Below are positions 1-64,000 of a DNA stretch of 64,000 nt, piece after piece (the stretch's first letter is position 1; every line of letters starts with the position of its first letter). The stretch spans positions 32,001 to 96,000 of the forward strand of contig CAXGMD010000002.1 of NCBI GenBank assembly GCA_964010765.1. Reading direction: 5' to 3'. The notes beneath the pieces were generated by a model, which was not told the origin of the DNA, did no database searches, and saw only the letters and a list, made by a program, of their open reading frames with translations. Source of the DNA: an uncultured bacterium (GTDB taxonomy: Bacteria; SAR324; NAC60-12). A program made the translations under genes and the position numbers.

Positions 1-713
1 ATTTTACTGCTAGCGGGAATACTTTTTAACTTTGCGAGTTGTAGCGCTGCGTCACGATATCGGGATCGCTGCTCAACCAGCAATGCGCTACGATATGCCC
101 TCAATAGTCGGCTAAAATCCACAGCATCAGGACCAGATTGGCCAAATAGTCGTTCAAGTAGGGTTTTTCCGGATGATGCTTTGGAAGCTTCGTCCATTAA
201 AGCGGCTACATCCTTGGAGTATTGAACCGATGGAGCAGCCAACTGGCCAATTGTCAGTGGGTAGATCACTAAAATTGTTTCATCACTGCAGCGTAAAATC
301 TCTGGTGGTGGCAGTGGTATATCGATTCTACTTGATGTGCGGATTCGTTGAGTCGATTCTTCTATGAAATTCTCATTGCCATCGCTGAGTTTCAGTTCCA
401 TCTGATTGCTAGTCATCGACTCGATTCTGAGAAAAATAGCTTCAGCAATTCGTTCTTGTGCCCTTCGAATTGCCTCCTCAGTATCGGCACCTCTGCCAGC
501 AATTTCCTGCGGCCACTCTTCCAAGGCATTTAACACCAAACGTTCTCCCCTTGGAGGCATCGATTGCTGCAATTGAGATTGTCTAAAGTCACAGTCAGTT
601 GACTGAGCAAATGCATTTTCTTCAGCAAAAATGAATGTGATGACGCAAGCCGTCGCGATCGAAGGGATTAAAGAATTCAAGATTTTTTTGAATGAATTGA
701 ATTGATTCGCCAT
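1..713 (-). CDS. Exported hypothetical protein, runs off the window start; possible LPP20-like domain
   Basis: Translated by hand (absent from the ORF track because no stop lies in the window): ATG at 713, MANQFNSFKKILNSLIPSIATACVITFIFAEENAFAQ..., open to position 1. Signal-peptide-like N-terminus ending AFA-Q; the segment EEAIRRAQERIAEAIFLRIES...QRIRTSSRIDI loosely resembles LPP20-type domains. Confidence 0.6.
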   Translation of the reverse strand, partial: MANQFNSFKKILNSLIPSIATACVITFIFAEENAFAQSTDCDFRQSQLQQSMPPRGERLVLNALEEWPQEIAGRGADTEEAIRRAQERIAEAIFLRIESMTSNQMELKLSDGNENFIEESTQRIRTSSRIDIPLPPPEILRCSDETILVIYPLTIGQLAAPSVQYSKDVAALMDEASKASSGKTLLERLFGQSGPDAVDFSRLLRAYRSALLVEQRSRYRDAALQLAKLKSIPASSK

Positions 714-741
714 TTTGCAGAGAAAATTGGTTAGGGTTCTC

Positions 742-1734
742 CTATGAAGCTGCAGACTCATCTACTGTGGGCTCAGCATAGGCTTGCATGTCTGGTCCAA
801 GCGGTACTACTCGACTGGGGTTTATTGTTTCATGACTGAAGTAATAGTGTTGTTGAATTTGCCAGAGGTCGACTGTCTCAAGAATTCCTGGGTAATGTAA
901 TAATCTTCGAGTGTAGCCAAACAAACGCGGATAGTCTTTTATCCTACGTCGGTTGCATTTGAAATGGCCGTGATAGACCGGATCAAACCTGATCAGTGTT
1001 GGGAATAAGCGCCAGTCAGCTTCAGTGAGTTTGCTTCCACAAAGGTAAGTATTGTCCGCCAAGTGCTCTTCAATGCGGTCCAGTGTTTCAAAAAGTTCGA
1101 CGAAGGACTCTGCGTAAGCATTCTGAGTGGTCGCAAATCCACACCTGTAGACTCCGTTATTGAAAGTTCGATAAATTAAATCATTCCACTGATCGATTTC
1201 ATGTTGATGCTCAATCGGGTAGTAGTCCTCATGATTCCCAGTCAAATCATTGAAAGAAGAATTGAACATTCGAATAATTTCAGAGGATTCGTTGCTGACA
1301 ATCTGCTCGGTCTCTTTATCCCATAAAACTGGAACAGTGACCCGCCCAGTGTATTCAGGATCACATTTCGTATAGAGACGGTGCATATAAGGCAATTCGT
1401 ATAGATGATCGATAAATCTGTAATCCTCAGCTGCCTTCCGAAACTCCCAACCACTCTGAAGCATATGGGGATGAACAACTGAAACCCCAATCAAATCCAC
1501 CAAGCCTTTTAATTGTCGAAAAATCAAAGTTCGATGGGCCCACGGACATGCACCTGAAACGTAGAGATGATACCTTCCTGGCCGGGCTGGAAAACCTTTT
1601 GATTCGTTGGATCCACTTCTCCCATCACTGGTAACCCAATTTCGGAATTGAGCATCCTCCCGTATGAAGTGACCTCTGTTAGATTTAGTTTCGTACCATT
1701 GGTCATGCCATTGTCCGTTGATCAGAAGCCCCAT
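742..1734 (-). CDS. yqjG: Glutathionyl-hydroquinone reductase (GST Xi/omega class)
   Basis: MGLLINGQW start, RYHLYVSGACPWAHR (CPWA motif), VTVPVLWDK, IVSNESSEIIRMFN, NNGVYRCGFATTQ, RFDPVYHGHFKCN. Confidence 0.92.
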   Translation of the reverse strand: MGLLINGQWHDQWYETKSNRGHFIREDAQFRNWVTSDGRSGSNESKGFPARPGRYHLYVSGACPWAHRTLIFRQLKGLVDLIGVSVVHPHMLQSGWEFRKAAEDYRFIDHLYELPYMHRLYTKCDPEYTGRVTVPVLWDKETEQIVSNESSEIIRMFNSSFNDLTGNHEDYYPIEHQHEIDQWNDLIYRTFNNGVYRCGFATTQNAYAESFVELFETLDRIEEHLADNTYLCGSKLTEADWRLFPTLIRFDPVYHGHFKCNRRRIKDYPRLFGYTRRLLHYPGILETVDLWQIQQHYYFSHETINPSRVVPLGPDMQAYAEPTVDESAAS

Positions 1735-1940
1735 TTTGCCCTAGATTTAGATTGGGAATTTGTTAGTTGCTCTTTTAAAGTTCCACAAGATCACGGTGCC
1801 AGATTGGCGGTATCGGGGCAAGTGCTTTGGCAGGAAAAAGGATTTCCTAGAAGAAATCCTGGGTAGAAGATGCCTATCTAGATGAATCAATCCTATAGAA
1901 GTTTGCTCGTCATCATCACAAAAAATTAAGGTTTAAAAAC

Positions 1941-2165
1941 ATGGATCGATCAAAACTCTTCGAATGGTTGGGTGTGATCACTGCCATATTATATTCGCTC
2001 TTAGTGGCTTTGAATATTGGTGCTGAATTCGTTGGGTTTTCATTGTTATTGATTTCTTCATTCTTGATTGGCGTCTGGGCGTATTGGGGAGGCCATCGAG
2101 GAATCTTAATACTCCAATTGTTCTACGCTTCAGCTGGAATAATTGGAATGTTTCGATGGTTCTGA
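1941..2165 (+). CDS. Small membrane protein with about 3 TM helices (74 aa)
   Basis: ATG after AAGG and an A-rich spacer; three hydrophobic segments; fills the intergenic gap. Confidence 0.7.
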   Translation: MDRSKLFEWLGVITAILYSLLVALNIGAEFVGFSLLLISSFLIGVWAYWGGHRGILILQLFYASAGIIGMFRWF

Positions 2166-2220
2166 AAACGAAGGTAGGGAAGGTTTTGGAAAGAAAGTTT
2201 GATTCAAATGAAAAGTCTGG

Positions 2221-3399
2221 TTAAAAGGCCACTTTCCTATAAATTGTTTCTGCTAAGCGTAATCTGATTGTGAACGTGGTGCCCATCCCAAGTGAACTTT
2301 TCACAGCTATTTGTCCATTATGTTCTTCAATGATGTTCTTGGCGATTGAAAGGCCAAGTCCTGTTCCTTGACCCCGTTCTTTTGTAGTAAAGAATGGACT
2401 AAAAATACTGGATACAGTGGTTTCATTCATGCCAAGGCCATTATCGATAACTTCTATTTTTGCGAATTGATCTTCCGCATAAAAGTTTAACGCCAAAGAT
2501 GGATTGGGTGTATTCGTCAGCGCGTCAACCGCATTGTTGCATAGAATCAGGAGGACCTGCTCAAGTTGGCCCCTGTTTGACCTGATCAATGGCAATTGCT
2601 TTGGCAAATCTACCATCATCTTGATTCCCCTATCTTTTAGGGTTGGCCCAATCAATGATCTAACACCCTTAAGAACTTCCCCCGCATCACAAGGCCCCAA
2701 TCCAGGTTTTCCCCCATGAGTCATTTCCTGCATAAGTTTTAACCTATTGAGTAATTCCTCAGTGACATTTGTCATTGATGAAATATGTTCACCAAGTTCT
2801 TTTTCTCCTAGTTTGTTTAGTTGATGCAGGATGTTCAGATTCTGCAGCTGTGCCATTAAGACGCTCAAGGGTGTATGGAGTTCGTGCGCTAAGGATGCAC
2901 TGGCTTCTCCAATCGTTGCTAATCGATTTGATGATTTTACGGCTTCATGCGCGTTGGCTAATTCTTTGAGCAATGTATCCGTCGCTTCCAGTTCCTTTTC
3001 TTTCAGTGCAGTAACATCAGAAACAATCCCAAGGAATTCAAAAGGTTTTGCTTCAAAATCGAAGCTAAATTCCGCAACTGCACGAAGCCAGATAATAGAT
3101 CTCACAGGATGATGAAAACGAAACTCCAAATCTCTCTTTGAAGATCCATCTTCCGGATTCATAAATTGTTTGAATTTCTGGAGGTCGTCTGAGTGAACAA
3201 GCTGTAGCCATCCGTCCAAAGTTATCTGATGACTTTTTGGGAAGCCAAGGAGTTCAAGAGTTGCAGGGGTGCAAAACAGCTTATTGGTGCGGAGGTTTAA
3301 TTTCCAACTCCCCATTTGCAAGAGTTGAAACCAAGTCTCAATTGGAAGATTTGGGGCCGATTCATCAAAGTTTTCTGGTCGATCAACTTTTGATTTCAT
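2221..3399 (-). CDS. Cytoplasmic PAS-domain sensor histidine kinase (NtrB-like)
   Basis: PAS_3-like N-terminus (LVHSDD...EFRFHHP...WLR), H-box AHELHTPL, N-box NNAVDA, G1 DNGLGM, F-box PFFTTK, G2 GTGLGLSI. Confidence 0.9.
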   Translation of the reverse strand: MKSKVDRPENFDESAPNLPIETWFQLLQMGSWKLNLRTNKLFCTPATLELLGFPKSHQITLDGWLQLVHSDDLQKFKQFMNPEDGSSKRDLEFRFHHPVRSIIWLRAVAEFSFDFEAKPFEFLGIVSDVTALKEKELEATDTLLKELANAHEAVKSSNRLATIGEASASLAHELHTPLSVLMAQLQNLNILHQLNKLGEKELGEHISSMTNVTEELLNRLKLMQEMTHGGKPGLGPCDAGEVLKGVRSLIGPTLKDRGIKMMVDLPKQLPLIRSNRGQLEQVLLILCNNAVDALTNTPNPSLALNFYAEDQFAKIEVIDNGLGMNETTVSSIFSPFFTTKERGQGTGLGLSIAKNIIEEHNGQIAVKSSLGMGTTFTIRLRLAETIYRKVAF

Positions 3400-3511
3400 T
3401 ATTACTGTTGGGGCGATTTTAAATCATAAAGTCTCATCTTTAAAGTTGTAATAACGAACCTTGTTGTCAGTCAAGACAAAATTAGATAAATTTGTCACTA
3501 TTATGAAACTT

Positions 3512-5041
3512 TTATTTCTGAAAAGCTGAAAAATTTCTTTCGATTCTTCCATCAGGTAAAAAAATTGTTGCGCTGACGCAGTCTAATTTATCCTCAATCT
3601 GGTGGCTGATGTAAAGAATTTGTGTGGTCTTTGATTTACCCAATAAATTAATCTTCTTAATTAATTCTGCTCTTTGATAAGGATCAAGCCCTTGGCAGGG
3701 TTCATCTAGTAATAGAATTTCTGGGGATTTGACCATCGCACGGGCCAATAAAAACAATCGTTGTTGGCCATAGGAAATGTTCAAGAAGGAATTTTCCGCG
3801 ATTTCAAAAAGATCAAATTGGGTTAACCACTTTTCAGCCGTTTCTTTTTGTTTTTCAGAAATAGCTCCATAAAAGCCAATCGAGTCATTGAAGCCAGAGT
3901 AAACAACTTTCCGGCCAGTAACTTTTTTACGATAGTTCATCTGCAGTTCGGGAGTAACCATTCCAATTCGTTTGCGCAGATCCCAAATGTTCTCACCAGA
4001 ACCTCTGCGTTTTCCAAAAATCCAAACCTTGTTGCTGTAAGCTTGTGGGTGTTCCCCTACTATCAACTTTACAAGAGTTGACTTCCCCGAACCATTTGGC
4101 CCAGCAACCTGCCAATGCTCTCCCGGTGGCCATGTCCAAGAAAAATCTTCAAACACCGTGTGACCCTGAAAATAGAGATGCACATTTTCCATTTCAATGG
4201 GTGGCACTGAGGAATCTTCGATTTTTCTAGATTCAGAAACAATAATCTCGCTTTTGAAATTACCTGTGTCTGAGGCCTTGATTTCACTTTTGTAAAGTTT
4301 CTTCAAGTTTGCTTCAGTAAGGACAGCAGAACGCCCCCCTGAAAATTCCATTTTCCCATGCCGCAAACCCATCACATCAGTGATTTCTGGGATCAATTCA
4401 TCCTGACGATGACTCACCAGAATAAGTGATAATTTGGAGTGTTGGACTAACTCTCGGAGCAATGATTTAAAATCCTTGCTGGAATTCTGGTCCAAACCGT
4501 CAAATGGTTCGTCCAGCATCAATAGCTTTGGGAATCGGATCAGGGATTTGAAGAGTAAGAATTTTCGCCATTCCCCATTGGATAATCCACGGATGGGACG
4601 ATCTACTTTTGAGTCCAATTGCATAAGGACAAGCAAGTCCTTACTTTCCTTTTCAGCGAGCATATACTCAGAGAACATGCTTCGAATGGTTTGTTGCTCT
4701 TGCTCCCTTCCACTATACTCTTCCCATCGATCCTTCAGTTTCTCCTGTGCAAGTAGACTCAAAGGTTGATTGAGGTGAACCCAGCCAAGGTGAGTTACGC
4801 CCTGCAATTCAGGATGTCGACGCAATTTTCCCTCACAATAAGCGATTTGTTGGGCCAAAACCCGCAGCATTGTAGACTTCCCTGCCCCGTTTCCGCCCAA
4901 GATTGCCCAATGCTCGCTTTTCGCAAAAGTCCAATCAACTTTTTCCAAAACAATTCTGCCCTGTAGACGAACAGCAATACCTTTCATCTCAAACCAATTG
5001 ATGCTGTCATCTGCTAAATCAGGCATTTTTAGAAACTCCAC
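3512..5041 (-). CDS. ModF-like ABC ATP-binding protein with two ATPase domains
   Basis: Two Walker A motifs (GGNGAGKST, GPNGSGKST), signatures LSNGE and ISYGQ, Walker B LDEP twice, and the ModF-typical HPQAYSN...FGKRRGSGENIWDLRKRIG. Start codon uncertain. Confidence 0.8.
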   Translation of the reverse strand: MEFLKMPDLADDSINWFEMKGIAVRLQGRIVLEKVDWTFAKSEHWAILGGNGAGKSTMLRVLAQQIAYCEGKLRRHPELQGVTHLGWVHLNQPLSLLAQEKLKDRWEEYSGREQEQQTIRSMFSEYMLAEKESKDLLVLMQLDSKVDRPIRGLSNGEWRKFLLFKSLIRFPKLLMLDEPFDGLDQNSSKDFKSLLRELVQHSKLSLILVSHRQDELIPEITDVMGLRHGKMEFSGGRSAVLTEANLKKLYKSEIKASDTGNFKSEIIVSESRKIEDSSVPPIEMENVHLYFQGHTVFEDFSWTWPPGEHWQVAGPNGSGKSTLVKLIVGEHPQAYSNKVWIFGKRRGSGENIWDLRKRIGMVTPELQMNYRKKVTGRKVVYSGFNDSIGFYGAISEKQKETAEKWLTQFDLFEIAENSFLNISYGQQRLFLLARAMVKSPEILLLDEPCQGLDPYQRAELIKKINLLGKSKTTQILYISHQIEDKLDCVSATIFLPDGRIERNFSAFQK

Positions 5042-5282
5042 AAAGAAGATTAATCAAGAATCTGTTTGAATTAGTTATTGCAAAAAATCCCCGGCAATCA
5101 AATTCAGTGTTGATTTTTGGCAAGGCCCTGCCCCATAATCACGCCGAATTTTTCAGGACGCAAATATTTTTAAAAATTTGATGACATCAGCAATCAGACC
5201 TTTGATCTTTGTTCTTGATAAATTCAGCAATTCACTTTGCATCGGTACCTGTATGCATCCAATCACAACAAGGGGGTAAGAT

Positions 5283-6254
5283 ATGAACTTAAACGAAACA
5301 CAACTACTGCAAGCGTACCGCAAGATGCGTCAGATCCGCGATTTTGAGGATCGAGTCCATGAGGAGTTTGCCACTGGGATTATTCCTGGGTTTGTCCATC
5401 TTTACGCTGGTGAGGAAGCCTCTGCAGTTGGCTTCTGCATGCACCTCAATGACGAAGACCGCATTGCCAGCACTCATAGAGGCCATGGTCACTGCATCGC
5501 CAAGGGGGTAGAGATCAACGGGATGATGTCGGAGATCTTCGGTCGCCGCAATGGCACCTGTGCCGGCAAAGGTGGTTCGATGCATATCGCAGACTTGGAA
5601 AAGGGGATGATGGGGGCCAATGGGATCGTCGGTGCGGGGCCTCCCTTGATCTGTGGAGCGGGCCTAGCAGCCAAGTTCCGCAAGAACGGTGGGGTGGCGA
5701 TCGCCTTTGTAGGCGATGGAGGCTCCAACCAGGGAACGACGATGGAGTCATTGAATCTGGCTTCTGTCTGGAATCTGCCCTGTATCTTTGTGGCTGAGAA
5801 CAACGGCTATGCAGAGGCGACGTCGAGTAAATGGTCGGTTTCCTGTGAGAACATTGCCGACCGTGCGGCAGCCTTTGGGATGCCGGGGGTGGTTGTGGAT
5901 GGGCATGATTTCTTTGCGGTCTATGAGGTAGCTGGCGAAGCGATCAAACGCGCCCGTGAAGGAGGAGGCCCAACATTAGTGGAGTGCAAGATCAACCGCT
6001 ACTACGGTCACTTTGAAGGAGATGCCCAGACGTACCGAACGATTGATGAGGTAAAAAATATCAAGGAGAACAAGGACTGCCTGATGCTCTTTGCCAAGCG
6101 GGTGACCGAGCAGGGTTTGTTGACCCAGGCGCAGTTGGACGCCATTGACAAGGAGGTTGCCGCAGAGATTGAAGCTTCAGTCGTTCATGCGAAGTCTTCA
6201 GCGAAGCCGACAGAGGTAGACCTGCTGACAGACGTATATGTCAGTTATCCTTGA
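5283..6254 (+). CDS. acoA: Acetoin dehydrogenase E1 alpha (TPP-dependent), copy 1
   Basis: GFVHLYAGEEA, STHRGHGH, GKGGSMH, TPP motif GDGGSNQG...ENNGY, RYYGHFEGDAQTYR; RBS GGGGG upstream. Confidence 0.9.
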   Translation: MNLNETQLLQAYRKMRQIRDFEDRVHEEFATGIIPGFVHLYAGEEASAVGFCMHLNDEDRIASTHRGHGHCIAKGVEINGMMSEIFGRRNGTCAGKGGSMHIADLEKGMMGANGIVGAGPPLICGAGLAAKFRKNGGVAIAFVGDGGSNQGTTMESLNLASVWNLPCIFVAENNGYAEATSSKWSVSCENIADRAAAFGMPGVVVDGHDFFAVYEVAGEAIKRAREGGGPTLVECKINRYYGHFEGDAQTYRTIDEVKNIKENKDCLMLFAKRVTEQGLLTQAQLDAIDKEVAAEIEASVVHAKSSAKPTEVDLLTDVYVSYP

Positions 6255-7277
6255 TTGACTCACCCACAAACCAGAGGAGTTAGAGATGGCCAGAATGATT
6301 ACATTCAAGCAATCCATCAATGAGGCCTTGGCCCAGGAGATGGCTCGCGATGAGACAGTGATTGCAATGGGGGAAGATATTGTTGGAGGTATGGGGGGCG
6401 ATGGAGAGATGGACGCCTGGGGTGGAGTGTTTGGCTTCACGAAGGGTCTTCATGGCCAGTTTGGAGACCGCGTGATGGACACGCCAATTACGGAGTCAGC
6501 CTTCATTGGTGCAGCCGCGGGGGCAGCAGCCTGTGGGATGCGTCCGGTGGCGGAGTTGATGTTCATCGACTTCATGGGGGTTTGTTTTGACCAGATCTTC
6601 AACCAGGCGGCGAAGTTCAAGTACATGTTTGGGGGCAAAGCAGAAACACCGATGGTGGTTCGGACGATGATTGGGGGAGGTCTTCGTGCAGCTTCCCAAC
6701 ATTCGCAGTGTCTGTATCCGATCTTTACCCACATTCCTGGTTTGAAGGTGGTGATACCTTCAAATCCATATGATGCGAAGGGTTTGTTGATCCAGGCGAT
6801 CCGGGACAATGATCCGGTGATTTTCTGTGAGCACAAGTCGTTGCACCAGTTGGAGGGAGATGTTCCTGAGACACCGTATGCGATCCCGTTCAACGAAGCG
6901 AATGTGGTACGAGAGGGAGGGGATGTGACAATCGTGGCGATTGGCTTCATGGTGCACCGAGCCATGGAAGCAGCGACAGCATTGGCGAAGGAGGGGATTC
7001 AGTGTGAGGTAATTGATCCACGGACGACTTCGCCGTTGGATTTGGAGACGATCATTGAGAGTGTGGAGAACACGGGTCGCTTGGTGGTGGTGGATGAGTC
7101 GAATCCGCGCTGCAGCATGGCTGCAGACATCAGTGCGCAGGTGACGGAACAGGCCTTTGGTTCATTGAAGGGTCCGGTGAGGATGGTGACGGCACCGCAT
7201 TGTCCACCGCCATTTTCGGATGTGTTGGAGGATCTCTACATGCCAAGTGCAGAGAAAATCGCTGAGGCTGTCAGGTC
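5308..7277 (+). repeat. ~1970 bp direct repeat, copy 1 (acoAB core)
   Basis: Matches 18854-20823 at offset 13546. Proteins and off-frame ORFs in the track are identical in both copies; the boundaries were read by eye. Confidence 0.9.
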
Positions 7278-7287
7278 GCTCAAGTGA
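6286..7287 (+). CDS. acoB: Acetoin dehydrogenase E1 beta, copy 1
   Basis: DAWGGVFG (AcoB-type insertion), DTPITE, RPVAELMF, NQAAKFKYMFGGKA, SQHSQ; RBS GAGGAG. Confidence 0.9.
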   Translation: MARMITFKQSINEALAQEMARDETVIAMGEDIVGGMGGDGEMDAWGGVFGFTKGLHGQFGDRVMDTPITESAFIGAAAGAAACGMRPVAELMFIDFMGVCFDQIFNQAAKFKYMFGGKAETPMVVRTMIGGGLRAASQHSQCLYPIFTHIPGLKVVIPSNPYDAKGLLIQAIRDNDPVIFCEHKSLHQLEGDVPETPYAIPFNEANVVREGGDVTIVAIGFMVHRAMEAATALAKEGIQCEVIDPRTTSPLDLETIIESVENTGRLVVVDESNPRCSMAADISAQVTEQAFGSLKGPVRMVTAPHCPPPFSDVLEDLYMPSAEKIAEAVRSLK

Positions 7288-8330
7288 GACTTCAAGATCC
7301 GCCCAAAGAGGTGAGCCGGCCAATTCGTGTCGGAATTCTGGCAAACCCAGCCTCTGGGCGGGATATTCGAAGAGTCATTTCCAAAGCTTCTGTCTTCCCG
7401 ACAGCTGAAAAGTGCAACATGATCCAACGGTTGTTGGGTGCACTGACAGTTTGTGGGGTAGATGAAGCTTGGATGATGCCGGATAAGGGAGGCATAGCTA
7501 CTGTCATTAAGCGGTTCGGTAAGACTCCTGAGGGGAAACGATTGCTGCCTGTTCAATTTACGGATACAGCCATCATGGAGATCCCTGAGGATACCAGATT
7601 ATCTGTCCGTGCAATGGTAGCAGCTGGTATTCGCGCAATCATAGTTCTAGGGGGGGATGGCACCCATCGACTAGTTGCTGAGGAATGTGGAGACATCCCA
7701 ATGGCAACACTCTCAACGGGGACAAACAACAGTTTTCCAGAATTGAGGGAAGCTACCCTCAGTGGTTTGGCGGCAGGTTTGGTTGCGACCGAGAGGTTAA
7801 ATTCAGACGATGTCACCAGAAGAGAGAAGAGGCTGTTGGTTGAAGTCAATGGCGAAACAAGGGGTATGGCTCTAGTAGATGCCTGCATTAGTGCAGATAT
7901 GTTTGTAGCTGCGAAAGCAGTTTGGCAAGTTGAGCAACTCAGAGAACTGTATGTAACTTTTGCGTCAAGCGAGGCAATCGGACTTTCTTCGATCGCTTCG
8001 TTGGTACACCCCGTTGGGCGGGATCAAGATCATGGACTAGGAGTACAAATGGATCCAGTCGCTACCCAAAAGGTTATGGCTCCGATTGCACCAGGTTTGT
8101 TCGCTCAACTTGGGATTCAAAGATGGGACGAACTTCAACTTGGAAGCTCCTGGGCTCCATCCATCGACCGAGGGGTGATTGCGCTAGATGGAGAAAGAGA
8201 AATTGAGTTCAGAGCTGTTGATAAGGTCCGATTAAGTTTGGATCGTCTTGGGCCCAGAGTAATTGATGTCAGCAAGGCTTTAGGTGCTGCAGCTAAGAAT
8301 GGGATCATGCTATCTGATTCAAATGAATAG
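7284..8330 (+). CDS. acoX: Acetoin catabolism protein X (ATP-NAD kinase-like family)
   Basis: GILANPASGRDIRR, VLGGDGTHR, STGTNNSFP, GVIALDGEREI; GTG start overlaps the acoB stop (GTGA). Confidence 0.88.
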   Translation: MRLQDPPKEVSRPIRVGILANPASGRDIRRVISKASVFPTAEKCNMIQRLLGALTVCGVDEAWMMPDKGGIATVIKRFGKTPEGKRLLPVQFTDTAIMEIPEDTRLSVRAMVAAGIRAIIVLGGDGTHRLVAEECGDIPMATLSTGTNNSFPELREATLSGLAAGLVATERLNSDDVTRREKRLLVEVNGETRGMALVDACISADMFVAAKAVWQVEQLRELYVTFASSEAIGLSSIASLVHPVGRDQDHGLGVQMDPVATQKVMAPIAPGLFAQLGIQRWDELQLGSSWAPSIDRGVIALDGEREIEFRAVDKVRLSLDRLGPRVIDVSKALGAAAKNGIMLSDSNE

Positions 8331-8446
8331 TATTTGAGGGAAGGGGGCATCTGAATTGGAATTAACCGATGTCTGCAGCCTTTGAAATTTTTAGTAGGTG
8401 ATGAACTAAGGTTTCATTCACTTCTGAACTTCGGGGGGATAAAAAC

Positions 8447-9244
8447 ATGGATCTTCAATTAAATGGAAAAGTTGCTTTAATGACAGGTGCCAGCTGAGGT
8501 TTAGGCAAGGCATGCGCTGAAATGCTAGCCTCAGAGGGTTGTCATCTTTCACTTTGTGGCAGAAACAAAGCCAAACTGGAGGAGGTTGCTAACGGATTGA
8601 GGAGTGATACTATCAAGGTGTTGACCGTAGAAGCTGATCTGAGGAAGCGCGAAGAAAATGAAAAATTCGTAAATGAGTCAGTAGTTCACTTTGGCGGCAT
8701 AGACATCCTAATTAATAATGCGGGTGCGGGGCAATTGAGTGATCTTCTCAGTCACGATGAGGGTGTTATCAGAGAAAGTATGGACTTGATGTACTATGGC
8801 CCTTTGCACGCTTCCAGAGCTGCAATTCCACATTTAAGGACAAGGGGTGGAGGAAGAATCATTAATATCTCCTCCATTTTTGGAAAGCAACCTGGAGGGT
8901 TGGTTGATTATGACTCCGTCAAGGCCGCCCTGAACATGCTTACAAAGGACATGGCGAATTATCTCGCAGGAGATAAAATTCTGGTCAATGCTGTGTGTCC
9001 GGGTCCAATCAAAGGGCCACTTTGGGAAGAACCAGGGGGACTAGGAGATCAATTGGGAGGTTTTCTAGGTATGCCTGGTCCCGATGCGATTGAGGCATTC
9101 GCTAAGCAAAACATTCCTCTGGGCCATTATGGAGATCCAGAAGATGTGTCAGCATTGGTTGCTTACTTGGCATCACCACACGGGAAATTCATCACTGGCC
9201 AGGCAATCAACGTTGATGGTGGTATGGTCAAAGCATTGATTTAA
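8447..9244 (+). pseudogene. SDR family oxidoreductase interrupted by an in-frame TGA at codon 17
   Basis: RBS GGGGGG and ATG at 8447 give MDLQLNGKVALMTGAS*GLGKACAEM, with TGA at 8495-8497 inside the TGxxxGxG motif. The frame continues into the ORF-track 8522 ORF with NNAG, YDSVK (YxxxK) and GQAINVDGG. Confidence 0.8.
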
Positions 9245-9308
9245 TTTCTGAATTTTTTAAGAAAATAAATATTCAGGGTGCATCCCACACAAATAATGGA
9301 GGAATCTG

Positions 9309-10313
9309 ATGAAAAAGTTGTTGAATGATCCATACAAGTACGTTGATGAAATGTTGGTCGGAATGTGTGCGGCTCACCCTGAAATTTACAGACAGACTGG
9401 CGAAGGTGGACGGGTCATTACCCGAGCTGGGTCTCAAAGACCAGGTAAGGTTGGTATAGTCTCAGGGGGTGGTTCAGGACACTTGCCTGTGTTTACAGGC
9501 TATGTGGGCCATGGGCTTTTAGATGCTTGTGCGATTGGAGATGTATTCGCATCTCCGTCGGTCGAGCAGATGGCTGAAGCGATGAAAGTTGCTCATGCGG
9601 GTGCGGGAGTGTTGCGCCTCTACGGAAATTATGGGGGAGATGTGATGAACTTCGATATGGCTGGAGAGCAACTGGAGATGGAGGAAGATATCCAATCGAC
9701 CACTGTTCTCCTGGCAGATGATGTTTCCTCTGCTCCACCTGAGGAAGCGGAGAAACGTCGAGGTGTTGCAGGAATGGTCTACGCTTTCAAAATCGCAGGA
9801 GCTGCGGCTGAACAAATGCGATCGCTAGAGGAAGTGACCCGAATTGCCCAAGACACCGCAGATTCCTGCCGTAGTGTAGGGGCTGCATTGACTCCTTGCA
9901 CAATCCCACAAGCTGGTAAAGCAACCTTTGAGATTGCCGAGGATGAAATGGAAATGGGAATGGGTATTCATGGGGAACCTGGAGTATGGAGAGGCAAGCT
10001 CAAATCGGCAGATGAAATTGCTCTTGAGATGGTTGATCGCTTGATTGCGGATCGGGCGATTAGTTCAGGTGATCGGCTCTCAGTAATGGTTAATAGTCTC
10101 GGTGCCACACCTCCTGAAGAACTCTACATCCTCTATCGAATTGTAAAAAAGCGGATTGAAGATTTGGGAGCCACAATAGTGATGCCACTTGTCGGGCGCT
10201 ACGCAACTTCAATGGAAATGGCAGGCGTCTCTATGACATTTTGTTTCTTAAATCAGGAAAGAGAGGCATTACTTCAGGCACCTGCGCGTTGTGCTTTTTG
10301 GCAGGTAGGATGA
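9309..10313 (+). CDS. dhaK: Dihydroxyacetone/tetrulose kinase K subunit (Dak1 domain)
   Basis: SGGGSGH, GNYGGDVMNF, RRGVAG, GMGIHGEPG; RBS GGAGG. Confidence 0.85.
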   Translation: MKKLLNDPYKYVDEMLVGMCAAHPEIYRQTGEGGRVITRAGSQRPGKVGIVSGGGSGHLPVFTGYVGHGLLDACAIGDVFASPSVEQMAEAMKVAHAGAGVLRLYGNYGGDVMNFDMAGEQLEMEEDIQSTTVLLADDVSSAPPEEAEKRRGVAGMVYAFKIAGAAAEQMRSLEEVTRIAQDTADSCRSVGAALTPCTIPQAGKATFEIAEDEMEMGMGIHGEPGVWRGKLKSADEIALEMVDRLIADRAISSGDRLSVMVNSLGATPPEELYILYRIVKKRIEDLGATIVMPLVGRYATSMEMAGVSMTFCFLNQEREALLQAPARCAFWQVG

Positions 10314-10909
10314 TGAAAGTTTCGTGGTTGCAGGACCAACTACCCCGGTTGGCTGAACACCTAGAATCAAGTGCAGAGGAACTGAACGGCCTAGATGCCC
10401 AACTTGGGGATGGTGACCTCGGGGTGACAATGGTTCGCGGGGGTCGGCAGCTTCTGGAGATTCGGGAAGAACTTCCTGATGATTGGGGAACGGCGCTGCT
10501 AAAGTGTGCCCAAGCCTTTACCAAAACCAGTGGCTCCAGTTACGGGACCATCCTGGCTACAGGTTTGATGGCGATGGCCAAGCAGAAGAAGGGGCAGGCA
10601 GAATTGGATGCTACTGAGTGGGCTGGTCTACTCAAATTGGCACTGGAGGCAATGCAACAACGTGGCAAAGCAGAGTTGGGTCAGAAGACCGTCTTGGACC
10701 CACTCTCAGCAGCGCAGATGAAATTAGAAAGTGCTCCTGAAGCAAGTCTCACTGATCTGATCGAGGTGGTGCAGCAAACGATAGATGACTTCAGGGATAA
10801 GCCCTGCCAAATTGGCAGAGCTCGCATTTTTCAGGACAAGTCAATTGGCTTGGATGATCCTGGAATGGTTGCATTCAAAAGGCTTCTTGAGGGTCTCGAT
10901 TCCAATTAG
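10310..10909 (+). CDS. dhaL: Dihydroxyacetone kinase L subunit (Dak2 domain)
   Basis: LDAQLGDGDLG, GQKTVLD, GRAR, DPG. ATG at 10310 overlaps the dhaK stop (ATGA), so it is preferred over the 10241 start in the track. Confidence 0.85.
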   Translation: MMKVSWLQDQLPRLAEHLESSAEELNGLDAQLGDGDLGVTMVRGGRQLLEIREELPDDWGTALLKCAQAFTKTSGSSYGTILATGLMAMAKQKKGQAELDATEWAGLLKLALEAMQQRGKAELGQKTVLDPLSAAQMKLESAPEASLTDLIEVVQQTIDDFRDKPCQIGRARIFQDKSIGLDDPGMVAFKRLLEGLDSN

Positions 10910-10999
10910 TAGACTAGATCCTAAAGGTAATTCCTCCTAAGGAATGTCTCCACCCTCAATTTTAGATAAAATCGTTGAAGATAAATACTGTGGGTAAGA

Positions 11000-11317
11000 T
11001 CCTCTCGGTCGTTCAAATCACACTGATGAGTTGGCCCGCAAATATACGACGCCAATCCTCAAGGATGAACGGATAACGGATTCTGGCCAACCAACAGGGG
11101 AATCTTTAAGACCTTTGAAACGGCAAGATCTCTTGTCGATGGTGGCCTGCGAAAAATTGAAATTGGCTGATCCTGATTTTACCGGGAAGAAACACTACAA
11201 TATGCGGTTACCTTGGGCAGAAGCATATCCAAGGCTGTTTACGGTGAACTGAACTCACAGCAGGCTTTGGATGAGGCTGCTGAAGAATGTGCCAAGATTT
11301 ACAGAAACTTGGAATAG
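11000..11317 (+). pseudogene. Decayed C-terminal remnant of a family-1 extracellular solute-binding protein
   Basis: One frame reads ...FETARSLVDGGLRKIEIG*S*FYREETLQYAVTLGRSISKAVYGELNSQQALDEAAEECAKIYRNLE* (TAG at 11315-11317), with several internal stops. The ending matches the typical CUT1 SBP C-terminal helix pattern. Confidence 0.55.
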
Positions 11318-11450
11318 ATAACCAAAAGTAACACAACGAGAACTTCCTTCCTTACTTAAGAAAACTGGTTACAAGATCTAAGACTTCTCCTGTCATTGCC
11401 CTGATGGTTAATGATACTTTCTACTCTCCTTCGTCTGCTTCCGCCTTAAT

Positions 11451-12482
11451 ATGATTTCTGAAAATAGCCGTCACTTATATCTGCAACTCCTGCGGGTTAG
11501 AACTTTTGAAGACCGAGTGGGTGAATTATTTCTTCAGGGGGGAAGCGCTGGAACCATGCTTCATTTGTCCATTGGAGAGGAAGCTCCAGCAGTTGGAGTT
11601 GCTGAAGCGATGCAGCCCAAGGATAGTTTTACAACCCATCATCGTGGTCATGGAATTTTTCTCGCTCGAGGTGCGGACCCGAAAAGAATGCTCGCTGAAA
11701 TAGCTGGAAAAGAAGCCGGTTACTGTCGAGGGAAGGGTGGTTCCATGCACATTGCGGATCGAAAATTAGGTCATCTTGGGGCAAATGCGATCGTGGGTGG
11801 AGGGATTCCTCATGTCGTTGGTGCTGGATTGAGTTACCAACTTCTAAAAATTCCTGCGGTTTCCATCGCTTTCTTTGGTGATGGAGCCATGCAGCAGGGA
11901 AATTTATACGAAAGTATGAATCTGGCCGCGCTTTGGAAACTTCCAGTCCTCTTTGTTTGTATCAACAATCAATATGGAATGGGGACTAGACTCGACCAGG
12001 CTAGTGCATCCCTTGAGTTTGTAAAGCGTGCCGAGTCTTTTGGGTTAGTTGGCAAAGAGGTGTCAGGACTTGATGTGGAAGAAGTAAAAAAAGAGGCAGT
12101 GGATATTTTAGAGTTGGCGCGTGCAGGGAAACCATCTTTCATGAAAATTGACTGCTATCGCTTCCATGGGCATGCGAGGAAAGACAAGAGTCCCTATCGA
12201 GATCAGAATGAGGAAGAGGAAGGTCGAAAAAAAGATCCCATAAAATTTCAGGCAGATCGATTAATAGAACAAGGAGTCTCCGCCTCGGAGATGGATAGTT
12301 TGCACAAAAAGGTTGCTGATGAAATGGATGAAGCTTTGATTTTCGCCTTGGAAACTCAGGAACCTTTGTTGAATTCAATGTTCGAAGATGTCTATGCCCC
12401 TAATTTGACGCATCCAGAATCTGTCGGGTCAAGGATTGATCGTGCACTGTACTCTGATATCCTTGAGGGGGACTATCGATGA
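11451..12482 (+). CDS. TPP-dependent dehydrogenase E1 alpha (divergent AcoA/PdhA family)
   Basis: LHLSIGEEA, HHRGHG, GKGGSMH, GDGAMQQG...INNQY, YRFHGH. Confidence 0.88.
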   Translation: MISENSRHLYLQLLRVRTFEDRVGELFLQGGSAGTMLHLSIGEEAPAVGVAEAMQPKDSFTTHHRGHGIFLARGADPKRMLAEIAGKEAGYCRGKGGSMHIADRKLGHLGANAIVGGGIPHVVGAGLSYQLLKIPAVSIAFFGDGAMQQGNLYESMNLAALWKLPVLFVCINNQYGMGTRLDQASASLEFVKRAESFGLVGKEVSGLDVEEVKKEAVDILELARAGKPSFMKIDCYRFHGHARKDKSPYRDQNEEEEGRKKDPIKFQADRLIEQGVSASEMDSLHKKVADEMDEALIFALETQEPLLNSMFEDVYAPNLTHPESVGSRIDRALYSDILEGDYR

Positions 12483-13456
12483 AAGAGATGACCTATCGGG
12501 ATGCCCTGCGTTTGGGCCTTCAGGAATCAATGCAGTCTGATCCAACTATCGTAATCTTGGGAGAGGAGGTTGGGAGATACGGGGGCGCATATGGGGTTAC
12601 CAAGGGGCTTCTTCAAGAATTTGGGGAAGACTGGGTAAGAGATACTCCAATCTCAGAAGAAATATTAGTGGGAGCGGCGGTTGGAGCAGCAATGACTGGT
12701 TTGCGACCTGTTGCAGAGTTGATGTACGTCGATTTTATCACACTGGCGATGGATCAATTGGTGAACCAGGCTGCCAAGATCCGCTATATGTTTGGTGGGC
12801 AAATCAGTGTTCCGATGATGTTGCGAAGCCAAGGTGGTACAGGTAGATCTGCAGCAGCTCAACATTCACAAAGTCTGGAAGCCTGGGTGATGCATACTCC
12901 AGGATTGCACTTGGCAATGCCAGCTGATGCGACAGACGCCTACGTCTTGATCAAACATGCACTGACACTTGCTGATCCAGTAGTATTTCTGGAGCACAAA
13001 GGTTTGTACGCCCAAAGCTTTCCCTTTAATCCTGAATCCGCTCCCCCTTGGGGCAGGGCTAAGATCAGTCGGTCAGGCAATGATTGTTCAATTATTTGTT
13101 ACTCCAGAATGGTTCAGCGCTCTCTGGAGGCGGCGGCCCAACTAGCTGAGTTGGGGGTGGAGGTGGAAGTTGTTGACCTGAGGACCTTGCATCCTCTGGA
13201 TATGGAAACAGTAACAAAATCTGTCCGAAAGACAGGGCGGGCTCTTGTGGTCACGGAGGACTGCCTGACAGCCGGTGTAAGCGCCGAGTTGTCAGCCAGA
13301 ATCACGGAAGAAAACTTTGAGTACCTGGAAGAACCCGTCCTGCGAATGGCTGGAGAGGATATTCCCATCCCTGTATCTCCTGCTTTGGAAGCTGTATCGG
13401 TGCCCACCAATGAAAGCATCAGACAAAGTATTCTCAAATTGATGCGAAAAAAATGA
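12479..13456 (+). CDS. TPP-dependent dehydrogenase E1 beta (AcoB/PdhB family)
   Basis: GEEVGRYGGAYGVTKGL, DTPISE, RPVAELMYVDF, AAAQHSQ, VDLRTLHPLD; ATGA overlap with the alpha gene. Confidence 0.88.
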   Translation: MKEMTYRDALRLGLQESMQSDPTIVILGEEVGRYGGAYGVTKGLLQEFGEDWVRDTPISEEILVGAAVGAAMTGLRPVAELMYVDFITLAMDQLVNQAAKIRYMFGGQISVPMMLRSQGGTGRSAAAQHSQSLEAWVMHTPGLHLAMPADATDAYVLIKHALTLADPVVFLEHKGLYAQSFPFNPESAPPWGRAKISRSGNDCSIICYSRMVQRSLEAAAQLAELGVEVEVVDLRTLHPLDMETVTKSVRKTGRALVVTEDCLTAGVSAELSARITEENFEYLEEPVLRMAGEDIPIPVSPALEAVSVPTNESIRQSILKLMRKK

Positions 13457-14751
13457 GTACTGAACTAAGACTTCCTCGGCTTGGAGAGACAATGGAGGAG
13501 GGGATTGTTGTCACTTGGAACCTTTCGGAGGGTGAGAGTTTTGAGCGGGGGGATACCCTGCTGGAGGTGGAAACTGATAAAATGGTTGCCGAAGTTCCAG
13601 CTCTGGAGTCTGGAACCCTGCTGGAAATTTTGGTCGAAGAGCAGGCAAAAGTAAAAGTTGGAGATATCCTCGCGCTAATTGATCCCTCAGAAAAAAGTCC
13701 CAGAAAAACTGAAATCCCAATCAAGACGGAACAGTCTGCCTCAAAAAACAACCCGGAATCTCCCCCTCTTTCATACGATCCCTCGCAATCCTTGGCACAT
13801 GATGAAAAAGTTCTGGACCTGATCCGCGCAATTCCCGGTGCAAGAAGACTAGCCAAACGTGATGGCATCGATTTAAAGACAATCATTGGAACTGGGCCAG
13901 CTGGTAGAATTGAGAGATTTGATGTTGTTAAAGTTTTTCAAAATGAACCAGCGGTAGCTTCCCCCAAAAAATCTTTGGGGCCACAAATGGGACCTGGTGG
14001 AATTCGTTTTCTGAGACGAGGAAAACAAAGCGGTACTCCTGTCGTACTATTGCATGGCTTTGCATCGGATCTTCATTCGTGGAGGCTAATCCATGGTCCT
14101 TTGTCACGTCATCGAGATGTTATTGCCTTGGAACTTCCTGGGCATGGTGAGTCTGGAGGTTGGCAAAGGAGTGGGGGTGTGCAGGCCTTAGCTCAACATC
14201 TTGAGCAGGTCATTATAGAACTTGAACTAGGGACAGTCGATCTTGTTGGTCACTCCCTTGGAGGAGCGATTGCTGTTTGTTTGGCTTCTCAGCAAACCAA
14301 CATGGTTCGTCGGCTGACGCTGTTGGCTCCAGTCGGATTCGGCACTGAAATAAATTTGTCTGCTGTCGAGCAATTTACAGAAGAACTTTCAGTGTCAGAA
14401 ATCGAGCTTGCTCTGTCTCGTCTTTTTTATGATTTACGATGGGTTAGTAAGGATTTGATTGAAGCCACCAAGAAAAATTTTGGTAGCTCAAGCCGGAGAG
14501 TTCAGGCGAGGAATCTTTTAAAGAGTATCTTCCCATCGGGAAGTCAGGAATGGGATGGCCAGAGTTTATTGAGCAAATTGAATCAGCCAGTTCGCATAAT
14601 ATGGGGGGAAGAAGATTTGATCCTCCCCGTCAGACACCTCAATGGATTGCCAGGTTGGGTTGCCCAACACCGACTTTCAAAGGTGGGACATGTGCCTCAA
14701 ATTGAAGCTGCACCGCTACTGTTGAGAATTTTACAGGCTGACCCGGCTTAA
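13453..14751 (+). CDS. AcoC-like E2: lipoyl domain, E3/E1-binding domain and alpha/beta-hydrolase fold
   Basis: Lipoyl Lys ETDKM; peripheral-subunit-binding motif PGARRLAKRDGIDLKTIIGTGPAGRI; hydrolase motifs LLHGF, GHSLGG, GHVPQIE. Confidence 0.85.
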   Translation: MSTELRLPRLGETMEEGIVVTWNLSEGESFERGDTLLEVETDKMVAEVPALESGTLLEILVEEQAKVKVGDILALIDPSEKSPRKTEIPIKTEQSASKNNPESPPLSYDPSQSLAHDEKVLDLIRAIPGARRLAKRDGIDLKTIIGTGPAGRIERFDVVKVFQNEPAVASPKKSLGPQMGPGGIRFLRRGKQSGTPVVLLHGFASDLHSWRLIHGPLSRHRDVIALELPGHGESGGWQRSGGVQALAQHLEQVIIELELGTVDLVGHSLGGAIAVCLASQQTNMVRRLTLLAPVGFGTEINLSAVEQFTEELSVSEIELALSRLFYDLRWVSKDLIEATKKNFGSSSRRVQARNLLKSIFPSGSQEWDGQSLLSKLNQPVRIIWGEEDLILPVRHLNGLPGWVAQHRLSKVGHVPQIEAAPLLLRILQADPA

Positions 14752-14784
14752 AATTTTTTCGATTCTGACAAATCAGGGGAACAC

Positions 14785-16284
14785 ATGCAGAAAAGATATG
14801 TCATTGGGGTAGACGGCGGAACTGAGTCGCTTCGTGCCGGAGTCTTCGATCTCTTGGGGAATCCACTTGCCTTCGCATCAGTGACTTATCCGACTGACTT
14901 TCCAGTTCCCGGTTGGGCAGAACAAAATCCAGAAGATTGGTGGAATGCTCTCGGGGGGGCTGTTCGCCAAGCGGTGATCGATGCCAAAGTGGGCAAGCAG
15001 GAAATCTTAGGTCTTTGTCTGGATACGACTTGTTGCAGTGTTGTGGTCCTGGATGGTGCTGGAAATCCACTGAGACCCGCCTTGATCTGGATGGACATGC
15101 GTTCTGCTCCGCAGACAGAGCAAGTCTTGGCAACGGAGGATCCCGCGCTACAAGTCAACAGTAATGGAAATGGGCCAGTCAGTGCTGAGTGGATGATTCC
15201 AAAGTCATTATGGATTCACCAAAATGAACCTGAAATTTTCCGGAATGCAGAGACTATCTGTGAGTTCCAAGATTACTTAAATCTTCACCTGACAGGCAAG
15301 CGAGTTGCCAGCATCAACAATGTCTCAGTACGATGGCACTATGGGCCTGGCTGGGGTGGCTGGCCGACTAGCATGGTTGAAAATTTAGGGATGCCGGAGT
15401 TGTTGACAAAATGGCCAGAAACAGTTCTCAGATTGGGCGAAGAAATTGGAAGCTTGACATCAAGTGCCGCCTCTCATTTGGATCTCCAAGAAGGTTTGCC
15501 TGTTCTGCAAGGTGGTGCTGATGCTTTTATTGGGATGATTGGTCTGGGTGTAGTGGATCCGGGAAGTCTTGCATTTATTACAGGTTCTTCTCATCTCCAC
15601 CTAGGGTTGAGTTCTCAGGCTTTCCACGGTCAGGGAATTTGGGGAACCTATGCTGATGCAGTAGTCCCTGGACTGCATGTGGTGGAGGGTGGTCAAACCT
15701 CAACAGGTTCTGTAGTCAGCTGGATTCGTAGAACTTTAGGCAACCCATCCTACGAAGAATTGAATGAAGAGGCAGCTCAATTGGAACCTGGATCAGAAGG
15801 AGTTATTACTCAGGAACATTTTCAGGGAAACCGAACTCCTCACACGGATCCTCTTTCACGGGGCGTCATTAGTGGGCTAACGTTAAAACATGAACGCGGC
15901 CATCTATTTCGAGCCACCCTAGAGGGGATTGCTTTTGGAACTGAATTGATCCTTGAAACAATGAGGAATAATGGTTTCGCAGCGGAAACCGTTGTCTTGG
16001 CGGGAGGAGCTACTAGATCGAATCTGTGGCTACAAATTCATGCGGATGTTTCCAATTTACCCTTGACTCTGACTAAGGTTCCAGACGCTCCGGCACTAGG
16101 CTCAGCGATCTTGGCAGCAGTTGGTTCAGGAGCTTTTAGTGATATTGGCAGTGCGGCTCGGAAAATGGTGCAGATTGATAGGGTGATCGAACCGAACTCA
16201 GAAACTCATGGTCTTTATCAGCCTTTTTATCATAGTTACCGAGAGCACTATCTAGCCATGAAAAACGCTCGATCTGGTTTGTGA
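14785..16284 (+). CDS. FGGY-family carbohydrate kinase (ribulokinase/xylulokinase-like)
   Basis: IGVDGGTES, WAEQNPEDWW, IWMDMRS, GGADA, GNRTP, EGIAFG, AGGATRSNLWLQIHADV. Confidence 0.88.
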   Translation: MQKRYVIGVDGGTESLRAGVFDLLGNPLAFASVTYPTDFPVPGWAEQNPEDWWNALGGAVRQAVIDAKVGKQEILGLCLDTTCCSVVVLDGAGNPLRPALIWMDMRSAPQTEQVLATEDPALQVNSNGNGPVSAEWMIPKSLWIHQNEPEIFRNAETICEFQDYLNLHLTGKRVASINNVSVRWHYGPGWGGWPTSMVENLGMPELLTKWPETVLRLGEEIGSLTSSAASHLDLQEGLPVLQGGADAFIGMIGLGVVDPGSLAFITGSSHLHLGLSSQAFHGQGIWGTYADAVVPGLHVVEGGQTSTGSVVSWIRRTLGNPSYEELNEEAAQLEPGSEGVITQEHFQGNRTPHTDPLSRGVISGLTLKHERGHLFRATLEGIAFGTELILETMRNNGFAAETVVLAGGATRSNLWLQIHADVSNLPLTLTKVPDAPALGSAILAAVGSGAFSDIGSAARKMVQIDRVIEPNSETHGLYQPFYHSYREHYLAMKNARSGL

Positions 16285-16295
16285 GCACCAAAGCC

Positions 16296-18245
16296 CTAGT
16301 TCATATTTTCAGTCCACTGATGACTGAGGCGTTTTACAGAAATCCCTGCTTTTTTCATGTGACGATAAATTGTTTTTCGATCACATCCCATACGTTTGGA
16401 GACTGCTGAGATATTCCAATTCATTTCCTCCAGCAAATCGTAGAGTGAGATTGATTCAGGATCCTGTTCTGCAGATGTTTTAAAGGTTATTGATGGATCC
16501 GATTTGCTTTTTCCTCCAAATTGAATTTCCTCTGGCAAGTCACTCAAATTGATGTGACCTTCCCCAAGAAGTTTTGCCAATTCAAGAATGTTTTCAAGCT
16601 GCCGAATATTCCCAGGCCACCCATACTGGAGCAACACTTCTTCGGCTTCTCTAGAGATGGTGGTCACTGATTCTTTCTGTCCTTTGTGTTGTTTTGCCAG
16701 AATTCGATTGATCAACCATTTGAGATCCTCACGTTCTCTAAGTGCGGGCATCGTGAAAGTAATGCCTGCTACACGGTAGTATAAATCTTCTCTGAATTCA
16801 CCGGCTTCTACCAACTCACGCAAGTTGCGGTGGGAAGCACAAATCACCCGAATATGAATATGCTTCGTCTTTGATGAACCAATACGCATCAACTCCTTTT
16901 CAGCAAGTACTCTGAGCAACCTGGCCTGCAGATTCAGAGGCATATCCCCAATTTCATCCAAGAAAAGAATTCCACCATTCGCCTGTTCGATGAGGCCGAT
17001 TTTCCCTTTTGCTCTGGCTCCGGTGAAGGCACCATTTTCGTAACCAAATAGCTCACTTTCAATTAAGTTTTCAGGAATGGCTGCACAGTTAATCGCAATG
17101 AATGGACCTGGGACTCTGCGCATTCCATGGATGTATTTTGCAAGAAATTCCTTGCCTGTTCCGGTTTCACCTTGGAGTAGGATATTAACCTCTGCTTCAA
17201 CCAGTTTGTCGAGCTTGTGCGCGATGCTCTCCATCTTTTTATCACCCCCATGGAGTACCCCATAAGCTTTGTAAGGTGTATCTCCAAGAGTGTTTCTGAC
17301 TGGTTGTCTAGTTTGTGTTGCACTGATGAAGTAGGTTTCTCCGTTGTGCATGCGTACCAATCGTTTATGGACAGGAGTGTTCCGATTCATTAACGGTAGC
17401 TCTTCCATCCGCAATTCAAAGTAGTCGGACAACAGTTCATTCAGAACTTCATTTCCTTGATGAATCCCCTTTTTTGGATTCAGCAGAGCCAGGGCTTTGC
17501 TCGTCATTCCATTGATCCTTCCACTCGAATTCAGCGAAATTGCGTAATCTGGAGCAATCTCCAGGAAGACGGATGACTTGCTGAATGTAACGAGCCACTC
17601 CGATTTGTAGTTATTGATTAAGGCCGCCATTTCAATTCTTGAGGCCCAGATACTCACTAACTGTTGGGCAAATGATTGCGAGTTTTTTGATCTGGGAGCT
17701 TGGAGAGCTGAGACGTCAAGTACAGCCGCCAAATTACCAAAAGGATCATAGATTGGAGCTGCTGTGCAGGTGAGTGAGATATGGGAGGCATGGAAATGAT
17801 CTGTTTTGTGAACTGTGATCGGTTTTCCAGTGTAGATACAGGCACCGATGCCATTAGTCCCTACCTTTTCCTCTAACCATTCTGCTCCTAAATAAAGACC
17901 TGCTTTGCGAAAAGCTGATTCCTTATCAGGATCACAAAGGTAATCCAAAGTGACTCCCTGAGAATTAGTCAGTAACACCACATAATTATACCCAACAATT
18001 TCCTGGTATAGAGTTTCGAGGCCGAATCTGGCTGTTCTCAATAAATCTTCAGCTTCATCAACATGTTCACGAAGATTTTCTTCTGGGAGAATGTAGGCAG
18101 ATCTTCTTTCAAACGGATTTAGCTCATGGACTTGGATGCATCTGCGCCAAGAATCAATAATTTCTTGGTCTCGATCCCCTTGGTGGGTCTCATTAATGAC
18201 ACTTTGGATCTCCTCAACGTGTAACACGTCTTGACTCTGATTCAT
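16296..18245 (-). CDS. acoR: Sigma-54-dependent GAF-domain enhancer-binding activator (AcoR family)
   Basis: DSWRRC, GTNGIG GAF motif, GETGTGKE, GAFTGA, LFLDEIGDM, FREDLYYR, WPGNIRQLEN, C-terminal Fis HTH. ATG at 18245 follows RBS GGGGAGG. Confidence 0.88.
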   Translation of the reverse strand: MNQSQDVLHVEEIQSVINETHQGDRDQEIIDSWRRCIQVHELNPFERRSAYILPEENLREHVDEAEDLLRTARFGLETLYQEIVGYNYVVLLTNSQGVTLDYLCDPDKESAFRKAGLYLGAEWLEEKVGTNGIGACIYTGKPITVHKTDHFHASHISLTCTAAPIYDPFGNLAAVLDVSALQAPRSKNSQSFAQQLVSIWASRIEMAALINNYKSEWLVTFSKSSVFLEIAPDYAISLNSSGRINGMTSKALALLNPKKGIHQGNEVLNELLSDYFELRMEELPLMNRNTPVHKRLVRMHNGETYFISATQTRQPVRNTLGDTPYKAYGVLHGGDKKMESIAHKLDKLVEAEVNILLQGETGTGKEFLAKYIHGMRRVPGPFIAINCAAIPENLIESELFGYENGAFTGARAKGKIGLIEQANGGILFLDEIGDMPLNLQARLLRVLAEKELMRIGSSKTKHIHIRVICASHRNLRELVEAGEFREDLYYRVAGITFTMPALREREDLKWLINRILAKQHKGQKESVTTISREAEEVLLQYGWPGNIRQLENILELAKLLGEGHINLSDLPEEIQFGGKSKSDPSITFKTSAEQDPESISLYDLLEEMNWNISAVSKRMGCDRKTIYRHMKKAGISVKRLSHQWTENMN

Positions 18246-18404
18246 TTTTCCTCCCCTAATTGCCAAAAAAACCAGATCTAATCCCCTGAATCTTCAGGCT
18301 GGCTGGATAAGCGTAACCTAGATTTAAAAATTAAATTCTTAAATTAATCCTTTTGAAAAAAAATTATGTTTGGTTATTTGATTAAGCGAAGCACTAACAG
18401 AATT

Positions 18405-18437
18405 CAAATGTTTTATCAAATGTTTTATCAAATGTTT
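18405..18437. repeat. 12-bp tandem repeat CAAATGTTTTAT, about 2.75 copies
   Basis: caaatgttttat caaatgttttat caaatgttt in the AT-rich acoR/acoA intergenic region. Confidence 0.85.
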
Positions 18438-18740
18438 GCTCAGGAAATTTAAATTTTGAACATGTCAATTAAATGAAGAAATTTTAACTCAATTTTTGTA
18501 TCAAAATGTTTTCCAAAATTAAAATTTTAGCATGAATATAAACGAATATCTCATTATGAGTAACTCAATCGTCGTGATGATCTAAGAACAATTGAGCTAA
18601 GCAAAAGTTTGGTCTAGTTCCCGAGATCTCGTTCATTAGAATGGGACAAATACCCCAAACGCCCCAAAGTAAATTCTGTCTTGCCCCACTTTTTTAAATC
18701 AGAAAATGCATAAGTCGCTGAAATGAAGTATGAATTTAAT

Positions 18741-18755
18741 TGGCACAGAATCTGT
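18741..18755 (+). promoter_or_regulatory. Putative sigma-54 -24/-12 promoter for acoA2-acoB2-acoC
   Basis: TGGCAC-AGAAT-CTGT: perfect -24 element with correct spacing, but -12 reads GT instead of GC. It lies about 75 nt upstream of the acoA ATG, divergent from a sigma-54 activator. Confidence 0.6.
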
Positions 18756-18828
18756 CTCTTTTCAACATGACAACAAGTCATTTTTCATATCTTTGCCTCA
18801 CTTAACATTCAGATTTAGGGAGTAGCAC

Positions 18829-19800
18829 ATGAGCCTGAGTGAATCCAAATTATTGCAAGCGTACCGCAAGATGCGTCAGATCCGCGATTTTGAGGATCGA
18901 GTCCATGAGGAGTTTGCCACTGGGATTATTCCTGGGTTTGTCCATCTTTACGCTGGTGAGGAAGCCTCTGCAGTTGGCTTCTGCATGCACCTCAATGACG
19001 AAGACCGCATTGCCAGCACTCATAGAGGCCATGGTCACTGCATCGCCAAGGGGGTAGAGATCAACGGGATGATGTCGGAGATCTTCGGTCGCCGCAATGG
19101 CACCTGTGCCGGCAAAGGTGGTTCGATGCATATCGCAGACTTGGAAAAGGGGATGATGGGGGCCAATGGGATCGTCGGTGCGGGGCCTCCCTTGATCTGT
19201 GGAGCGGGCCTAGCAGCCAAGTTCCGCAAGAACGGTGGGGTGGCGATCGCCTTTGTAGGCGATGGAGGCTCCAACCAGGGAACGACGATGGAGTCATTGA
19301 ATCTGGCTTCTGTCTGGAATCTGCCCTGTATCTTTGTGGCTGAGAACAACGGCTATGCAGAGGCGACGTCGAGTAAATGGTCGGTTTCCTGTGAGAACAT
19401 TGCCGACCGTGCGGCAGCCTTTGGGATGCCGGGGGTGGTTGTGGATGGGCATGATTTCTTTGCGGTCTATGAGGTAGCTGGCGAAGCGATCAAACGCGCC
19501 CGTGAAGGAGGAGGCCCAACATTAGTGGAGTGCAAGATCAACCGCTACTACGGTCACTTTGAAGGAGATGCCCAGACGTACCGAACGATTGATGAGGTAA
19601 AAAATATCAAGGAGAACAAGGACTGCCTGATGCTCTTTGCCAAGCGGGTGACCGAGCAGGGTTTGTTGACCCAGGCGCAGTTGGACGCCATTGACAAGGA
19701 GGTTGCCGCAGAGATTGAAGCTTCAGTCGTTCATGCGAAGTCTTCAGCGAAGCCGACAGAGGTAGACCTGCTGACAGACGTATATGTCAGTTATCCTTGA
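18829..19800 (+). CDS. acoA: Acetoin dehydrogenase E1 alpha, copy 2
   Basis: Same protein as 5283-6254 except at the N-terminus (MSLSESKL vs MNLNETQL); RBS GGGGAG. Confidence 0.9.
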   Translation: MSLSESKLLQAYRKMRQIRDFEDRVHEEFATGIIPGFVHLYAGEEASAVGFCMHLNDEDRIASTHRGHGHCIAKGVEINGMMSEIFGRRNGTCAGKGGSMHIADLEKGMMGANGIVGAGPPLICGAGLAAKFRKNGGVAIAFVGDGGSNQGTTMESLNLASVWNLPCIFVAENNGYAEATSSKWSVSCENIADRAAAFGMPGVVVDGHDFFAVYEVAGEAIKRAREGGGPTLVECKINRYYGHFEGDAQTYRTIDEVKNIKENKDCLMLFAKRVTEQGLLTQAQLDAIDKEVAAEIEASVVHAKSSAKPTEVDLLTDVYVSYP

Positions 19801-20823
19801 TTGACTCACCCACAAACCAGAGGAGTTAGAGATGGCCAGAATGATTACATTCAAGCAATCCATCAATGAGGCCTTGGCCCAGGAGATGGCTCGCGATGAG
19901 ACAGTGATTGCAATGGGGGAAGATATTGTTGGAGGTATGGGGGGCGATGGAGAGATGGACGCCTGGGGTGGAGTGTTTGGCTTCACGAAGGGTCTTCATG
20001 GCCAGTTTGGAGACCGCGTGATGGACACGCCAATTACGGAGTCAGCCTTCATTGGTGCAGCCGCGGGGGCAGCAGCCTGTGGGATGCGTCCGGTGGCGGA
20101 GTTGATGTTCATCGACTTCATGGGGGTTTGTTTTGACCAGATCTTCAACCAGGCGGCGAAGTTCAAGTACATGTTTGGGGGCAAAGCAGAAACACCGATG
20201 GTGGTTCGGACGATGATTGGGGGAGGTCTTCGTGCAGCTTCCCAACATTCGCAGTGTCTGTATCCGATCTTTACCCACATTCCTGGTTTGAAGGTGGTGA
20301 TACCTTCAAATCCATATGATGCGAAGGGTTTGTTGATCCAGGCGATCCGGGACAATGATCCGGTGATTTTCTGTGAGCACAAGTCGTTGCACCAGTTGGA
20401 GGGAGATGTTCCTGAGACACCGTATGCGATCCCGTTCAACGAAGCGAATGTGGTACGAGAGGGAGGGGATGTGACAATCGTGGCGATTGGCTTCATGGTG
20501 CACCGAGCCATGGAAGCAGCGACAGCATTGGCGAAGGAGGGGATTCAGTGTGAGGTAATTGATCCACGGACGACTTCGCCGTTGGATTTGGAGACGATCA
20601 TTGAGAGTGTGGAGAACACGGGTCGCTTGGTGGTGGTGGATGAGTCGAATCCGCGCTGCAGCATGGCTGCAGACATCAGTGCGCAGGTGACGGAACAGGC
20701 CTTTGGTTCATTGAAGGGTCCGGTGAGGATGGTGACGGCACCGCATTGTCCACCGCCATTTTCGGATGTGTTGGAGGATCTCTACATGCCAAGTGCAGAG
20801 AAAATCGCTGAGGCTGTCAGGTC
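18854..20823 (+). repeat. ~1970 bp direct repeat, copy 2 (acoAB core)
   Basis: Matches 5308-7277. Confidence 0.9.
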
Positions 20824-20833
20824 TCTAAAATAA
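19832..20833 (+). CDS. acoB: Acetoin dehydrogenase E1 beta, copy 2
   Basis: Protein identical to 6286-7287; the last codons are synonymous variants. Confidence 0.9.
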   Translation: MARMITFKQSINEALAQEMARDETVIAMGEDIVGGMGGDGEMDAWGGVFGFTKGLHGQFGDRVMDTPITESAFIGAAAGAAACGMRPVAELMFIDFMGVCFDQIFNQAAKFKYMFGGKAETPMVVRTMIGGGLRAASQHSQCLYPIFTHIPGLKVVIPSNPYDAKGLLIQAIRDNDPVIFCEHKSLHQLEGDVPETPYAIPFNEANVVREGGDVTIVAIGFMVHRAMEAATALAKEGIQCEVIDPRTTSPLDLETIIESVENTGRLVVVDESNPRCSMAADISAQVTEQAFGSLKGPVRMVTAPHCPPPFSDVLEDLYMPSAEKIAEAVRSLK

Positions 20834-20857
20834 TCACTAATTGTCTGATGCGAAAAT

Positions 20858-20890
20858 GCTGGGAGACTTTGCTTGAGTATGTCTCCCAGC
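20858..20890 (+). other. Intercistronic hairpin between acoB2 and acoC
   Basis: GCTGGGAGAC-N13-GTCTCCCAGC, a perfect 10-bp stem with no U-tract. Confidence 0.6.
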
Positions 20891-21004
20891 CGAGTTCATA
20901 CAAGATTAAATTTAGACAAAGACAAAGACGCCCAAAGCCTTATTGACACAAGAGATTTCTGCCCAAAAAAATGATAATTTTATTTGAAGAGTGAGGTACC
21001 AAAA

Positions 21005-22099
21005 ATGGGAGAGTTGATCAAAGTTACAATGCCAAAGTGGGGCCTCTCGATGAAAGAGGGAACTGTAAGTGATTGGATAGTTGAAGAAGGAGATGAAATA
21101 GAGAAAGGACAGGAGATTGTAGAAATAGAAACAGACAAAATAGCGAATGTTCTGGAATCCCCAGGAAGCGGTATCCTCCAAAAAATTGTAGCTCACTCTG
21201 GCGAGGTACTCCCCGTTGCGGCTTTGATAGGTGTGATTACAGATGGTGCTGTAAGTGATGATGAAATAAGTGCCTTTATCGAGCAAGAAAATGCCGCAGC
21301 GGCAGCGGCAGCAGTTGATGAAGCTCCAGACCCCTTGACTATCAGCAAGGTATTTGAGTGGGAAGGTTTGAACATACGATACATTGACAGTGAGGATGGA
21401 GAAGATCCTTTGATCTGTCTGCATGGCTTTGGGGGAGACAAGAACAACTGGCAGTTCAACCTGGCGGCCTTAGCTCCCAACAGACGCGTGTTGGCTCCGG
21501 ACTTTCCAAGTCATGGAGACTCGACAGTCAGTACCGAGCACTCTTCACCGCTAGCCTATGCCAAGATGGTTTCAGCGATGATCGATCAGTTGGAGTTGGG
21601 GCAAGTGGACCTGGTGGGTCATTCGATGGGAGGGCTAGTGGCCTTGCTGGTGGCCCGGGAGAGCCCGGCGAAGGTAGGAGCGTTGACCTTGTTGGCGCCA
21701 GCAGGGATTGGTACAGAGATCAATGCGGGGTATGTCGATGGCTTTGCCAGGGCCAATAGCCGTAATGAGTTGAAGGCCTTGGCCGTCCAGTTGTTTGCTG
21801 ATAAGGAGATGGTGACCAGACAGATGGTAGCAGACCTGCTAAAGTACAAGCGTCTCGATGGAGTGGGAGAAGCGCTGGTGCAGTTGGCGGGGACACTTCA
21901 CAGTGGGGGCAAGCAGAGCGAGGACCTCAGCAGTGTAGCTCAGAGTCTTCCGACAAAGATCTTCTGGGGTAAGGCCGATGAGATCCTAGCTGTGAGCAAT
22001 TGTGCTCAGTTGAGTGGAGTGGACGTTGAGCAGTTGGAGTGTGGACACCAACCTCATATTGAAGCCGCTGATGTCGTTAATAAACATCTAGGTGGCTAA
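21005..22099 (+). CDS. acoC: Acetoin dehydrogenase E2 (lipoyl domain plus alpha/beta-hydrolase fold)
   Basis: MPKWGLSMKEG, ETDKI lipoyl Lys, LHGFGGDKNNWQFN, GHSMGG, LLKYKRLDGV, GHQPHIE. ATG at 21005 follows GAGG. Confidence 0.88.
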   Translation: MGELIKVTMPKWGLSMKEGTVSDWIVEEGDEIEKGQEIVEIETDKIANVLESPGSGILQKIVAHSGEVLPVAALIGVITDGAVSDDEISAFIEQENAAAAAAAVDEAPDPLTISKVFEWEGLNIRYIDSEDGEDPLICLHGFGGDKNNWQFNLAALAPNRRVLAPDFPSHGDSTVSTEHSSPLAYAKMVSAMIDQLELGQVDLVGHSMGGLVALLVARESPAKVGALTLLAPAGIGTEINAGYVDGFARANSRNELKALAVQLFADKEMVTRQMVADLLKYKRLDGVGEALVQLAGTLHSGGKQSEDLSSVAQSLPTKIFWGKADEILAVSNCAQLSGVDVEQLECGHQPHIEAADVVNKHLGG

Positions 22100-22321
22100 T
22101 TCTAAAAACTTTTTCAATTGCAGATTTCTATCAAAACAAAACTCCAAATTTGGATTTTGAGATTTGGTAGAGAACTACATCCGTGGGGAGTTCCACTTCC
22201 AACGGCTAAAATAGTTGGGTTGATTGAAATTATTTGAATTCGATGAGCCCCGCTTAACCGTGAGTTGCTCTTCTTATTTGAGGAACAAATCACAAAAAAC
22301 AACCATCCTTAGGGAGGTATA

Positions 22322-23854
22322 ATGTTTTACGTACCGAAGAACGCGATCCATAAAAAGGTTAGCCGACGTGATTTTCTGAAAATGGGCGGTGGTGCTGCAA
22401 CAGCCTTGGGAGCAGGATCAATCGCACTTGGGCTGAGCTCTGTGATCAACAGAAGACCTGTGTATGCACAGTCTTCCGATGCTGCAAAATGGAAGCAATA
22501 TGAGGGTTCTAAGCTTGTCTTCATGAGTGAGAACACCCCTCCATCCTTTGCTATCCGCGATAACCTGAAGACATTTTATGACCTGACAGGGATCGAAGTC
22601 GAAATCTTGACAGATCACTTGCCAACTGTGCAACAAAAAGTTGGGATTGACCTAAGGGGTGGTAACTCTGATTTCCACTTGAACTACATTCAGGATAAAC
22701 CAATTGGGTCTCCATTTGCGGACTACTATGAAGATTTGAATAAATACACCGGCGACAACACTCTACCTCAAGATCCTGAGGGTATGGGTGAAGACGTATG
22801 GTTTGAAAACTTTCAGAAGGCTTGTGGAGTCTTTTACGAAGCAGGTCGCATTGTTGCCTTCCCATACGACTGTGCTGTCGCCTGCTCTTTTTATCGTAAA
22901 GATCTCTTCGAAAAACTCAGTAAGGATTTCGAAAGTGAGTACGGTTACCGAATGGAGTTTACCGCGGACACGACATGGAAGCACGTTTATGAGTATGCAG
23001 CCTTCTTCAAGAAAGTTCGCGAAGGGGGCAATTCTGAGATACCCTATGGATATGCTCAACATCAGGGTAACTTTGCTTGGACAACTCAGCTAGACATACA
23101 GCGAATGCTCTTTTCGCATGGTCGTTGGACAGAGTTCGATGTCGATGACACCTTGGGCTCAAAAGATCCAGGTAAAACTAAGTGGGGTGATGCTCAGTCT
23201 GTAGCAGTGATGACAAAATTCAAGGAACAAGCTGATGTGAGCCATCCGGACAACTTGGCTAACGGTACTCTTGAATTAAATACAGTATATCAAGCAGGCC
23301 AGATTGCTATGCAGGTTCAGTATCATGAATTTGCTGCTTCTTGTGAAGATCCAAATACTTCAAAAGCTGCTGATGGAAAAACTGGTTATGCACCATGTCC
23401 AAAGGGTGAACCCAGCTGGATCGTAGGTGGTGGGCAAGCTGTTAATGGCACCAACTGTGGTATCGGTGGTATCGGTATTAATGGCAATGCTACAGAAGAT
23501 CAAAAGCGTGCGGCTTATATTTTTTCAATCTGGGCAACTTCGAAGAACATACAGTACGATGTTCTCCGTGGTTTGGGAGGCACTCCAACACGTAAGTCAG
23601 TTTTGGAAATTCCTGAAGTGAAAAACGCCCGAAAACGGCCAACAAATATGCCTAATGCATTGACCTTCGATGCTGTTTACGATCACGGCATACGAGACCC
23701 ACACTTTGTGCTTGGTCCAAAGATCCCTGAGGTGAACGAGTATCATAAAATCCTAGCCACAGAAGTACAGCGCTGTGTAGCTGGAGAACTATCCCCCGAA
23801 GAAGCTTGTGAAGCAATTCGTGAGCAGACCGACGAAGCCAACGGATATTTCTAA
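22322..23854 (+). CDS. CUT1 ABC transporter solute-binding protein, Tat-exported
   Basis: Tat motif SRRDFLK plus hydrophobic stretch and VYA-Q; family-1 SBP features (FYRKDLFE, GELSPEEAC); RBS GGGAGG; first gene of the ABC operon. Confidence 0.85.
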   Translation: MFYVPKNAIHKKVSRRDFLKMGGGAATALGAGSIALGLSSVINRRPVYAQSSDAAKWKQYEGSKLVFMSENTPPSFAIRDNLKTFYDLTGIEVEILTDHLPTVQQKVGIDLRGGNSDFHLNYIQDKPIGSPFADYYEDLNKYTGDNTLPQDPEGMGEDVWFENFQKACGVFYEAGRIVAFPYDCAVACSFYRKDLFEKLSKDFESEYGYRMEFTADTTWKHVYEYAAFFKKVREGGNSEIPYGYAQHQGNFAWTTQLDIQRMLFSHGRWTEFDVDDTLGSKDPGKTKWGDAQSVAVMTKFKEQADVSHPDNLANGTLELNTVYQAGQIAMQVQYHEFAASCEDPNTSKAADGKTGYAPCPKGEPSWIVGGGQAVNGTNCGIGGIGINGNATEDQKRAAYIFSIWATSKNIQYDVLRGLGGTPTRKSVLEIPEVKNARKRPTNMPNALTFDAVYDHGIRDPHFVLGPKIPEVNEYHKILATEVQRCVAGELSPEEACEAIREQTDEANGYF

Positions 23855-23865
23855 ACTTGACAAAC

Positions 23866-23892
23866 TCCCGGTTGGTCAACAACCAACCGGGA
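23866..23892 (+). other. Intercistronic hairpin after the SBP gene
   Basis: TCCCGGTTGGT-CAACA-ACCAACCGGGA, 11-bp stem. Confidence 0.65.
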
Positions 23893-23913
23893 ACCTTGTA
23901 GACATTGAAATCG

Positions 23914-24930
23914 ATGCAAACAACTCTTACGAATGGCATTGCAGACGGACAGCTTACAAATGCTGCAAAACTCGCTAATGTTTCTGAAGATCAATTTCGG
24001 ATGTCAAATGGTGTCCGAGTAATTGATTATCAGCCTACCAGTCGCCACGCAGCTCCCTCAAACAGGTACTATCTCTGGTTAATTCTACCAGCAGTGATCG
24101 TTCTTGCTTGCATCACACTTTATCCGTTTTTCTGGTTGATTTGGATGAGCTTCCACAAAGTGGATGTTTTGAAAGGTGATGTTTGGAATAACTTCGCTAA
24201 TTGGCGAAGACTTTTGGGAGATCGAAGTTTTGGAAATGGTTGGTTACTACTTCTGAAATACAGTGCGATGTGTATGCTCATGGAAGTGGGATTGGGAGTG
24301 TTGCTTGCGGTGATTTTAAACCGTTCAAAGTATGAAAAAGTTCTGGTAACGCTATTCCTTATGCCAATGATGATGGCGCCTGTGGTAGCGGGCTTGGTCT
24401 GGTACTATCTCTACAATTCAACCTTTGGTTGGTACCACTGGTTGATGCAAAGTGCTGGAATACTTGGGGAAAAATCGATCCTTGGAGATACTGGTACAGC
24501 TATGTGGGGAATCGTCCTGGTGGATGTGTGGCAGTGGACGCCCCTAATTATTCTCATTACACTGGCCGGGATGAAAAGAGTTCCAAGAGATCAACTCGAA
24601 GCAAGTATGGTGGATGGAGCTGGCGAATGGCGCAATTTCTTCCAGATAACTCTGCCGAATCTATATCCATTTTTGTTGATCGCGATTTTACTCCGCTTTA
24701 TGGACAACTTCCGCTTCATCGATGCGATTTTAGTATTGACAGGTGGTGGTCCTGCTAACTCAACAAAGATTCTTCCAACCTACTTATTTGATGTGTCTTT
24801 CCAGTTTTTCAAATTAGGTCGGGGCGCGGCAATCGCACTGACTCTACTATTTGTCACAATTATACTCGGATTGATTCTCGTGAAGGTGTTCGAGAGTCCT
24901 GCGGGCAAAGTAAATCGGGAAGGATCTTAA
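23914..24930 (+). CDS. Carbohydrate ABC transporter permease (MalF-like)
   Basis: Multiple TM segments, DVWQWTP, EAA loop EASMVDGA, LTGGGP. Start uncertain (23905 or 23914). Confidence 0.9.
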   Translation: MQTTLTNGIADGQLTNAAKLANVSEDQFRMSNGVRVIDYQPTSRHAAPSNRYYLWLILPAVIVLACITLYPFFWLIWMSFHKVDVLKGDVWNNFANWRRLLGDRSFGNGWLLLLKYSAMCMLMEVGLGVLLAVILNRSKYEKVLVTLFLMPMMMAPVVAGLVWYYLYNSTFGWYHWLMQSAGILGEKSILGDTGTAMWGIVLVDVWQWTPLIILITLAGMKRVPRDQLEASMVDGAGEWRNFFQITLPNLYPFLLIAILLRFMDNFRFIDAILVLTGGGPANSTKILPTYLFDVSFQFFKLGRGAAIALTLLFVTIILGLILVKVFESPAGKVNREGS

Positions 24931-24934
24931 TAAG

Positions 24935-25813
24935 ATGGCATCATCTGACATTGTCCAATATAAGACACCAGCTAGGAAAGCTGTTGATATTCTTGTCGGG
25001 GTCTTTCTAACAATATACCTCATCTGGACGCTACTGACGTTTGTGATGATGTTTGTTTCATCTTTCAAAGATCTGTTGGAGGCTTTCAAACTTCCAGAAA
25101 TTGGAGATTGGTTGGGTGTCACTTTGTTTTTTGATTTCACTCCTACATTTCGCCATTACGAAAATCTTTTTTTAGATAAGAATTTTGGCAAATATATGAT
25201 GAATAGTATCATTTCCGCAGGGGGCTCCGCGCTTATCTCCGTAGTGTTAGGTTCAATGTGCGCTTATGCCCTCTCAAGGACTGAATTTCGCGGTAAGAAG
25301 GATCTGCTGTTCTGGATTATTTCCACCAGAATGGCGCCGGTTGTAGCGGTAATGGTTCCACTCTATGCGATCTTCAGGAACTTCGAATTAGTTGGGACTT
25401 TGCCAGGGCTGATTCTGGCTTATACGACCTTTAACCTTCCGTTTGCGATTTGGATTTTAAAAGGCTTCTTTGACAACGTGCCCTACTCTATTGAAGAGGC
25501 ACAGATGTGCGATGGTGCAAATCGATTTGAAGCTTTTGTGTCAATTTTACCGCTTGTTGCCCCTGGAATTGGAGCCTTCTTAATACTATGTGTCCTTTTT
25601 GGTTGGAACGATTTTTTGTTTGCCTCCATAATCGGATCGGGAGGTGCTAAGACTCTTCCAGTAGCAACAGTTGAGCTTGTTCAACCACAGAATATCCAAT
25701 GGGGAAAAATAATGGCAGCTGGTGTTGTAACAACCGTTCCAATGATGTTTCTTGGGTTGCTGGTACGTCGTTATCTTGTAACTGGCCTGACCATGGGCGC
25801 TGTCCGCGAATAA
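24935..25813 (+). CDS. Carbohydrate ABC transporter permease (MalG-like)
   Basis: AYALSR, FNLPFAIWILKGFF, EEAQMCDGA, GLTMGAV. Confidence 0.9.
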   Translation: MASSDIVQYKTPARKAVDILVGVFLTIYLIWTLLTFVMMFVSSFKDLLEAFKLPEIGDWLGVTLFFDFTPTFRHYENLFLDKNFGKYMMNSIISAGGSALISVVLGSMCAYALSRTEFRGKKDLLFWIISTRMAPVVAVMVPLYAIFRNFELVGTLPGLILAYTTFNLPFAIWILKGFFDNVPYSIEEAQMCDGANRFEAFVSILPLVAPGIGAFLILCVLFGWNDFLFASIIGSGGAKTLPVATVELVQPQNIQWGKIMAAGVVTTVPMMFLGLLVRRYLVTGLTMGAVRE

Positions 25814-25833
25814 TCTTCAACTAATCTGAAAAC

Positions 25834-26925
25834 ATGGCATCTGTTTCAATCAAAAATGTCTGGAAATACTACGGGGAAACTGCCGCAGTCAAAGACCTTA
25901 ATCTTGAAGTCTTAAATGGAGAATTCCTATGCGTATTGGGTCCATCGGGATGTGGTAAATCCTCTAGTTTAAGAATGCTGGCGGGGTTAGAACATATTTC
26001 TTCAGGTGATATTCATTTTGGTGATCGTCGAGTGAATGATTTACCACCTAAGGAGCGGGATATTGCAATGGTTTTTGAAAACTATGCGCTCTATCCGCAC
26101 AAGACTGTTTTCGACAACATAGGAAACGCCCTCAAACTGCGCAAAGTTGATCCAAACACAATTCAGCAGAAAGTTGAAAGAGCTGCTGAAATGCTGGAAA
26201 TCAAGCATCTGCTTCAAAGAAAACCAATGGAGCTTTCAGGTGGCCAGAAGCAAAGAGTGGCGATTGGGCGTGCGATCGTGCGGGAACCGGAGTTGTTTCT
26301 ATTTGATGAGCCCATTGCTCACCTGGATGCCAAGCTCAGAGCTCACATGCGAGGAGAACTGAAGATTCTTCAGAGAAAACTCGGGACTACGATGGTCTAT
26401 GTGACTCATGATCAGATGGAAGCTCTTTCGATGGCGGATCGTGTTGCGGTCATGCACGAGGGAGTTTTGCAGCAATACGGAACACCCCAAGAGATTTATC
26501 ACAAACCGGTGAATGCTTGGGTTGCTGGTTTTGTAGGCGAACCACCCATGAATTTTCTAGACTGTGAGCTAGTCCAAGAGAATGACGCTATTCAGTTGAA
26601 ACATTCTACCTTCTCAGTGTCTCTTCTTCCTGAACAAGCGAGTATCATCAACAGCGCAAAGCTTGAACGCAAAGTTCAGCTAGCGATTCGTCCGGACGAG
26701 ATTCACATCAACGGAAAGCAATCAGCTGAGTCAATCAAAGCTGAGGTGAAGATCACAGAGCCTCTTGGAGGAGATATGCTGGTTGATACCACAGTTGGTA
26801 AGGAAAAAGTCTTGGTCAAAACGAAACCAGATTTTACTGCTTCGATGGGAGAGGATTGTTTCCTTAGCTTCGACAAACAGCGCTGGCATGTCTTTTCAAG
26901 TGAGACAGGATTAGCTTTCTTTTAG
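25834..26925 (+). CDS. Carbohydrate ABC ATPase (MalK/UgpC family)
   Basis: GPSGCGKS, YALYPH, LSGGQKQRVA, LFDEP, YVTHDQ, C-terminal TOBE domain. Confidence 0.92.
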   Translation: MASVSIKNVWKYYGETAAVKDLNLEVLNGEFLCVLGPSGCGKSSSLRMLAGLEHISSGDIHFGDRRVNDLPPKERDIAMVFENYALYPHKTVFDNIGNALKLRKVDPNTIQQKVERAAEMLEIKHLLQRKPMELSGGQKQRVAIGRAIVREPELFLFDEPIAHLDAKLRAHMRGELKILQRKLGTTMVYVTHDQMEALSMADRVAVMHEGVLQQYGTPQEIYHKPVNAWVAGFVGEPPMNFLDCELVQENDAIQLKHSTFSVSLLPEQASIINSAKLERKVQLAIRPDEIHINGKQSAESIKAEVKITEPLGGDMLVDTTVGKEKVLVKTKPDFTASMGEDCFLSFDKQRWHVFSSETGLAFF

Positions 26926-27067
26926 GGCCAGTCATCAATTAAGCCAAATGACAGCCACTATCTACTAGATATCCCCTAGAAAACAGGGCTCGTCTATAGA
27001 AATAGATGTCAATCTCTTGGTATTGTTTCAACTTAGCAAAGAAGTTCTTAATTAGGTTTTGTAGGGT

Positions 27068-27106
27068 GTCGCAACTCAAAATCTTCTCTGAGTTGCGACT
27101 TTTTTT
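27068..27106 (+). terminator. Rho-independent terminator of the ABC operon
   Basis: GTCGCAACTCA-N10-TGAGTTGCGAC followed by T7. Confidence 0.85.
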
Positions 27107-27283
27107 ACTCTTCCAGAAGGAGTCGTCAAATATCAGTGGTTTGAACCTCCAATAAACATCTCCACCGTTAACTTAACAGCTTGGGATTTTGCTCACCTAC
27201 AAGCTCAGTTCAGTCTCGAACGGCAACATCACCTGCACTTGCTTCAATCTGCCCAGCTGCCTCATCCGGAACCGGAATAGTCA

Positions 27284-28084
27284 TTATCTATTACCATGTT
27301 TTCCAGATTCCCATCTCTTTTCTAGCTTCTCACTGATCTTCATTCGTTGTTCTGGGGTCAGTATCGTATGGAGGCTAGTGAAACCTTGAGCCAATAATGG
27401 CAGCTTGGATTTCACTTCAGACCATCTTACATCAAGCAAGGCTTCAATATCCTGTACATTCACTGAGTCCTGCTGCATCTGTTCGTAAATCTCCTCTCTA
27501 ATTTCTTTATGCTGCTGCTTAATTTCCGCTGCTTTACTGCGTAAAGTGTTGATTAGATTGCTTATCTCTCTTTCTTGGAGATCATCAAGGTCTAGTGCGA
27601 TGGACATCCCGAATACGATACGAGATGTATTTGAAGATTGCAGACGCTCAAAATGATTGGATTCCAAACCTTTGGACATTCGCTCTTTTACCTTAGTGCG
27701 TTGTTCAGGAGTCAGCATCTTATGAAATTCAGTGAATTTTTGTGCTAACGCTGGCAACTTGGCATGAACAGAAGCCCATTTGGCTTCAAGCAGAGCAGTT
27801 AGATCCTCCGCATTTACTTCGTCTTGCTGCATCTGAGCAAGCATCTCTTCTCGCAGTTGCACCCGAATTTCCTTGAGTAACTCCAATTCAGGGCGAGCGT
27901 TATCAACAACCCTGGCCATTTCACGCGCCTGCGCATCATTGAGATCAAGTGTGCTGGATGTTTCTGAAACAATATCGGATGTGCTCCTTGAATCTGGCTG
28001 GCCACAACCCACCAAAAGGGTTGCTGATGTAACCGCAATTAGCAAAGACTGCCTAATTGTTTTGAAAGTTTTGCATGCTGACAT
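27284..28084 (-). CDS. Lipoprotein with two tandem Spy/CpxP (LTxxQ) domains
   Basis: Lipobox LLVGC; two internal repeats, each ending (M/I)LTPEQR; L(D)L(N/D)D(A/L)Q motifs; RBS AGGAG. Confidence 0.75.
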   Translation of the reverse strand: MSACKTFKTIRQSLLIAVTSATLLVGCGQPDSRSTSDIVSETSSTLDLNDAQAREMARVVDNARPELELLKEIRVQLREEMLAQMQQDEVNAEDLTALLEAKWASVHAKLPALAQKFTEFHKMLTPEQRTKVKERMSKGLESNHFERLQSSNTSRIVFGMSIALDLDDLQEREISNLINTLRSKAAEIKQQHKEIREEIYEQMQQDSVNVQDIEALLDVRWSEVKSKLPLLAQGFTSLHTILTPEQRMKISEKLEKRWESGKHGNR

Positions 28085-28192
28085 TGCGCTTCTCCTAAAG
28101 TAGCGTGATTTAATTTCCCATAGGTTCTATCAGTAGAACCTCTCGGGGCGATGAACTGAGGATTAGTATAGAAGATAAATCTTTCACCAACC

Positions 28193-28228
28193 TTTCCTTA
28201 ACCTTACAAAATAGTAAGGTTAAGGAAA
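28193..28228. promoter_or_regulatory. Palindromic operator, probable response-regulator binding site (Cop/Cus-box-like)
   Basis: TTTCCTTAACCTTAC-AAAATA-GTAAGGTTAAGGAAA, a perfect 15-bp inverted repeat between the divergent Spy-like gene and the response regulator. Confidence 0.65.
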
Positions 28229-28293
28229 AGGCTTCCAGATTGGATTAGCCGAGCTAAACTCATTCAGTATTTTCATTATTGGGAGAGGCTTCA

Positions 28294-28965
28294 ATGAAAC
28301 TACTTTTGCTTGAGGACGACCCCAAAGTCGCTGATTTCATCTCAAAAGGCCTAAGAGAAGCTGGGTTTGTTGTCGAGCATACTGCGCAGGGTGAGATTGC
28401 TCTGAGCTTAGCTCAATCGGAAATGTATGATGTGGCAGTACTAGATGTTATGGTTCCGGGCTTGAGTGGGCTTTCCGTAGTTCAGACACTGCGAGAGCAG
28501 AAAAATCCAATTCCTGTTCTTATTCTCAGTGCCAAGCACACATTGAAAGATCGGGTGAGTGGAATTGAGTTGGGAGCGGACGATTACTTGACCAAGCCTT
28601 TTTCCTTCACAGAATTGCTTGTCCGCGTACAAGCTCTGATCCGACGTAACTCCTTAAATGTGGAACCAACTACCCTCCAATATGCAGACTTGGAGATGAA
28701 TCTGCTAAGCCGGGAAGTGATCCGCTCCAAGCATCTTCTCCAATTACAGCCACGCGAATTCAGCTTGCTAGAATACTTTCTCAGGTATCCAGGTCGAGTA
28801 CTGTCCAAAACATTTATTTTAGAGCATGTCTGGGATTATGATTTTGATCCTCAGACAAATGTAGTTGATGTGCTGATTTCACGTTTGCGCAGCAAGGTAG
28901 ACAGAGACTTTGACACCAAACTGATCCATACACTTCGAGGCGTGGGATATGTACTTAAGCTTTGA
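28294..28965 (+). CDS. OmpR-family response regulator (CusR/CopR-like)
   Basis: LLLEDD, LDVMVPG, GADDYLTKPF, WDYDFDPQTNVVDV, IHTLRGVGY; ATG follows GGAGAGG. Confidence 0.92.
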   Translation: MKLLLLEDDPKVADFISKGLREAGFVVEHTAQGEIALSLAQSEMYDVAVLDVMVPGLSGLSVVQTLREQKNPIPVLILSAKHTLKDRVSGIELGADDYLTKPFSFTELLVRVQALIRRNSLNVEPTTLQYADLEMNLLSREVIRSKHLLQLQPREFSLLEYFLRYPGRVLSKTFILEHVWDYDFDPQTNVVDVLISRLRSKVDRDFDTKLIHTLRGVGYVLKL

Positions 28966-30403
28966 ACGCTTGAGGCCCCGGAGTTTTCAGGCGCGGATGA
29001 CTATCTTTGGTATTCTACTTTTCTTTTTCTCAGCCTTGTTAGTAGTTGGGTTCTCTGGATTTTTTCTTCACAGAGAGTTTGAGTCTAGACTTCAGCAAAG
29101 CATTCTCGGGCAACTGGAGCGCTATTCGAATCTACATCTACAGTCTAAAGCTTTGCTTTTGTTGACCCTGCAACAGGAGCACGATCAGAATCGAATGCGT
29201 GGCACTTGGCTCCACTGGCAAGAAGATCAAGGAGTCCTATGGGAAACCATCCCGGCAAACTGGGAACAAGATCCCACAAGAATGAGGTTCCTTCTGCAAA
29301 CTCACTTGGTCTCTGGTGATGAATGGAGTCGAATGCCTTCCAGGCATCTTGAGCTGTCGAGCAAAAGCCCACCTGAGGATTATCATAACCTAGATCTTGA
29401 AGAGGAAATTCTGATTACTGCACGTGTTCTTTCAGATGGCTCGGTGTTGGCCATCGGAGAGTCACATGCCTTCACACAACTTCAGATAAAACTATTCAGA
29501 CGCAGAGTTTTTAGGATTCTTCTGGCTGTGGGGATTGTCAGTATATTGGTGGGCTGGTTTTTTACACGAAAAGCTCTGCGACCCATCCAAGATCTGGTGG
29601 AAACAACTGAAACGATAGCTGCAGGAAGCTTAGACGCACGTGTCCCAGAGCCCAACACTTCAGGTGAACTGGCTAAACTTACGCGGCTCTACAATGAGAT
29701 GTTGGAACGTATTGAACACCTGGTTACGACCATGAACGAGTCACTTGATAATGTAGCTCATGATCTGAGAACTCCCCTAATGCGTTTGCGTAACTCGATA
29801 GAGATGGCGATCACCAACGAGACCGCATCGGTAGAAGAACTCAGGGATACTTTACTGGATGTTGCTGAAGAAGCAGAGCAGATCCAATTACTGTTGACTG
29901 CATTGATGAATCAGGCTGAAGCTGTAGCTGGAACCATGCGTCTGCGTAAGGAACTGATAGACATAAATGTATTGACGCAGGGGGCTTGTGAGCTCTATGA
30001 GATGCTCGCTGAAGAAAAGCAAATTAAACTGCGAAAGAATTTTGCAGAAATCCCTGTGTTTCTTGAAGCAGATCCAGTTAGGTTGCGTCAGGCTCTTGGA
30101 AACCTTCTTGACAATGCGATTAAATTTACTCCTGAAGGAGGACACATAACCGTGAGCATCCTCTCTGAGTCCAACGTGGTAAATATAGAAATCAAGGACA
30201 CTGGAGTCGGTATCTCTGAGAGTGAGCAGCTCAGAATCTTTGAGAGGCTCTACCGTGGAGATCAAAGCAGAGGTTCAAAAGGGATGGGTCTTGGTCTCAG
30301 TCTTGTGAAGGGTATAATTCAAGCCCATAGAGCTGATATTCAAGTCATCAGCTCCCCTAATCAAGGAAGCACCTTTCGGATTGAATTTTTACGTCCAACA
30401 TAA
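28949..30403 (+). CDS. Membrane sensor histidine kinase with HAMP domain (CusS-like)
   Basis: Two TM segments, HAMP, AHDLRTPL, NLLDNAIKF, DTGVGI, GMGLGLSLV. Confidence 0.9.
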   Translation: MYLSFERLRPRSFQARMTIFGILLFFFSALLVVGFSGFFLHREFESRLQQSILGQLERYSNLHLQSKALLLLTLQQEHDQNRMRGTWLHWQEDQGVLWETIPANWEQDPTRMRFLLQTHLVSGDEWSRMPSRHLELSSKSPPEDYHNLDLEEEILITARVLSDGSVLAIGESHAFTQLQIKLFRRRVFRILLAVGIVSILVGWFFTRKALRPIQDLVETTETIAAGSLDARVPEPNTSGELAKLTRLYNEMLERIEHLVTTMNESLDNVAHDLRTPLMRLRNSIEMAITNETASVEELRDTLLDVAEEAEQIQLLLTALMNQAEAVAGTMRLRKELIDINVLTQGACELYEMLAEEKQIKLRKNFAEIPVFLEADPVRLRQALGNLLDNAIKFTPEGGHITVSILSESNVVNIEIKDTGVGISESEQLRIFERLYRGDQSRGSKGMGLGLSLVKGIIQAHRADIQVISSPNQGSTFRIEFLRPT

Positions 30404-30684
30404 AAAATTATGAATTTTCAGACAGGTCTTAAATTTAGTATTTATACTACTAGGTAAATTCAGTCCTTTCTCTCAAAATTCATAGATCCGAACTTTTCAA
30501 GTAATTGGTGAAGAAAAATGGTACCTTCCCAAAAGATGGGGGTTTTATTTCTTGGTACATTTGCTGGGTAGGAAGCGCTTTAGGATTTCCAAAGGGTACT
30601 GTGGATTTTAATGTGGTGTCGCAAGAGCACTAATCTAGCGGGTGTTTGAACAGTCTTTGATCGAACACCCTAGCCCATCTAAAA

Positions 30685-31965
30685 TTACCAGTGCTTCATA
30701 TTGCCCAAGAACAGATCTTTCAACTCTCCAGGGCCAGCAGGAATAGGAGCTAGCTTTGTTACCCTGTGCTGAGGCAATGTTCCTTCCACCAAGGCGGGCA
30801 CATCTTCGGGACCGTAGCCGACCGCATTAAGCCCATTTGGTAAGCCTGCTTTCTTCATCAAGTCAATCACAGCACTTGCCAAAACCTCTCCAGCATCATC
30901 CGGTGTAGCCCCACGAACATCGGTTCCCATCAACTCTGCACAGCGCAGGTGATTTTCTGGGTCTGCATTTCCTGTCCATCGAAACACAGCCGGGGCATTC
31001 AGGATCACAGACATTCCATGAGGTACGGTGGGATGATCGGGTGGGTAATCCGGAGGAACATATTCCTTGACCATACCACTGACTGGATAAGACATTCCGT
31101 GAGGCAGGTGTACACCCGCATTCCCGAAACCAATTCCAGCATAGGTTGCACCCAACAGAATGGCTCCTCGGGCTTCGTCATCTTCAGGATCATCCAAAAC
31201 ACGCTGTAGATTTTGCGAAATCAATTTTAAGCATTCTGAAGCCCAGATTCGACTGATCGGGTTAGATCCTTGGTAGGCGGGTCGCATTCCAGGAGAATCT
31301 GGTGCGGGTCGTTGGTGATATGGCAAGGCAGTCAATGATTCAAGGGCGTGGCTGACTTGGTCAAGAGCAGTGCAGGCGGTCACCATTTTTGGAAGGCTCC
31401 GGGTGTTATCCGGATCAATGATCCCCATCAGAGGACGAAGCGATCGATGGGCGATTCCAGTCTTGGCTTCCATCGAAAGGAGATCAAAGATTGTGACCCC
31501 AGTTGTTTCGCTACCGGTTCCTGCTGTTGTTGGAATACATATCATGGGCTTGATTGGCCCTGGTACTGGTAGCCCTTTACCAATGGGAGGATTGACGTAG
31601 TCCAGGAAATCTTTTGGTGGGTGAGTCGCATATAGATTTGCTGCTTTCACTGTGTCCATACTGGAGCCTCCGCCCACACCTAAATAGCCATCAAAATTCC
31701 CATTCTTGGCAAAATCAATAGCCTCGCGGAAAGAAACATCGGTTGGTTCCACGGAAACCCCTGAATAGATTTCGTATTCCAGTCCAACGTCCTTAAGCGA
31801 AGCTTCAACGACCTCCATTGTAGCAAGCTTGGCTACGCGAGCATCAGTACAGATCATCAATCGCTTGACGCCCATACTCCTGAAGTCACTTCCAATCTCT
31901 TTGGTGACACCTTTTCCAAACTTGATGCTGGAGGTGTCCATAGTGAATGCAGTTTCCAACTTCAT
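30685..31965 (-). CDS. Hydroxyacid-oxoacid transhydrogenase (iron-containing ADH family, ADHFE1-like)
   Basis: GGGSSMD, DYVNPPIGKG, PTTAGTGSETTG, RPAYQGSNPIS, GNAGVHLPHGMSYPVSG, PHGMSV. Confidence 0.88.
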   Translation of the reverse strand: MKLETAFTMDTSSIKFGKGVTKEIGSDFRSMGVKRLMICTDARVAKLATMEVVEASLKDVGLEYEIYSGVSVEPTDVSFREAIDFAKNGNFDGYLGVGGGSSMDTVKAANLYATHPPKDFLDYVNPPIGKGLPVPGPIKPMICIPTTAGTGSETTGVTIFDLLSMEAKTGIAHRSLRPLMGIIDPDNTRSLPKMVTACTALDQVSHALESLTALPYHQRPAPDSPGMRPAYQGSNPISRIWASECLKLISQNLQRVLDDPEDDEARGAILLGATYAGIGFGNAGVHLPHGMSYPVSGMVKEYVPPDYPPDHPTVPHGMSVILNAPAVFRWTGNADPENHLRCAELMGTDVRGATPDDAGEVLASAVIDLMKKAGLPNGLNAVGYGPEDVPALVEGTLPQHRVTKLAPIPAGPGELKDLFLGNMKHW

Positions 31966-32395
31966 TCTCAGCTCCCTTATAAAAGTTGATTATTAACATA
32001 ATATTTCTGCGAATTATCAGGAACCTACAGACAATCAGCAAGCGCTATACTTTATTCGCCAATTTTGCATCCACAGAAGATTTATCTACTCACCTTGAAA
32101 CTCTCTGGATTTTTCAGACACTTTTGAAAGTGAGGCTGAATATTAATAGAATTATCAAAATACCTCCCCTGATCTTGAATCAGAAATCGAATCCATCCCT
32201 TGTCATCAATATGAGGTTACTTCTTAAGCCAGTGAGATCCTCACAGAAACCAAAATTGATGATGTTTTAAAAGTATCCCAGGGAAAGAAAAACTTACGGA
32301 ATCTAATTGAGAAGATTGACCTTCTCTAAAACGGCGAGTATGCAATTGGATCTGGTGACCAAGACGACTTTACAAACGTGATTTATCGGAGAAGG

Positions 32396-33163
32396 ATGTA
32401 TCGAAAAAATTTGTTACGACAAAAACTTCAAGCTGGTGAAGAACTGATCGGAACCTGGCATGAAATCCCAGATCCGGTAGTGACGGAGATCCTAAGTCTG
32501 AGTGGACTCGATTTCGTGCTTGTCGATAATGAGCACGGGCCGGGTGATGTGTTGACGGTGGCAAATCAGCTCAGGGCTGCAAATGGCTCAGACACTACGT
32601 TGGTCGTTCGTATTCCCTGGAATGATCATGTGATGATCAAAAAACTGTTGGATATTGGAGTCGAGTCGATCATGGTTCCAATGGTTGAAAACGCTGAGGA
32701 AGCAGAAGCAGTAGTATCCGCTGTCCGCTATCCACCAAGAGGAATACGCGGAATTGCTCACACGGACGCAAGAGCGAGCGAGTATGGCTTCAAGGCAGAT
32801 GAGTACTTGGAGACAGCTTCTGACAATACCTTTGTCATTTGCCAAGTGGAAAGTGCGAAGGCGGCAAATAACATTGATGAAATCGTGGCTGTCGATGGAC
32901 TGGATATGATTTTCATTGGACCGTTTGATCTCTCAGCCAGTTTGGGAACCCCAGCCAAATTTGAGAATCCAGAGCACCAGCGTTTAATGAAAAAAACCGT
33001 TGATGCCACGAAGGCTGCGGGAAAATATTTGGGAGTCACTCCCTATGGAACAAACTCCATGGCAGATTTGTATTCACAAGGTTTTGATCTGGTCGTGAGT
33101 CTCGCTGATGTTGGAATGATTCGGGATGCTGCACGAACACTTGCAGACCAAAAACCTAAATAA
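32396..33163 (+). CDS. HpcH/HpaI class II pyruvate aldolase family protein
   Basis: VDNEHG, VVRIP, YPPRGIRG, QVES, FIGPFDLSASLG; ATG follows GAAGG. Confidence 0.88.
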   Translation: MYRKNLLRQKLQAGEELIGTWHEIPDPVVTEILSLSGLDFVLVDNEHGPGDVLTVANQLRAANGSDTTLVVRIPWNDHVMIKKLLDIGVESIMVPMVENAEEAEAVVSAVRYPPRGIRGIAHTDARASEYGFKADEYLETASDNTFVICQVESAKAANNIDEIVAVDGLDMIFIGPFDLSASLGTPAKFENPEHQRLMKKTVDATKAAGKYLGVTPYGTNSMADLYSQGFDLVVSLADVGMIRDAARTLADQKPK

Positions 33164-33178
33164 TTGCTCGGATAAAGC

Positions 33179-33946
33179 ATGTCAGGACGATTAACTGATG
33201 AACACATTCTGATTACAGGAGGTAGTCGCGGGATAGGGGCTGCGATTGTCGAAAAATGCCTCCTGGAAGGGGCTAACGTATCATTTATAGATCTCGAGGG
33301 GGAGGAAGGGGAAAATCTCCTGACAAAATTAAATCAAGATAGCAAGTTACTGTTTGTTAGGGGGAACGTCTGCTCTGCTGAGGATTTGAAGAGCTGGAGT
33401 GATGCTTCCCGAAAAAAGTTTGGTTCAATTACTGGGTTGGTCAACAATGCTGGCCGAAACTCCTATGCAGACCCAGTGACCATGACAGAGCAACAGTGGG
33501 AAGATGTTTTCGATGTTGATTTGAAAGCGGCCTGGCTTGCTGCTCGGGAAGCTTTACCAGATATGATTGCAAACAAAAGAGGGTCAATCGTAAATATCGC
33601 ATCAGTACATGCCAATATGACCTACCCTAGTATGTTTCCCTATGCAGCTGCAAAGTCGGGATTGGTCGGCCTAACTCGTTCGATGGCATTGGAGGTTGGT
33701 CCACATCAGATCAGAGTTAATGCCCTATCACCTGGTTATACTGAGACATTTCTGGTGAAAGAGTTTTTTGAAAGGAATGATCCTGCACTTCGACAGAAGG
33801 TTCTCGACGTTCACCCGATGAATCGGATGGCAAAGCCTGCAGAAATTGCCAATTGCGTTGCTTTCCTGCTTTCGACTGAGGCATCCTTTGTTACAGGTGC
33901 AAACTGGATAGCAGATGGCGGCTTAACCTCTAGATTTGCTGGATGA
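33179..33946 (+). CDS. SDR family oxidoreductase (sugar-acid dehydrogenase-like)
   Basis: TGGSRGIG, NNAG, YAAAK, RVNALSPG. Confidence 0.9.
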   Translation: MSGRLTDEHILITGGSRGIGAAIVEKCLLEGANVSFIDLEGEEGENLLTKLNQDSKLLFVRGNVCSAEDLKSWSDASRKKFGSITGLVNNAGRNSYADPVTMTEQQWEDVFDVDLKAAWLAAREALPDMIANKRGSIVNIASVHANMTYPSMFPYAAAKSGLVGLTRSMALEVGPHQIRVNALSPGYTETFLVKEFFERNDPALRQKVLDVHPMNRMAKPAEIANCVAFLLSTEASFVTGANWIADGGLTSRFAG

Positions 33947-33950
33947 CTGA

Positions 33951-35132
33951 ATGCGAATTGAATCTGTTGATTTCTTTTACTTGTCAATGCCTCAGGTAAC
34001 GACTGAAGCAGATGGAAGCCAGGATGCTTTATTGGTGAGAATTGCTGCTGGTGGTTTGGTGGGTTATGGAGAATGTGAAGCAGCTCCATTACCTTCCATT
34101 GCTGCTTTAGTTTGCCCATTATCCCATGGATCCTGCCAACCAGTTCAGGATTCCGTGCTTGGGCAAAACATAAACAATCCCTCGGATATTCAGCGAATAA
34201 GTCAGCTCGTTGCTTATCAAAGTATGGATTTGCTCCAGGCTGCCCATACTTTCTCAGGGATCGAGATGGCGCTATGGGATCTTCTAGGTAAGTCCACAGA
34301 TGCACCAGTCTGGAAACTGCTCGGTTATCAGGAAAGTTTTGCTAAAACTCCCTATTTTTCGGTCCTTTTTGGGGATGATCCGGCTATCACTTTTGAACGT
34401 GCGAAAGAAGCTCGTCAAAAAGGCTTTCAAGCAGCAAAATTCGGTTGGGGCCCAATTGGATTGGGATCGGCTTCAGAAGATCGTGAACATTTTCAAGCAG
34501 CCAGAGAAGGCCTTGGTAATGATGGACTTTTGCTCGTTGATACCGGTCAGATCTTTGGGGAAGATGTTGAGAAAGCTTCCCAAAGAATCGGGGCAATGGA
34601 GGAGGCGAATGTTCTGTGGTTTGAAGAACCTTTTCACGCTCATGCCCTAGAAGAGTATGGGGAACTTGTGAAGCGAAGTGGTAAAATTAAACTCGCCGGT
34701 GGGGAAGGTGCACATCATCCTTCGATGGCTAAGCATCTGATTGATTTTGGAAAAGTTGGTTATGTTCAAATCGACTGTGGTCGCATAGGGGGTATTGGAC
34801 CAGCCAAACTAGTAGCTGATCATGCTGTGGCCAAGGGTGTCACCTACGTAAACCACACCTTCACCTCTCACCTTGCCTTAAGTGCTTCCCTTCAGCCTTA
34901 TGCGGGGTTAAAAGCTCATGAAATTTGTGAGTACCCTGGCCAACCAAAATCTCTTGCACTGGACATTACCAAATCTCATTTGGCACTGGATCAAAATGGT
35001 CAAATCAAGGCACCTGAAGCTCCGGGTTTAGGGATGGAAATCAATCTTGAAGCCCTGAATTCCTATTTGGTGGATGTTTCGATTGAAGTGAATGGTCAAA
35101 ATTTATATAAAACACCACAATTCGAAATTTAA
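33951..35132 (+). CDS. Mandelate racemase/muconate lactonising (enolase superfamily) enzyme, probably a dehydratase
   Basis: GIEMALWDLLGK, metal ligands VD / FEEP / GGE, NHTF His, APGLG. Confidence 0.88.
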   Translation: MRIESVDFFYLSMPQVTTEADGSQDALLVRIAAGGLVGYGECEAAPLPSIAALVCPLSHGSCQPVQDSVLGQNINNPSDIQRISQLVAYQSMDLLQAAHTFSGIEMALWDLLGKSTDAPVWKLLGYQESFAKTPYFSVLFGDDPAITFERAKEARQKGFQAAKFGWGPIGLGSASEDREHFQAAREGLGNDGLLLVDTGQIFGEDVEKASQRIGAMEEANVLWFEEPFHAHALEEYGELVKRSGKIKLAGGEGAHHPSMAKHLIDFGKVGYVQIDCGRIGGIGPAKLVADHAVAKGVTYVNHTFTSHLALSASLQPYAGLKAHEICEYPGQPKSLALDITKSHLALDQNGQIKAPEAPGLGMEINLEALNSYLVDVSIEVNGQNLYKTPQFEI

Positions 35133-35207
35133 TATATCAAGGTGACTGTTTGCTTTTAGAATAAATATTTTTTTGGTTTGACTCTGAAAAGATCACTCGA
35201 AGGTTCA

Positions 35208-36062
35208 ATGGAAAAAGATCAAATAGATCAGTTCTGGAAGGAGGGCTATGTCGTTGTTGAATCAGTAGTACCAAGGGAATTGATCGAAGAAGCTAACATT
35301 GTTCTGAAGCAACTTATAGAAGCTGCCTGCAAAGTTACTTCGAGTAATTCCATCTATGATTTGAGCGATCAACATACCGAACACGTTCCTAGTGTGAGAC
35401 GTATCAAGGACCCTCACCTAGTCCATCCAGTTTATGATCAAATAATGCGCTCAGAAGCTGTTCTCGATTGTGTCAGGGCCTTGTTAGGGCCTGATTTGCG
35501 GATGGAGCATAGTAAGCTGAACATCAAGCAAGCTAAAGGCGGGGAAGCGGTGGAATGGCATCAAGATTGGGCTTTTTACCCTCATTCGAATGATGACATT
35601 CTTGAAGTGGGAGTACTTCTGGAGGACTGCGACGAGGAAAATGGACCTCTATTGATGATTCCCGAATCTCATAGGGGACCGATTGAAAATCATCATCATC
35701 CAGAGGGATTTTTCTGCGGGGCAATTGATATCGAAAACGCTACTTTTGATGCAAAGAAAGCGGTTTCATTGACTGCCAAAGCTGGAGCGATCACGATGCA
35801 CCACGTTCGGATGGTGCACGGGTCTAGATCAAACCAATCAGAAAGGAACCGTCCAATCCTTCTCATCGGCTATAGCGCTGCGGATGCTTGGCCTCTGAGA
35901 GGAATTAGCACCATTGAAGAGTTTGAAGGTAGGATGATTTGTGGAAAAACTCACCTTCCTCGCTTGGAAAAAGTACCAGTTCGAATGCCCTACCCCCCAG
36001 CCCCTGATCAGGGATCCATTTTTGAAAACCAGCGCTTCGTAGCAGGGAAGTCCTTCCAATAA
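35208..36062 (+). CDS. Phytanoyl-CoA dioxygenase (PhyH) family Fe(II)/2-oxoglutarate dioxygenase
   Basis: FWKEGYVVV, WHQDWAFYPH, NGPLLMIPESH, VHGSRSN...R. Confidence 0.88.
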   Translation: MEKDQIDQFWKEGYVVVESVVPRELIEEANIVLKQLIEAACKVTSSNSIYDLSDQHTEHVPSVRRIKDPHLVHPVYDQIMRSEAVLDCVRALLGPDLRMEHSKLNIKQAKGGEAVEWHQDWAFYPHSNDDILEVGVLLEDCDEENGPLLMIPESHRGPIENHHHPEGFFCGAIDIENATFDAKKAVSLTAKAGAITMHHVRMVHGSRSNQSERNRPILLIGYSAADAWPLRGISTIEEFEGRMICGKTHLPRLEKVPVRMPYPPAPDQGSIFENQRFVAGKSFQ

Positions 36063-36162
36063 CTCACTTAAAAATCCAATTAATCTAAGTTTTGGAACTC
36101 ACTGCTTGTCAAAAGGTTAATTAAGTTGAAACAGAACCTTTGAAAAACCATTAACCCTTTGT

Positions 36163-37137
36163 CTAACAAGAATCTTGAAAAGTACTCTCAATTAATTTTT
36201 GAACGGACAGAGCATCTGCAAAATTAGCCAACCTCTTCTGCCCATCATCGAGTTGGAGTGCGACTTGATCTAGTTGCCCTGTGTACGCTCGGATGGGTTG
36301 ACTCATTACAGTGTCAAGCAGCGGTTTCCAGCCGTCTGGGTTTTCAAGATAAAGTTGGTACCAGTTGTCAAAAACCAAGCATCCCTCTGATCCCAGAATT
36401 CGGTAACGAACGATATCTTGGCGAAAGCCTCCAACCCCAGCGTTAACTGTTATTGGACCAACTGAGGACTCCCATTTTCCCATGAATATATTTTCTGAAT
36501 GGCCAGATTCGGGATATTCTAAAATCTGAGGGGCCCCTAGCTTGAGCTCGCCAAAGATTTCACGACTCAAGTAAGCATAGTGAGATCCGACTTCCCTCAG
36601 CATCCCCCCTTGTTCTTGTTTACCCAGCCAGGTTGCATGGGCTTGCCAAGCACGAGGCCATTTCGCAAATTTCATAATGAATTCTGCGCCGAGTAATTCT
36701 CCGATGGAGCCCGAAGCTAATTTTTCTCTGGCTACTTGCATTGAGGGAGCCCCTGAGAAAACAAAATTCACTCCTTGAAAAACGTCATGCTTTTCTATAG
36801 TTGGGACTAGATCCTCACTTTCCGAGATACTGATACCGAGCGGTTTTTCACACAGAATGTTCCAGTTGTTAGACAAGCCACTATGAACAGCCTGAGCATG
36901 GAATTTTGGTGGGGTAGAAACATAGAGAAGGTCGATTCCCTTCGTCTCCAAGAGAGTTGAAATATCTTTTGTAAGCTTGAAAGATCCTACAGGACGTTCA
37001 AAGTTATGGAGTGAATCTGTTCGAACATCAAATCCAACAACAGGCTCGAATCTTGGGTGATCCATCATATGGGTCAACATTCTTTTGCCAACCGCTCCAA
37101 GGCCAATGATCGCTGTTCGATAAATTTCTTTTGTCAT
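36163..37137 (-). CDS. Gfo/Idh/MocA family oxidoreductase
   Basis: IIGLGAVG, STPPKFH, LCEKPL, GGMLREVGSH. Confidence 0.88.
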   Translation of the reverse strand: MTKEIYRTAIIGLGAVGKRMLTHMMDHPRFEPVVGFDVRTDSLHNFERPVGSFKLTKDISTLLETKGIDLLYVSTPPKFHAQAVHSGLSNNWNILCEKPLGISISESEDLVPTIEKHDVFQGVNFVFSGAPSMQVAREKLASGSIGELLGAEFIMKFAKWPRAWQAHATWLGKQEQGGMLREVGSHYAYLSREIFGELKLGAPQILEYPESGHSENIFMGKWESSVGPITVNAGVGGFRQDIVRYRILGSEGCLVFDNWYQLYLENPDGWKPLLDTVMSQPIRAYTGQLDQVALQLDDGQKRLANFADALSVQKLIESTFQDSC

Positions 37138-37199
37138 GATTACAATGCCTTCAATCAGTAAGTCTGAAAATTAAAACCGAAAAAATCAAAAGGTTCCCG

Positions 37200-38201
37200 A
37201 TGCAAGTTCCAAAAGTTATGAATCATATTTCCATCCGAGAACCTGGAGATCCAGATGTTTTGGTTTCTGATACCGGGCAAGTCCCAGAGATTAGGGATCG
37301 TGAGGTTTTGATAAAAGTTGCAGCTGCAGGCATCAATCGACCGGATGTAATGCAAAGGCAGGGAAATTACAATCCACCTCCAGGTGCCTCACAAATTCCT
37401 GGACTTGAAGTGGCTGGAGAAGTGGTTGCTGTTGCTTCTGGGGTCACTGAGTATAAAGTTGGGGATAGAGTATGCGCCTTAGTTTCAGGAGGAGGATATG
37501 CAGAATACTGCAATGCGCCAGTTCCTCAGGTTTTGCCGATTCCAGTAGGATTATCAATCGTTGAAGCTGCAGGAGTTCCTGAAAATTATTTTACCGTTTG
37601 GACCAACGTCTTTGAGAGAGGAGGACTTCAGTCGGGAGAAACAATCTTGATCCACGGCGGTTCCAGCGGTATTGGGACAACCGCTATTCAGTTGGCTCAT
37701 CTTCATGGAGCAAATGTTATCACCACAGCAGGCAACGCAGAGAAATGCCGAGCCTGCTTGGATTTAGGGGCCAAACATGCCATCAACTATAGAGAACAAG
37801 ATTTTGTTGATCAGGTCAGAGAAATCACTTCCGGCAAAGGAGTCGAACTAATTTTAGACATGGTCGGCGGTGATTACATCCAAAAGAATATTTCTTGTCT
37901 GGCATTAGAGGGGCGCTTGGTTCAGATCGCATTCCTGAAGCCATCAGTTAATGAAATCAACCTTGCCCCAATGATGATCAATCGACTCACTATTACCGGT
38001 TCAACACTAAGGCCAAGGACCGTTCAGCAAAAAGGGGCGATTGCTGATGAACTTCGAAAGAACGTCTGGCCTCTTTTCATGGAGGACAAACTAAAGGTGC
38101 TGGTTCACAAGACTTTCCCACTGAGCAAAGCTAACGAGGCCCATCGTCTGATGGAAGAGAGCACGCACATTGGAAAAATCATCTTAGATCTTTCCATCTA
38201 A
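37200..38201 (+). CDS. NAD(P)H-quinone oxidoreductase, PIG3 family (MDR superfamily)
   Basis: AAGINRPD, PGLEVAG, GGGYAEY, IHGGSSGIG, GSTLRPR, HIGKI. Confidence 0.9.
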   Translation: MQVPKVMNHISIREPGDPDVLVSDTGQVPEIRDREVLIKVAAAGINRPDVMQRQGNYNPPPGASQIPGLEVAGEVVAVASGVTEYKVGDRVCALVSGGGYAEYCNAPVPQVLPIPVGLSIVEAAGVPENYFTVWTNVFERGGLQSGETILIHGGSSGIGTTAIQLAHLHGANVITTAGNAEKCRACLDLGAKHAINYREQDFVDQVREITSGKGVELILDMVGGDYIQKNISCLALEGRLVQIAFLKPSVNEINLAPMMINRLTITGSTLRPRTVQQKGAIADELRKNVWPLFMEDKLKVLVHKTFPLSKANEAHRLMEESTHIGKIILDLSI

Positions 38202-38228
38202 TGTTTGCACTTGGCGGATCAGGAAAGT

Positions 38229-38933
38229 TTACAGACCGAGGTAGGCTTTCTTGACCTCTGGATTGACCATGAGCTCCGGACCTGTCCCGTTGATGGTAAC
38301 ATTTCCGTTCTCCATTACCCAGGCGTAGTCAGAGATTGAGAGAGATTTCTGGACGTTTTGCTCGACTAGCAGAACTGTGGTGCCTAATTTTTTAACCTCT
38401 GCAATCAAATCGAAAATCTGTTGAACGATGATGGGAGCTAAACCCAGAGAAGGCTCGTCGAGCATCAAGATTTTCGGTCGACTCATCAATCCCCGACTGA
38501 TCGCAACCATCTGTTGTTCTCCGCCACTTAAGGTGCCTGCGTATTGATCAAGCCTCTCACGGACTCGTGGAAATAGCTCTAAAACCATCTCCATGTTTTG
38601 ATCAGCTTGTTTTGCTGCGGTGGGGTTAAATGCGCCCAAGAGAAGGTTTTCTTCGACTGTCAGAGATGGAAAAAGGCGGCGTCCCTCGGGCACCATGACG
38701 ATTCCCATTTCCACTCGCTCGAATGGCTTCAGTTTCTGAATAGGGCTGTTCCTAAAAAGAATTTCCCCAGTCCAAGTTTTGTTCAAACCAGCGATTGTGC
38801 GAATTGTCGTTGTCTTGCCCACCCCATTGGAACCGATAATGGTGGTGATAGAGCCCTCATCCAACTTAAGTGAGAGACCCTTGACGATTTCTATATCTTC
38901 ATAACCTGAGGTGACTTGTCGTAGTTCGAGCAT
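38229..38933 (-). CDS. livF: Branched-chain amino acid-type ABC ATPase (LivF-like)
   Basis: GSNGVGKT, VPEGRRLF, LSGGEQQM, LDEPSLGLAP, LVEQN, AYLG. Confidence 0.85.
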   Translation of the reverse strand: MLELRQVTSGYEDIEIVKGLSLKLDEGSITTIIGSNGVGKTTTIRTIAGLNKTWTGEILFRNSPIQKLKPFERVEMGIVMVPEGRRLFPSLTVEENLLLGAFNPTAAKQADQNMEMVLELFPRVRERLDQYAGTLSGGEQQMVAISRGLMSRPKILMLDEPSLGLAPIIVQQIFDLIAEVKKLGTTVLLVEQNVQKSLSISDYAWVMENGNVTINGTGPELMVNPEVKKAYLGL

Positions 38934-38941
38934 TGATACTT

Positions 38942-39685
38942 TCAGCTTATGACAGACTGTGCGTTAAAATCACTGCCTAAGTAGGCTTCCATAACCGCGG
39001 GGTTAACTGAGATCTCCTGCGGATTGCCTGAAGCTATGTTTTCACCATTATTGATGACGACGATGTGATCACACAGAGACATGATCACAGCCATCACATG
39101 TTCGACGATGACGATGGTGATGCCTGCATCCCTGACTTTTCCCAGTACCGCAATCATCTTTTGCATTTCGGTCGGCGTCAAACCAGCCAGGACCTCGTCC
39201 AACAACAAGAGCTCAGGTTTTGTCGCAAGAGCCTTGGCAACTTCTACTCTTTTTCGGCCAGCGACAGGTAGAGCACCTGCCGACATTTTTGCCTGATCGG
39301 AGAATTCAACCAATTCCAGGACATCCAGGGCTATTTCTTTAGCTCGCTGGGTGCTTCCGGTTTTGTTGAAAGCACCAATCATCACGTTTTCAAGAACAGT
39401 CAATTCAGGGAATGGTTTCACAATCTGAAAAGTTCTGGTCATGCCAAGCTTACAAATATTGGATGGCCTCATTCCATTGATTCTATGACCATTGAAAACA
39501 ATTTCACCCTCATCCGGTTGCATAAATCCTGACAATAGATTGAAAAATGTGGTCTTGCCTGCGCCATTGGGTCCAATCAACCCGGTGATTCGACCTTTTT
39601 CAATGCTCATTTCCGCTTTGTTGACCGCAACAAGCCCCCCAAATCGTTTCGTTACGTTTTTGGCTTCCAGAAGAGATTTTGTCAT
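38942..39685 (-). CDS. livG: Branched-chain amino acid-type ABC ATPase (LivG-like)
   Basis: KRFGGLVAV, GPNGAGKTT, RTFQ, LLDE, VEHVM. ATG at 39685 overlaps the livM stop. Confidence 0.85.
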   Translation of the reverse strand: MTKSLLEAKNVTKRFGGLVAVNKAEMSIEKGRITGLIGPNGAGKTTFFNLLSGFMQPDEGEIVFNGHRINGMRPSNICKLGMTRTFQIVKPFPELTVLENVMIGAFNKTGSTQRAKEIALDVLELVEFSDQAKMSAGALPVAGRKRVEVAKALATKPELLLLDEVLAGLTPTEMQKMIAVLGKVRDAGITIVIVEHVMAVIMSLCDHIVVINNGENIASGNPQEISVNPAVMEAYLGSDFNAQSVIS

Positions 39686-40794
39686 GATGAGCCTTCTCGT
39701 TTCATTCCGATTTTGTGAAAGGCTGGTAAAACGCCTCTTGGAAGGACCAGACACACTAAAATCAAGATGACCCCATATAATAGAATCGCCAAGCCACCAC
39801 CACCACCACTTGATAGATATTCTAGATAGCGGATGAATTTCTCTCCCGAGGGGATTTCTTCATTGATCAGTGCAACTAGAGAAGCTCCAGCACCTCCACC
39901 TTCAAAAACTATCCTGGACATTTCACCAATCGGTACTAGTAAGAAAGTTCCGATAATTGGCCCCATGACAAGTCCGCTTCCTCCAATGACAGCGAATAAA
40001 ATAATTTCAATGGATAGTGCGATCTTGATCACATCATCTGGAACAATGTATTGGGTGTATTGAGCATAGAAGGTTCCACCAAGTGCTGTCATTGCTGCCG
40101 ATAAGGCAACTGCATGCATCTTGTTGTGCATCGAGTGGATTCCCAGGGCCTCTGCAGCTTCTTCTGATTCTCGAATAGCCCGGAGGTAGTACCCAAATTT
40201 GCTCGAAGAAACGATAGCGCAGATGATTATTCCAAAGACCATTAATCCAAGAGCGATGTAGTAATAAGGCTCTTTTTCAAGGAACTGATATTCCCAGAAA
40301 GTGTATTCACTTGACAGCGGAATTAAGAGTCCCAGTGGACCACCAGTGAAATCGAAGTAAAGAAAAAGAAGTCGAAGAATTTCTGCGAAGGCGATCGTCA
40401 CCAAAGCGAAGAATGGCCCTTTTAAGCCATATTTGAAGCTTATAAAACCGAGGCCATATCCTACAATGGCAGCGATGACAGCTCCCGCAATCATCCCGAT
40501 CCAGGGAGATACTCCGGTATGAACATAAATCAGCGAGGATGTGTAGGCTCCAATACCGAAAAAAGCCGCATGACCCAGGGACAATTGGCCTGCAAAGCCC
40601 CCAAGAATATTCCAACTGCTGCTGAGATAAGCAAACATGAAAATCAAGATGCCTACGTGCAGCAACGCAGATCCAGAGAGGCCATCCGGCATGACTGCCA
40701 CAACAAAATCACTCTCAGCATAAAGTGGCAGACTAAGTAAAAAAAGAAGGGTGAGACCATAGATGTAATGGCTGATTTTGATCTGCGGAATCAT
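39682..40794 (-). CDS. livM: Branched-chain amino acid-type ABC permease (LivM-like)
   Basis: WNILGGFAGQLSLGHAAFFGIGAY, AIRESEEAAEALGI. Confidence 0.85.
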   Translation of the reverse strand: MIPQIKISHYIYGLTLLFLLSLPLYAESDFVVAVMPDGLSGSALLHVGILIFMFAYLSSSWNILGGFAGQLSLGHAAFFGIGAYTSSLIYVHTGVSPWIGMIAGAVIAAIVGYGLGFISFKYGLKGPFFALVTIAFAEILRLLFLYFDFTGGPLGLLIPLSSEYTFWEYQFLEKEPYYYIALGLMVFGIIICAIVSSSKFGYYLRAIRESEEAAEALGIHSMHNKMHAVALSAAMTALGGTFYAQYTQYIVPDDVIKIALSIEIILFAVIGGSGLVMGPIIGTFLLVPIGEMSRIVFEGGGAGASLVALINEEIPSGEKFIRYLEYLSSGGGGGLAILLYGVILILVCLVLPRGVLPAFHKIGMKREGSS

Positions 40795-40805
40795 TTAGGG
40801 CCCCT

Positions 40806-41678
40806 TTAGGTCAGTTTTGTTCCAAAAAGCCCTGTGGGCCGAAACAGCAGAATCAGAGTGAAAATCGTAAAGGTTGCAACCTGCTTCAAGGCAGCCTCTG
40901 GCATCAAGATTTCCCCAAACGATTCAACAACTCCGATGATGAATCCACCAATTAGAGCCCCTTTCAGATTGCCCAGACCTCCGAGCACAACCACCACAAA
41001 AGCTGTAAGGGTGAAAGAAAGCCCGACAGTGGGAGAGATATAGAAAAAAGGAGTCATCATGGCCCCTGCCAGACAAACACAGACTGTCGAAATCCCAAGG
41101 GCAATTTTGTAGATTCGATCAATGTCAATTCCTACCGCTAAAGCACCATCTCCATCTTCTGCGCAGGCTCGAATGGCTCGACCTGTTCGAGTCTTCATCA
41201 GAAATTGGTAAAGGCCAATCACAACAACAACGGCAAGAGCAGTAGCAGCAAGTCTAGTCAAACTTATGCGAGCCCCAAAAAACTCGACCGTGTTGGAGCC
41301 ATAAGCAACTTGAACTGTTTGGAAATCTGGACTGAAGAAAAAGACAGCAATGTTTTGAAGGCAAAGTGAGATGCCAACTGTTACCAAGATTTTGATGGTT
41401 TCAGGGGCGTAGAGGACAGGGCGGATTAAGAATTTTTGGATAATCCAGCCTAAACCAAAGAAAATGGGTAAACCCAAAATTGCTGCCAAGTAAGGATCTA
41501 TCCCGAGCAATGTGTAACAGAAAAAGGCGAAATACATCCCAACGATCAGGAAGTCTCCGTGTGCGAAATTTTTAATTTTCATTACTCCGAAGGTGAGTGT
41601 CAGCCCAACCGAGATGAGCGAGAAGACACCTCCAATCAGAATTCCGCTAATCAAAGCCTGCAAATAAACTGTGGCCAT
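40806..41678 (-). CDS. livH: Branched-chain amino acid-type ABC permease (LivH-like)
   Basis: GLTLTFGVMKIKNFAHG, TRTGRAIRA, VVVVLGGLG, RPTGLFG. Confidence 0.85.
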   Translation of the reverse strand: MATVYLQALISGILIGGVFSLISVGLTLTFGVMKIKNFAHGDFLIVGMYFAFFCYTLLGIDPYLAAILGLPIFFGLGWIIQKFLIRPVLYAPETIKILVTVGISLCLQNIAVFFFSPDFQTVQVAYGSNTVEFFGARISLTRLAATALAVVVVIGLYQFLMKTRTGRAIRACAEDGDGALAVGIDIDRIYKIALGISTVCVCLAGAMMTPFFYISPTVGLSFTLTAFVVVVLGGLGNLKGALIGGFIIGVVESFGEILMPEAALKQVATFTIFTLILLFRPTGLFGTKLT

Positions 41679-41753
41679 AAATCACTTTAGACCCTTAAAG
41701 GGCTGAATTGCCATTTCTTTTTGACAGTTGGACGAAGCGTCTGATTTCATTTA

Positions 41754-41790
41754 AACCCCCTCTAGATTTCAACTGATTCTAGGGGGGGTT
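41754..41790 (-). other. Intercistronic hairpin between the SBP gene and livH
   Basis: AACCCCCTCTAGA...TCTAGGGGGGGTT, near-perfect inverted repeat. Confidence 0.55.
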
Positions 41791-41904
41791 GATAAATTGT
41801 TTGAGGCAAAAGCTTTTGAGCCAGGCTTCTTAAGTGAGAGGAGAGCTTAGCCCAACAAACTCAGGAAAGTGAAATTGTCAGGCAAACCCCTGCATGATTT
41901 CAAT

Positions 41905-43128
41905 TTAACGAGTACTCCAGGCTGGTACGGGCCATTCCAGTGCAGCTGAGGCTGATTCGAAAGGCCAGACAGTCTTATGCTGCCCATCGATAATTTGCAT
42001 GATGATCAACTGGGCCTCTGGAGATTGACCTGTCTGGTCGAAGCGAACGCAGTCATAAGGTAGGATATTCTGGTCACCACAAAGTTTTGTCTCCGCAAGT
42101 GCATCTCGCAACTTTTTGCGATCAGTGGAACCGGCTCTTTCAAGGGCATCAGCAAGCACATAAGTTGACATGTAGGTTTCAGCAGCATGCCCATTCATAT
42201 CAACACCAAATTTCTCCTTGAAGCGCTTTGATATTTCGGGGACACCTTTCTTCTTGACGTCTGTTGCCCACTCACCAACAGTGAAGGTGTAGTCAGCATC
42301 TTTACCAAGTGTAGAAATATAAGCTGGATCAATGTGACCAGCGGATGTTCCAACAATTGGAGCGTCGATTCCAAGTTCTTTCATTGTTTTGGTGATCAGC
42401 ACGGCATCAGAAAGATAAGAGACCAGCAACACAGCATCAGGGTTCATCTGCTTGATCTTAGCCATCGTCGCAGTCATATCTGCGCTATCTTTAGGATAAG
42501 CAATTCGATCAAGGACTTTGATCCCAAATTGTTCTGCAGCTGCAACCTGACCATCACCTGTCGACTTCCCGAAGAGAGTGTCTTCATGCAGCAAAACCAC
42601 CGACTTGACGGGTTTACCAACTTTCTCACTGGCTTCTTTGACAAAACGAATCTGATCACGGGCATACCAGGATGCTTGAGGAGAAACCTTGAAGAGATAT
42701 TTGAAACCACGACTAGTAATCGAATCTGCAATAGCTACAGGATCAATAAAAGGCACTCTAAGTTTCTCTGAAACCTGAGTGACTGGGAAGGTTACTCCAG
42801 ATTGATAGGCGCCCATGATCGCGACCACACCTTTTCTCTCAAGTTTCTGCAGCTCAGTAATGCCGATTTCTGGCTTGCCCTGAGTATCCCCATCAATCAT
42901 TTCAAGCTTGGCTCCCCCCAGTGACTTGATTCCACCATTTGCGTTGATCTCCTCAACCGCAAACTCATGGCCTCTACGGTTATTCACTCCAATTGGAGCT
43001 ACTGAACCGCTCAGAGGTAACAGAATTCCGACTTTAATATTGTCAGCGGCAATTACATTGTAGGCGGTGATCTGAGACAGTATTGCAGCTAGACCAAGCG
43101 CTTTGAAGATCGTTCTTCTGAAAATCAT
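41905..43128 (-). CDS. Liv/HAAT-family ABC solute-binding protein
   Basis: Signal peptide MIFRRTIFKALGLAAIL..., IKVGILLPLSG, AVEEINANGGIKSLGG. ATG at 43128 follows GGGAG, so the 43239 start in the track is too far upstream. Confidence 0.88.
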   Translation of the reverse strand: MIFRRTIFKALGLAAILSQITAYNVIAADNIKVGILLPLSGSVAPIGVNNRRGHEFAVEEINANGGIKSLGGAKLEMIDGDTQGKPEIGITELQKLERKGVVAIMGAYQSGVTFPVTQVSEKLRVPFIDPVAIADSITSRGFKYLFKVSPQASWYARDQIRFVKEASEKVGKPVKSVVLLHEDTLFGKSTGDGQVAAAEQFGIKVLDRIAYPKDSADMTATMAKIKQMNPDAVLLVSYLSDAVLITKTMKELGIDAPIVGTSAGHIDPAYISTLGKDADYTFTVGEWATDVKKKGVPEISKRFKEKFGVDMNGHAAETYMSTYVLADALERAGSTDRKKLRDALAETKLCGDQNILPYDCVRFDQTGQSPEAQLIIMQIIDGQHKTVWPFESASAALEWPVPAWSTR

Positions 43129-43496
43129 AAGATTCTCCCAGGATAGTTGGCAATAACCTTTGCGGTGAAGAATTCCACAAAGGTCGAACAGTGTATTCAT
43201 ACTAATTGGTAATGGCAACCATTGTGTTTCACTCTTCACTTGAAGATCAAGAATTTATGGAGTTGAAACCCAAATAATCATTTCGGATGATTCCTTTGAA
43301 AGACATAGCTGGCTAATTGGAATGAGCATCTCAACTAGTAAGCGACGTCGGTAGTTTTCACCGACCTGATGAACAGAATTAATTAGATGAGATGACCTAA
43401 GCGAAAATGGTGCTTGTGTAAATTTAGCTTAATCTTGATGAACAGAGTTAATTTTGGCTCATTGGCTACAACAAAATTCCAGAGGAAATTGATTCA

Positions 43497-44393
43497 ATGA
43501 ATACTGAATTTTCAGGTATTTGGCCCATCCTTTACTCCTTCTTTGGAGAAGATGGAAACTTGGATCGGGCTGCGATGAGATGTCAGGTTCAAGCCTGCTT
43601 AACTCAAAATATTCAAGGCTTAGCGGTTCTTGGCCTAGCAACGGAGGTCCATAAATTGACCTCTGATGAGCAATTGAAAATTCTAAAATGGGCTGTTGAA
43701 GATTTGCAGGGAAAACTTCCTTTGGCTGTCACGGTTTCAGGTCCAGATGCTTCCGCACAATTGCAATTTGCCAAAAAAGCCTCTTACCTTGGTGCGAGTT
43801 GGTTGATCCTTCAGCCACCGTCTCGTCGTCCCCTTAGTGAAGAGGAATGTTTTGATCATTTCTCCGAGGTGATGAATTCAATTCAACTGCCGATCGCCAT
43901 TCAAAATGCTCCGGAGTATCTAGGGGTTGGCTTGAGCATTCCGAAAATCATTGACTTAAACCAACGTCATTCTCATTTTAAACTTTTGAAAGGTGAGGGT
44001 TCTGCTGTTGAGGTTGAGCAACTTGTAAAGGCGCTGAAAAGCAAAATGCAGGTTTTTAATGGCAGAGGAGGAATTGAACTAGTGGATTCATTGCGTGCTG
44101 GCTGCGCTGGTTTAATTCCGGCGCCAGAGTTGGTAGATCGCCAGGTTCAAATCTATCAGTTTTGGAGGGATGGGCTAACAGAAGAAGCAGAGGCATTCCA
44201 AAAGGAAATCCTGCCGATGATCGTCTTCAACATGCAAACAATTCAGCATCTACTCTGTTATGGCAAACGGCTCTGGGCGGCGAGATTGGGACTGACCGTA
44301 TTTGATCGGGCTCCTTTTCAAGCACCTAGTGAATTCGGTTTGCAAAGAATAGCTGCATTTGCAAAGGACCTAGGCCCTCTCCCCACTCGCTAG
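43497..44393 (+). CDS. DapA/NAL family class I aldolase or dehydratase
   Basis: GIWPIL, LGLATEV, IQNAPEYLG, Schiff-base Lys in LLKGEG, FNGRGG. Confidence 0.85.
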   Translation: MNTEFSGIWPILYSFFGEDGNLDRAAMRCQVQACLTQNIQGLAVLGLATEVHKLTSDEQLKILKWAVEDLQGKLPLAVTVSGPDASAQLQFAKKASYLGASWLILQPPSRRPLSEEECFDHFSEVMNSIQLPIAIQNAPEYLGVGLSIPKIIDLNQRHSHFKLLKGEGSAVEVEQLVKALKSKMQVFNGRGGIELVDSLRAGCAGLIPAPELVDRQVQIYQFWRDGLTEEAEAFQKEILPMIVFNMQTIQHLLCYGKRLWAARLGLTVFDRAPFQAPSEFGLQRIAAFAKDLGPLPTR

Positions 44394-44407
44394 CGATCTG
44401 ATGAACT

Positions 44408-45421
44408 TCAGGTTTTTTCTATTGGTTTGCTTCGAATTTGAGTGACCGTTTCTAGCTGAGCACGCTTACAAGAGGCAGGGGGAAGATTTCGGCTGATCAA
44501 TTCTAAGTCTTCAAGGACAAGCTTGCCGATCTGTTGGAGGGCAGAAGTCAAAGCACCAGCGCGGTGTGCAGAGAGGAGCATGTTTTTGGTTTGACGAATT
44601 GGGTCTTCCAATGGAACGGGTTCTTCAGGAAATACATCGGTTGCCACTCGAATTCTTCCTGAGTTGGCAAATGTTTGTAGGTCATCAAAGTCAGCGATTG
44701 CAGCCCTACTCAATAGGATGAGTATCGCTCCAGGTTGCATCCATTCCAGTCGCTCTGCATTCAAGAGTTTTGAATTTTCAGTTGTTATCGTGGCCGTGAC
44801 AAAAACAAATCTACTCTCTCTGAGAAGCTGCTCCAATCCGACAGGTTGAAGTCCATTCCTCTCTAAAAACCCATCAGGTAACCAGGGATCGTGAGCTAAG
44901 ATTTGATTCTGAAACCCCTGCAATACTCCTTTAACAGCCCGTCCCAAATCCCCATACCCAAGAATCCCAACAGTTGCTCCTGTCAGCAACTCTGCATCCT
45001 GATTTCCCTCCAAACCGTATTTCTCCAACCCATTTTGAAAATCAGCGTGTGCCTGGTGAACATTTCTTGCCAAAGATAAAGCCATGGCTAGTCCAATTTC
45101 CGCAACTGCAAGCGCAAAGACAGAGCTCGGAGTCAAAACTGGAATCGATCTGGAAGCACAATATGCATAGTCCACATTCGGTAAGAAATTCGTTTCAACA
45201 TTAAAGATGGCCTTCAGCTTTGTTGCTGCAGCAAGACGTGATGAATCGAGTGCTTGTTGGCTGATGATCACATCCATCTGAGGCAGCCATTCCGCATACT
45301 GAGAATCGGCCTGCATGGGATCAATTTCAAAAATTTCGTGTTCTGCAAAAAATTTTCTTTGGTCTTCCTCCCTGAAGATTTCGTTTGCAGTGCGAGGCCA
45401 AGGATCAAATAAGATCTTCAT
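44408..45421 (-). CDS. D-isomer-specific 2-hydroxyacid dehydrogenase family protein
   Basis: GILGYGDLG, HDPW, LSRA, TDVFPEEP, SAHRAG. ATG at 45421 follows AAGGA. Confidence 0.85.
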   Translation of the reverse strand: MKILFDPWPRTANEIFREEDQRKFFAEHEIFEIDPMQADSQYAEWLPQMDVIISQQALDSSRLAAATKLKAIFNVETNFLPNVDYAYCASRSIPVLTPSSVFALAVAEIGLAMALSLARNVHQAHADFQNGLEKYGLEGNQDAELLTGATVGILGYGDLGRAVKGVLQGFQNQILAHDPWLPDGFLERNGLQPVGLEQLLRESRFVFVTATITTENSKLLNAERLEWMQPGAILILLSRAAIADFDDLQTFANSGRIRVATDVFPEEPVPLEDPIRQTKNMLLSAHRAGALTSALQQIGKLVLEDLELISRNLPPASCKRAQLETVTQIRSKPIEKT

Positions 45422-45655
45422 TCTATATCCTTTGTTTATTTTTAATGATTTATGTGGATTCAGTACTTTAATCTCCGCTGATCCGAGATAGTTTTTTCTC
45501 AATTGAATCTCAGTGGAGTGAGACTAAATTATCAGGTATTGATTGTTACCTAAGATTGTAGTCAACTCTCCAACCGGTTCTTCAGATCTGAGGAATAAAT
45601 CGGCTATCATGAAATTTCTCAGAGACAATTATCAACCCTGCCTTGGGAGCAGAAG

Positions 45656-46618
45656 ATGATCAAACGATTTGCAATAGCGATGGCTTTTGGAAGCCTACTC
45701 TCAATGCCAGTTCAGGCGGAAACCTATGGTGTCCTGATGAAGACACTCTCTAATCCGTTCTGGGGTGCAATGGAATTGGGTGTCCGAGAGGGGGCAAAAG
45801 AAGCAGGGGTCGAATATTACCTTCAGGCTGTTGAGAGTGACCAGGCCGCAGAGCCTCAATTGAATGTCTGCAACACGATGCTGGAACGGAAACCCGATGC
45901 AATGATTACAGCAGCGATCAACTCCACTATTCTATTGCCTTGCTTGAAGCGAGCAAATGATATGGGCATTCCTGTAGTCGATCTTGATGGAAATCTTGAT
46001 CATAAAATCGCTGCAGATGCAGGAGTAGATATTTCTTTTTCGATTGGATCTGACAACGTCGCTGCAGGCGCACAAGGCGCAGAATATTTAGTCAATAAGC
46101 TGGGCAAGAATGCTAAGGGGCCAGTTTTGGTCATCGAGGGACTTTCAGGGAACATCACTGGTCAAAAAAGAGCTCGTGGCTTTTCAGATCGCTTGGCTCA
46201 GTTAGCTCCAGGTCTCAAAGTAGTCGCATCACTTCCGGGTGATTGGGATCGAGGCAAGGCTGCCAACATCACAAATGACACTCTGACTGCCAATCCGGGT
46301 CTTGTAGCGATCTTTGCCGCAAATGATGGGATGGCACTCGGTGCAATCGAGACTGTATATGCTGCTGGCAAGCAGAGCCAGGTGACGGTTATTGGAGTTG
46401 ATGGAAATTCTGATGCGGTCAAATCAATCAAATCAGGACGTTTGAATGCTTCTGTTGCCCAGTTACCTTACTTGGTCGGTAAGCAAGCTGTTGAAAAAGT
46501 TGCTGCGATGAGGAAGGGAACTAAAGTTGATCAAGACTGGATTTATGTTCCTACCATGGTTTTGACAAAGGATATCATAGACAAAGGTACAGAGCCGATG
46601 CTCAAGTACGTTAAGTAA
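45656..46618 (+). CDS. CUT2 sugar ABC solute-binding protein (RbsB/AlsB-like)
   Basis: Signal peptide ending VQA, KTLSNPFW, IGSDN, ANDGMALG, IGVDG. Confidence 0.9.
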   Translation: MIKRFAIAMAFGSLLSMPVQAETYGVLMKTLSNPFWGAMELGVREGAKEAGVEYYLQAVESDQAAEPQLNVCNTMLERKPDAMITAAINSTILLPCLKRANDMGIPVVDLDGNLDHKIAADAGVDISFSIGSDNVAAGAQGAEYLVNKLGKNAKGPVLVIEGLSGNITGQKRARGFSDRLAQLAPGLKVVASLPGDWDRGKAANITNDTLTANPGLVAIFAANDGMALGAIETVYAAGKQSQVTVIGVDGNSDAVKSIKSGRLNASVAQLPYLVGKQAVEKVAAMRKGTKVDQDWIYVPTMVLTKDIIDKGTEPMLKYVK

Positions 46619-46631
46619 TCTATCCTATGAG

Positions 46632-46651
46632 CGGGCCGAAAGGCCCGTTTT
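46632..46651 (+). terminator. Hairpin or weak terminator after the SBP gene
   Basis: CGGGCC-GAAA-GGCCCG-TTTT (GNRA tetraloop, short U-tract). Confidence 0.6.
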
Positions 46652-46676
46652 CTCAGAATTTTCTTAGGAACTTGGT

Positions 46677-47612
46677 TTGCTCTCCCGATTGCACATCCGT
46701 CTAGAATCTCTCATCGTCCTAGTGGTGCTTTCTGCAGGAATGGCACTGCTTTCTCCAGTTTTTCTCTCCGTTAACAATCTATTCAATATCATCTTAGCCA
46801 CAGCAACCTTTGGGGTGCTTGCAATCGGTGCTACGTTTGTGATCAGCTCTGCAGGGTTGGACCTTTCGCTAGGGTCCGTTTTGGGGCTTTCTTCGGTTGT
46901 GGGAGCGGCATTGGTGGTAACTCTGGAATGGCCCTGGTATTTCGCCATCCTTGGGTCGTTAATAGCTGGAACATTGGCTGGAGCCGTTAATGGGGTCATC
47001 GTGACCAGAGGAATGGTCCCTGCCTTTATTGTGACTCTTGGGATGTTGGGGATTGCACGGGGTCTCGCTTTAATTATTTCAGGAGGGAGAGGGATTTACG
47101 GTTTGCCAAATGAAATCCTTTTTCTTGGACAAGCAAGACCACTTGGAGTTCCTACACCAGTTTTTATCCTGGCATTGGTTGCAGTAATCTCTCACTACAT
47201 TCTTGCACATACCCGATTTGGCCACCACACCCTCGCGCTAGGTGACAATGAAGCTGCCGCTAAGGCTACAGGAATTGACATCAATCGACAAAGGATGTTG
47301 CTTTACATGCTTTCTGGTTTGATGGCAGGGATTGCTGGATTGATTTTTACAGCTCGTGTCAATACTGGGGATCCTACAGCCGGCCTCAACTATGAGTTGC
47401 TGGCGATCACCGCAGCAATCATTGGAGGAACAAATCTATTTGGGGGAAGAGGTTCAATTTTGGGAACTATGATCGGTGCCTTGATCATGGGTGTTCTCCA
47501 AAACGGTCTGAATTTGCTCGCTGTCCAAGCCTACTACCAGCAAATGGCAATCGGCATGGTACTGATTGCTGCAGTATGGCTTGATCAAGTCCGTGATAGA
47601 AAGAGGTCCTGA
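46677..47612 (+). CDS. CUT2 sugar ABC permease (RbsC-like)
   Basis: GLDLSLGS, PAFIVTLG, YELLAITAAIIGGTNLFGGRG; TTG start. Confidence 0.9.
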   Translation: MLSRLHIRLESLIVLVVLSAGMALLSPVFLSVNNLFNIILATATFGVLAIGATFVISSAGLDLSLGSVLGLSSVVGAALVVTLEWPWYFAILGSLIAGTLAGAVNGVIVTRGMVPAFIVTLGMLGIARGLALIISGGRGIYGLPNEILFLGQARPLGVPTPVFILALVAVISHYILAHTRFGHHTLALGDNEAAAKATGIDINRQRMLLYMLSGLMAGIAGLIFTARVNTGDPTAGLNYELLAITAAIIGGTNLFGGRGSILGTMIGALIMGVLQNGLNLLAVQAYYQQMAIGMVLIAAVWLDQVRDRKRS

Positions 47613-48355
47613 TGGCATTGTTAAGTTTGAAAGGACTGAAGAAATCTTTCGGATCCATTGAGGTTTTAAGAGGAATTGACCTAGAGATCAACCCATCGGA
47701 AGTTATTGGTCTGGTTGGTGATAATGGCGCAGGAAAGTCTACGTTGATGAAGTCCATCACAGGGGTTTATTCCCTTGATGAAGGAATGATTGGTTTTCAA
47801 AATCAGGATGTCACAACGCTTCCTCCCGGTGAAAGAAGGGCTCGTGGTATTGAGATGATTTATCAAGACCTGGCGCTTGCTCCTCAACAAGATATAGCGA
47901 ACAACATATTTCTGGGCAGAGAACCTACTAAACGTCTCTGGGGTTTTCTTCCGGGTTTTGTAGATAAAGAAAAAATTGATGCGGAAGCCCTCAAGATGAT
48001 TGATCGGCTGGGTGCTCGAATCCCCTCAATCCATGTCCCAGTTGGGCGATTGTCGGGAGGCCAGCAGCAAACCGTAGCAATTGCGAGGGCTCTGACATTT
48101 GATCCGAAGTTGGTCATTATGGATGAGCCCACAGCAGCTCTCGCTGTTCGTGAGGTGGAAGGAGTTCTGAAGCTCATTGAGCAAATGAGAGATGCTGGAA
48201 TAGCTGTGATCTTAATCAGCCATCGTCTGAATGACATCTTTGCAGCGTGCCAGCGGATTGTAGTTCTGAGAAGAGGGAGTGTGATTGCGGATCTTCAAAG
48301 GGAAGCCACTGATATGAATGAGGTGGTATCCTATATTGTGGGTGCTCACGGATAA
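47612..48355 (+). CDS. Sugar ABC ATPase, single domain (FrcA-like)
   Basis: GDNGAGKST, IYQDLAL, LSGGQQQ, MDEPTAAL, ISHRL. Confidence 0.9.
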   Translation: MALLSLKGLKKSFGSIEVLRGIDLEINPSEVIGLVGDNGAGKSTLMKSITGVYSLDEGMIGFQNQDVTTLPPGERRARGIEMIYQDLALAPQQDIANNIFLGREPTKRLWGFLPGFVDKEKIDAEALKMIDRLGARIPSIHVPVGRLSGGQQQTVAIARALTFDPKLVIMDEPTAALAVREVEGVLKLIEQMRDAGIAVILISHRLNDIFAACQRIVVLRRGSVIADLQREATDMNEVVSYIVGAHG

Positions 48356-48370
48356 CAGAAAAGGATCTAA

Positions 48371-49225
48371 ATGGCGAAGTTGGGAATACATGCATTCTGC
48401 TTCACACCAGGATGGGAAGCGAAACAAGCTGACAAGGTGCTGCCATCGCTTAAGGAATTGGGAATCAGCGTTGTTGAGTTGCCACTTTTGCGGCCAGCTG
48501 AATTTGATTCGAAGGGAACTAGGCAAGCCTTCGAAAAGCACGGTATGGGTGTCACTTGCTCTCTAGGTCTCCCTCATCACCTGGACCCGACTAAAGACTT
48601 GAAAGCCTGTACAGATTTTTTAGACCATGCTCTCCAGGTTGCAGCTGAAGCGGGTTCAAAAATTCTCTCTGGAGTGACTTTCGGTTCGATTGGAAAAACT
48701 TCAGGTGCCTCCAGAACTGATGCTGAGTACGATGCCATGTGCATGATGCTCTCACATGCTGCCAGTACTGCAAAATCCTTGGATTTAAGATTGGGGTTGG
48801 AACCTTGTAACCGCTATGAAACCCACCTGTTAAATACTGGCAAGCAAACGATGCAAGCGCTTGCTAGAATTGGAGCCGAGAACACTTTTGTTCATCTGGA
48901 CACATACCATATGAACATTGAAGAAGTGAGTATGTCTCAGGGTTGTCAAGACTGTGGAAGCAGACTGGAGTATATTCATCTTTCGGAGTCAAATCGTGGT
49001 GTGCCAGGACGAGGCTGCTTAAACTGGGAAGACACCTTTTTGGGTCTGAAAGCAGTAGATTTTCAGGGGACGATGACCTTGGAGAGCTTCATTTATGTTG
49101 ATGATGACATCGCAGGAGGTCTAGCTCTTTGGCGTCCAGTTGCTGATCAACCTGAAGATATTTTGAAAGTGGGTATCCCCTTCCTTATCCAGAAAGCCAA
49201 GGAGGCTGGTCTCAATCTAGAGTAG
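48371..49225 (+). CDS. Ketose 3-epimerase (D-psicose/D-tagatose/L-ribulose 3-epimerase family)
   Basis: Catalytic and metal motifs LEPCNRYETHLLN, HLDTYHMNIEE, YIHLSESNRGVPG, LESF, ALWR. Confidence 0.82.
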   Translation: MAKLGIHAFCFTPGWEAKQADKVLPSLKELGISVVELPLLRPAEFDSKGTRQAFEKHGMGVTCSLGLPHHLDPTKDLKACTDFLDHALQVAAEAGSKILSGVTFGSIGKTSGASRTDAEYDAMCMMLSHAASTAKSLDLRLGLEPCNRYETHLLNTGKQTMQALARIGAENTFVHLDTYHMNIEEVSMSQGCQDCGSRLEYIHLSESNRGVPGRGCLNWEDTFLGLKAVDFQGTMTLESFIYVDDDIAGGLALWRPVADQPEDILKVGIPFLIQKAKEAGLNLE

Positions 49226-49405
49226 TTTTTTTCATCATGCCTTTGGCCCAATTTCTTTGGGTCTGTTCCTTCTCTAGATCCCCTTGCAATCCCGAAATAA
49301 TACTAATTCTCCTCAGCAACTTACCTCACATCATTTGCACAGCCTGTGCTTGTGGAGTATTGGAGCAGCAACGGTTAATTCTCCAAAACTGGCCAGGAAG
49401 GCAGC

Positions 49406-50197
49406 ATGCAAGCGGTGGCTTTTCAAAATCAAAAGGGTGGTGTCGGCAAATCGACCTTGAGCCTTTTGGTTGCAGAGCAATTGGCACAAATTGGTAGGGA
49501 AGTCATTTTTTTGGACAATGACCCTCAGGGAAATTCCACCCAATGGTTCTTGAATCGGCTCACGGATGCAGATTACCCTCTGATCCTCGAAGAACTCCAA
49601 ACGAAGAATCTTTACAATCTTCTTCAAGAGCGCATCTCACCACAAAATGCGCTGTTGGAATTGCCTGAAACCTCTCTAAAACTGTTAGCCGCAACACCGA
49701 ATTACGAACAAGCCAAGACGGCTTTCCGCGATCAACCTGGCCATGAAAACTTGTTCAGGATGTTGCTGCGAGAGCTCAGGACGGAGTACCTGGTTTGTGA
49801 TACGCCTGGAGAGTTGTCACTGCTAACAAATTGGAGTTTGTCCATTTGTGATGTGATCGTAATTCCGGTGCAAACTGAGATGTTTGCCGTAGAGACCCTA
49901 CCCATCCAGCTAGAGCGAATACGAACATCTCGCAAATATCTGAACCCTGAACTTAAGAAGGTTTATCTGCTTCCAAACCTTTTTGATACCCGTCTGAAAT
50001 CTTGCCACTACGCTCTTGAATATCTTGTTGATCATTATCGCAATATGTTGATTTTTCATGACGACCACCAGCCACTTTGGATCCCAAAACGCGCTGAGGT
50101 GATGGGATTTATTGATAGTCATGAGCCGGTTCGTAGTGCTGAATTGAAGAATCGTCTGCAGGTTTTGGTGCAGGCCCTATTTCCGGAGTTTACATGA
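49406..50197 (+). CDS. ParA/Soj family ATPase
   Basis: Deviant Walker A NQKGGVGKST, LDNDPQGNST, CDTPG, VIPVQTE, NLFDTR. Confidence 0.9.
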   Translation: MQAVAFQNQKGGVGKSTLSLLVAEQLAQIGREVIFLDNDPQGNSTQWFLNRLTDADYPLILEELQTKNLYNLLQERISPQNALLELPETSLKLLAATPNYEQAKTAFRDQPGHENLFRMLLRELRTEYLVCDTPGELSLLTNWSLSICDVIVIPVQTEMFAVETLPIQLERIRTSRKYLNPELKKVYLLPNLFDTRLKSCHYALEYLVDHYRNMLIFHDDHQPLWIPKRAEVMGFIDSHEPVRSAELKNRLQVLVQALFPEFT

Positions 50198-50931
50198 CTA
50201 CTCGCTCACAATATCAGCGCAATGCTTCCAGGCGCAGCCAACATCAAATGAGCTCAGACAATGACGGTCAAGAAGTCCTTCAGTTTAATCCTCTAAGGAG
50301 ATTGGAATTTGAAACGATTGAATTGGTCAGAAGTATTGAGGCTCGTGAACATCGGATGCAACAGGATAAGAGGCAGGTGCTCTTAAATATTTACAAAATT
50401 TATACAGAGCACTTCAGCGAATTGGAGGAGAAGCACCAAAGGGATTTAGCGCTTTATATTGAAGAGGTTATACAAGTCCAGGATCGGAAAACGGCCCTCA
50501 GCGATGCAAAGATCATCGAAATGATCCAAACTCATGGTTCAGCGGGCTTGCTGGAAATGGATGTCCGTGGGATGCTTTATTCTCTCCGTCGGATTGCCTA
50601 TTTGAAAGATCCCGCAGATCCACTCAGAGCCCATCAAAAGCAGCAGGAACTCTTGGACCAACTGGACAGTATTTCTCGGGAAGAATTAGAACTCTCTCTA
50701 AGAATCTTCAGAGAACAAACAAAATTGAGAAACCACGGCTCCCAACAAAAAAGTTCTGAGAAATCTTGGCAACAAAAAATCGACCGAAAAAATGGTCGTA
50801 TCGTTTTATCCCAGATCCCAGCAAAGCGTTTAGACAAACTGAATCGCCTTCTTCTTCAGATGGATGATGAAATTTTGGATGAAATGCTCGGCATGATAGA
50901 AAGAAATCATCCCAAGCGTGTTTTGAACTGA
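50194..50931 (+). CDS. Hypothetical charged helical protein coupled to ParA
   Basis: 245-aa ORF with ATGA overlap with the ParA stop; I recognise no ParB motif. Confidence 0.75.
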   Translation: MTTRSQYQRNASRRSQHQMSSDNDGQEVLQFNPLRRLEFETIELVRSIEAREHRMQQDKRQVLLNIYKIYTEHFSELEEKHQRDLALYIEEVIQVQDRKTALSDAKIIEMIQTHGSAGLLEMDVRGMLYSLRRIAYLKDPADPLRAHQKQQELLDQLDSISREELELSLRIFREQTKLRNHGSQQKSSEKSWQQKIDRKNGRIVLSQIPAKRLDKLNRLLLQMDDEILDEMLGMIERNHPKRVLN

Positions 50932-50945
50932 AACGAGAAAATCAG

Positions 50946-51800
50946 ATGACCCTCCAACTTGACTCACTTATTGAATCCGCTGACTTGGCTAATCACTTAG
51001 GTAATCTAAATTTGAAAATTATTGACGGTAGTTGGCATCTTCCAAAAGCGAACAGAGACGGTTGGCAAGAGTTTGAAAAAGAGCACATTCCCGGGGCAGT
51101 GTTTCTTGATTTGGATGAATTTTCTGATCAGGATAGTGAATTGCCCCATACCCTTCCTTCCGAAGAATATTTTTCTAGCAAGGTAGGTGAACTGGGCATT
51201 GATAATGAGAGTTGGGTCGTGGTCTATGATTCTACCGGATTGTTTTCTGCAGCTCGAATTTGGTGGATGTTCAGAACCTTTGGTCATCACAAGGTTTCCC
51301 TGCTCAATGGGGGTCTCCCAAAGTGGAAATCAGAAGGGCGAGAATTGGCCAGGGGTTCGCAAAAAGTTGATCCTGTAAAATTCGATGCTGTTTTAGAACC
51401 AGGACTTGTCGTTGACTGGGAAGCTACAAAGCTGACGTCTCAGAATGAGGCGGCAGTAATTCTTGATGCCCGTCCAGCAGAGAGATTTGCTGGTGAAGTT
51501 CAAGAACCCAGACCAGGGCTAAGAAGTGGACATATTCCTCATTCGAAAAATCTGCCATTTATGGATTTGCTGGAGGGTCCTTACCGAATGATGATTTCAG
51601 AGGATAATTTAAAAGAGCTTTTTCAAAGATCTGAAATTCTTCAAAACAATGAGATTGTCTGTTCCTGTGGTTCAGGAGTCACCGCTTGTATCTTGGCTTT
51701 GGGATTACATCTAACAGGTCATGATAATGTCAAAATTTACGATGGTTCCTGGACCGAATGGGGTGCAAGAGAAGATCTCCCGATTGAAACAGGAAACTGA
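50946..51800 (+). CDS. sseA: 3-mercaptopyruvate sulfurtransferase (tandem rhodanese)
   Basis: HIPGAVF, LPHTLP, ARIWWMF, DARPAERF, GHIP, active site CGSGVTA, YDGSWTEW. Confidence 0.92.
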   Translation: MTLQLDSLIESADLANHLGNLNLKIIDGSWHLPKANRDGWQEFEKEHIPGAVFLDLDEFSDQDSELPHTLPSEEYFSSKVGELGIDNESWVVVYDSTGLFSAARIWWMFRTFGHHKVSLLNGGLPKWKSEGRELARGSQKVDPVKFDAVLEPGLVVDWEATKLTSQNEAAVILDARPAERFAGEVQEPRPGLRSGHIPHSKNLPFMDLLEGPYRMMISEDNLKELFQRSEILQNNEIVCSCGSGVTACILALGLHLTGHDNVKIYDGSWTEWGAREDLPIETGN

Positions 51801-51803
51801 GAT

Positions 51804-54800
51804 TCAAATAATCAGAGAAATTCTTGGTAAGCGGTAAATGCGTTTTTCCTCACGAGCTACAATTGCTTCAGCCACCCATTCTATCTGCTGACCTACCTCC
51901 GTCTTCTCCAGAACTTCTACGAGTACGGTTAGCTCATTCGTTCCCGGCCGCACTTCTCCTCTGAATTCCCACTTCCATTCTGAATCTAAAGGCCATTCTA
52001 CTTTTTCAGAAATGGATCGATGAGGTGTCCCTTCGGCCAATGCTCTCAAGGCTTGCAGTGCAGCTTCAATCCCTAAGGATCCTGGCATGACTGGATCGTC
52101 GTGAAAGTGGCAGGGATAATACCAATCTTGGTTGTCAACAAATCTGCGCCCAACCACTCTTCCTAGTCCTCTTTCACCCCCCTCAGGATCAAGTTGGACT
52201 TGATGAAGTAAATACAGATGGCCTAGTTGAGGGCAATCCAACCAGGGTAGTTCGGGTGAAGCTTGCCAATCTGGGTCTGGATATCTTTGACGCTGTCGTT
52301 CGAGCGCCCACTCTGGAAAATAGCCAAACAGGGCAACTCCCTCCAGAAAGGGATGATCTGGGGAGAGATCAGTACTCATTTGGTATGTGAAATGTTCGAT
52401 GACCTGCCCATCAAAGCGCGTCATTCGGTCAAGTTGAACATTTGTCAGAATCTTTCGGTCTCTCAGTTCTGGGCGTTCCAATAGCTTTGCGTGCCCCTCA
52501 ACTAATCTGAAGTGAAGATCATCATCTGGAAATTCAAAAATGCTTCCCATCCAAGCTCCCAAGAAACCACAGGGCTGGAGAGCGATTTCCAAGAGGACGC
52601 TTGCTGGTAAGGGCGCGATGCTGGTCCTATCTGAGAAATACCAGTCCATTTCGTTCACATCGTATTCGGCAATCAAACTTGCTGGCTTAGAAAAATTCCT
52701 TGGTTCTCCTGATACTTCCAAAACTCTGGTAAGTAGCTTGAGGTCTAAGCAGGGATTTCGCTGAACAAAGGGTCTCGCATCAAAGGGGGCGTAATGCTCT
52801 CCAAAACACTTGGCGACTGAGCCATCAGCAAAATTCTGAATGGCTACCTCATCGAAAGCAGGTTTGGCCTTAGTGTCTGAAACTGTGCCGATTGAAAAAT
52901 TAATCTCGTCTGATTTCTTCTCAACTAAACGCACCCCAACATCTCTAAAGTCCACAACAATGCGATCTTCAACAAGTACATCAATGTTGGCGATCATGTA
53001 GGGTTCTGGATGCAAGCCAATTTCTTTGACTTCAAGTCGATAGGTCATCAAAGAATCTGAGGGAATAACTTGGCCCCGACATCGAACAATTTGGGGAAGG
53101 TTGAGGATCGGTTCAAAGCTGGCGTCTTCAGTAAGAGTCTGCAGTCCTAGGTAAAGCATGTAGAATTGCAGCAATTGAACGCAGCCTTCTGCGATCAGCG
53201 AGCCAGCCATCACAGGATCCTTGTAAAAGTGGCAAGTGAAGTACCAGTCGTCCGGACGAAGTTGCTTCTCTGATTCCACAATTCCCAATCCCCAAGCGCC
53301 ACCTTTGGAATCCATCTTCAGAATGCGATCATTCATCAGTAGTTGTTCAGGTGCCATCCTCAGAGAAGAATTTTTTTGGTTCTGATCATACTCTTCACCA
53401 AAGCATCTTGATGGATTACCTTGAACCAAGTGCAATAAGTCCACTCGCTCAAAAGCTGTCTGATTACATTTAAGTAGTGGAGAGAAATTAGTCGACTGAA
53501 TCTGTTGGCGGGCCTCGATTTCTTTCTCGGTATGAATCACTCCCTTGCCCTGATCAAGCTCCTCTTTAGTAAAGAATCCTGCACAACCTCCATCCATTTT
53601 GAGTACCATCTGATCATCAACGAAGCACTCGTAATGGAAGAAAAACAGGAGGCTTTCGCCATGTCTGGCGAAGGAGTCGATGTGAATTTCATACCTTAGT
53701 GTTTGACCACCCCTAGGGAGGGCCGCCATGAATGTCATGGTGCAATCGAGCAGGCGATAGACCCGGTTTCCCCTATTTTGGAAATCAATGCCTAGATAGC
53801 TGATCAACATTAGGTCACACTGACCAGACTCAATCGCTACAGCCCAAGGGATGCGCTCATCGGTAGCAAACCAAGCCTGTTTGGGGATGTCATATTCAGT
53901 TGTGATGCGGCAGGGTTTGAATTGGTGGGGCTCTGCTTCCAGTTCTGTGACTCTTGTAACAAGCAGATAGGGATCTAAAGGCAACCGAACACAGCGTTCA
54001 TAGCTGTCAATGATAGCGTAGTCCTGGCCAAAAACTTCAGCAATTCGTCCTCCAGCAAACTCAAGTAAGTCTTGATGATCAAAAACTACTTTTTTCCCGG
54101 TGTGGTCAGTTTTAAAAGTATTCCCTGTGATTGTCCCCAAGGTTTTAGGTGCAGAACTTCGCTTAGCTTCCTTGCCAATGCTTAGAAATTCTGGTGAAGG
54201 AATGTCTTCTTGAATTGGCGAGATTTGGGTTAATTCAACTGGACGGTTTGATTGTAGAAGATTTTGAACCATTCCTCTAAAAGCAGTTTCTCTCAAGCTG
54301 AGGAAAGTTCGGTGTGCCTGATGGTGGCTTTGTGGGGTGTATAAATGAAAGCCGGAGGGTAAAGTCGGCTTTGATGAAATTTCTGGGGTGGCTGGTTTGT
54401 GTCCGACCCGACGCAACCAATTTTTCAATGCAGGTTCTTGCTGAAGCAAGTGCTTGAACTTGTCAGGAATTCTCTCAGAACCCAGAATAACCTTTCGTAT
54501 AAGTTGTTGATCTGAAATGGATTTTATCCCTGATAAGGGATTTCTTTGGAGATTGTTTGCTTGACTCAGAAGACCGCCAATCAATCTCAGCATTCCATTT
54601 GCTGCCCCACAATGTCCAAATAATTCCTGAACTCGCTCACTTTCTAATTCAAGTACATCGAGGGCCTGATAGATTTTATTAGAATTTCTGGAATCTAGGT
54701 TTTGAAGAACTATGGCTCCTCCGCCTTCCCCCAAAATGCTATCTTCTTTTGCAGAAAGCATCCTTTCCAAATTTGCCTGAAGGTCCACAGCTACCAAAAC

Positions 54801-56810
54801 AAGACCATCGAGATCCTCTTCGACAAAAAGCCATTTAGCGATTTGAAGGCATTTCTCAATAGAATCTGCACCCATGGAAACAGTAAAAGCAGGCCCATGA
54901 AAATCATGAAGTGCCGCTATTCTGGAAGCCATCAAGTTGCCTATGGTACTTGTAAAGCTGTTTACGGTTTCGGGTTGAGGCCACGTCTGACGTATGATTT
55001 CAATTAATTGGGCTAATTGATTTTGTGAGTTTTCATCATGAATTAATTCACCAAAGGCCTGACGTAATTGAGCTTCCAACTGAAGTCTTCCTCGGAACTG
55101 GTGAATTTCAGCGTCAGTGTCCATGGCGATCAAAACCGCCACTTTACTGCCGTATTCCAATCCTGCGTCCTGAATCGCTTTTTCAGCCAATTGAATCGCC
55201 AAAAGCTGCTGAGGAATGAGTTGTTCTTTTTCATGGGGAGGCAGTTTCAGTTCTCTTAAATCAATATCAAATGATTCCAAGAATGCAGCTTTATGGACGG
55301 AAGAAGTCTCCATTCCTCGCCACCTTCTGGGAGGCAAGGGTCTAAACTGGGTTTCACGCTGCTTTAATGCCTCAGCCATTTTAATACGATTCGAACAACC
55401 CCCAAAACACGCTTCAAATCCAGTTATATACAAAGGTAGTTTTTGACCTTGAATCGATTCTTCAGAAGGTTCCTGAATCTGATCCTGTAGAATCAGGTGA
55501 GCATTTGTTCCCCCAAAACCAAAGGAATTGATTGCTCCAATGCGAGGAATTTCTGATTTGAGCCAGGGAGAGGGTGATCTTACGATTTTTCCTTCAGGTA
55601 GTTGTGGGTTTTCAATGCGGATCGAGGCAGGAATTGATTGGGTCTCAAAAGCACCCAGGATTTTACCAACGCTGCTCATTCCAGCTGCAGTGAGCATGTG
55701 CCCAACATTGGATTTAACGGAGCCCAACAGAGGAAAATTTTCACCGAAGAAATCTGAGATTGACTCTGCTTCAATGCGATCCCCCAAAGGGGTGCCTGTG
55801 GCATGGCATTCAAGATAGTTGACTTCACCTGGATTTAGCACGGCCTCCTCATAGGCTCGCTCATAGGCTCTTTTTTGGCCAACGGGGTTAGGGCTTAGCA
55901 CAAATTTACCTTTACCATCATTGGACCATCCGCTCCCTCGAATCACACCTAAGATGGGTGGCGTCTGATTCTTTGCATCTTCAAATCTGCGAAGTAAGAC
56001 CATCCCCACCCCTTCACTCGCATAAAGACCCTGGGAGTTTTTATCGAGTGGAGCGCTTGTCTCATTGTTCTGTGGATATGCTTGTAGCAGTGAGAACCCT
56101 GAGTGTATGAAAAAAGGATCAGCGGCGCTTACAGCTCCAGCAAGAACCCAGTCTACTTCCCCACTCCGCAGAGCCATGCATCCTAGCCGAATGGCATATA
56201 ATGAAGAAGCACAAGCTGCATCAATTGAAAACGTGCATTCTCCAAGGCCAAGTTCTCTTTTCAGAAACTGAGCAGGACCACTGGCTGTTGAAAGATGTTG
56301 AATCGCTTCTCTTGAGCTTGATTTGGAAATTTCAGGCAATTCAAAATTTTCAGTTCCACAAGCTTCGCGCAGTTCTCTTTCCCAAAACTCACGATAGAAA
56401 TCCATCACAGTTTGATTGGATGATCTCGAGGGAAACGAGAGATTTCCGAGGATGAGGCCTCCGCGAGGGTGTTTGGCTTTTTCTACTTCGATACCTCCTT
56501 GAAAAAGAGCCTGTCTAGCAACTTGCAAGGGCCAACGATAAGACGGATCAAGATTTCTCCAATCCTCCTCTGTCCAGTCTACTGGTTTGACGACCTTTCG
56601 TTCATCAATATACCCCCCTTGTCGACAATAGAGTCTGTGGGGTGTCCCTCTCGTGGATGAGAAAAACTGCTGAGTTGGTAGAGAGAAATCTTCGTCAGTT
56701 GCTGTCCTCCACGATGGTCGTTCTTCATTGAGAAAATTAGCAAAAGACTCCAGTGAATTTCCATCAGGAAATAGGCACGCAAATCCAGTAATAGCAATTG
56801 GAGAGGTCAT
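51804..56810 (-). CDS. pfaC: PfaC-like PUFA synthase subunit: KS-CLF-(pseudoDH/DH)x2
   Basis: KS DAACASS, ECHATGT, GHMLTAAG; CLF region PQQLL...GNLMASRIA; ESGQCDL, YRLLDC; FabA-like DH motifs FTCHFYKDPVMAGSL and YPCHFHDDPVMPGSLG. Confidence 0.85.
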   Translation of the reverse strand: MTSPIAITGFACLFPDGNSLESFANFLNEERPSWRTATDEDFSLPTQQFFSSTRGTPHRLYCRQGGYIDERKVVKPVDWTEEDWRNLDPSYRWPLQVARQALFQGGIEVEKAKHPRGGLILGNLSFPSRSSNQTVMDFYREFWERELREACGTENFELPEISKSSSREAIQHLSTASGPAQFLKRELGLGECTFSIDAACASSLYAIRLGCMALRSGEVDWVLAGAVSAADPFFIHSGFSLLQAYPQNNETSAPLDKNSQGLYASEGVGMVLLRRFEDAKNQTPPILGVIRGSGWSNDGKGKFVLSPNPVGQKRAYERAYEEAVLNPGEVNYLECHATGTPLGDRIEAESISDFFGENFPLLGSVKSNVGHMLTAAGMSSVGKILGAFETQSIPASIRIENPQLPEGKIVRSPSPWLKSEIPRIGAINSFGFGGTNAHLILQDQIQEPSEESIQGQKLPLYITGFEACFGGCSNRIKMAEALKQRETQFRPLPPRRWRGMETSSVHKAAFLESFDIDLRELKLPPHEKEQLIPQQLLAIQLAEKAIQDAGLEYGSKVAVLIAMDTDAEIHQFRGRLQLEAQLRQAFGELIHDENSQNQLAQLIEIIRQTWPQPETVNSFTSTIGNLMASRIAALHDFHGPAFTVSMGADSIEKCLQIAKWLFVEEDLDGLVLVAVDLQANLERMLSAKEDSILGEGGGAIVLQNLDSRNSNKIYQALDVLELESERVQELFGHCGAANGMLRLIGGLLSQANNLQRNPLSGIKSISDQQLIRKVILGSERIPDKFKHLLQQEPALKNWLRRVGHKPATPEISSKPTLPSGFHLYTPQSHHQAHRTFLSLRETAFRGMVQNLLQSNRPVELTQISPIQEDIPSPEFLSIGKEAKRSSAPKTLGTITGNTFKTDHTGKKVVFDHQDLLEFAGGRIAEVFGQDYAIIDSYERCVRLPLDPYLLVTRVTELEAEPHQFKPCRITTEYDIPKQAWFATDERIPWAVAIESGQCDLMLISYLGIDFQNRGNRVYRLLDCTMTFMAALPRGGQTLRYEIHIDSFARHGESLLFFFHYECFVDDQMVLKMDGGCAGFFTKEELDQGKGVIHTEKEIEARQQIQSTNFSPLLKCNQTAFERVDLLHLVQGNPSRCFGEEYDQNQKNSSLRMAPEQLLMNDRILKMDSKGGAWGLGIVESEKQLRPDDWYFTCHFYKDPVMAGSLIAEGCVQLLQFYMLYLGLQTLTEDASFEPILNLPQIVRCRGQVIPSDSLMTYRLEVKEIGLHPEPYMIANIDVLVEDRIVVDFRDVGVRLVEKKSDEINFSIGTVSDTKAKPAFDEVAIQNFADGSVAKCFGEHYAPFDARPFVQRNPCLDLKLLTRVLEVSGEPRNFSKPASLIAEYDVNEMDWYFSDRTSIAPLPASVLLEIALQPCGFLGAWMGSIFEFPDDDLHFRLVEGHAKLLERPELRDRKILTNVQLDRMTRFDGQVIEHFTYQMSTDLSPDHPFLEGVALFGYFPEWALERQRQRYPDPDWQASPELPWLDCPQLGHLYLLHQVQLDPEGGERGLGRVVGRRFVDNQDWYYPCHFHDDPVMPGSLGIEAALQALRALAEGTPHRSISEKVEWPLDSEWKWEFRGEVRPGTNELTVLVEVLEKTEVGQQIEWVAEAIVAREEKRIYRLPRISLII

Positions 56811-56850
56811 GAGATGATTTGAATTTAAGCCCGAGGAATGGTTGGCAAAT

Positions 56851-57231
56851 TTATTTGTTTTTTGGGATTCGCCAATGAGCGATTAGCCCGGCAATTAAGG
56901 TAAAGGTGAGTAAATAATGGACAGTTACAGGGAGTTTAAGTTCATTGCCCCAAAGAAGTAGAACCAGGCCGCTAATTACTAGACCGATTCCAGAGATCAG
57001 TTGTAAGGATCCAGATAGCAATGTCCACGAAAACTTTGTAAGTCTGCTTCGATGTGTATTGAGATGATCAATGGCATACATGGGGAAAATCACAATGAAG
57101 AAGAAACCAACCCAGATATGCAATAGTGAGATAAAGAGATCTTCTTCATCAATAGGAAGGCTATCCTGCCAAGTCAAAATCAGACCCGTCACGATTAAGA
57201 AGCAGGCACTTGCAATAACAAGTCGTCTCAT
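56851..57231 (-). CDS. 4-TM membrane protein with paired His residues (putative cytochrome b-like)
   Basis: Four hydrophobic helices; His38/His56 and His105/His119; TG and SG motifs; ATGA overlap with the upstream KR-DH ORF stop. Confidence 0.7.
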   Translation of the reverse strand: MRRLVIASACFLIVTGLILTWQDSLPIDEEDLFISLLHIWVGFFFIVIFPMYAIDHLNTHRSRLTKFSWTLLSGSLQLISGIGLVISGLVLLLWGNELKLPVTVHYLLTFTLIAGLIAHWRIPKNK

Positions 57232-59516
57232 CCCTTCGATTTGTTCTGAAACAAAGGTTTCAATTTTTCACTGAAGGTTACCGCAACTCCTTCAAGACGA
57301 AGCACACAATTGTTCGATTCATCCAAGAAGACCAAATTGGCAAGCAGTTGAGAGGTTCCTGACAGTTTTTCGTCCTCAATCTTGATCTTGTATTTAGAAC
57401 TTCGGAGAGGAGCGAGAAATGAACCGCTTTCAATCGACAACGGTAGGCTTGGTAAGTTCGTCATTTCACGACCTTTGACTAGCATCGCTTGAAGTCCTGC
57501 ATCCATCAAAAGTGGAGCAAATTGATTCCCAACCCAATTCTTGATTTTCTCAATAGGAACTGGAGGCAGATTCACCTCAAAAGAACTAATCTCGTTCTTT
57601 GACAAAGTTGAGAGGACTTTGAAGTAGTTTTCATGAAAAAGAGTGCCATTTTCATACGCATCAAATTTTGATGGCTCACAAGGAAGGGCAACAATTTGAC
57701 GGGTTGGTTTAGGCGCAGAAGCAGCTAAGAAAACCTCTACTTGATAGTGTTGTTTAGTGAGTGATTTCTTCTTCTGTAAGCTTTGTAAAGCAACACTGAT
57801 TTGAATCGTTCCATCAGATTCGCTTGTAAAACTGCCCTTGATGGTAAAAGAATGTGAGATCTGTTCATCAAATCGGAGTCCCTGAAGAACTTTAAAGTTT
57901 TGAAATTTTTGGACTTTGTAGCCTTGATAGTGATCCTCTGACGCTCTGAGAAGCAAAGCCAGTGCGTAGGTCGCTGGCAGAACAGGAACGCCTCCTATTG
58001 AGTGATTTGTGAAAAGAGTGTTGTCTTCGAGTTTGAGGAAAATCGACTCTTCCCAATTTTCTGCGGAAATGGGTAAATCTTTTCCCCGAATATCGTTACC
58101 AACGACAAAAATTGGTGAAGGAAATTGATCATTGCTTAATGCTGTTTCTGCAAAGAGCTTAGCTCCTTCTCCCCTCGGGATTACTTGAACCCCTCTCTGC
58201 TGAAAAAGTTTTTTCAAATTCTCATCCACCATTCCCCCATCCCAAGGACCCCAATTGTAACTGACCACCTTGATGGTCGGATGCTTTCTGATTAGATCCC
58301 AAGCTATTTGATTGATCGCTTCATTGGCAATTGCGTAATCCGACTGTCCTGGATTTCCGAAAAATCCTGCTCCTGAAGAAAACAACAAGACATGGCTAAG
58401 TTTTGAAGGATCTAGCACTTTCCAAAGATTACGGAATCCGTTGATCTTTGTGCCGTAAACTAGCTCAAAATCCTGAATCGACTTTTGCTCGAGTTTCCGG
58501 TCCGCAAGAACCCCAGCTCCATGAATCAGACCAGTGATCTCTCCATGTTGTTGGATGATTGGCTTAATCGTATCTCCCAATGCACTATGATTGGAGATGT
58601 CTGCTTGAACATAAACAGGAGTTGCCCCCAATTCCTTGAGTTTTTGGATGGTAAAGTTGATCTCTCGGCTTGCTTGAACCTGCTTGATCAAATGATTAAC
58701 TAACTTGGGGGTTGCCTTCTCTCCTTTAGTTTTGAATTCATTCAGGACAGCTTCTTTTAAATCTTTGTCAGGGACTTCGGAAGCCCAGGCTGGCTCCTCT
58801 TCAAGTACAGTCCTTCCCAGTAAAATGAAAGTGTCTGGACTTAGTTTGGCAAGCGCGAGTAGGCAATCTGAGGTAACTCCTTTGGCACCGCCACTAACAA
58901 GCCAAACTCTGGATGAAAGAGGTAGTTCCTGTTGAGATAGTTGCGGGATATGAAGAACTCTTTCGTATTCCCATCTCTGGAGATTTTGATCCCAACCCAC
59001 CTGATTACGGCTCAGATTTGGGTCATTCCATTCCAGCCATAACAATTCAGCAAACTTTGTTGATTCAAAATCTTTATGTAAATCAATAAAGCGCCCATGA
59101 GTAGCGACCCATTCAGCCTGAACGGTTTTTGCCAAAGCAGAAAGGCTTTGAGCAACTTGAAACGATCCATTCTCAAAGGAACCAAGATTTCCAGATCCTT
59201 GAGTTACATATAATACAGGGCCTTCTGTGGCTAACCTACTCTTTATGGCACCAGAAAAAATCAAAGCATGTTGAAGCCAGATATCACCATCATAATCCAG
59301 TTCTTCTTTAGATCCAATCATCCTGGGATGTAACCAGATAACACCTTTGAAAAGCTGGTTACCTTCAAGAATGCTGTTGAGTTCTTCTTTTAGACTCATT
59401 GCATCTTCATGTTGATTCCAATCAATTTGCTTCATAGAAAGAGAATCAATCTTAAAGCCCTTTGATTCCCATAGTTTTTTGATTGCACTTAGATGGTCAG
59501 CATCATTTTCTACCAC
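57228..59516 (-). CDS. pfaA: PfaA C-terminal half (KR plus PKS-type DH); frame open from 59645, probably reached by frameshift
   Basis: VSGGAKGVT, IHGAGVLAD, FSSGAGFFGNPGQSDYAIANE, NWGPWDGGMV, DH motif HSIGGVPVLP, LFH, DAGLQ. No evident RBS before the GTG at 59516. Confidence 0.82.
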   Translation of the reverse strand: MVENDADHLSAIKKLWESKGFKIDSLSMKQIDWNQHEDAMSLKEELNSILEGNQLFKGVIWLHPRMIGSKEELDYDGDIWLQHALIFSGAIKSRLATEGPVLYVTQGSGNLGSFENGSFQVAQSLSALAKTVQAEWVATHGRFIDLHKDFESTKFAELLWLEWNDPNLSRNQVGWDQNLQRWEYERVLHIPQLSQQELPLSSRVWLVSGGAKGVTSDCLLALAKLSPDTFILLGRTVLEEEPAWASEVPDKDLKEAVLNEFKTKGEKATPKLVNHLIKQVQASREINFTIQKLKELGATPVYVQADISNHSALGDTIKPIIQQHGEITGLIHGAGVLADRKLEQKSIQDFELVYGTKINGFRNLWKVLDPSKLSHVLLFSSGAGFFGNPGQSDYAIANEAINQIAWDLIRKHPTIKVVSYNWGPWDGGMVDENLKKLFQQRGVQVIPRGEGAKLFAETALSNDQFPSPIFVVGNDIRGKDLPISAENWEESIFLKLEDNTLFTNHSIGGVPVLPATYALALLLRASEDHYQGYKVQKFQNFKVLQGLRFDEQISHSFTIKGSFTSESDGTIQISVALQSLQKKKSLTKQHYQVEVFLAASAPKPTRQIVALPCEPSKFDAYENGTLFHENYFKVLSTLSKNEISSFEVNLPPVPIEKIKNWVGNQFAPLLMDAGLQAMLVKGREMTNLPSLPLSIESGSFLAPLRSSKYKIKIEDEKLSGTSQLLANLVFLDESNNCVLRLEGVAVTFSEKLKPLFQNKSKG

Positions 59517-59608
59517 TAAGACAGAACCGACTTGTCTGGAGATTTGATGTGGAGGAGGTATCGGAGTGAGGACTGCCCAACCAAGTTCGAGTTGGGTGTC
59601 TTCAGAAT

Positions 59609-62600
59609 TCAGAAGTTTTTTTTTGGAGGATCCGCGGAAAAGGTCTCAAGAATTTCACCAAGTGTTCTACGATCAGATAATTCATCGGCTTGGACTTGCA
59701 GATCTGGAAGGTTTTCTTGCAGAGCACCGAGGATTTCGACTCTTTTGATGGAATCAATGCCGAGGTCAGCCTCGAGATCCATGTTCAATTCCAGCATATC
59801 ATTTGGATAACCAGTCTTCTCTGCGACAATATTCAGGAGAATATCTTGAATGTTGGAGGTTGAATTTTCTGAATCAGATGAGCTTTCGTTATCTGAGAGG
59901 GAAGGATTCGGCTTGGTTTCTTCGGGTTGAAGAATAGTTAAAATCTGTCCCAAAGTTCTTTGCTCGGCTAGTTCATCAGCTTGGACTTGCAGATCTAGAA
60001 GTTTTTCTTGGAGTGCGCCAAGGATTTCAACTCTTTTGATGGAGTCAATGCCAAGGTCAGCTTCTAAGTCCATATCTAGTTCCAACATTTCTGTCGGATA
60101 GCCAGTTTTTTCTGCAACGATTTCAAGGAGTACAAGATGAACTGAGCTTGTGGCACTGGTTGTTTGGGAGGCAGATCTGGTGGATGTTTCAGAGTGTGAG
60201 ACCCTGACTTCAGGTGCAGTCTGAGGTGCCGATATTGTGGTGTTTGATACGGGTAGAGATGGTCTTATGTTTAGTGCTGGTGCGGGAATGAACTCTGTTG
60301 GGGTGGCAAATTTCGGTATCACCTCTGACTTAACTGGAGTTTCTGGTGAAACACTACTTAATGAAGTCATTCTCGGCATTTGGCTAACATTACCTTCAGC
60401 AGTAAGGCCCCATTGCAAGGCGATTTGTGTTTGTTCGCTCTGTCCCTTTAGATATTGTTCGTGAATCTTAAGCGTTTCCTGTTGGTGGTGATGGAACCAT
60501 TGTAGATTTTGTTGAACGCCTGTGGGCAAATCAGTCAACTTACCTTCAGAATCATGGCTAAACTGTTGAAGTACTTGCCAAAAAGCTCGAGCGTATTCCA
60601 TCTGTTGGGCTAGATACTGTTGGTGCGTTCTGAGTACCTCTTGTTGATGCCGGTAGAAGTCCTGGATGGGATGGTAGTTAGACGTGTCTTGATCTTTATT
60701 ATTCACTGGATTGTTCGTCAATGTTTGTGGGGTTGGAGGGGGACTCGTTTTTTCGCTGGTCTTTAAGTTGGGCTTTGCCCCTTCTAACGAATCATTGGGT
60801 TCGTGTGCAGAGGTTCTTTTCAAACTTTGGATTTCGCAATCATTCCCAATGAACTTTGCAAATTCTGACTGGGTTGCCTCACTAACATAGTTGCCCCCAT
60901 GTAATCGGACATTCGCTTTGGAGGGACTGGTCACAAAGGACTGATATTCCCGTTGATGAGGATCTAAATTTGAGAGTGATAAGCCCAAAACCTGGAGTTG
61001 AACATAGGCTTCCCGAAACTGGCGTGAACTCTCTTCTTTTGGATTTGGATTTAATGCAATTGCATAAATCTCTTTGCCTTGGAGGATGTTCTCTGTGAGT
61101 TTTGTTAGCACATTCTTGGGTCCGAATTCGATAAATACACGAGCTCCTGCTTCGTATAAGTTTTCAATTTGTTGTTTGAATCGAACGGACTCCAAAATGT
61201 GCGCTTGCAGCATTTCTTTGATTTTAACCGGTTCTGTAGGATAGGCCTTTGCCGTTTGATTTGAGAATACTGGAACCCTGGCTCTATTGAATTTGCAGCT
61301 TTGGATGGCTTCTGAAAAAGGTTTTTGGGCATGATCCACTAGAGGAGTGTGAAACGCTGCAGAAACGGGGAGTGAGACAACCGAAAACCGCTTTGATTTA
61401 AAGAATGCAAAAGCTTTTTCGATCTGATTTTTGGGTCCAGCGACCACAACTTGCTTGTTCGAATTGAAATTGGCGACTTTCAAATCTGGAAAGTCTTCCA
61501 AGAGTTCCTCAACTGTATCTATCTTGCCCATCACCGCCATCATGGTTCCAGCGTCAAAATCTGGATCATCTGGCGCAGCCATAGCTTTACCTCGTGCTAC
61601 AGCCAATCTGTGATAGTCATTGTCGTTGATTACTCCGGCTGCCCAGAGAGCACTTAATTCACCGAAGCTGTGCCCAGAGGTGAAATCCACTTGTAACCCT
61701 CTTGCTTGCAGCAACCGGAACATTCCTCCACTCAGAGCACCAATCGCAGGTTGAGCATTCTCAGTTTTTTGGAGATGTAGGTTCTGAGTCTCTTCTTCAT
61801 TTTCCTCAAAACTTGAGATGGCAAAGACGAGTTTCGAAAGTGGATCTCTCTCATTTTCTACAAAGATCTGATCCATTTCTTGAAGGTCAGATTGGATTTC
61901 GGGGAATTCAAGGAAAAGCTCTCGACCCATTTGCAGATATTGGGACCCTTGCCCACAAAACAAAGCTGTAACTTTTCCCTCACAATCCAACCCTGACTGC
62001 CGATAGAAAAGACCAGACTTTTGGCTCCATTCAAGGTTTTCAGGTTCTTTTTCCCAAGTAATTAGGGCTTCTTGTAAGGCTTGGATCGATTCTTTAGGGG
62101 AGTCTGATACAAATCCTAATCGGGCATGATCCTTAGCTGGTGGCGTTGCCTGGTTACCCTTTTCTAAGAGATCCTTTTGGCCTATCTGTGGTGTTGAAGA
62201 GAGTTGATTTAATAGGGTATTACACAGTTCTTGGAGTTCTGCCGGATTCTCTGCGGAAAGCAGAACAGGCTGTGGAGCTCGATTCAACCTGTAAGCGGTC
62301 AATTCAGTTTTATGCTCTTCCAAAATAAAATGAAAATTACTTCCACCAAAACCGAAAGCGCTGACACCTGCCCTCCTTGGCTCTGGCCCCCTGATCCAAG
62401 GTCTTGATTGCTTGCAGAAATAGAAGGGAGTTTCGCTTAATCTCAGATCTGGATGGGGAGTTTCCAGTTGATTGAGGGGGGGAAGAATTTTGTGATGAAG
62501 TGAAAGCGCAATTTTTATAAACCCTGCTACACCAGCTGCAGCCTTTGTATGACCAATTTGGGCCTTGACCGTACCCAAGGCAATCTGGTTTCTCTGCTCT

Positions 62601-63718
62601 GAAGCGTAAGCAGTCCTGAGTCCAGAAAACTCTGTAATATCACCTGCCTTAGTCCCTGTTCCGTGTGCTTCTATCAGTCCAATTTCTGAATTATTTTCTA
62701 TATTGGCATCAGACTGAGCCCTTTGGATAGCTAAAACCTGACCCTCTTCCCTGGGAGCATAGATGCTTTTAAACCTTCCATCACTTGAGGAACCAACACC
62801 AATAATTTTAGCATAGATACGATCACCATCGCGTACTGCGTCTTCCAAGCGCTTCAAAACAACCAAGCCTAACCCTTCACCGATCATTATGCCTTCCGAA
62901 TTTTTATCAAAAGGCTGGACCTGATCACGTTTAGTGAAGGCGGGTGTTTTACTGAAACACATATACATAAAGGGGGAGTTATCTGTGTCAACTCCACCAG
63001 TCAGCATTACATCACATCGTCCTTCCCTGAGTTCGGAAATGGCCATCTTCATCGCAGCCAAGGAACTTCCACAAGCAGCGTCTACAACACAATTAGTGCC
63101 TCCAAGATTAAGCCGATTGGCTACTCTTCCAGCAATCACATTCCCAAGGAGTCCTGGAAATGAATTCTCCTCCCACCTGACGTAGGCAGACTTAAATCGT
63201 TTAACTAGTTCTTCAGAGGTGTCTTGTTCAAGACCCGCACTAGAAAGAACTGATCTCCAGATAGGTTCTTGTAGCCGAGAAGTCAAAGAACCCATCAACT
63301 TCTGTCCGCCACAAACTCCAAGAATGATTCCAGTTTGAGATAATATTCGTGATTCTTCTTCCCCAATCCCAGCATCTATCAGAGCTGTTTTTGCTAAGAT
63401 CAGGGTTAATAGCTGTGATGAGTCAGTGACTTCAAGAATGTTTGGAGGAAGACCAAAATCCAACGGATTGAAATCAAGTTCTGGAACAAATCCGCCCTTC
63501 TTACAGTAGATTTTGTCTGGTTTGCTTGGATCAGGATCGTAGTAATCTTCAAGATTCCATCGATTCGAAGGAACCTCCTCAAGGAAATCATTACCTGAGA
63601 GAATGTTGTTCCAATAACTCTGGAGATCTTTTGCACCAGGGAATAGCGCGGAAAGTCCAACAACTGCAATCGGGGAGTCAGCCAAGCGATGGGATTTACT
63701 AGAACTCTTGAGGGACAT
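59609..63718 (-). CDS. pfaA: PfaA N-terminal part: KS-MAT-ACP-ACP
   Basis: KS DAACGSS, EAHGTGTKAGD, GHTKAAAG, WEENSFPGLLGNVIAGR; AT GQGSQY, GHSFGE, SAAFH; two ACPs with LGIDSIKRVEIL. Confidence 0.88.
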   Translation of the reverse strand: MSLKSSSKSHRLADSPIAVVGLSALFPGAKDLQSYWNNILSGNDFLEEVPSNRWNLEDYYDPDPSKPDKIYCKKGGFVPELDFNPLDFGLPPNILEVTDSSQLLTLILAKTALIDAGIGEEESRILSQTGIILGVCGGQKLMGSLTSRLQEPIWRSVLSSAGLEQDTSEELVKRFKSAYVRWEENSFPGLLGNVIAGRVANRLNLGGTNCVVDAACGSSLAAMKMAISELREGRCDVMLTGGVDTDNSPFMYMCFSKTPAFTKRDQVQPFDKNSEGIMIGEGLGLVVLKRLEDAVRDGDRIYAKIIGVGSSSDGRFKSIYAPREEGQVLAIQRAQSDANIENNSEIGLIEAHGTGTKAGDITEFSGLRTAYASEQRNQIALGTVKAQIGHTKAAAGVAGFIKIALSLHHKILPPLNQLETPHPDLRLSETPFYFCKQSRPWIRGPEPRRAGVSAFGFGGSNFHFILEEHKTELTAYRLNRAPQPVLLSAENPAELQELCNTLLNQLSSTPQIGQKDLLEKGNQATPPAKDHARLGFVSDSPKESIQALQEALITWEKEPENLEWSQKSGLFYRQSGLDCEGKVTALFCGQGSQYLQMGRELFLEFPEIQSDLQEMDQIFVENERDPLSKLVFAISSFEENEEETQNLHLQKTENAQPAIGALSGGMFRLLQARGLQVDFTSGHSFGELSALWAAGVINDNDYHRLAVARGKAMAAPDDPDFDAGTMMAVMGKIDTVEELLEDFPDLKVANFNSNKQVVVAGPKNQIEKAFAFFKSKRFSVVSLPVSAAFHTPLVDHAQKPFSEAIQSCKFNRARVPVFSNQTAKAYPTEPVKIKEMLQAHILESVRFKQQIENLYEAGARVFIEFGPKNVLTKLTENILQGKEIYAIALNPNPKEESSRQFREAYVQLQVLGLSLSNLDPHQREYQSFVTSPSKANVRLHGGNYVSEATQSEFAKFIGNDCEIQSLKRTSAHEPNDSLEGAKPNLKTSEKTSPPPTPQTLTNNPVNNKDQDTSNYHPIQDFYRHQQEVLRTHQQYLAQQMEYARAFWQVLQQFSHDSEGKLTDLPTGVQQNLQWFHHHQQETLKIHEQYLKGQSEQTQIALQWGLTAEGNVSQMPRMTSLSSVSPETPVKSEVIPKFATPTEFIPAPALNIRPSLPVSNTTISAPQTAPEVRVSHSETSTRSASQTTSATSSVHLVLLEIVAEKTGYPTEMLELDMDLEADLGIDSIKRVEILGALQEKLLDLQVQADELAEQRTLGQILTILQPEETKPNPSLSDNESSSDSENSTSNIQDILLNIVAEKTGYPNDMLELNMDLEADLGIDSIKRVEILGALQENLPDLQVQADELSDRRTLGEILETFSADPPKKNF
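59615..59624 (-). other. A9-C slippery run at the pfaA frame junction
   Basis: Coding strand reads CCT CCA AAA AAA AAC TTC TGA; T9 at 59616-59624 on the + strand. Confidence 0.7.
59640..60140 (-). repeat. Tandem ACP domain duplication within pfaA (2 copies)
   Basis: IVAEKTGYP..MLEL.MDLEADLGIDSIKRVEILGALQE.L.DLQVQADEL occurs twice. Confidence 0.88.
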
Positions 63719-63914
63719 TAAAAAAACTCAATTCTGGCGTTCATTTTCCTCCTGGAAATGCCTGGAATATGGCGAGAAGAATGCCAAGGTTTGCAAATAA
63801 GATTCCCTAAGCTTCTCTAAATATGATTCTGAAACAGGCAGACTTATCAATTCGAATCTAAAAAATTAATCATAAGCCAATTCAGAATAAAAGACTTGGT
63901 AACGGATTAACGCT

Positions 63915-63948
63915 TTAATTAATAATTCTAATTAATTAATAATTCTAA
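63915..63948. repeat. Perfect 17-bp tandem duplication TTAATTAATAATTCTAA x2
   Basis: Read directly; lies about 200 nt upstream of the pfaA start in an AT-rich promoter region. Confidence 0.85.
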
Positions 63949-64000
63949 ATCAAAAATCAGGTTTGATTGTGTGGTACTTTGAGAAGTATGTTGCACGTTT

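Follow-up and report, generated by a model that had tools for sequence, protein, structure and literature searches.

The window, the whole stretch of 64,000 nucleotides that was analysed, carries on its minus strand a pfaA-type gene that is distributed over two reading frames (Table 1). In the first part, Pfam matches correspond to KS, AT and two PP-binding domains, and positions 2-1381 of the PfaA family model TIGR02813 of NCBIfam are matched with 1544 bits against a cut-off of 1010; this is the short product, as it is written in the DNA. Its frame, referred to here as the 0 frame, ends ...GAT CCT CCA AAA AAA AAC TTC TGA, with 4 nt between the end of the A9 run and the stop codon. In the third frame a stop follows within 12 nt; the -1 frame stays open for 2386 nt beyond the run. 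The -1 frame is useful only from the A9 run onward and encodes the second part of the gene, to which positions 1811-2581 of TIGR02813 are aligned with 387 bits (NCBIfam). Within ...NHSIGGVPVLPAT this part holds H548, G551 and P557, which are invariant in our alignment A1 and which we take to fit the dehydratase motif HxxxGxxxxP; fused relatives carry PF14765. The order KS-AT-ACPn-KR-DH of the PfaA family model is found across the two frames with TIGR02813, and Pfam agrees. Since one PfaA model matches both ORFs, we regard them as one gene in two frames. The preliminary description of this stretch had placed the frame split at the A9 run, with an upstream TGA and an overlap of about 34 nt, and had expected a PfaA of about 2163 aa from one added A. 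All of these elements are present in the sequence: the 0 frame and the -1 frame overlap by 34 nt, and one extra A gives a protein of 1365 + 3 + 795 = 2163 aa.

Table 1. Features of the pfaA locus, in window coordinates and in the order of transcription.
Feature	Position	Strand	Basis
AGGAGG, then 8-codon leader ORF (MNARIEFF, stop)	63718..63753	-	read from sequence
pfaA part 1, 0 frame, KS-AT-ACP-ACP, 1369 aa	59609..63718	-	ORF and translation, Pfam, NCBIfam
TGA closing the -1 frame upstream of the A9 run	59646..59648	-	sequence
pfaA part 2, -1 frame, pseudo-KR/KR and DH, 805 open codons	57228..59645	-	translation, Pfam KR
A9 run, proposed slippage site	59616..59624	-	sequence; 0 frame reads CC[A AAA AAA AA]C
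0-frame stop TGA, two codons past the A9 run	59609..59611	-	sequence, translation
Hairpin proposed earlier, predicted	59567..59604	-	minimum-energy fold
ORF126, 126 aa	56851..57231	-	ATG overlaps the KR-DH stop (ATGA)
pfaC-like gene: KS, second KS-like domain, two FabA dehydratase domains, 1668 aa	51804..56810	-	Pfam, NCBIfam

The TAA of the leader ORF overlaps the ATG of pfaA (TAATG). ORF126, which follows the KR-DH frame, appears hydrophobic and membrane-like by eye and has no family match in Pfam or NCBIfam, and the pfaC-like gene is located directly downstream in the cluster. A PfaD-family gene (659 bits, cut-off 449) is present on another contig of the genome, and neither pfaB nor pfaE was found beside the cluster.

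Such a split could have arisen from faulty sequencing or assembly, or from a recent indel that inactivated pfaA and left a pseudogene; errors are common in homopolymers, and the genome, a MAG, consists of 266 contigs with 3.86 Mb in all. Independent assemblies of the same species nevertheless agree on A9. Assembled contigs over the site from the DNA runs X1 and X5 have A9 and no indel, the contig from the RNA library X14 also has A9 and differs from the window at 28 other positions, and three of three further metagenome contigs, which differ by SNPs, have it as well; this comparison is one of assembled contigs, which hide minor run-length variants, including A10 transcripts. In a second RNA library (X15) the stretch 59538-59634 is covered by numerous short contigs whose depths sum to about 100, with no indel reported there. 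The run length is hence A9 in the window and in six further assemblies or contigs, and A9 is not an assembly error.

The decisive evidence comes from the comparison with relatives. Our survey covered 88 genomes of the phylum of the window (SAR324-type MAGs), 50 of which matched at 54 places; 53 places were examined, with 49 readable ACP/KR junctions and 4 further places where the junction lies off the contig. A -1 offset with a run of 9 to 11 A's occurs at 37 of the 49 junctions (A9 in 20, A10 in 13 and A11 in 4), spanning at least 10 genera and 2 families. Seven junctions have an in-frame run of A10-12, these runs being on average one A longer, and five are in frame with no run. In total, 44 of the 49 junctions thus carry a run of A9-12; the runs occur in phases 1, 2 and 3, and the GC content of the loci is 34-63%. 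No +1 offset was found at any of the 49 junctions, and runs of fewer than nine A's are absent from the 44 phylum runs as well as from the cyanobacterial and Thiotrichaceae runs that were read. Where relatives have the -1 layout, the 0 frame terminates 2-33 nt past the end of the run; around in-frame runs both other frames stop 3-39 nt past the run, and the ORF is continuous through it. A second frame change, a candidate in locus L012, was rejected, as a scaffold gap of N's lies there. Changes between the -1 and the in-frame state number five by parsimony, and well-supported branches force at least two, with the run kept. Because run length varies between relatives while the offset is constant, the offset itself is under selection. 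The frame offset is thus kept across two families and, as set out below, in cyanobacteria, and the downstream frame is intact and constrained. Together with the agreement on A9, this makes the homopolymer error or recent indel that had been considered at first extremely unlikely, and the conservation in relatives to which the preliminary description had pointed as a check is borne out.

The mere presence of such a run carries little weight. On a crude ORF map there are 21 A/T9 runs in this genome; A9 runs in ORFs are thus not rare here, and run rarity is no argument. Only one run of at least 10 occurs in the 3.86 Mb, a scarcity that may reflect selection or assembly. What is beyond chance is the position of the run and its conservation in relatives. 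Nor is a pure-A run forced by codon usage, since AAA accounts for only 0.30-0.81 of the lysine codons in the 17 loci tallied, a range given with no p-value because the genomes are related.

Outside the phylum, the same arrangement is found in cyanobacteria. Four of four split loci in a sample of 151 cyanobacterial genomes of one order have A9 and the -1 offset, and so do both further split loci, from Symploca and from Nostoc NMS4. At least one Thiotrichaceae genome carries the run in its in-frame form. Among the best 120 fused homologues listed, out of 7999 candidates scored from a collection of 5.8 billion proteins, the best is 37% identical, and KKK is found in the linker of 2 of the 120, so that KKK is not a general feature of PfaA.

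A run that persists while the frame state changes could be read as a contingency device, in which populations switch full-length PfaA on or off through changes of run length in the DNA. Homopolymer runs are mutable, and both the repeated changes of state with the run kept (five by parsimony, at least two forced) and the additional A of the average in-frame run would suit such a phase-variable switch. However, the window shares its A9 with the two DNA runs, the RNA-library contig and the three metagenome contigs, and genus g11 shows the -1 state at each of the 14 junctions read. No 'on' allele of the genus is present among the best 120 fused matches, the best of which has the 37% identity given above, and a permanently 'off' frame would not keep 800 intact, constrained codons. 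With the state fixed within genera and every assembly of the species that was examined at A9, we consider the switch, which had been offered as one possible role of the run, very improbable.

The question of how the KR-DH frame is expressed can be approached through its start codons. In the window, the first ATG, GTG or TTG of the -1 frame is a GTG at 59516, which lies 34 codons inside genus-conserved sequence. No Shine-Dalgarno-like motif precedes it, in comparison with AGGAGG before the leader ORF and AAGGGA before ORF126, in agreement with the earlier remark that the downstream ORF has no evident ribosome-binding site. The first candidate start in the -1 frame of relatives lies 33 to 199 nt past the run, in many loci beyond a conserved P-x-P-D motif that stands, wherever it was matched, between +60 and +90 nt. 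Between the opening of the -1 frame and the conserved residues there is no conserved ATG, GTG or TTG, and the peptide LLNSEDTQLELGWAVLTPIPPPHQISR is encoded before the first start codon that this frame offers. Over the initial 135 nt past the run, diversity read in the -1 frame peaks at third codon positions in six of six genus groups, with values of 0.207, 0.126 and 0.523 for the three codon positions in g11. Judged from these patterns of conservation, translation of the -1 frame is indicated from the run onward.

These observations bear on a reading that dispenses with recoding altogether, in which KS-AT-ACP2 and KR-DH are separate subunits, KR-DH is produced by internal or non-canonical initiation or by re-initiation past the neighbouring stop, and the run is the remnant of a lysine-rich linker. 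Other cyanobacterial clusters do contain stand-alone KR proteins of about 590 aa with their own start, so that a free KR-DH is conceivable in principle. In a close relative (G002, locus L003) an additional in-frame TAA precedes the run by 14 codons while the KR-DH frame is intact; this TAA would prevent fusion, unless it is an error in what is a 75%-complete MAG. Past the run there is a CTG in the window and in genus g11, but it is missing in g12, in g4, in L007 of g2 and in cyanobacteria. No ATG, GTG or TTG is conserved before the conserved residues, and the GTG at 59516 lies without a Shine-Dalgarno motif inside genus-conserved sequence. Moreover, coding constraint in the -1 frame begins right at the run, and the relatives with an in-frame run are continuous through it. 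A need for lysine leaves unexplained why 9-12 pure A's are kept, with zero AAG and at GC contents of up to 63%. Separate subunits are therefore an improbable explanation.

We propose instead that the A9 run is probably a programmed recoding site within one pfaA-type gene, most likely acting through slippage of RNA polymerase and giving a short and a full-length product. Nine A's or T's slip efficiently, and in many bacteria coding A/T runs are visibly selected against from about 9 nt (PMC1088944; PMC5009743). An mRNA that follows the DNA as written would yield the 1369-aa KS-AT-ACP-ACP protein, ending two codons past the run. Some transcripts would gain one A by slippage of RNA polymerase on the nine A's, and ordinary translation of this A10 mRNA would continue into KR-DH and produce full-length PfaA of about 2163 aa (...DPPKKKLLNSEDT...). 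The slip would take place in RNA polymerase and not on the ribosome, and both products would accumulate and be used. In the variants with an in-frame run, slippage would yield a short product of this kind too, comparable to Thermus dnaX.

The main competitor of this proposal is a slip on the ribosome, either as -1 programmed frameshifting or as sliding on poly(A), on a uniform A9 mRNA and with the same two proteins as its outcome. The heptamers A_AAA_AAA and A_AAA_AAC are both in the 0 frame of the window and are among the heptamers of prokaryotic frameshift clusters (PMC3711429); heptamers of this kind are present by construction in any run of at least nine A's, whatever its phase. The exclusive occurrence of the -1 offset, never +1, is what -1 frameshifting needs, and the RNA-library contig X14 has a templated A9. 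Seven A's would suffice for the ribosome, yet none of the 44 runs is shorter than nine, the length at which RNA polymerase slips. Stimulatory elements also speak against the ribosomal alternative. The hairpin that the preliminary description had placed just downstream of the run does appear in the minimum-energy fold, but its stability is at chance level (z = -1.33; 25 of 200 shuffles fold as stably) and it is not conserved, RNAalifold finding 0 pairs in common among 17 diverse junctions. In the 12 nt before the run, no common Shine-Dalgarno-like motif could be recognized by eye. Without stimulators, ribosomal frameshifting is expected to be of low efficiency. The hairpin's lack of significance and of conservation counts against a -1 ribosomal slip of the classical type and speaks for slippage of RNA polymerase. 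Sequence alone cannot separate slippage of the polymerase from slippage of the ribosome, and on the points given here we regard the ribosomal version as rather unlikely, though a good deal less so than the explanations considered before it.

Altogether, the recoding originally suggested, with a short KS-AT-ACP2 protein beside the full-length enzyme, has gained strong comparative support, and it has done so without the stimulatory hairpin and without the phase switch that had accompanied it. The accompanying suggestion that the split serves to tune the supply of ACP is still speculation. The in-frame and the -1 layouts should have very different ratios of long to short product unless slippage is very efficient, and this expected difference is an uneasy fit with a finely tuned ratio.

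As a tentative extension of RNA polymerase slippage at the pfaA run, which we hold to be possible but doubtful, the run could be an old, cross-phylum recoding device of a Pfa-like clade that comprises SAR324-type bacteria, cyanobacteria and at least one of the Thiotrichaceae. Both products would be needed, as is the case for TssM, and the ratio of long to short product would depend on run length, on the frame state and possibly on conditions that alter RNA polymerase slippage, e.g. temperature. If true, the output of specialised membrane lipids would be coupled to the dynamics of transcription and not to a dedicated regulator.

To our knowledge, programmed slippage in non-mobile cellular genes is known from few cases, among them dnaX, mxiE and tssM. 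We found no description in the literature of recoding in PUFA, polyketide or heterocyst-glycolipid synthases; a term search gave no match in the first 300,000 characters of PMC5009743 or in PMC3711429 and two of its supplementary files, while one unsearchable supplement of PMC3711429 might list a case. If the proposal holds, this would be the first programmed slippage in a polyketide or fatty-acid megasynthase. The comparative support for the pfaA site is unusually broad and clean, with both frame configurations preserved. There are also practical consequences, as gene callers divide each of these loci into two genes or start the second half at an arbitrary internal codon. Where the junction is mis-called in this way, the domain architectures, cluster counts and heterologous-expression constructs of SAR324-type and cyanobacterial Pfa/HGL-type systems are probably wrong at that point. 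The site further constitutes a simple experimental handle, in the form of a run broken by AAG or of one A added, which would reveal the own role, if any, of a free KS-AT-ACP module beside the full-length enzyme, and it offers a natural test bed for RNA polymerase slippage in uncultured marine bacteria.

The closest known systems include the canonical single-ORF PfaA proteins of marine Gammaproteobacteria such as Psychromonas and Colwellia (among others, loci L032, L041 and L052), which share the order KS-AT-ACPn-KR-DH and match the same model; their loci resemble the present one in the pfaC-like neighbour and in the presence of pfaD in the genome. The gammaproteobacterial pfaA is, however, continuous, with 5-7 ACP motifs in the part of the frame that the locus covers and no A-run of seven or more at the ACP/KR linker, whereas pfaA of the window has two ACPs, is split and carries the A9 run.

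Known recoding sites resemble the pfaA run to different degrees. Escherichia coli dnaX and the IS3 family rely on A_AAA_AAG, a Shine-Dalgarno-like element and a hairpin or pseudoknot and reach a fixed product ratio (PMC5009743). The A-rich heptamer is shared with pfaA, as would be the shift by -1 and the pair of products, but no conserved structure is found at pfaA, and its runs have nine or more A's where theirs have 6-7. In Shigella flexneri mxiE, slippage on T9 fuses two overlapping ORFs into a longer functional protein (PMC1088944), and slippage at the pfaA run would likewise join two overlapping ORFs; the mxiE product, however, is a small regulator, and the distribution of the T9 site is narrow. 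Thermus thermophilus dnaX has an A9 that gives rise to heterogeneous mRNA and thereby to a long and a short product (PMC5009743; PMC1088944). A sense-strand A9 with close stops in the other frames is common to both genes, and the in-frame A10-12 variants of pfaA match the Thermus case. There the DNA encodes the long product, whereas the DNA of the window and of 37 relatives encodes the short one. For the type VI secretion genes tssM, transcriptional frameshifting is described in tssM3 of Yersinia pseudotuberculosis, and an A11 run in tssM1 of Citrobacter rodentium leads to two length variants, both of which are needed, as is their ratio (PMC4256274). As in tssM, the poly-A of pfaA lies just before a premature stop in a large multidomain gene, and added A's would restore the frame. 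The tssM cases belong to a secretion system and are experimentally proven, while pfaA encodes a lipid megasynthase whose site is known from its sequence; the pfaA site is conserved far more widely, being shared by two families of one phylum and by cyanobacteria, and an in-frame configuration occurs as well.

The split of pfaA that the preliminary description had read from the sequence, with an A9 run, a shift into the -1 frame and an open KR-DH frame beyond it, is confirmed (see table). The 3' end of the 0 frame reads ...GAT CCT CCA AAA AAA AAC TTC TGA. Because TIGR02813 (the NCBIfam PfaA model, 2582 positions) matches both ORFs, the first at positions 2-1381 (1544 bits, cut-off 1010) and the second at positions 1811-2581 (387 bits), the two predicted frames evidently make up a single PfaA-type gene, and the break falls in the linker that joins the last ACP to the KR region. 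One additional A in the run would give a computed protein of 2163 aa with the junction ...DPPKKKLLNS.... Residues H548, G551 and P557 of the -1 frame are invariant in the KR-DH alignment and presumably fit the dehydratase HxxxGxxxxP motif.

Features of the split pfaA gene and its downstream neighbours
Feature	Position	Strand	Basis
pfaA part 1, 0 frame, 1369 aa: KS, AT, two ACP	63718-59609	minus	ORF, translation, Pfam
A9 run	59624-59616	minus	sequence
0-frame stop TGA	59611-59609	minus	sequence
TGA closing the -1 frame upstream of the run	59648-59646	minus	sequence
pfaA part 2, -1 frame, 805 codons open, KR domain	ends 57228	minus	translation, Pfam
ORF126, ATG overlapping the KR-DH stop (ATGA), AAGGGA before ATG	56851-57231	minus	sequence
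pfaC-like gene, downstream of ORF126	56810-51804	minus	Pfam, NCBIfam

ORF126, a 126-aa frame between pfaA and pfaC, matched no Pfam or NCBIfam family and by eye appears hydrophobic and membrane-like. A PfaD-family enoyl reductase lies on another contig of the window's genome, G000 (G000:C4:5276-6895, positions 1201-2820 of the fetched locus L142; TIGR02814, 659 bits), so that the synthase genes are either dispersed in this genome or separated by assembly. The genes flanking the cluster are unrelated to it. Upstream of pfaA, an 8-codon ORF (MNARIEFF*; 63718-63753, minus strand) follows AGGAGG, contains a T7 run and ends in a TAA that overlaps the pfaA ATG (TAATG); it possibly encodes a leader peptide whose translation is coupled to that of pfaA. 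Elsewhere in the window two genes, for proteins of 323 aa and 333 aa, are duplicated as a pair 13.5 kb apart (5283-7287 and 18829-20833); the two 323-aa proteins are identical at 319/323 positions and, from their sequence, resemble the E1 alpha subunit of a thiamine-dependent dehydrogenase.

The length of the run was checked on assembled contigs, in which rare DNA or RNA length variants could be hidden. Contigs from two DNA runs span the A9 with zero indels, and a 2241-nt contig of a metatranscriptome library also carries it without an indel, although 28 other positions in this contig differ from the window. Metagenome contigs were scanned as well, with both flanks as query and a free gap of 6-14 bases between them; three contigs were returned, all with A9 (3/3) and with single substitutions relative to the window. 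Since these independent contigs all carry A9, the run is no assembly artefact. In the RNA library X15, metatranscriptome contigs break around the run (59538-59634) into many short contigs with a summed depth of about 100 and no reported indel; this break could be a graph bubble caused either by run-length variants or by strains. G000 as a whole (3.86 Mb) contains 38 A/T runs of exactly nine bases and only one of 10 or more, a cut-off sharper than the decay of about 0.15-0.3 fold per added base among shorter runs. Several of the A9 runs are found where an ORF begins or ends, and could themselves be candidate slippage sites. As many as 21 of the 38 fall inside ORFs of a crude map; A9 within an ORF is no rarity in this genome, a point that counts against the recoding reading.

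Several observations bear on where translation of the -1 frame begins. Conservation in an alignment of 11 KR-DH frames begins at KKK and the part upstream is unalignable, which by itself is weak evidence, as an A-run gives lysines in any frame. The first ATG, GTG or TTG of the -1 frame lies 33 to 199 nt after the run in the loci listed, in many of them beyond a conserved P-x-P-D motif found at +60 to +90 nt wherever the motif search matched. The positions of these candidate starts are not conserved, and a Shine-Dalgarno-like motif is missing from most of them; it is missing too from the window's own, a GTG at 59516, in agreement with the earlier remark that the downstream ORF has no evident RBS and in contrast to the AGGAGG of the leader ORF and the AAGGGA of ORF126. 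Within 6/6 genus-level groups, nucleotide diversity over the 135 nt that follow the run is highest at third positions of the -1 frame, and before the run at those of the 0 frame; in the genus-level group g11 the values by codon position are 0.207, 0.126 and 0.523 downstream of the run, against 0.235, 0.122 and 0.464 upstream. In-frame relatives encode one polypeptide straight across the run. Taken together, the lack of conserved starts, the third-position diversity and the in-frame relatives say that the predicted functional protein runs unbroken from ACP through KKK into KR-DH.

The comparison of orthologous junctions that had been proposed was carried out with the KR-DH protein as query against 88 genomes of the window's phylum (SAR324), yielding strong matches at 54 places in 50 genomes, 53 of which were fetched and parsed. 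A -1 offset with an A9-11 run occurs at 37 places (A9 at 20, A10 at 13, A11 at 4), an in-frame junction with an A10-12 run at seven and an in-frame junction without a run at five; at the other four the junction falls off the contig, one of them showing A10 at the contig edge. Two genomes that have no run-bearing copy at all account for three of the run-less places; the remaining two are additional copies in genomes that also carry a run-bearing one. Among readable junctions there was no +1 offset, nor did the survey find any junction run shorter than nine A. The -1 state spans at least 10 genera, two families and loci of 34 to 63% GC; run length varies between relatives and the offset stays constant because the flanking bases differ, and the run occurs in codon phases 1, 2 and 3. 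As AAA makes up only 0.30-0.81 of lysine codons (17 loci tallied), the unbroken run is more than lysine demand would be predicted to yield. A maximum-likelihood tree built on the sequence that follows the run interleaves run-bearing loci of the -1 and in-frame states; at least two changes of state are forced by well-supported branches, and parsimony requires five.

The 37 offset junctions and the coding constraint from the run onward thus support the suggested recoding, whereas the other explanations that had been offered, a homopolymer error or recent indel and a phase-variable switch, are not borne out. A sequencing error or young pseudogene is excluded by the A9 in every examined assembly of this species, by an offset kept in relatives (14/14 g11 junctions in the -1 state) and by the constrained frame. 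The same uniformity makes a phase switch unlikely, as do the intact and constrained "off" frame and the low identity, 37%, of the best fused protein among the top 120 matches in a large protein collection. Other points count against recoding. The sole RNA-library contig across the site carries the templated A9, which is compatible with minority slippage, and separate KR proteins occur in other clusters. In G002, a genome of the window's genus (MAG 75% complete, 650 contigs), the GAA that stands in the window 14 codons (about 45 nt) ahead of the run is replaced by TAA at locus L003 (G002:C637); this TAA is either a MAG error or, if real, marks a lineage in which fusion is blocked.

Canonical gammaproteobacterial pfaA is continuous and has no A-run of seven or more in this linker. 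In a sample of 151 genomes from one cyanobacterial order, eight have a close homologue: split homologues carry A9 and the -1 offset in 4/4 cases, fused ones lack the run in 3/3, and the eighth match is a short 591-aa KR frame. Beyond this sample, Symploca and Nostoc NMS4 loci show the -1 layout with A9, and two Nostoc loci and one Thiotrichaceae locus an in-frame run. The KR-DH frame of the Symploca sp. MAG locus (L033) is broken again at 3702-3715, about 250 codons downstream of the A9 junction, and its genome-search match contains two TAA.

As to mechanism, RNA polymerase would slip on the A9 and add one A to the mRNA, thereby joining KR-DH to KS-AT-ACP2. We consider this fairly probable because the run always has at least nine A's, no structure is conserved and in-frame variants retain the run; in these variants both other frames stop 3-39 nt downstream. 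Two sources describe selection against coding A/T runs as evident from nine nucleotides in many bacteria, and slippage as efficient there (PMC1088944, PMC5009743). The same protein would result from a -1 ribosomal shift or sliding on A_AAA_AAA/A_AAA_AAC, which is also compatible with the exclusive -1 offset, yet seven A's would be enough for a ribosome; RNAalifold found 0 conserved pairs across 17 diverse junctions, and the hairpin proposed at 59604-59567 is no more stable than shuffled sequence (z = -1.33; 25/200 shuffles equally stable). We regard ribosomal slippage as improbable, and all readings besides the two kinds of slippage as together less probable again. Against either, the in-frame and -1 layouts predict unequal ratios of long to short product, except where slippage is highly efficient.

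The literature searched gave no account of PUFA, polyketide or heterocyst-glycolipid synthases being recoded, and term searches of the first 300,000 characters of one review (Atkins 2016; PMC5009743) and of Antonov 2013 (PMC3711429) and two supplementary files likewise returned none. The kind of mechanism is known and ordinary; new are the gene family, an unexpected and important one, how widely the site is conserved, and the occurrence side by side of run-bearing junctions in the -1 and the in-frame form, and the proposal is directly testable. The in-frame variants match the layout of Thermus dnaX, with a run and nearby stops in the other frames. Among worked examples Citrobacter tssM1 comes nearest: there, as in the window, an A-run stands ahead of a premature stop, and transcriptional slippage on A11 yields a truncated and a full-length protein, both of which are needed (PMC4256274).
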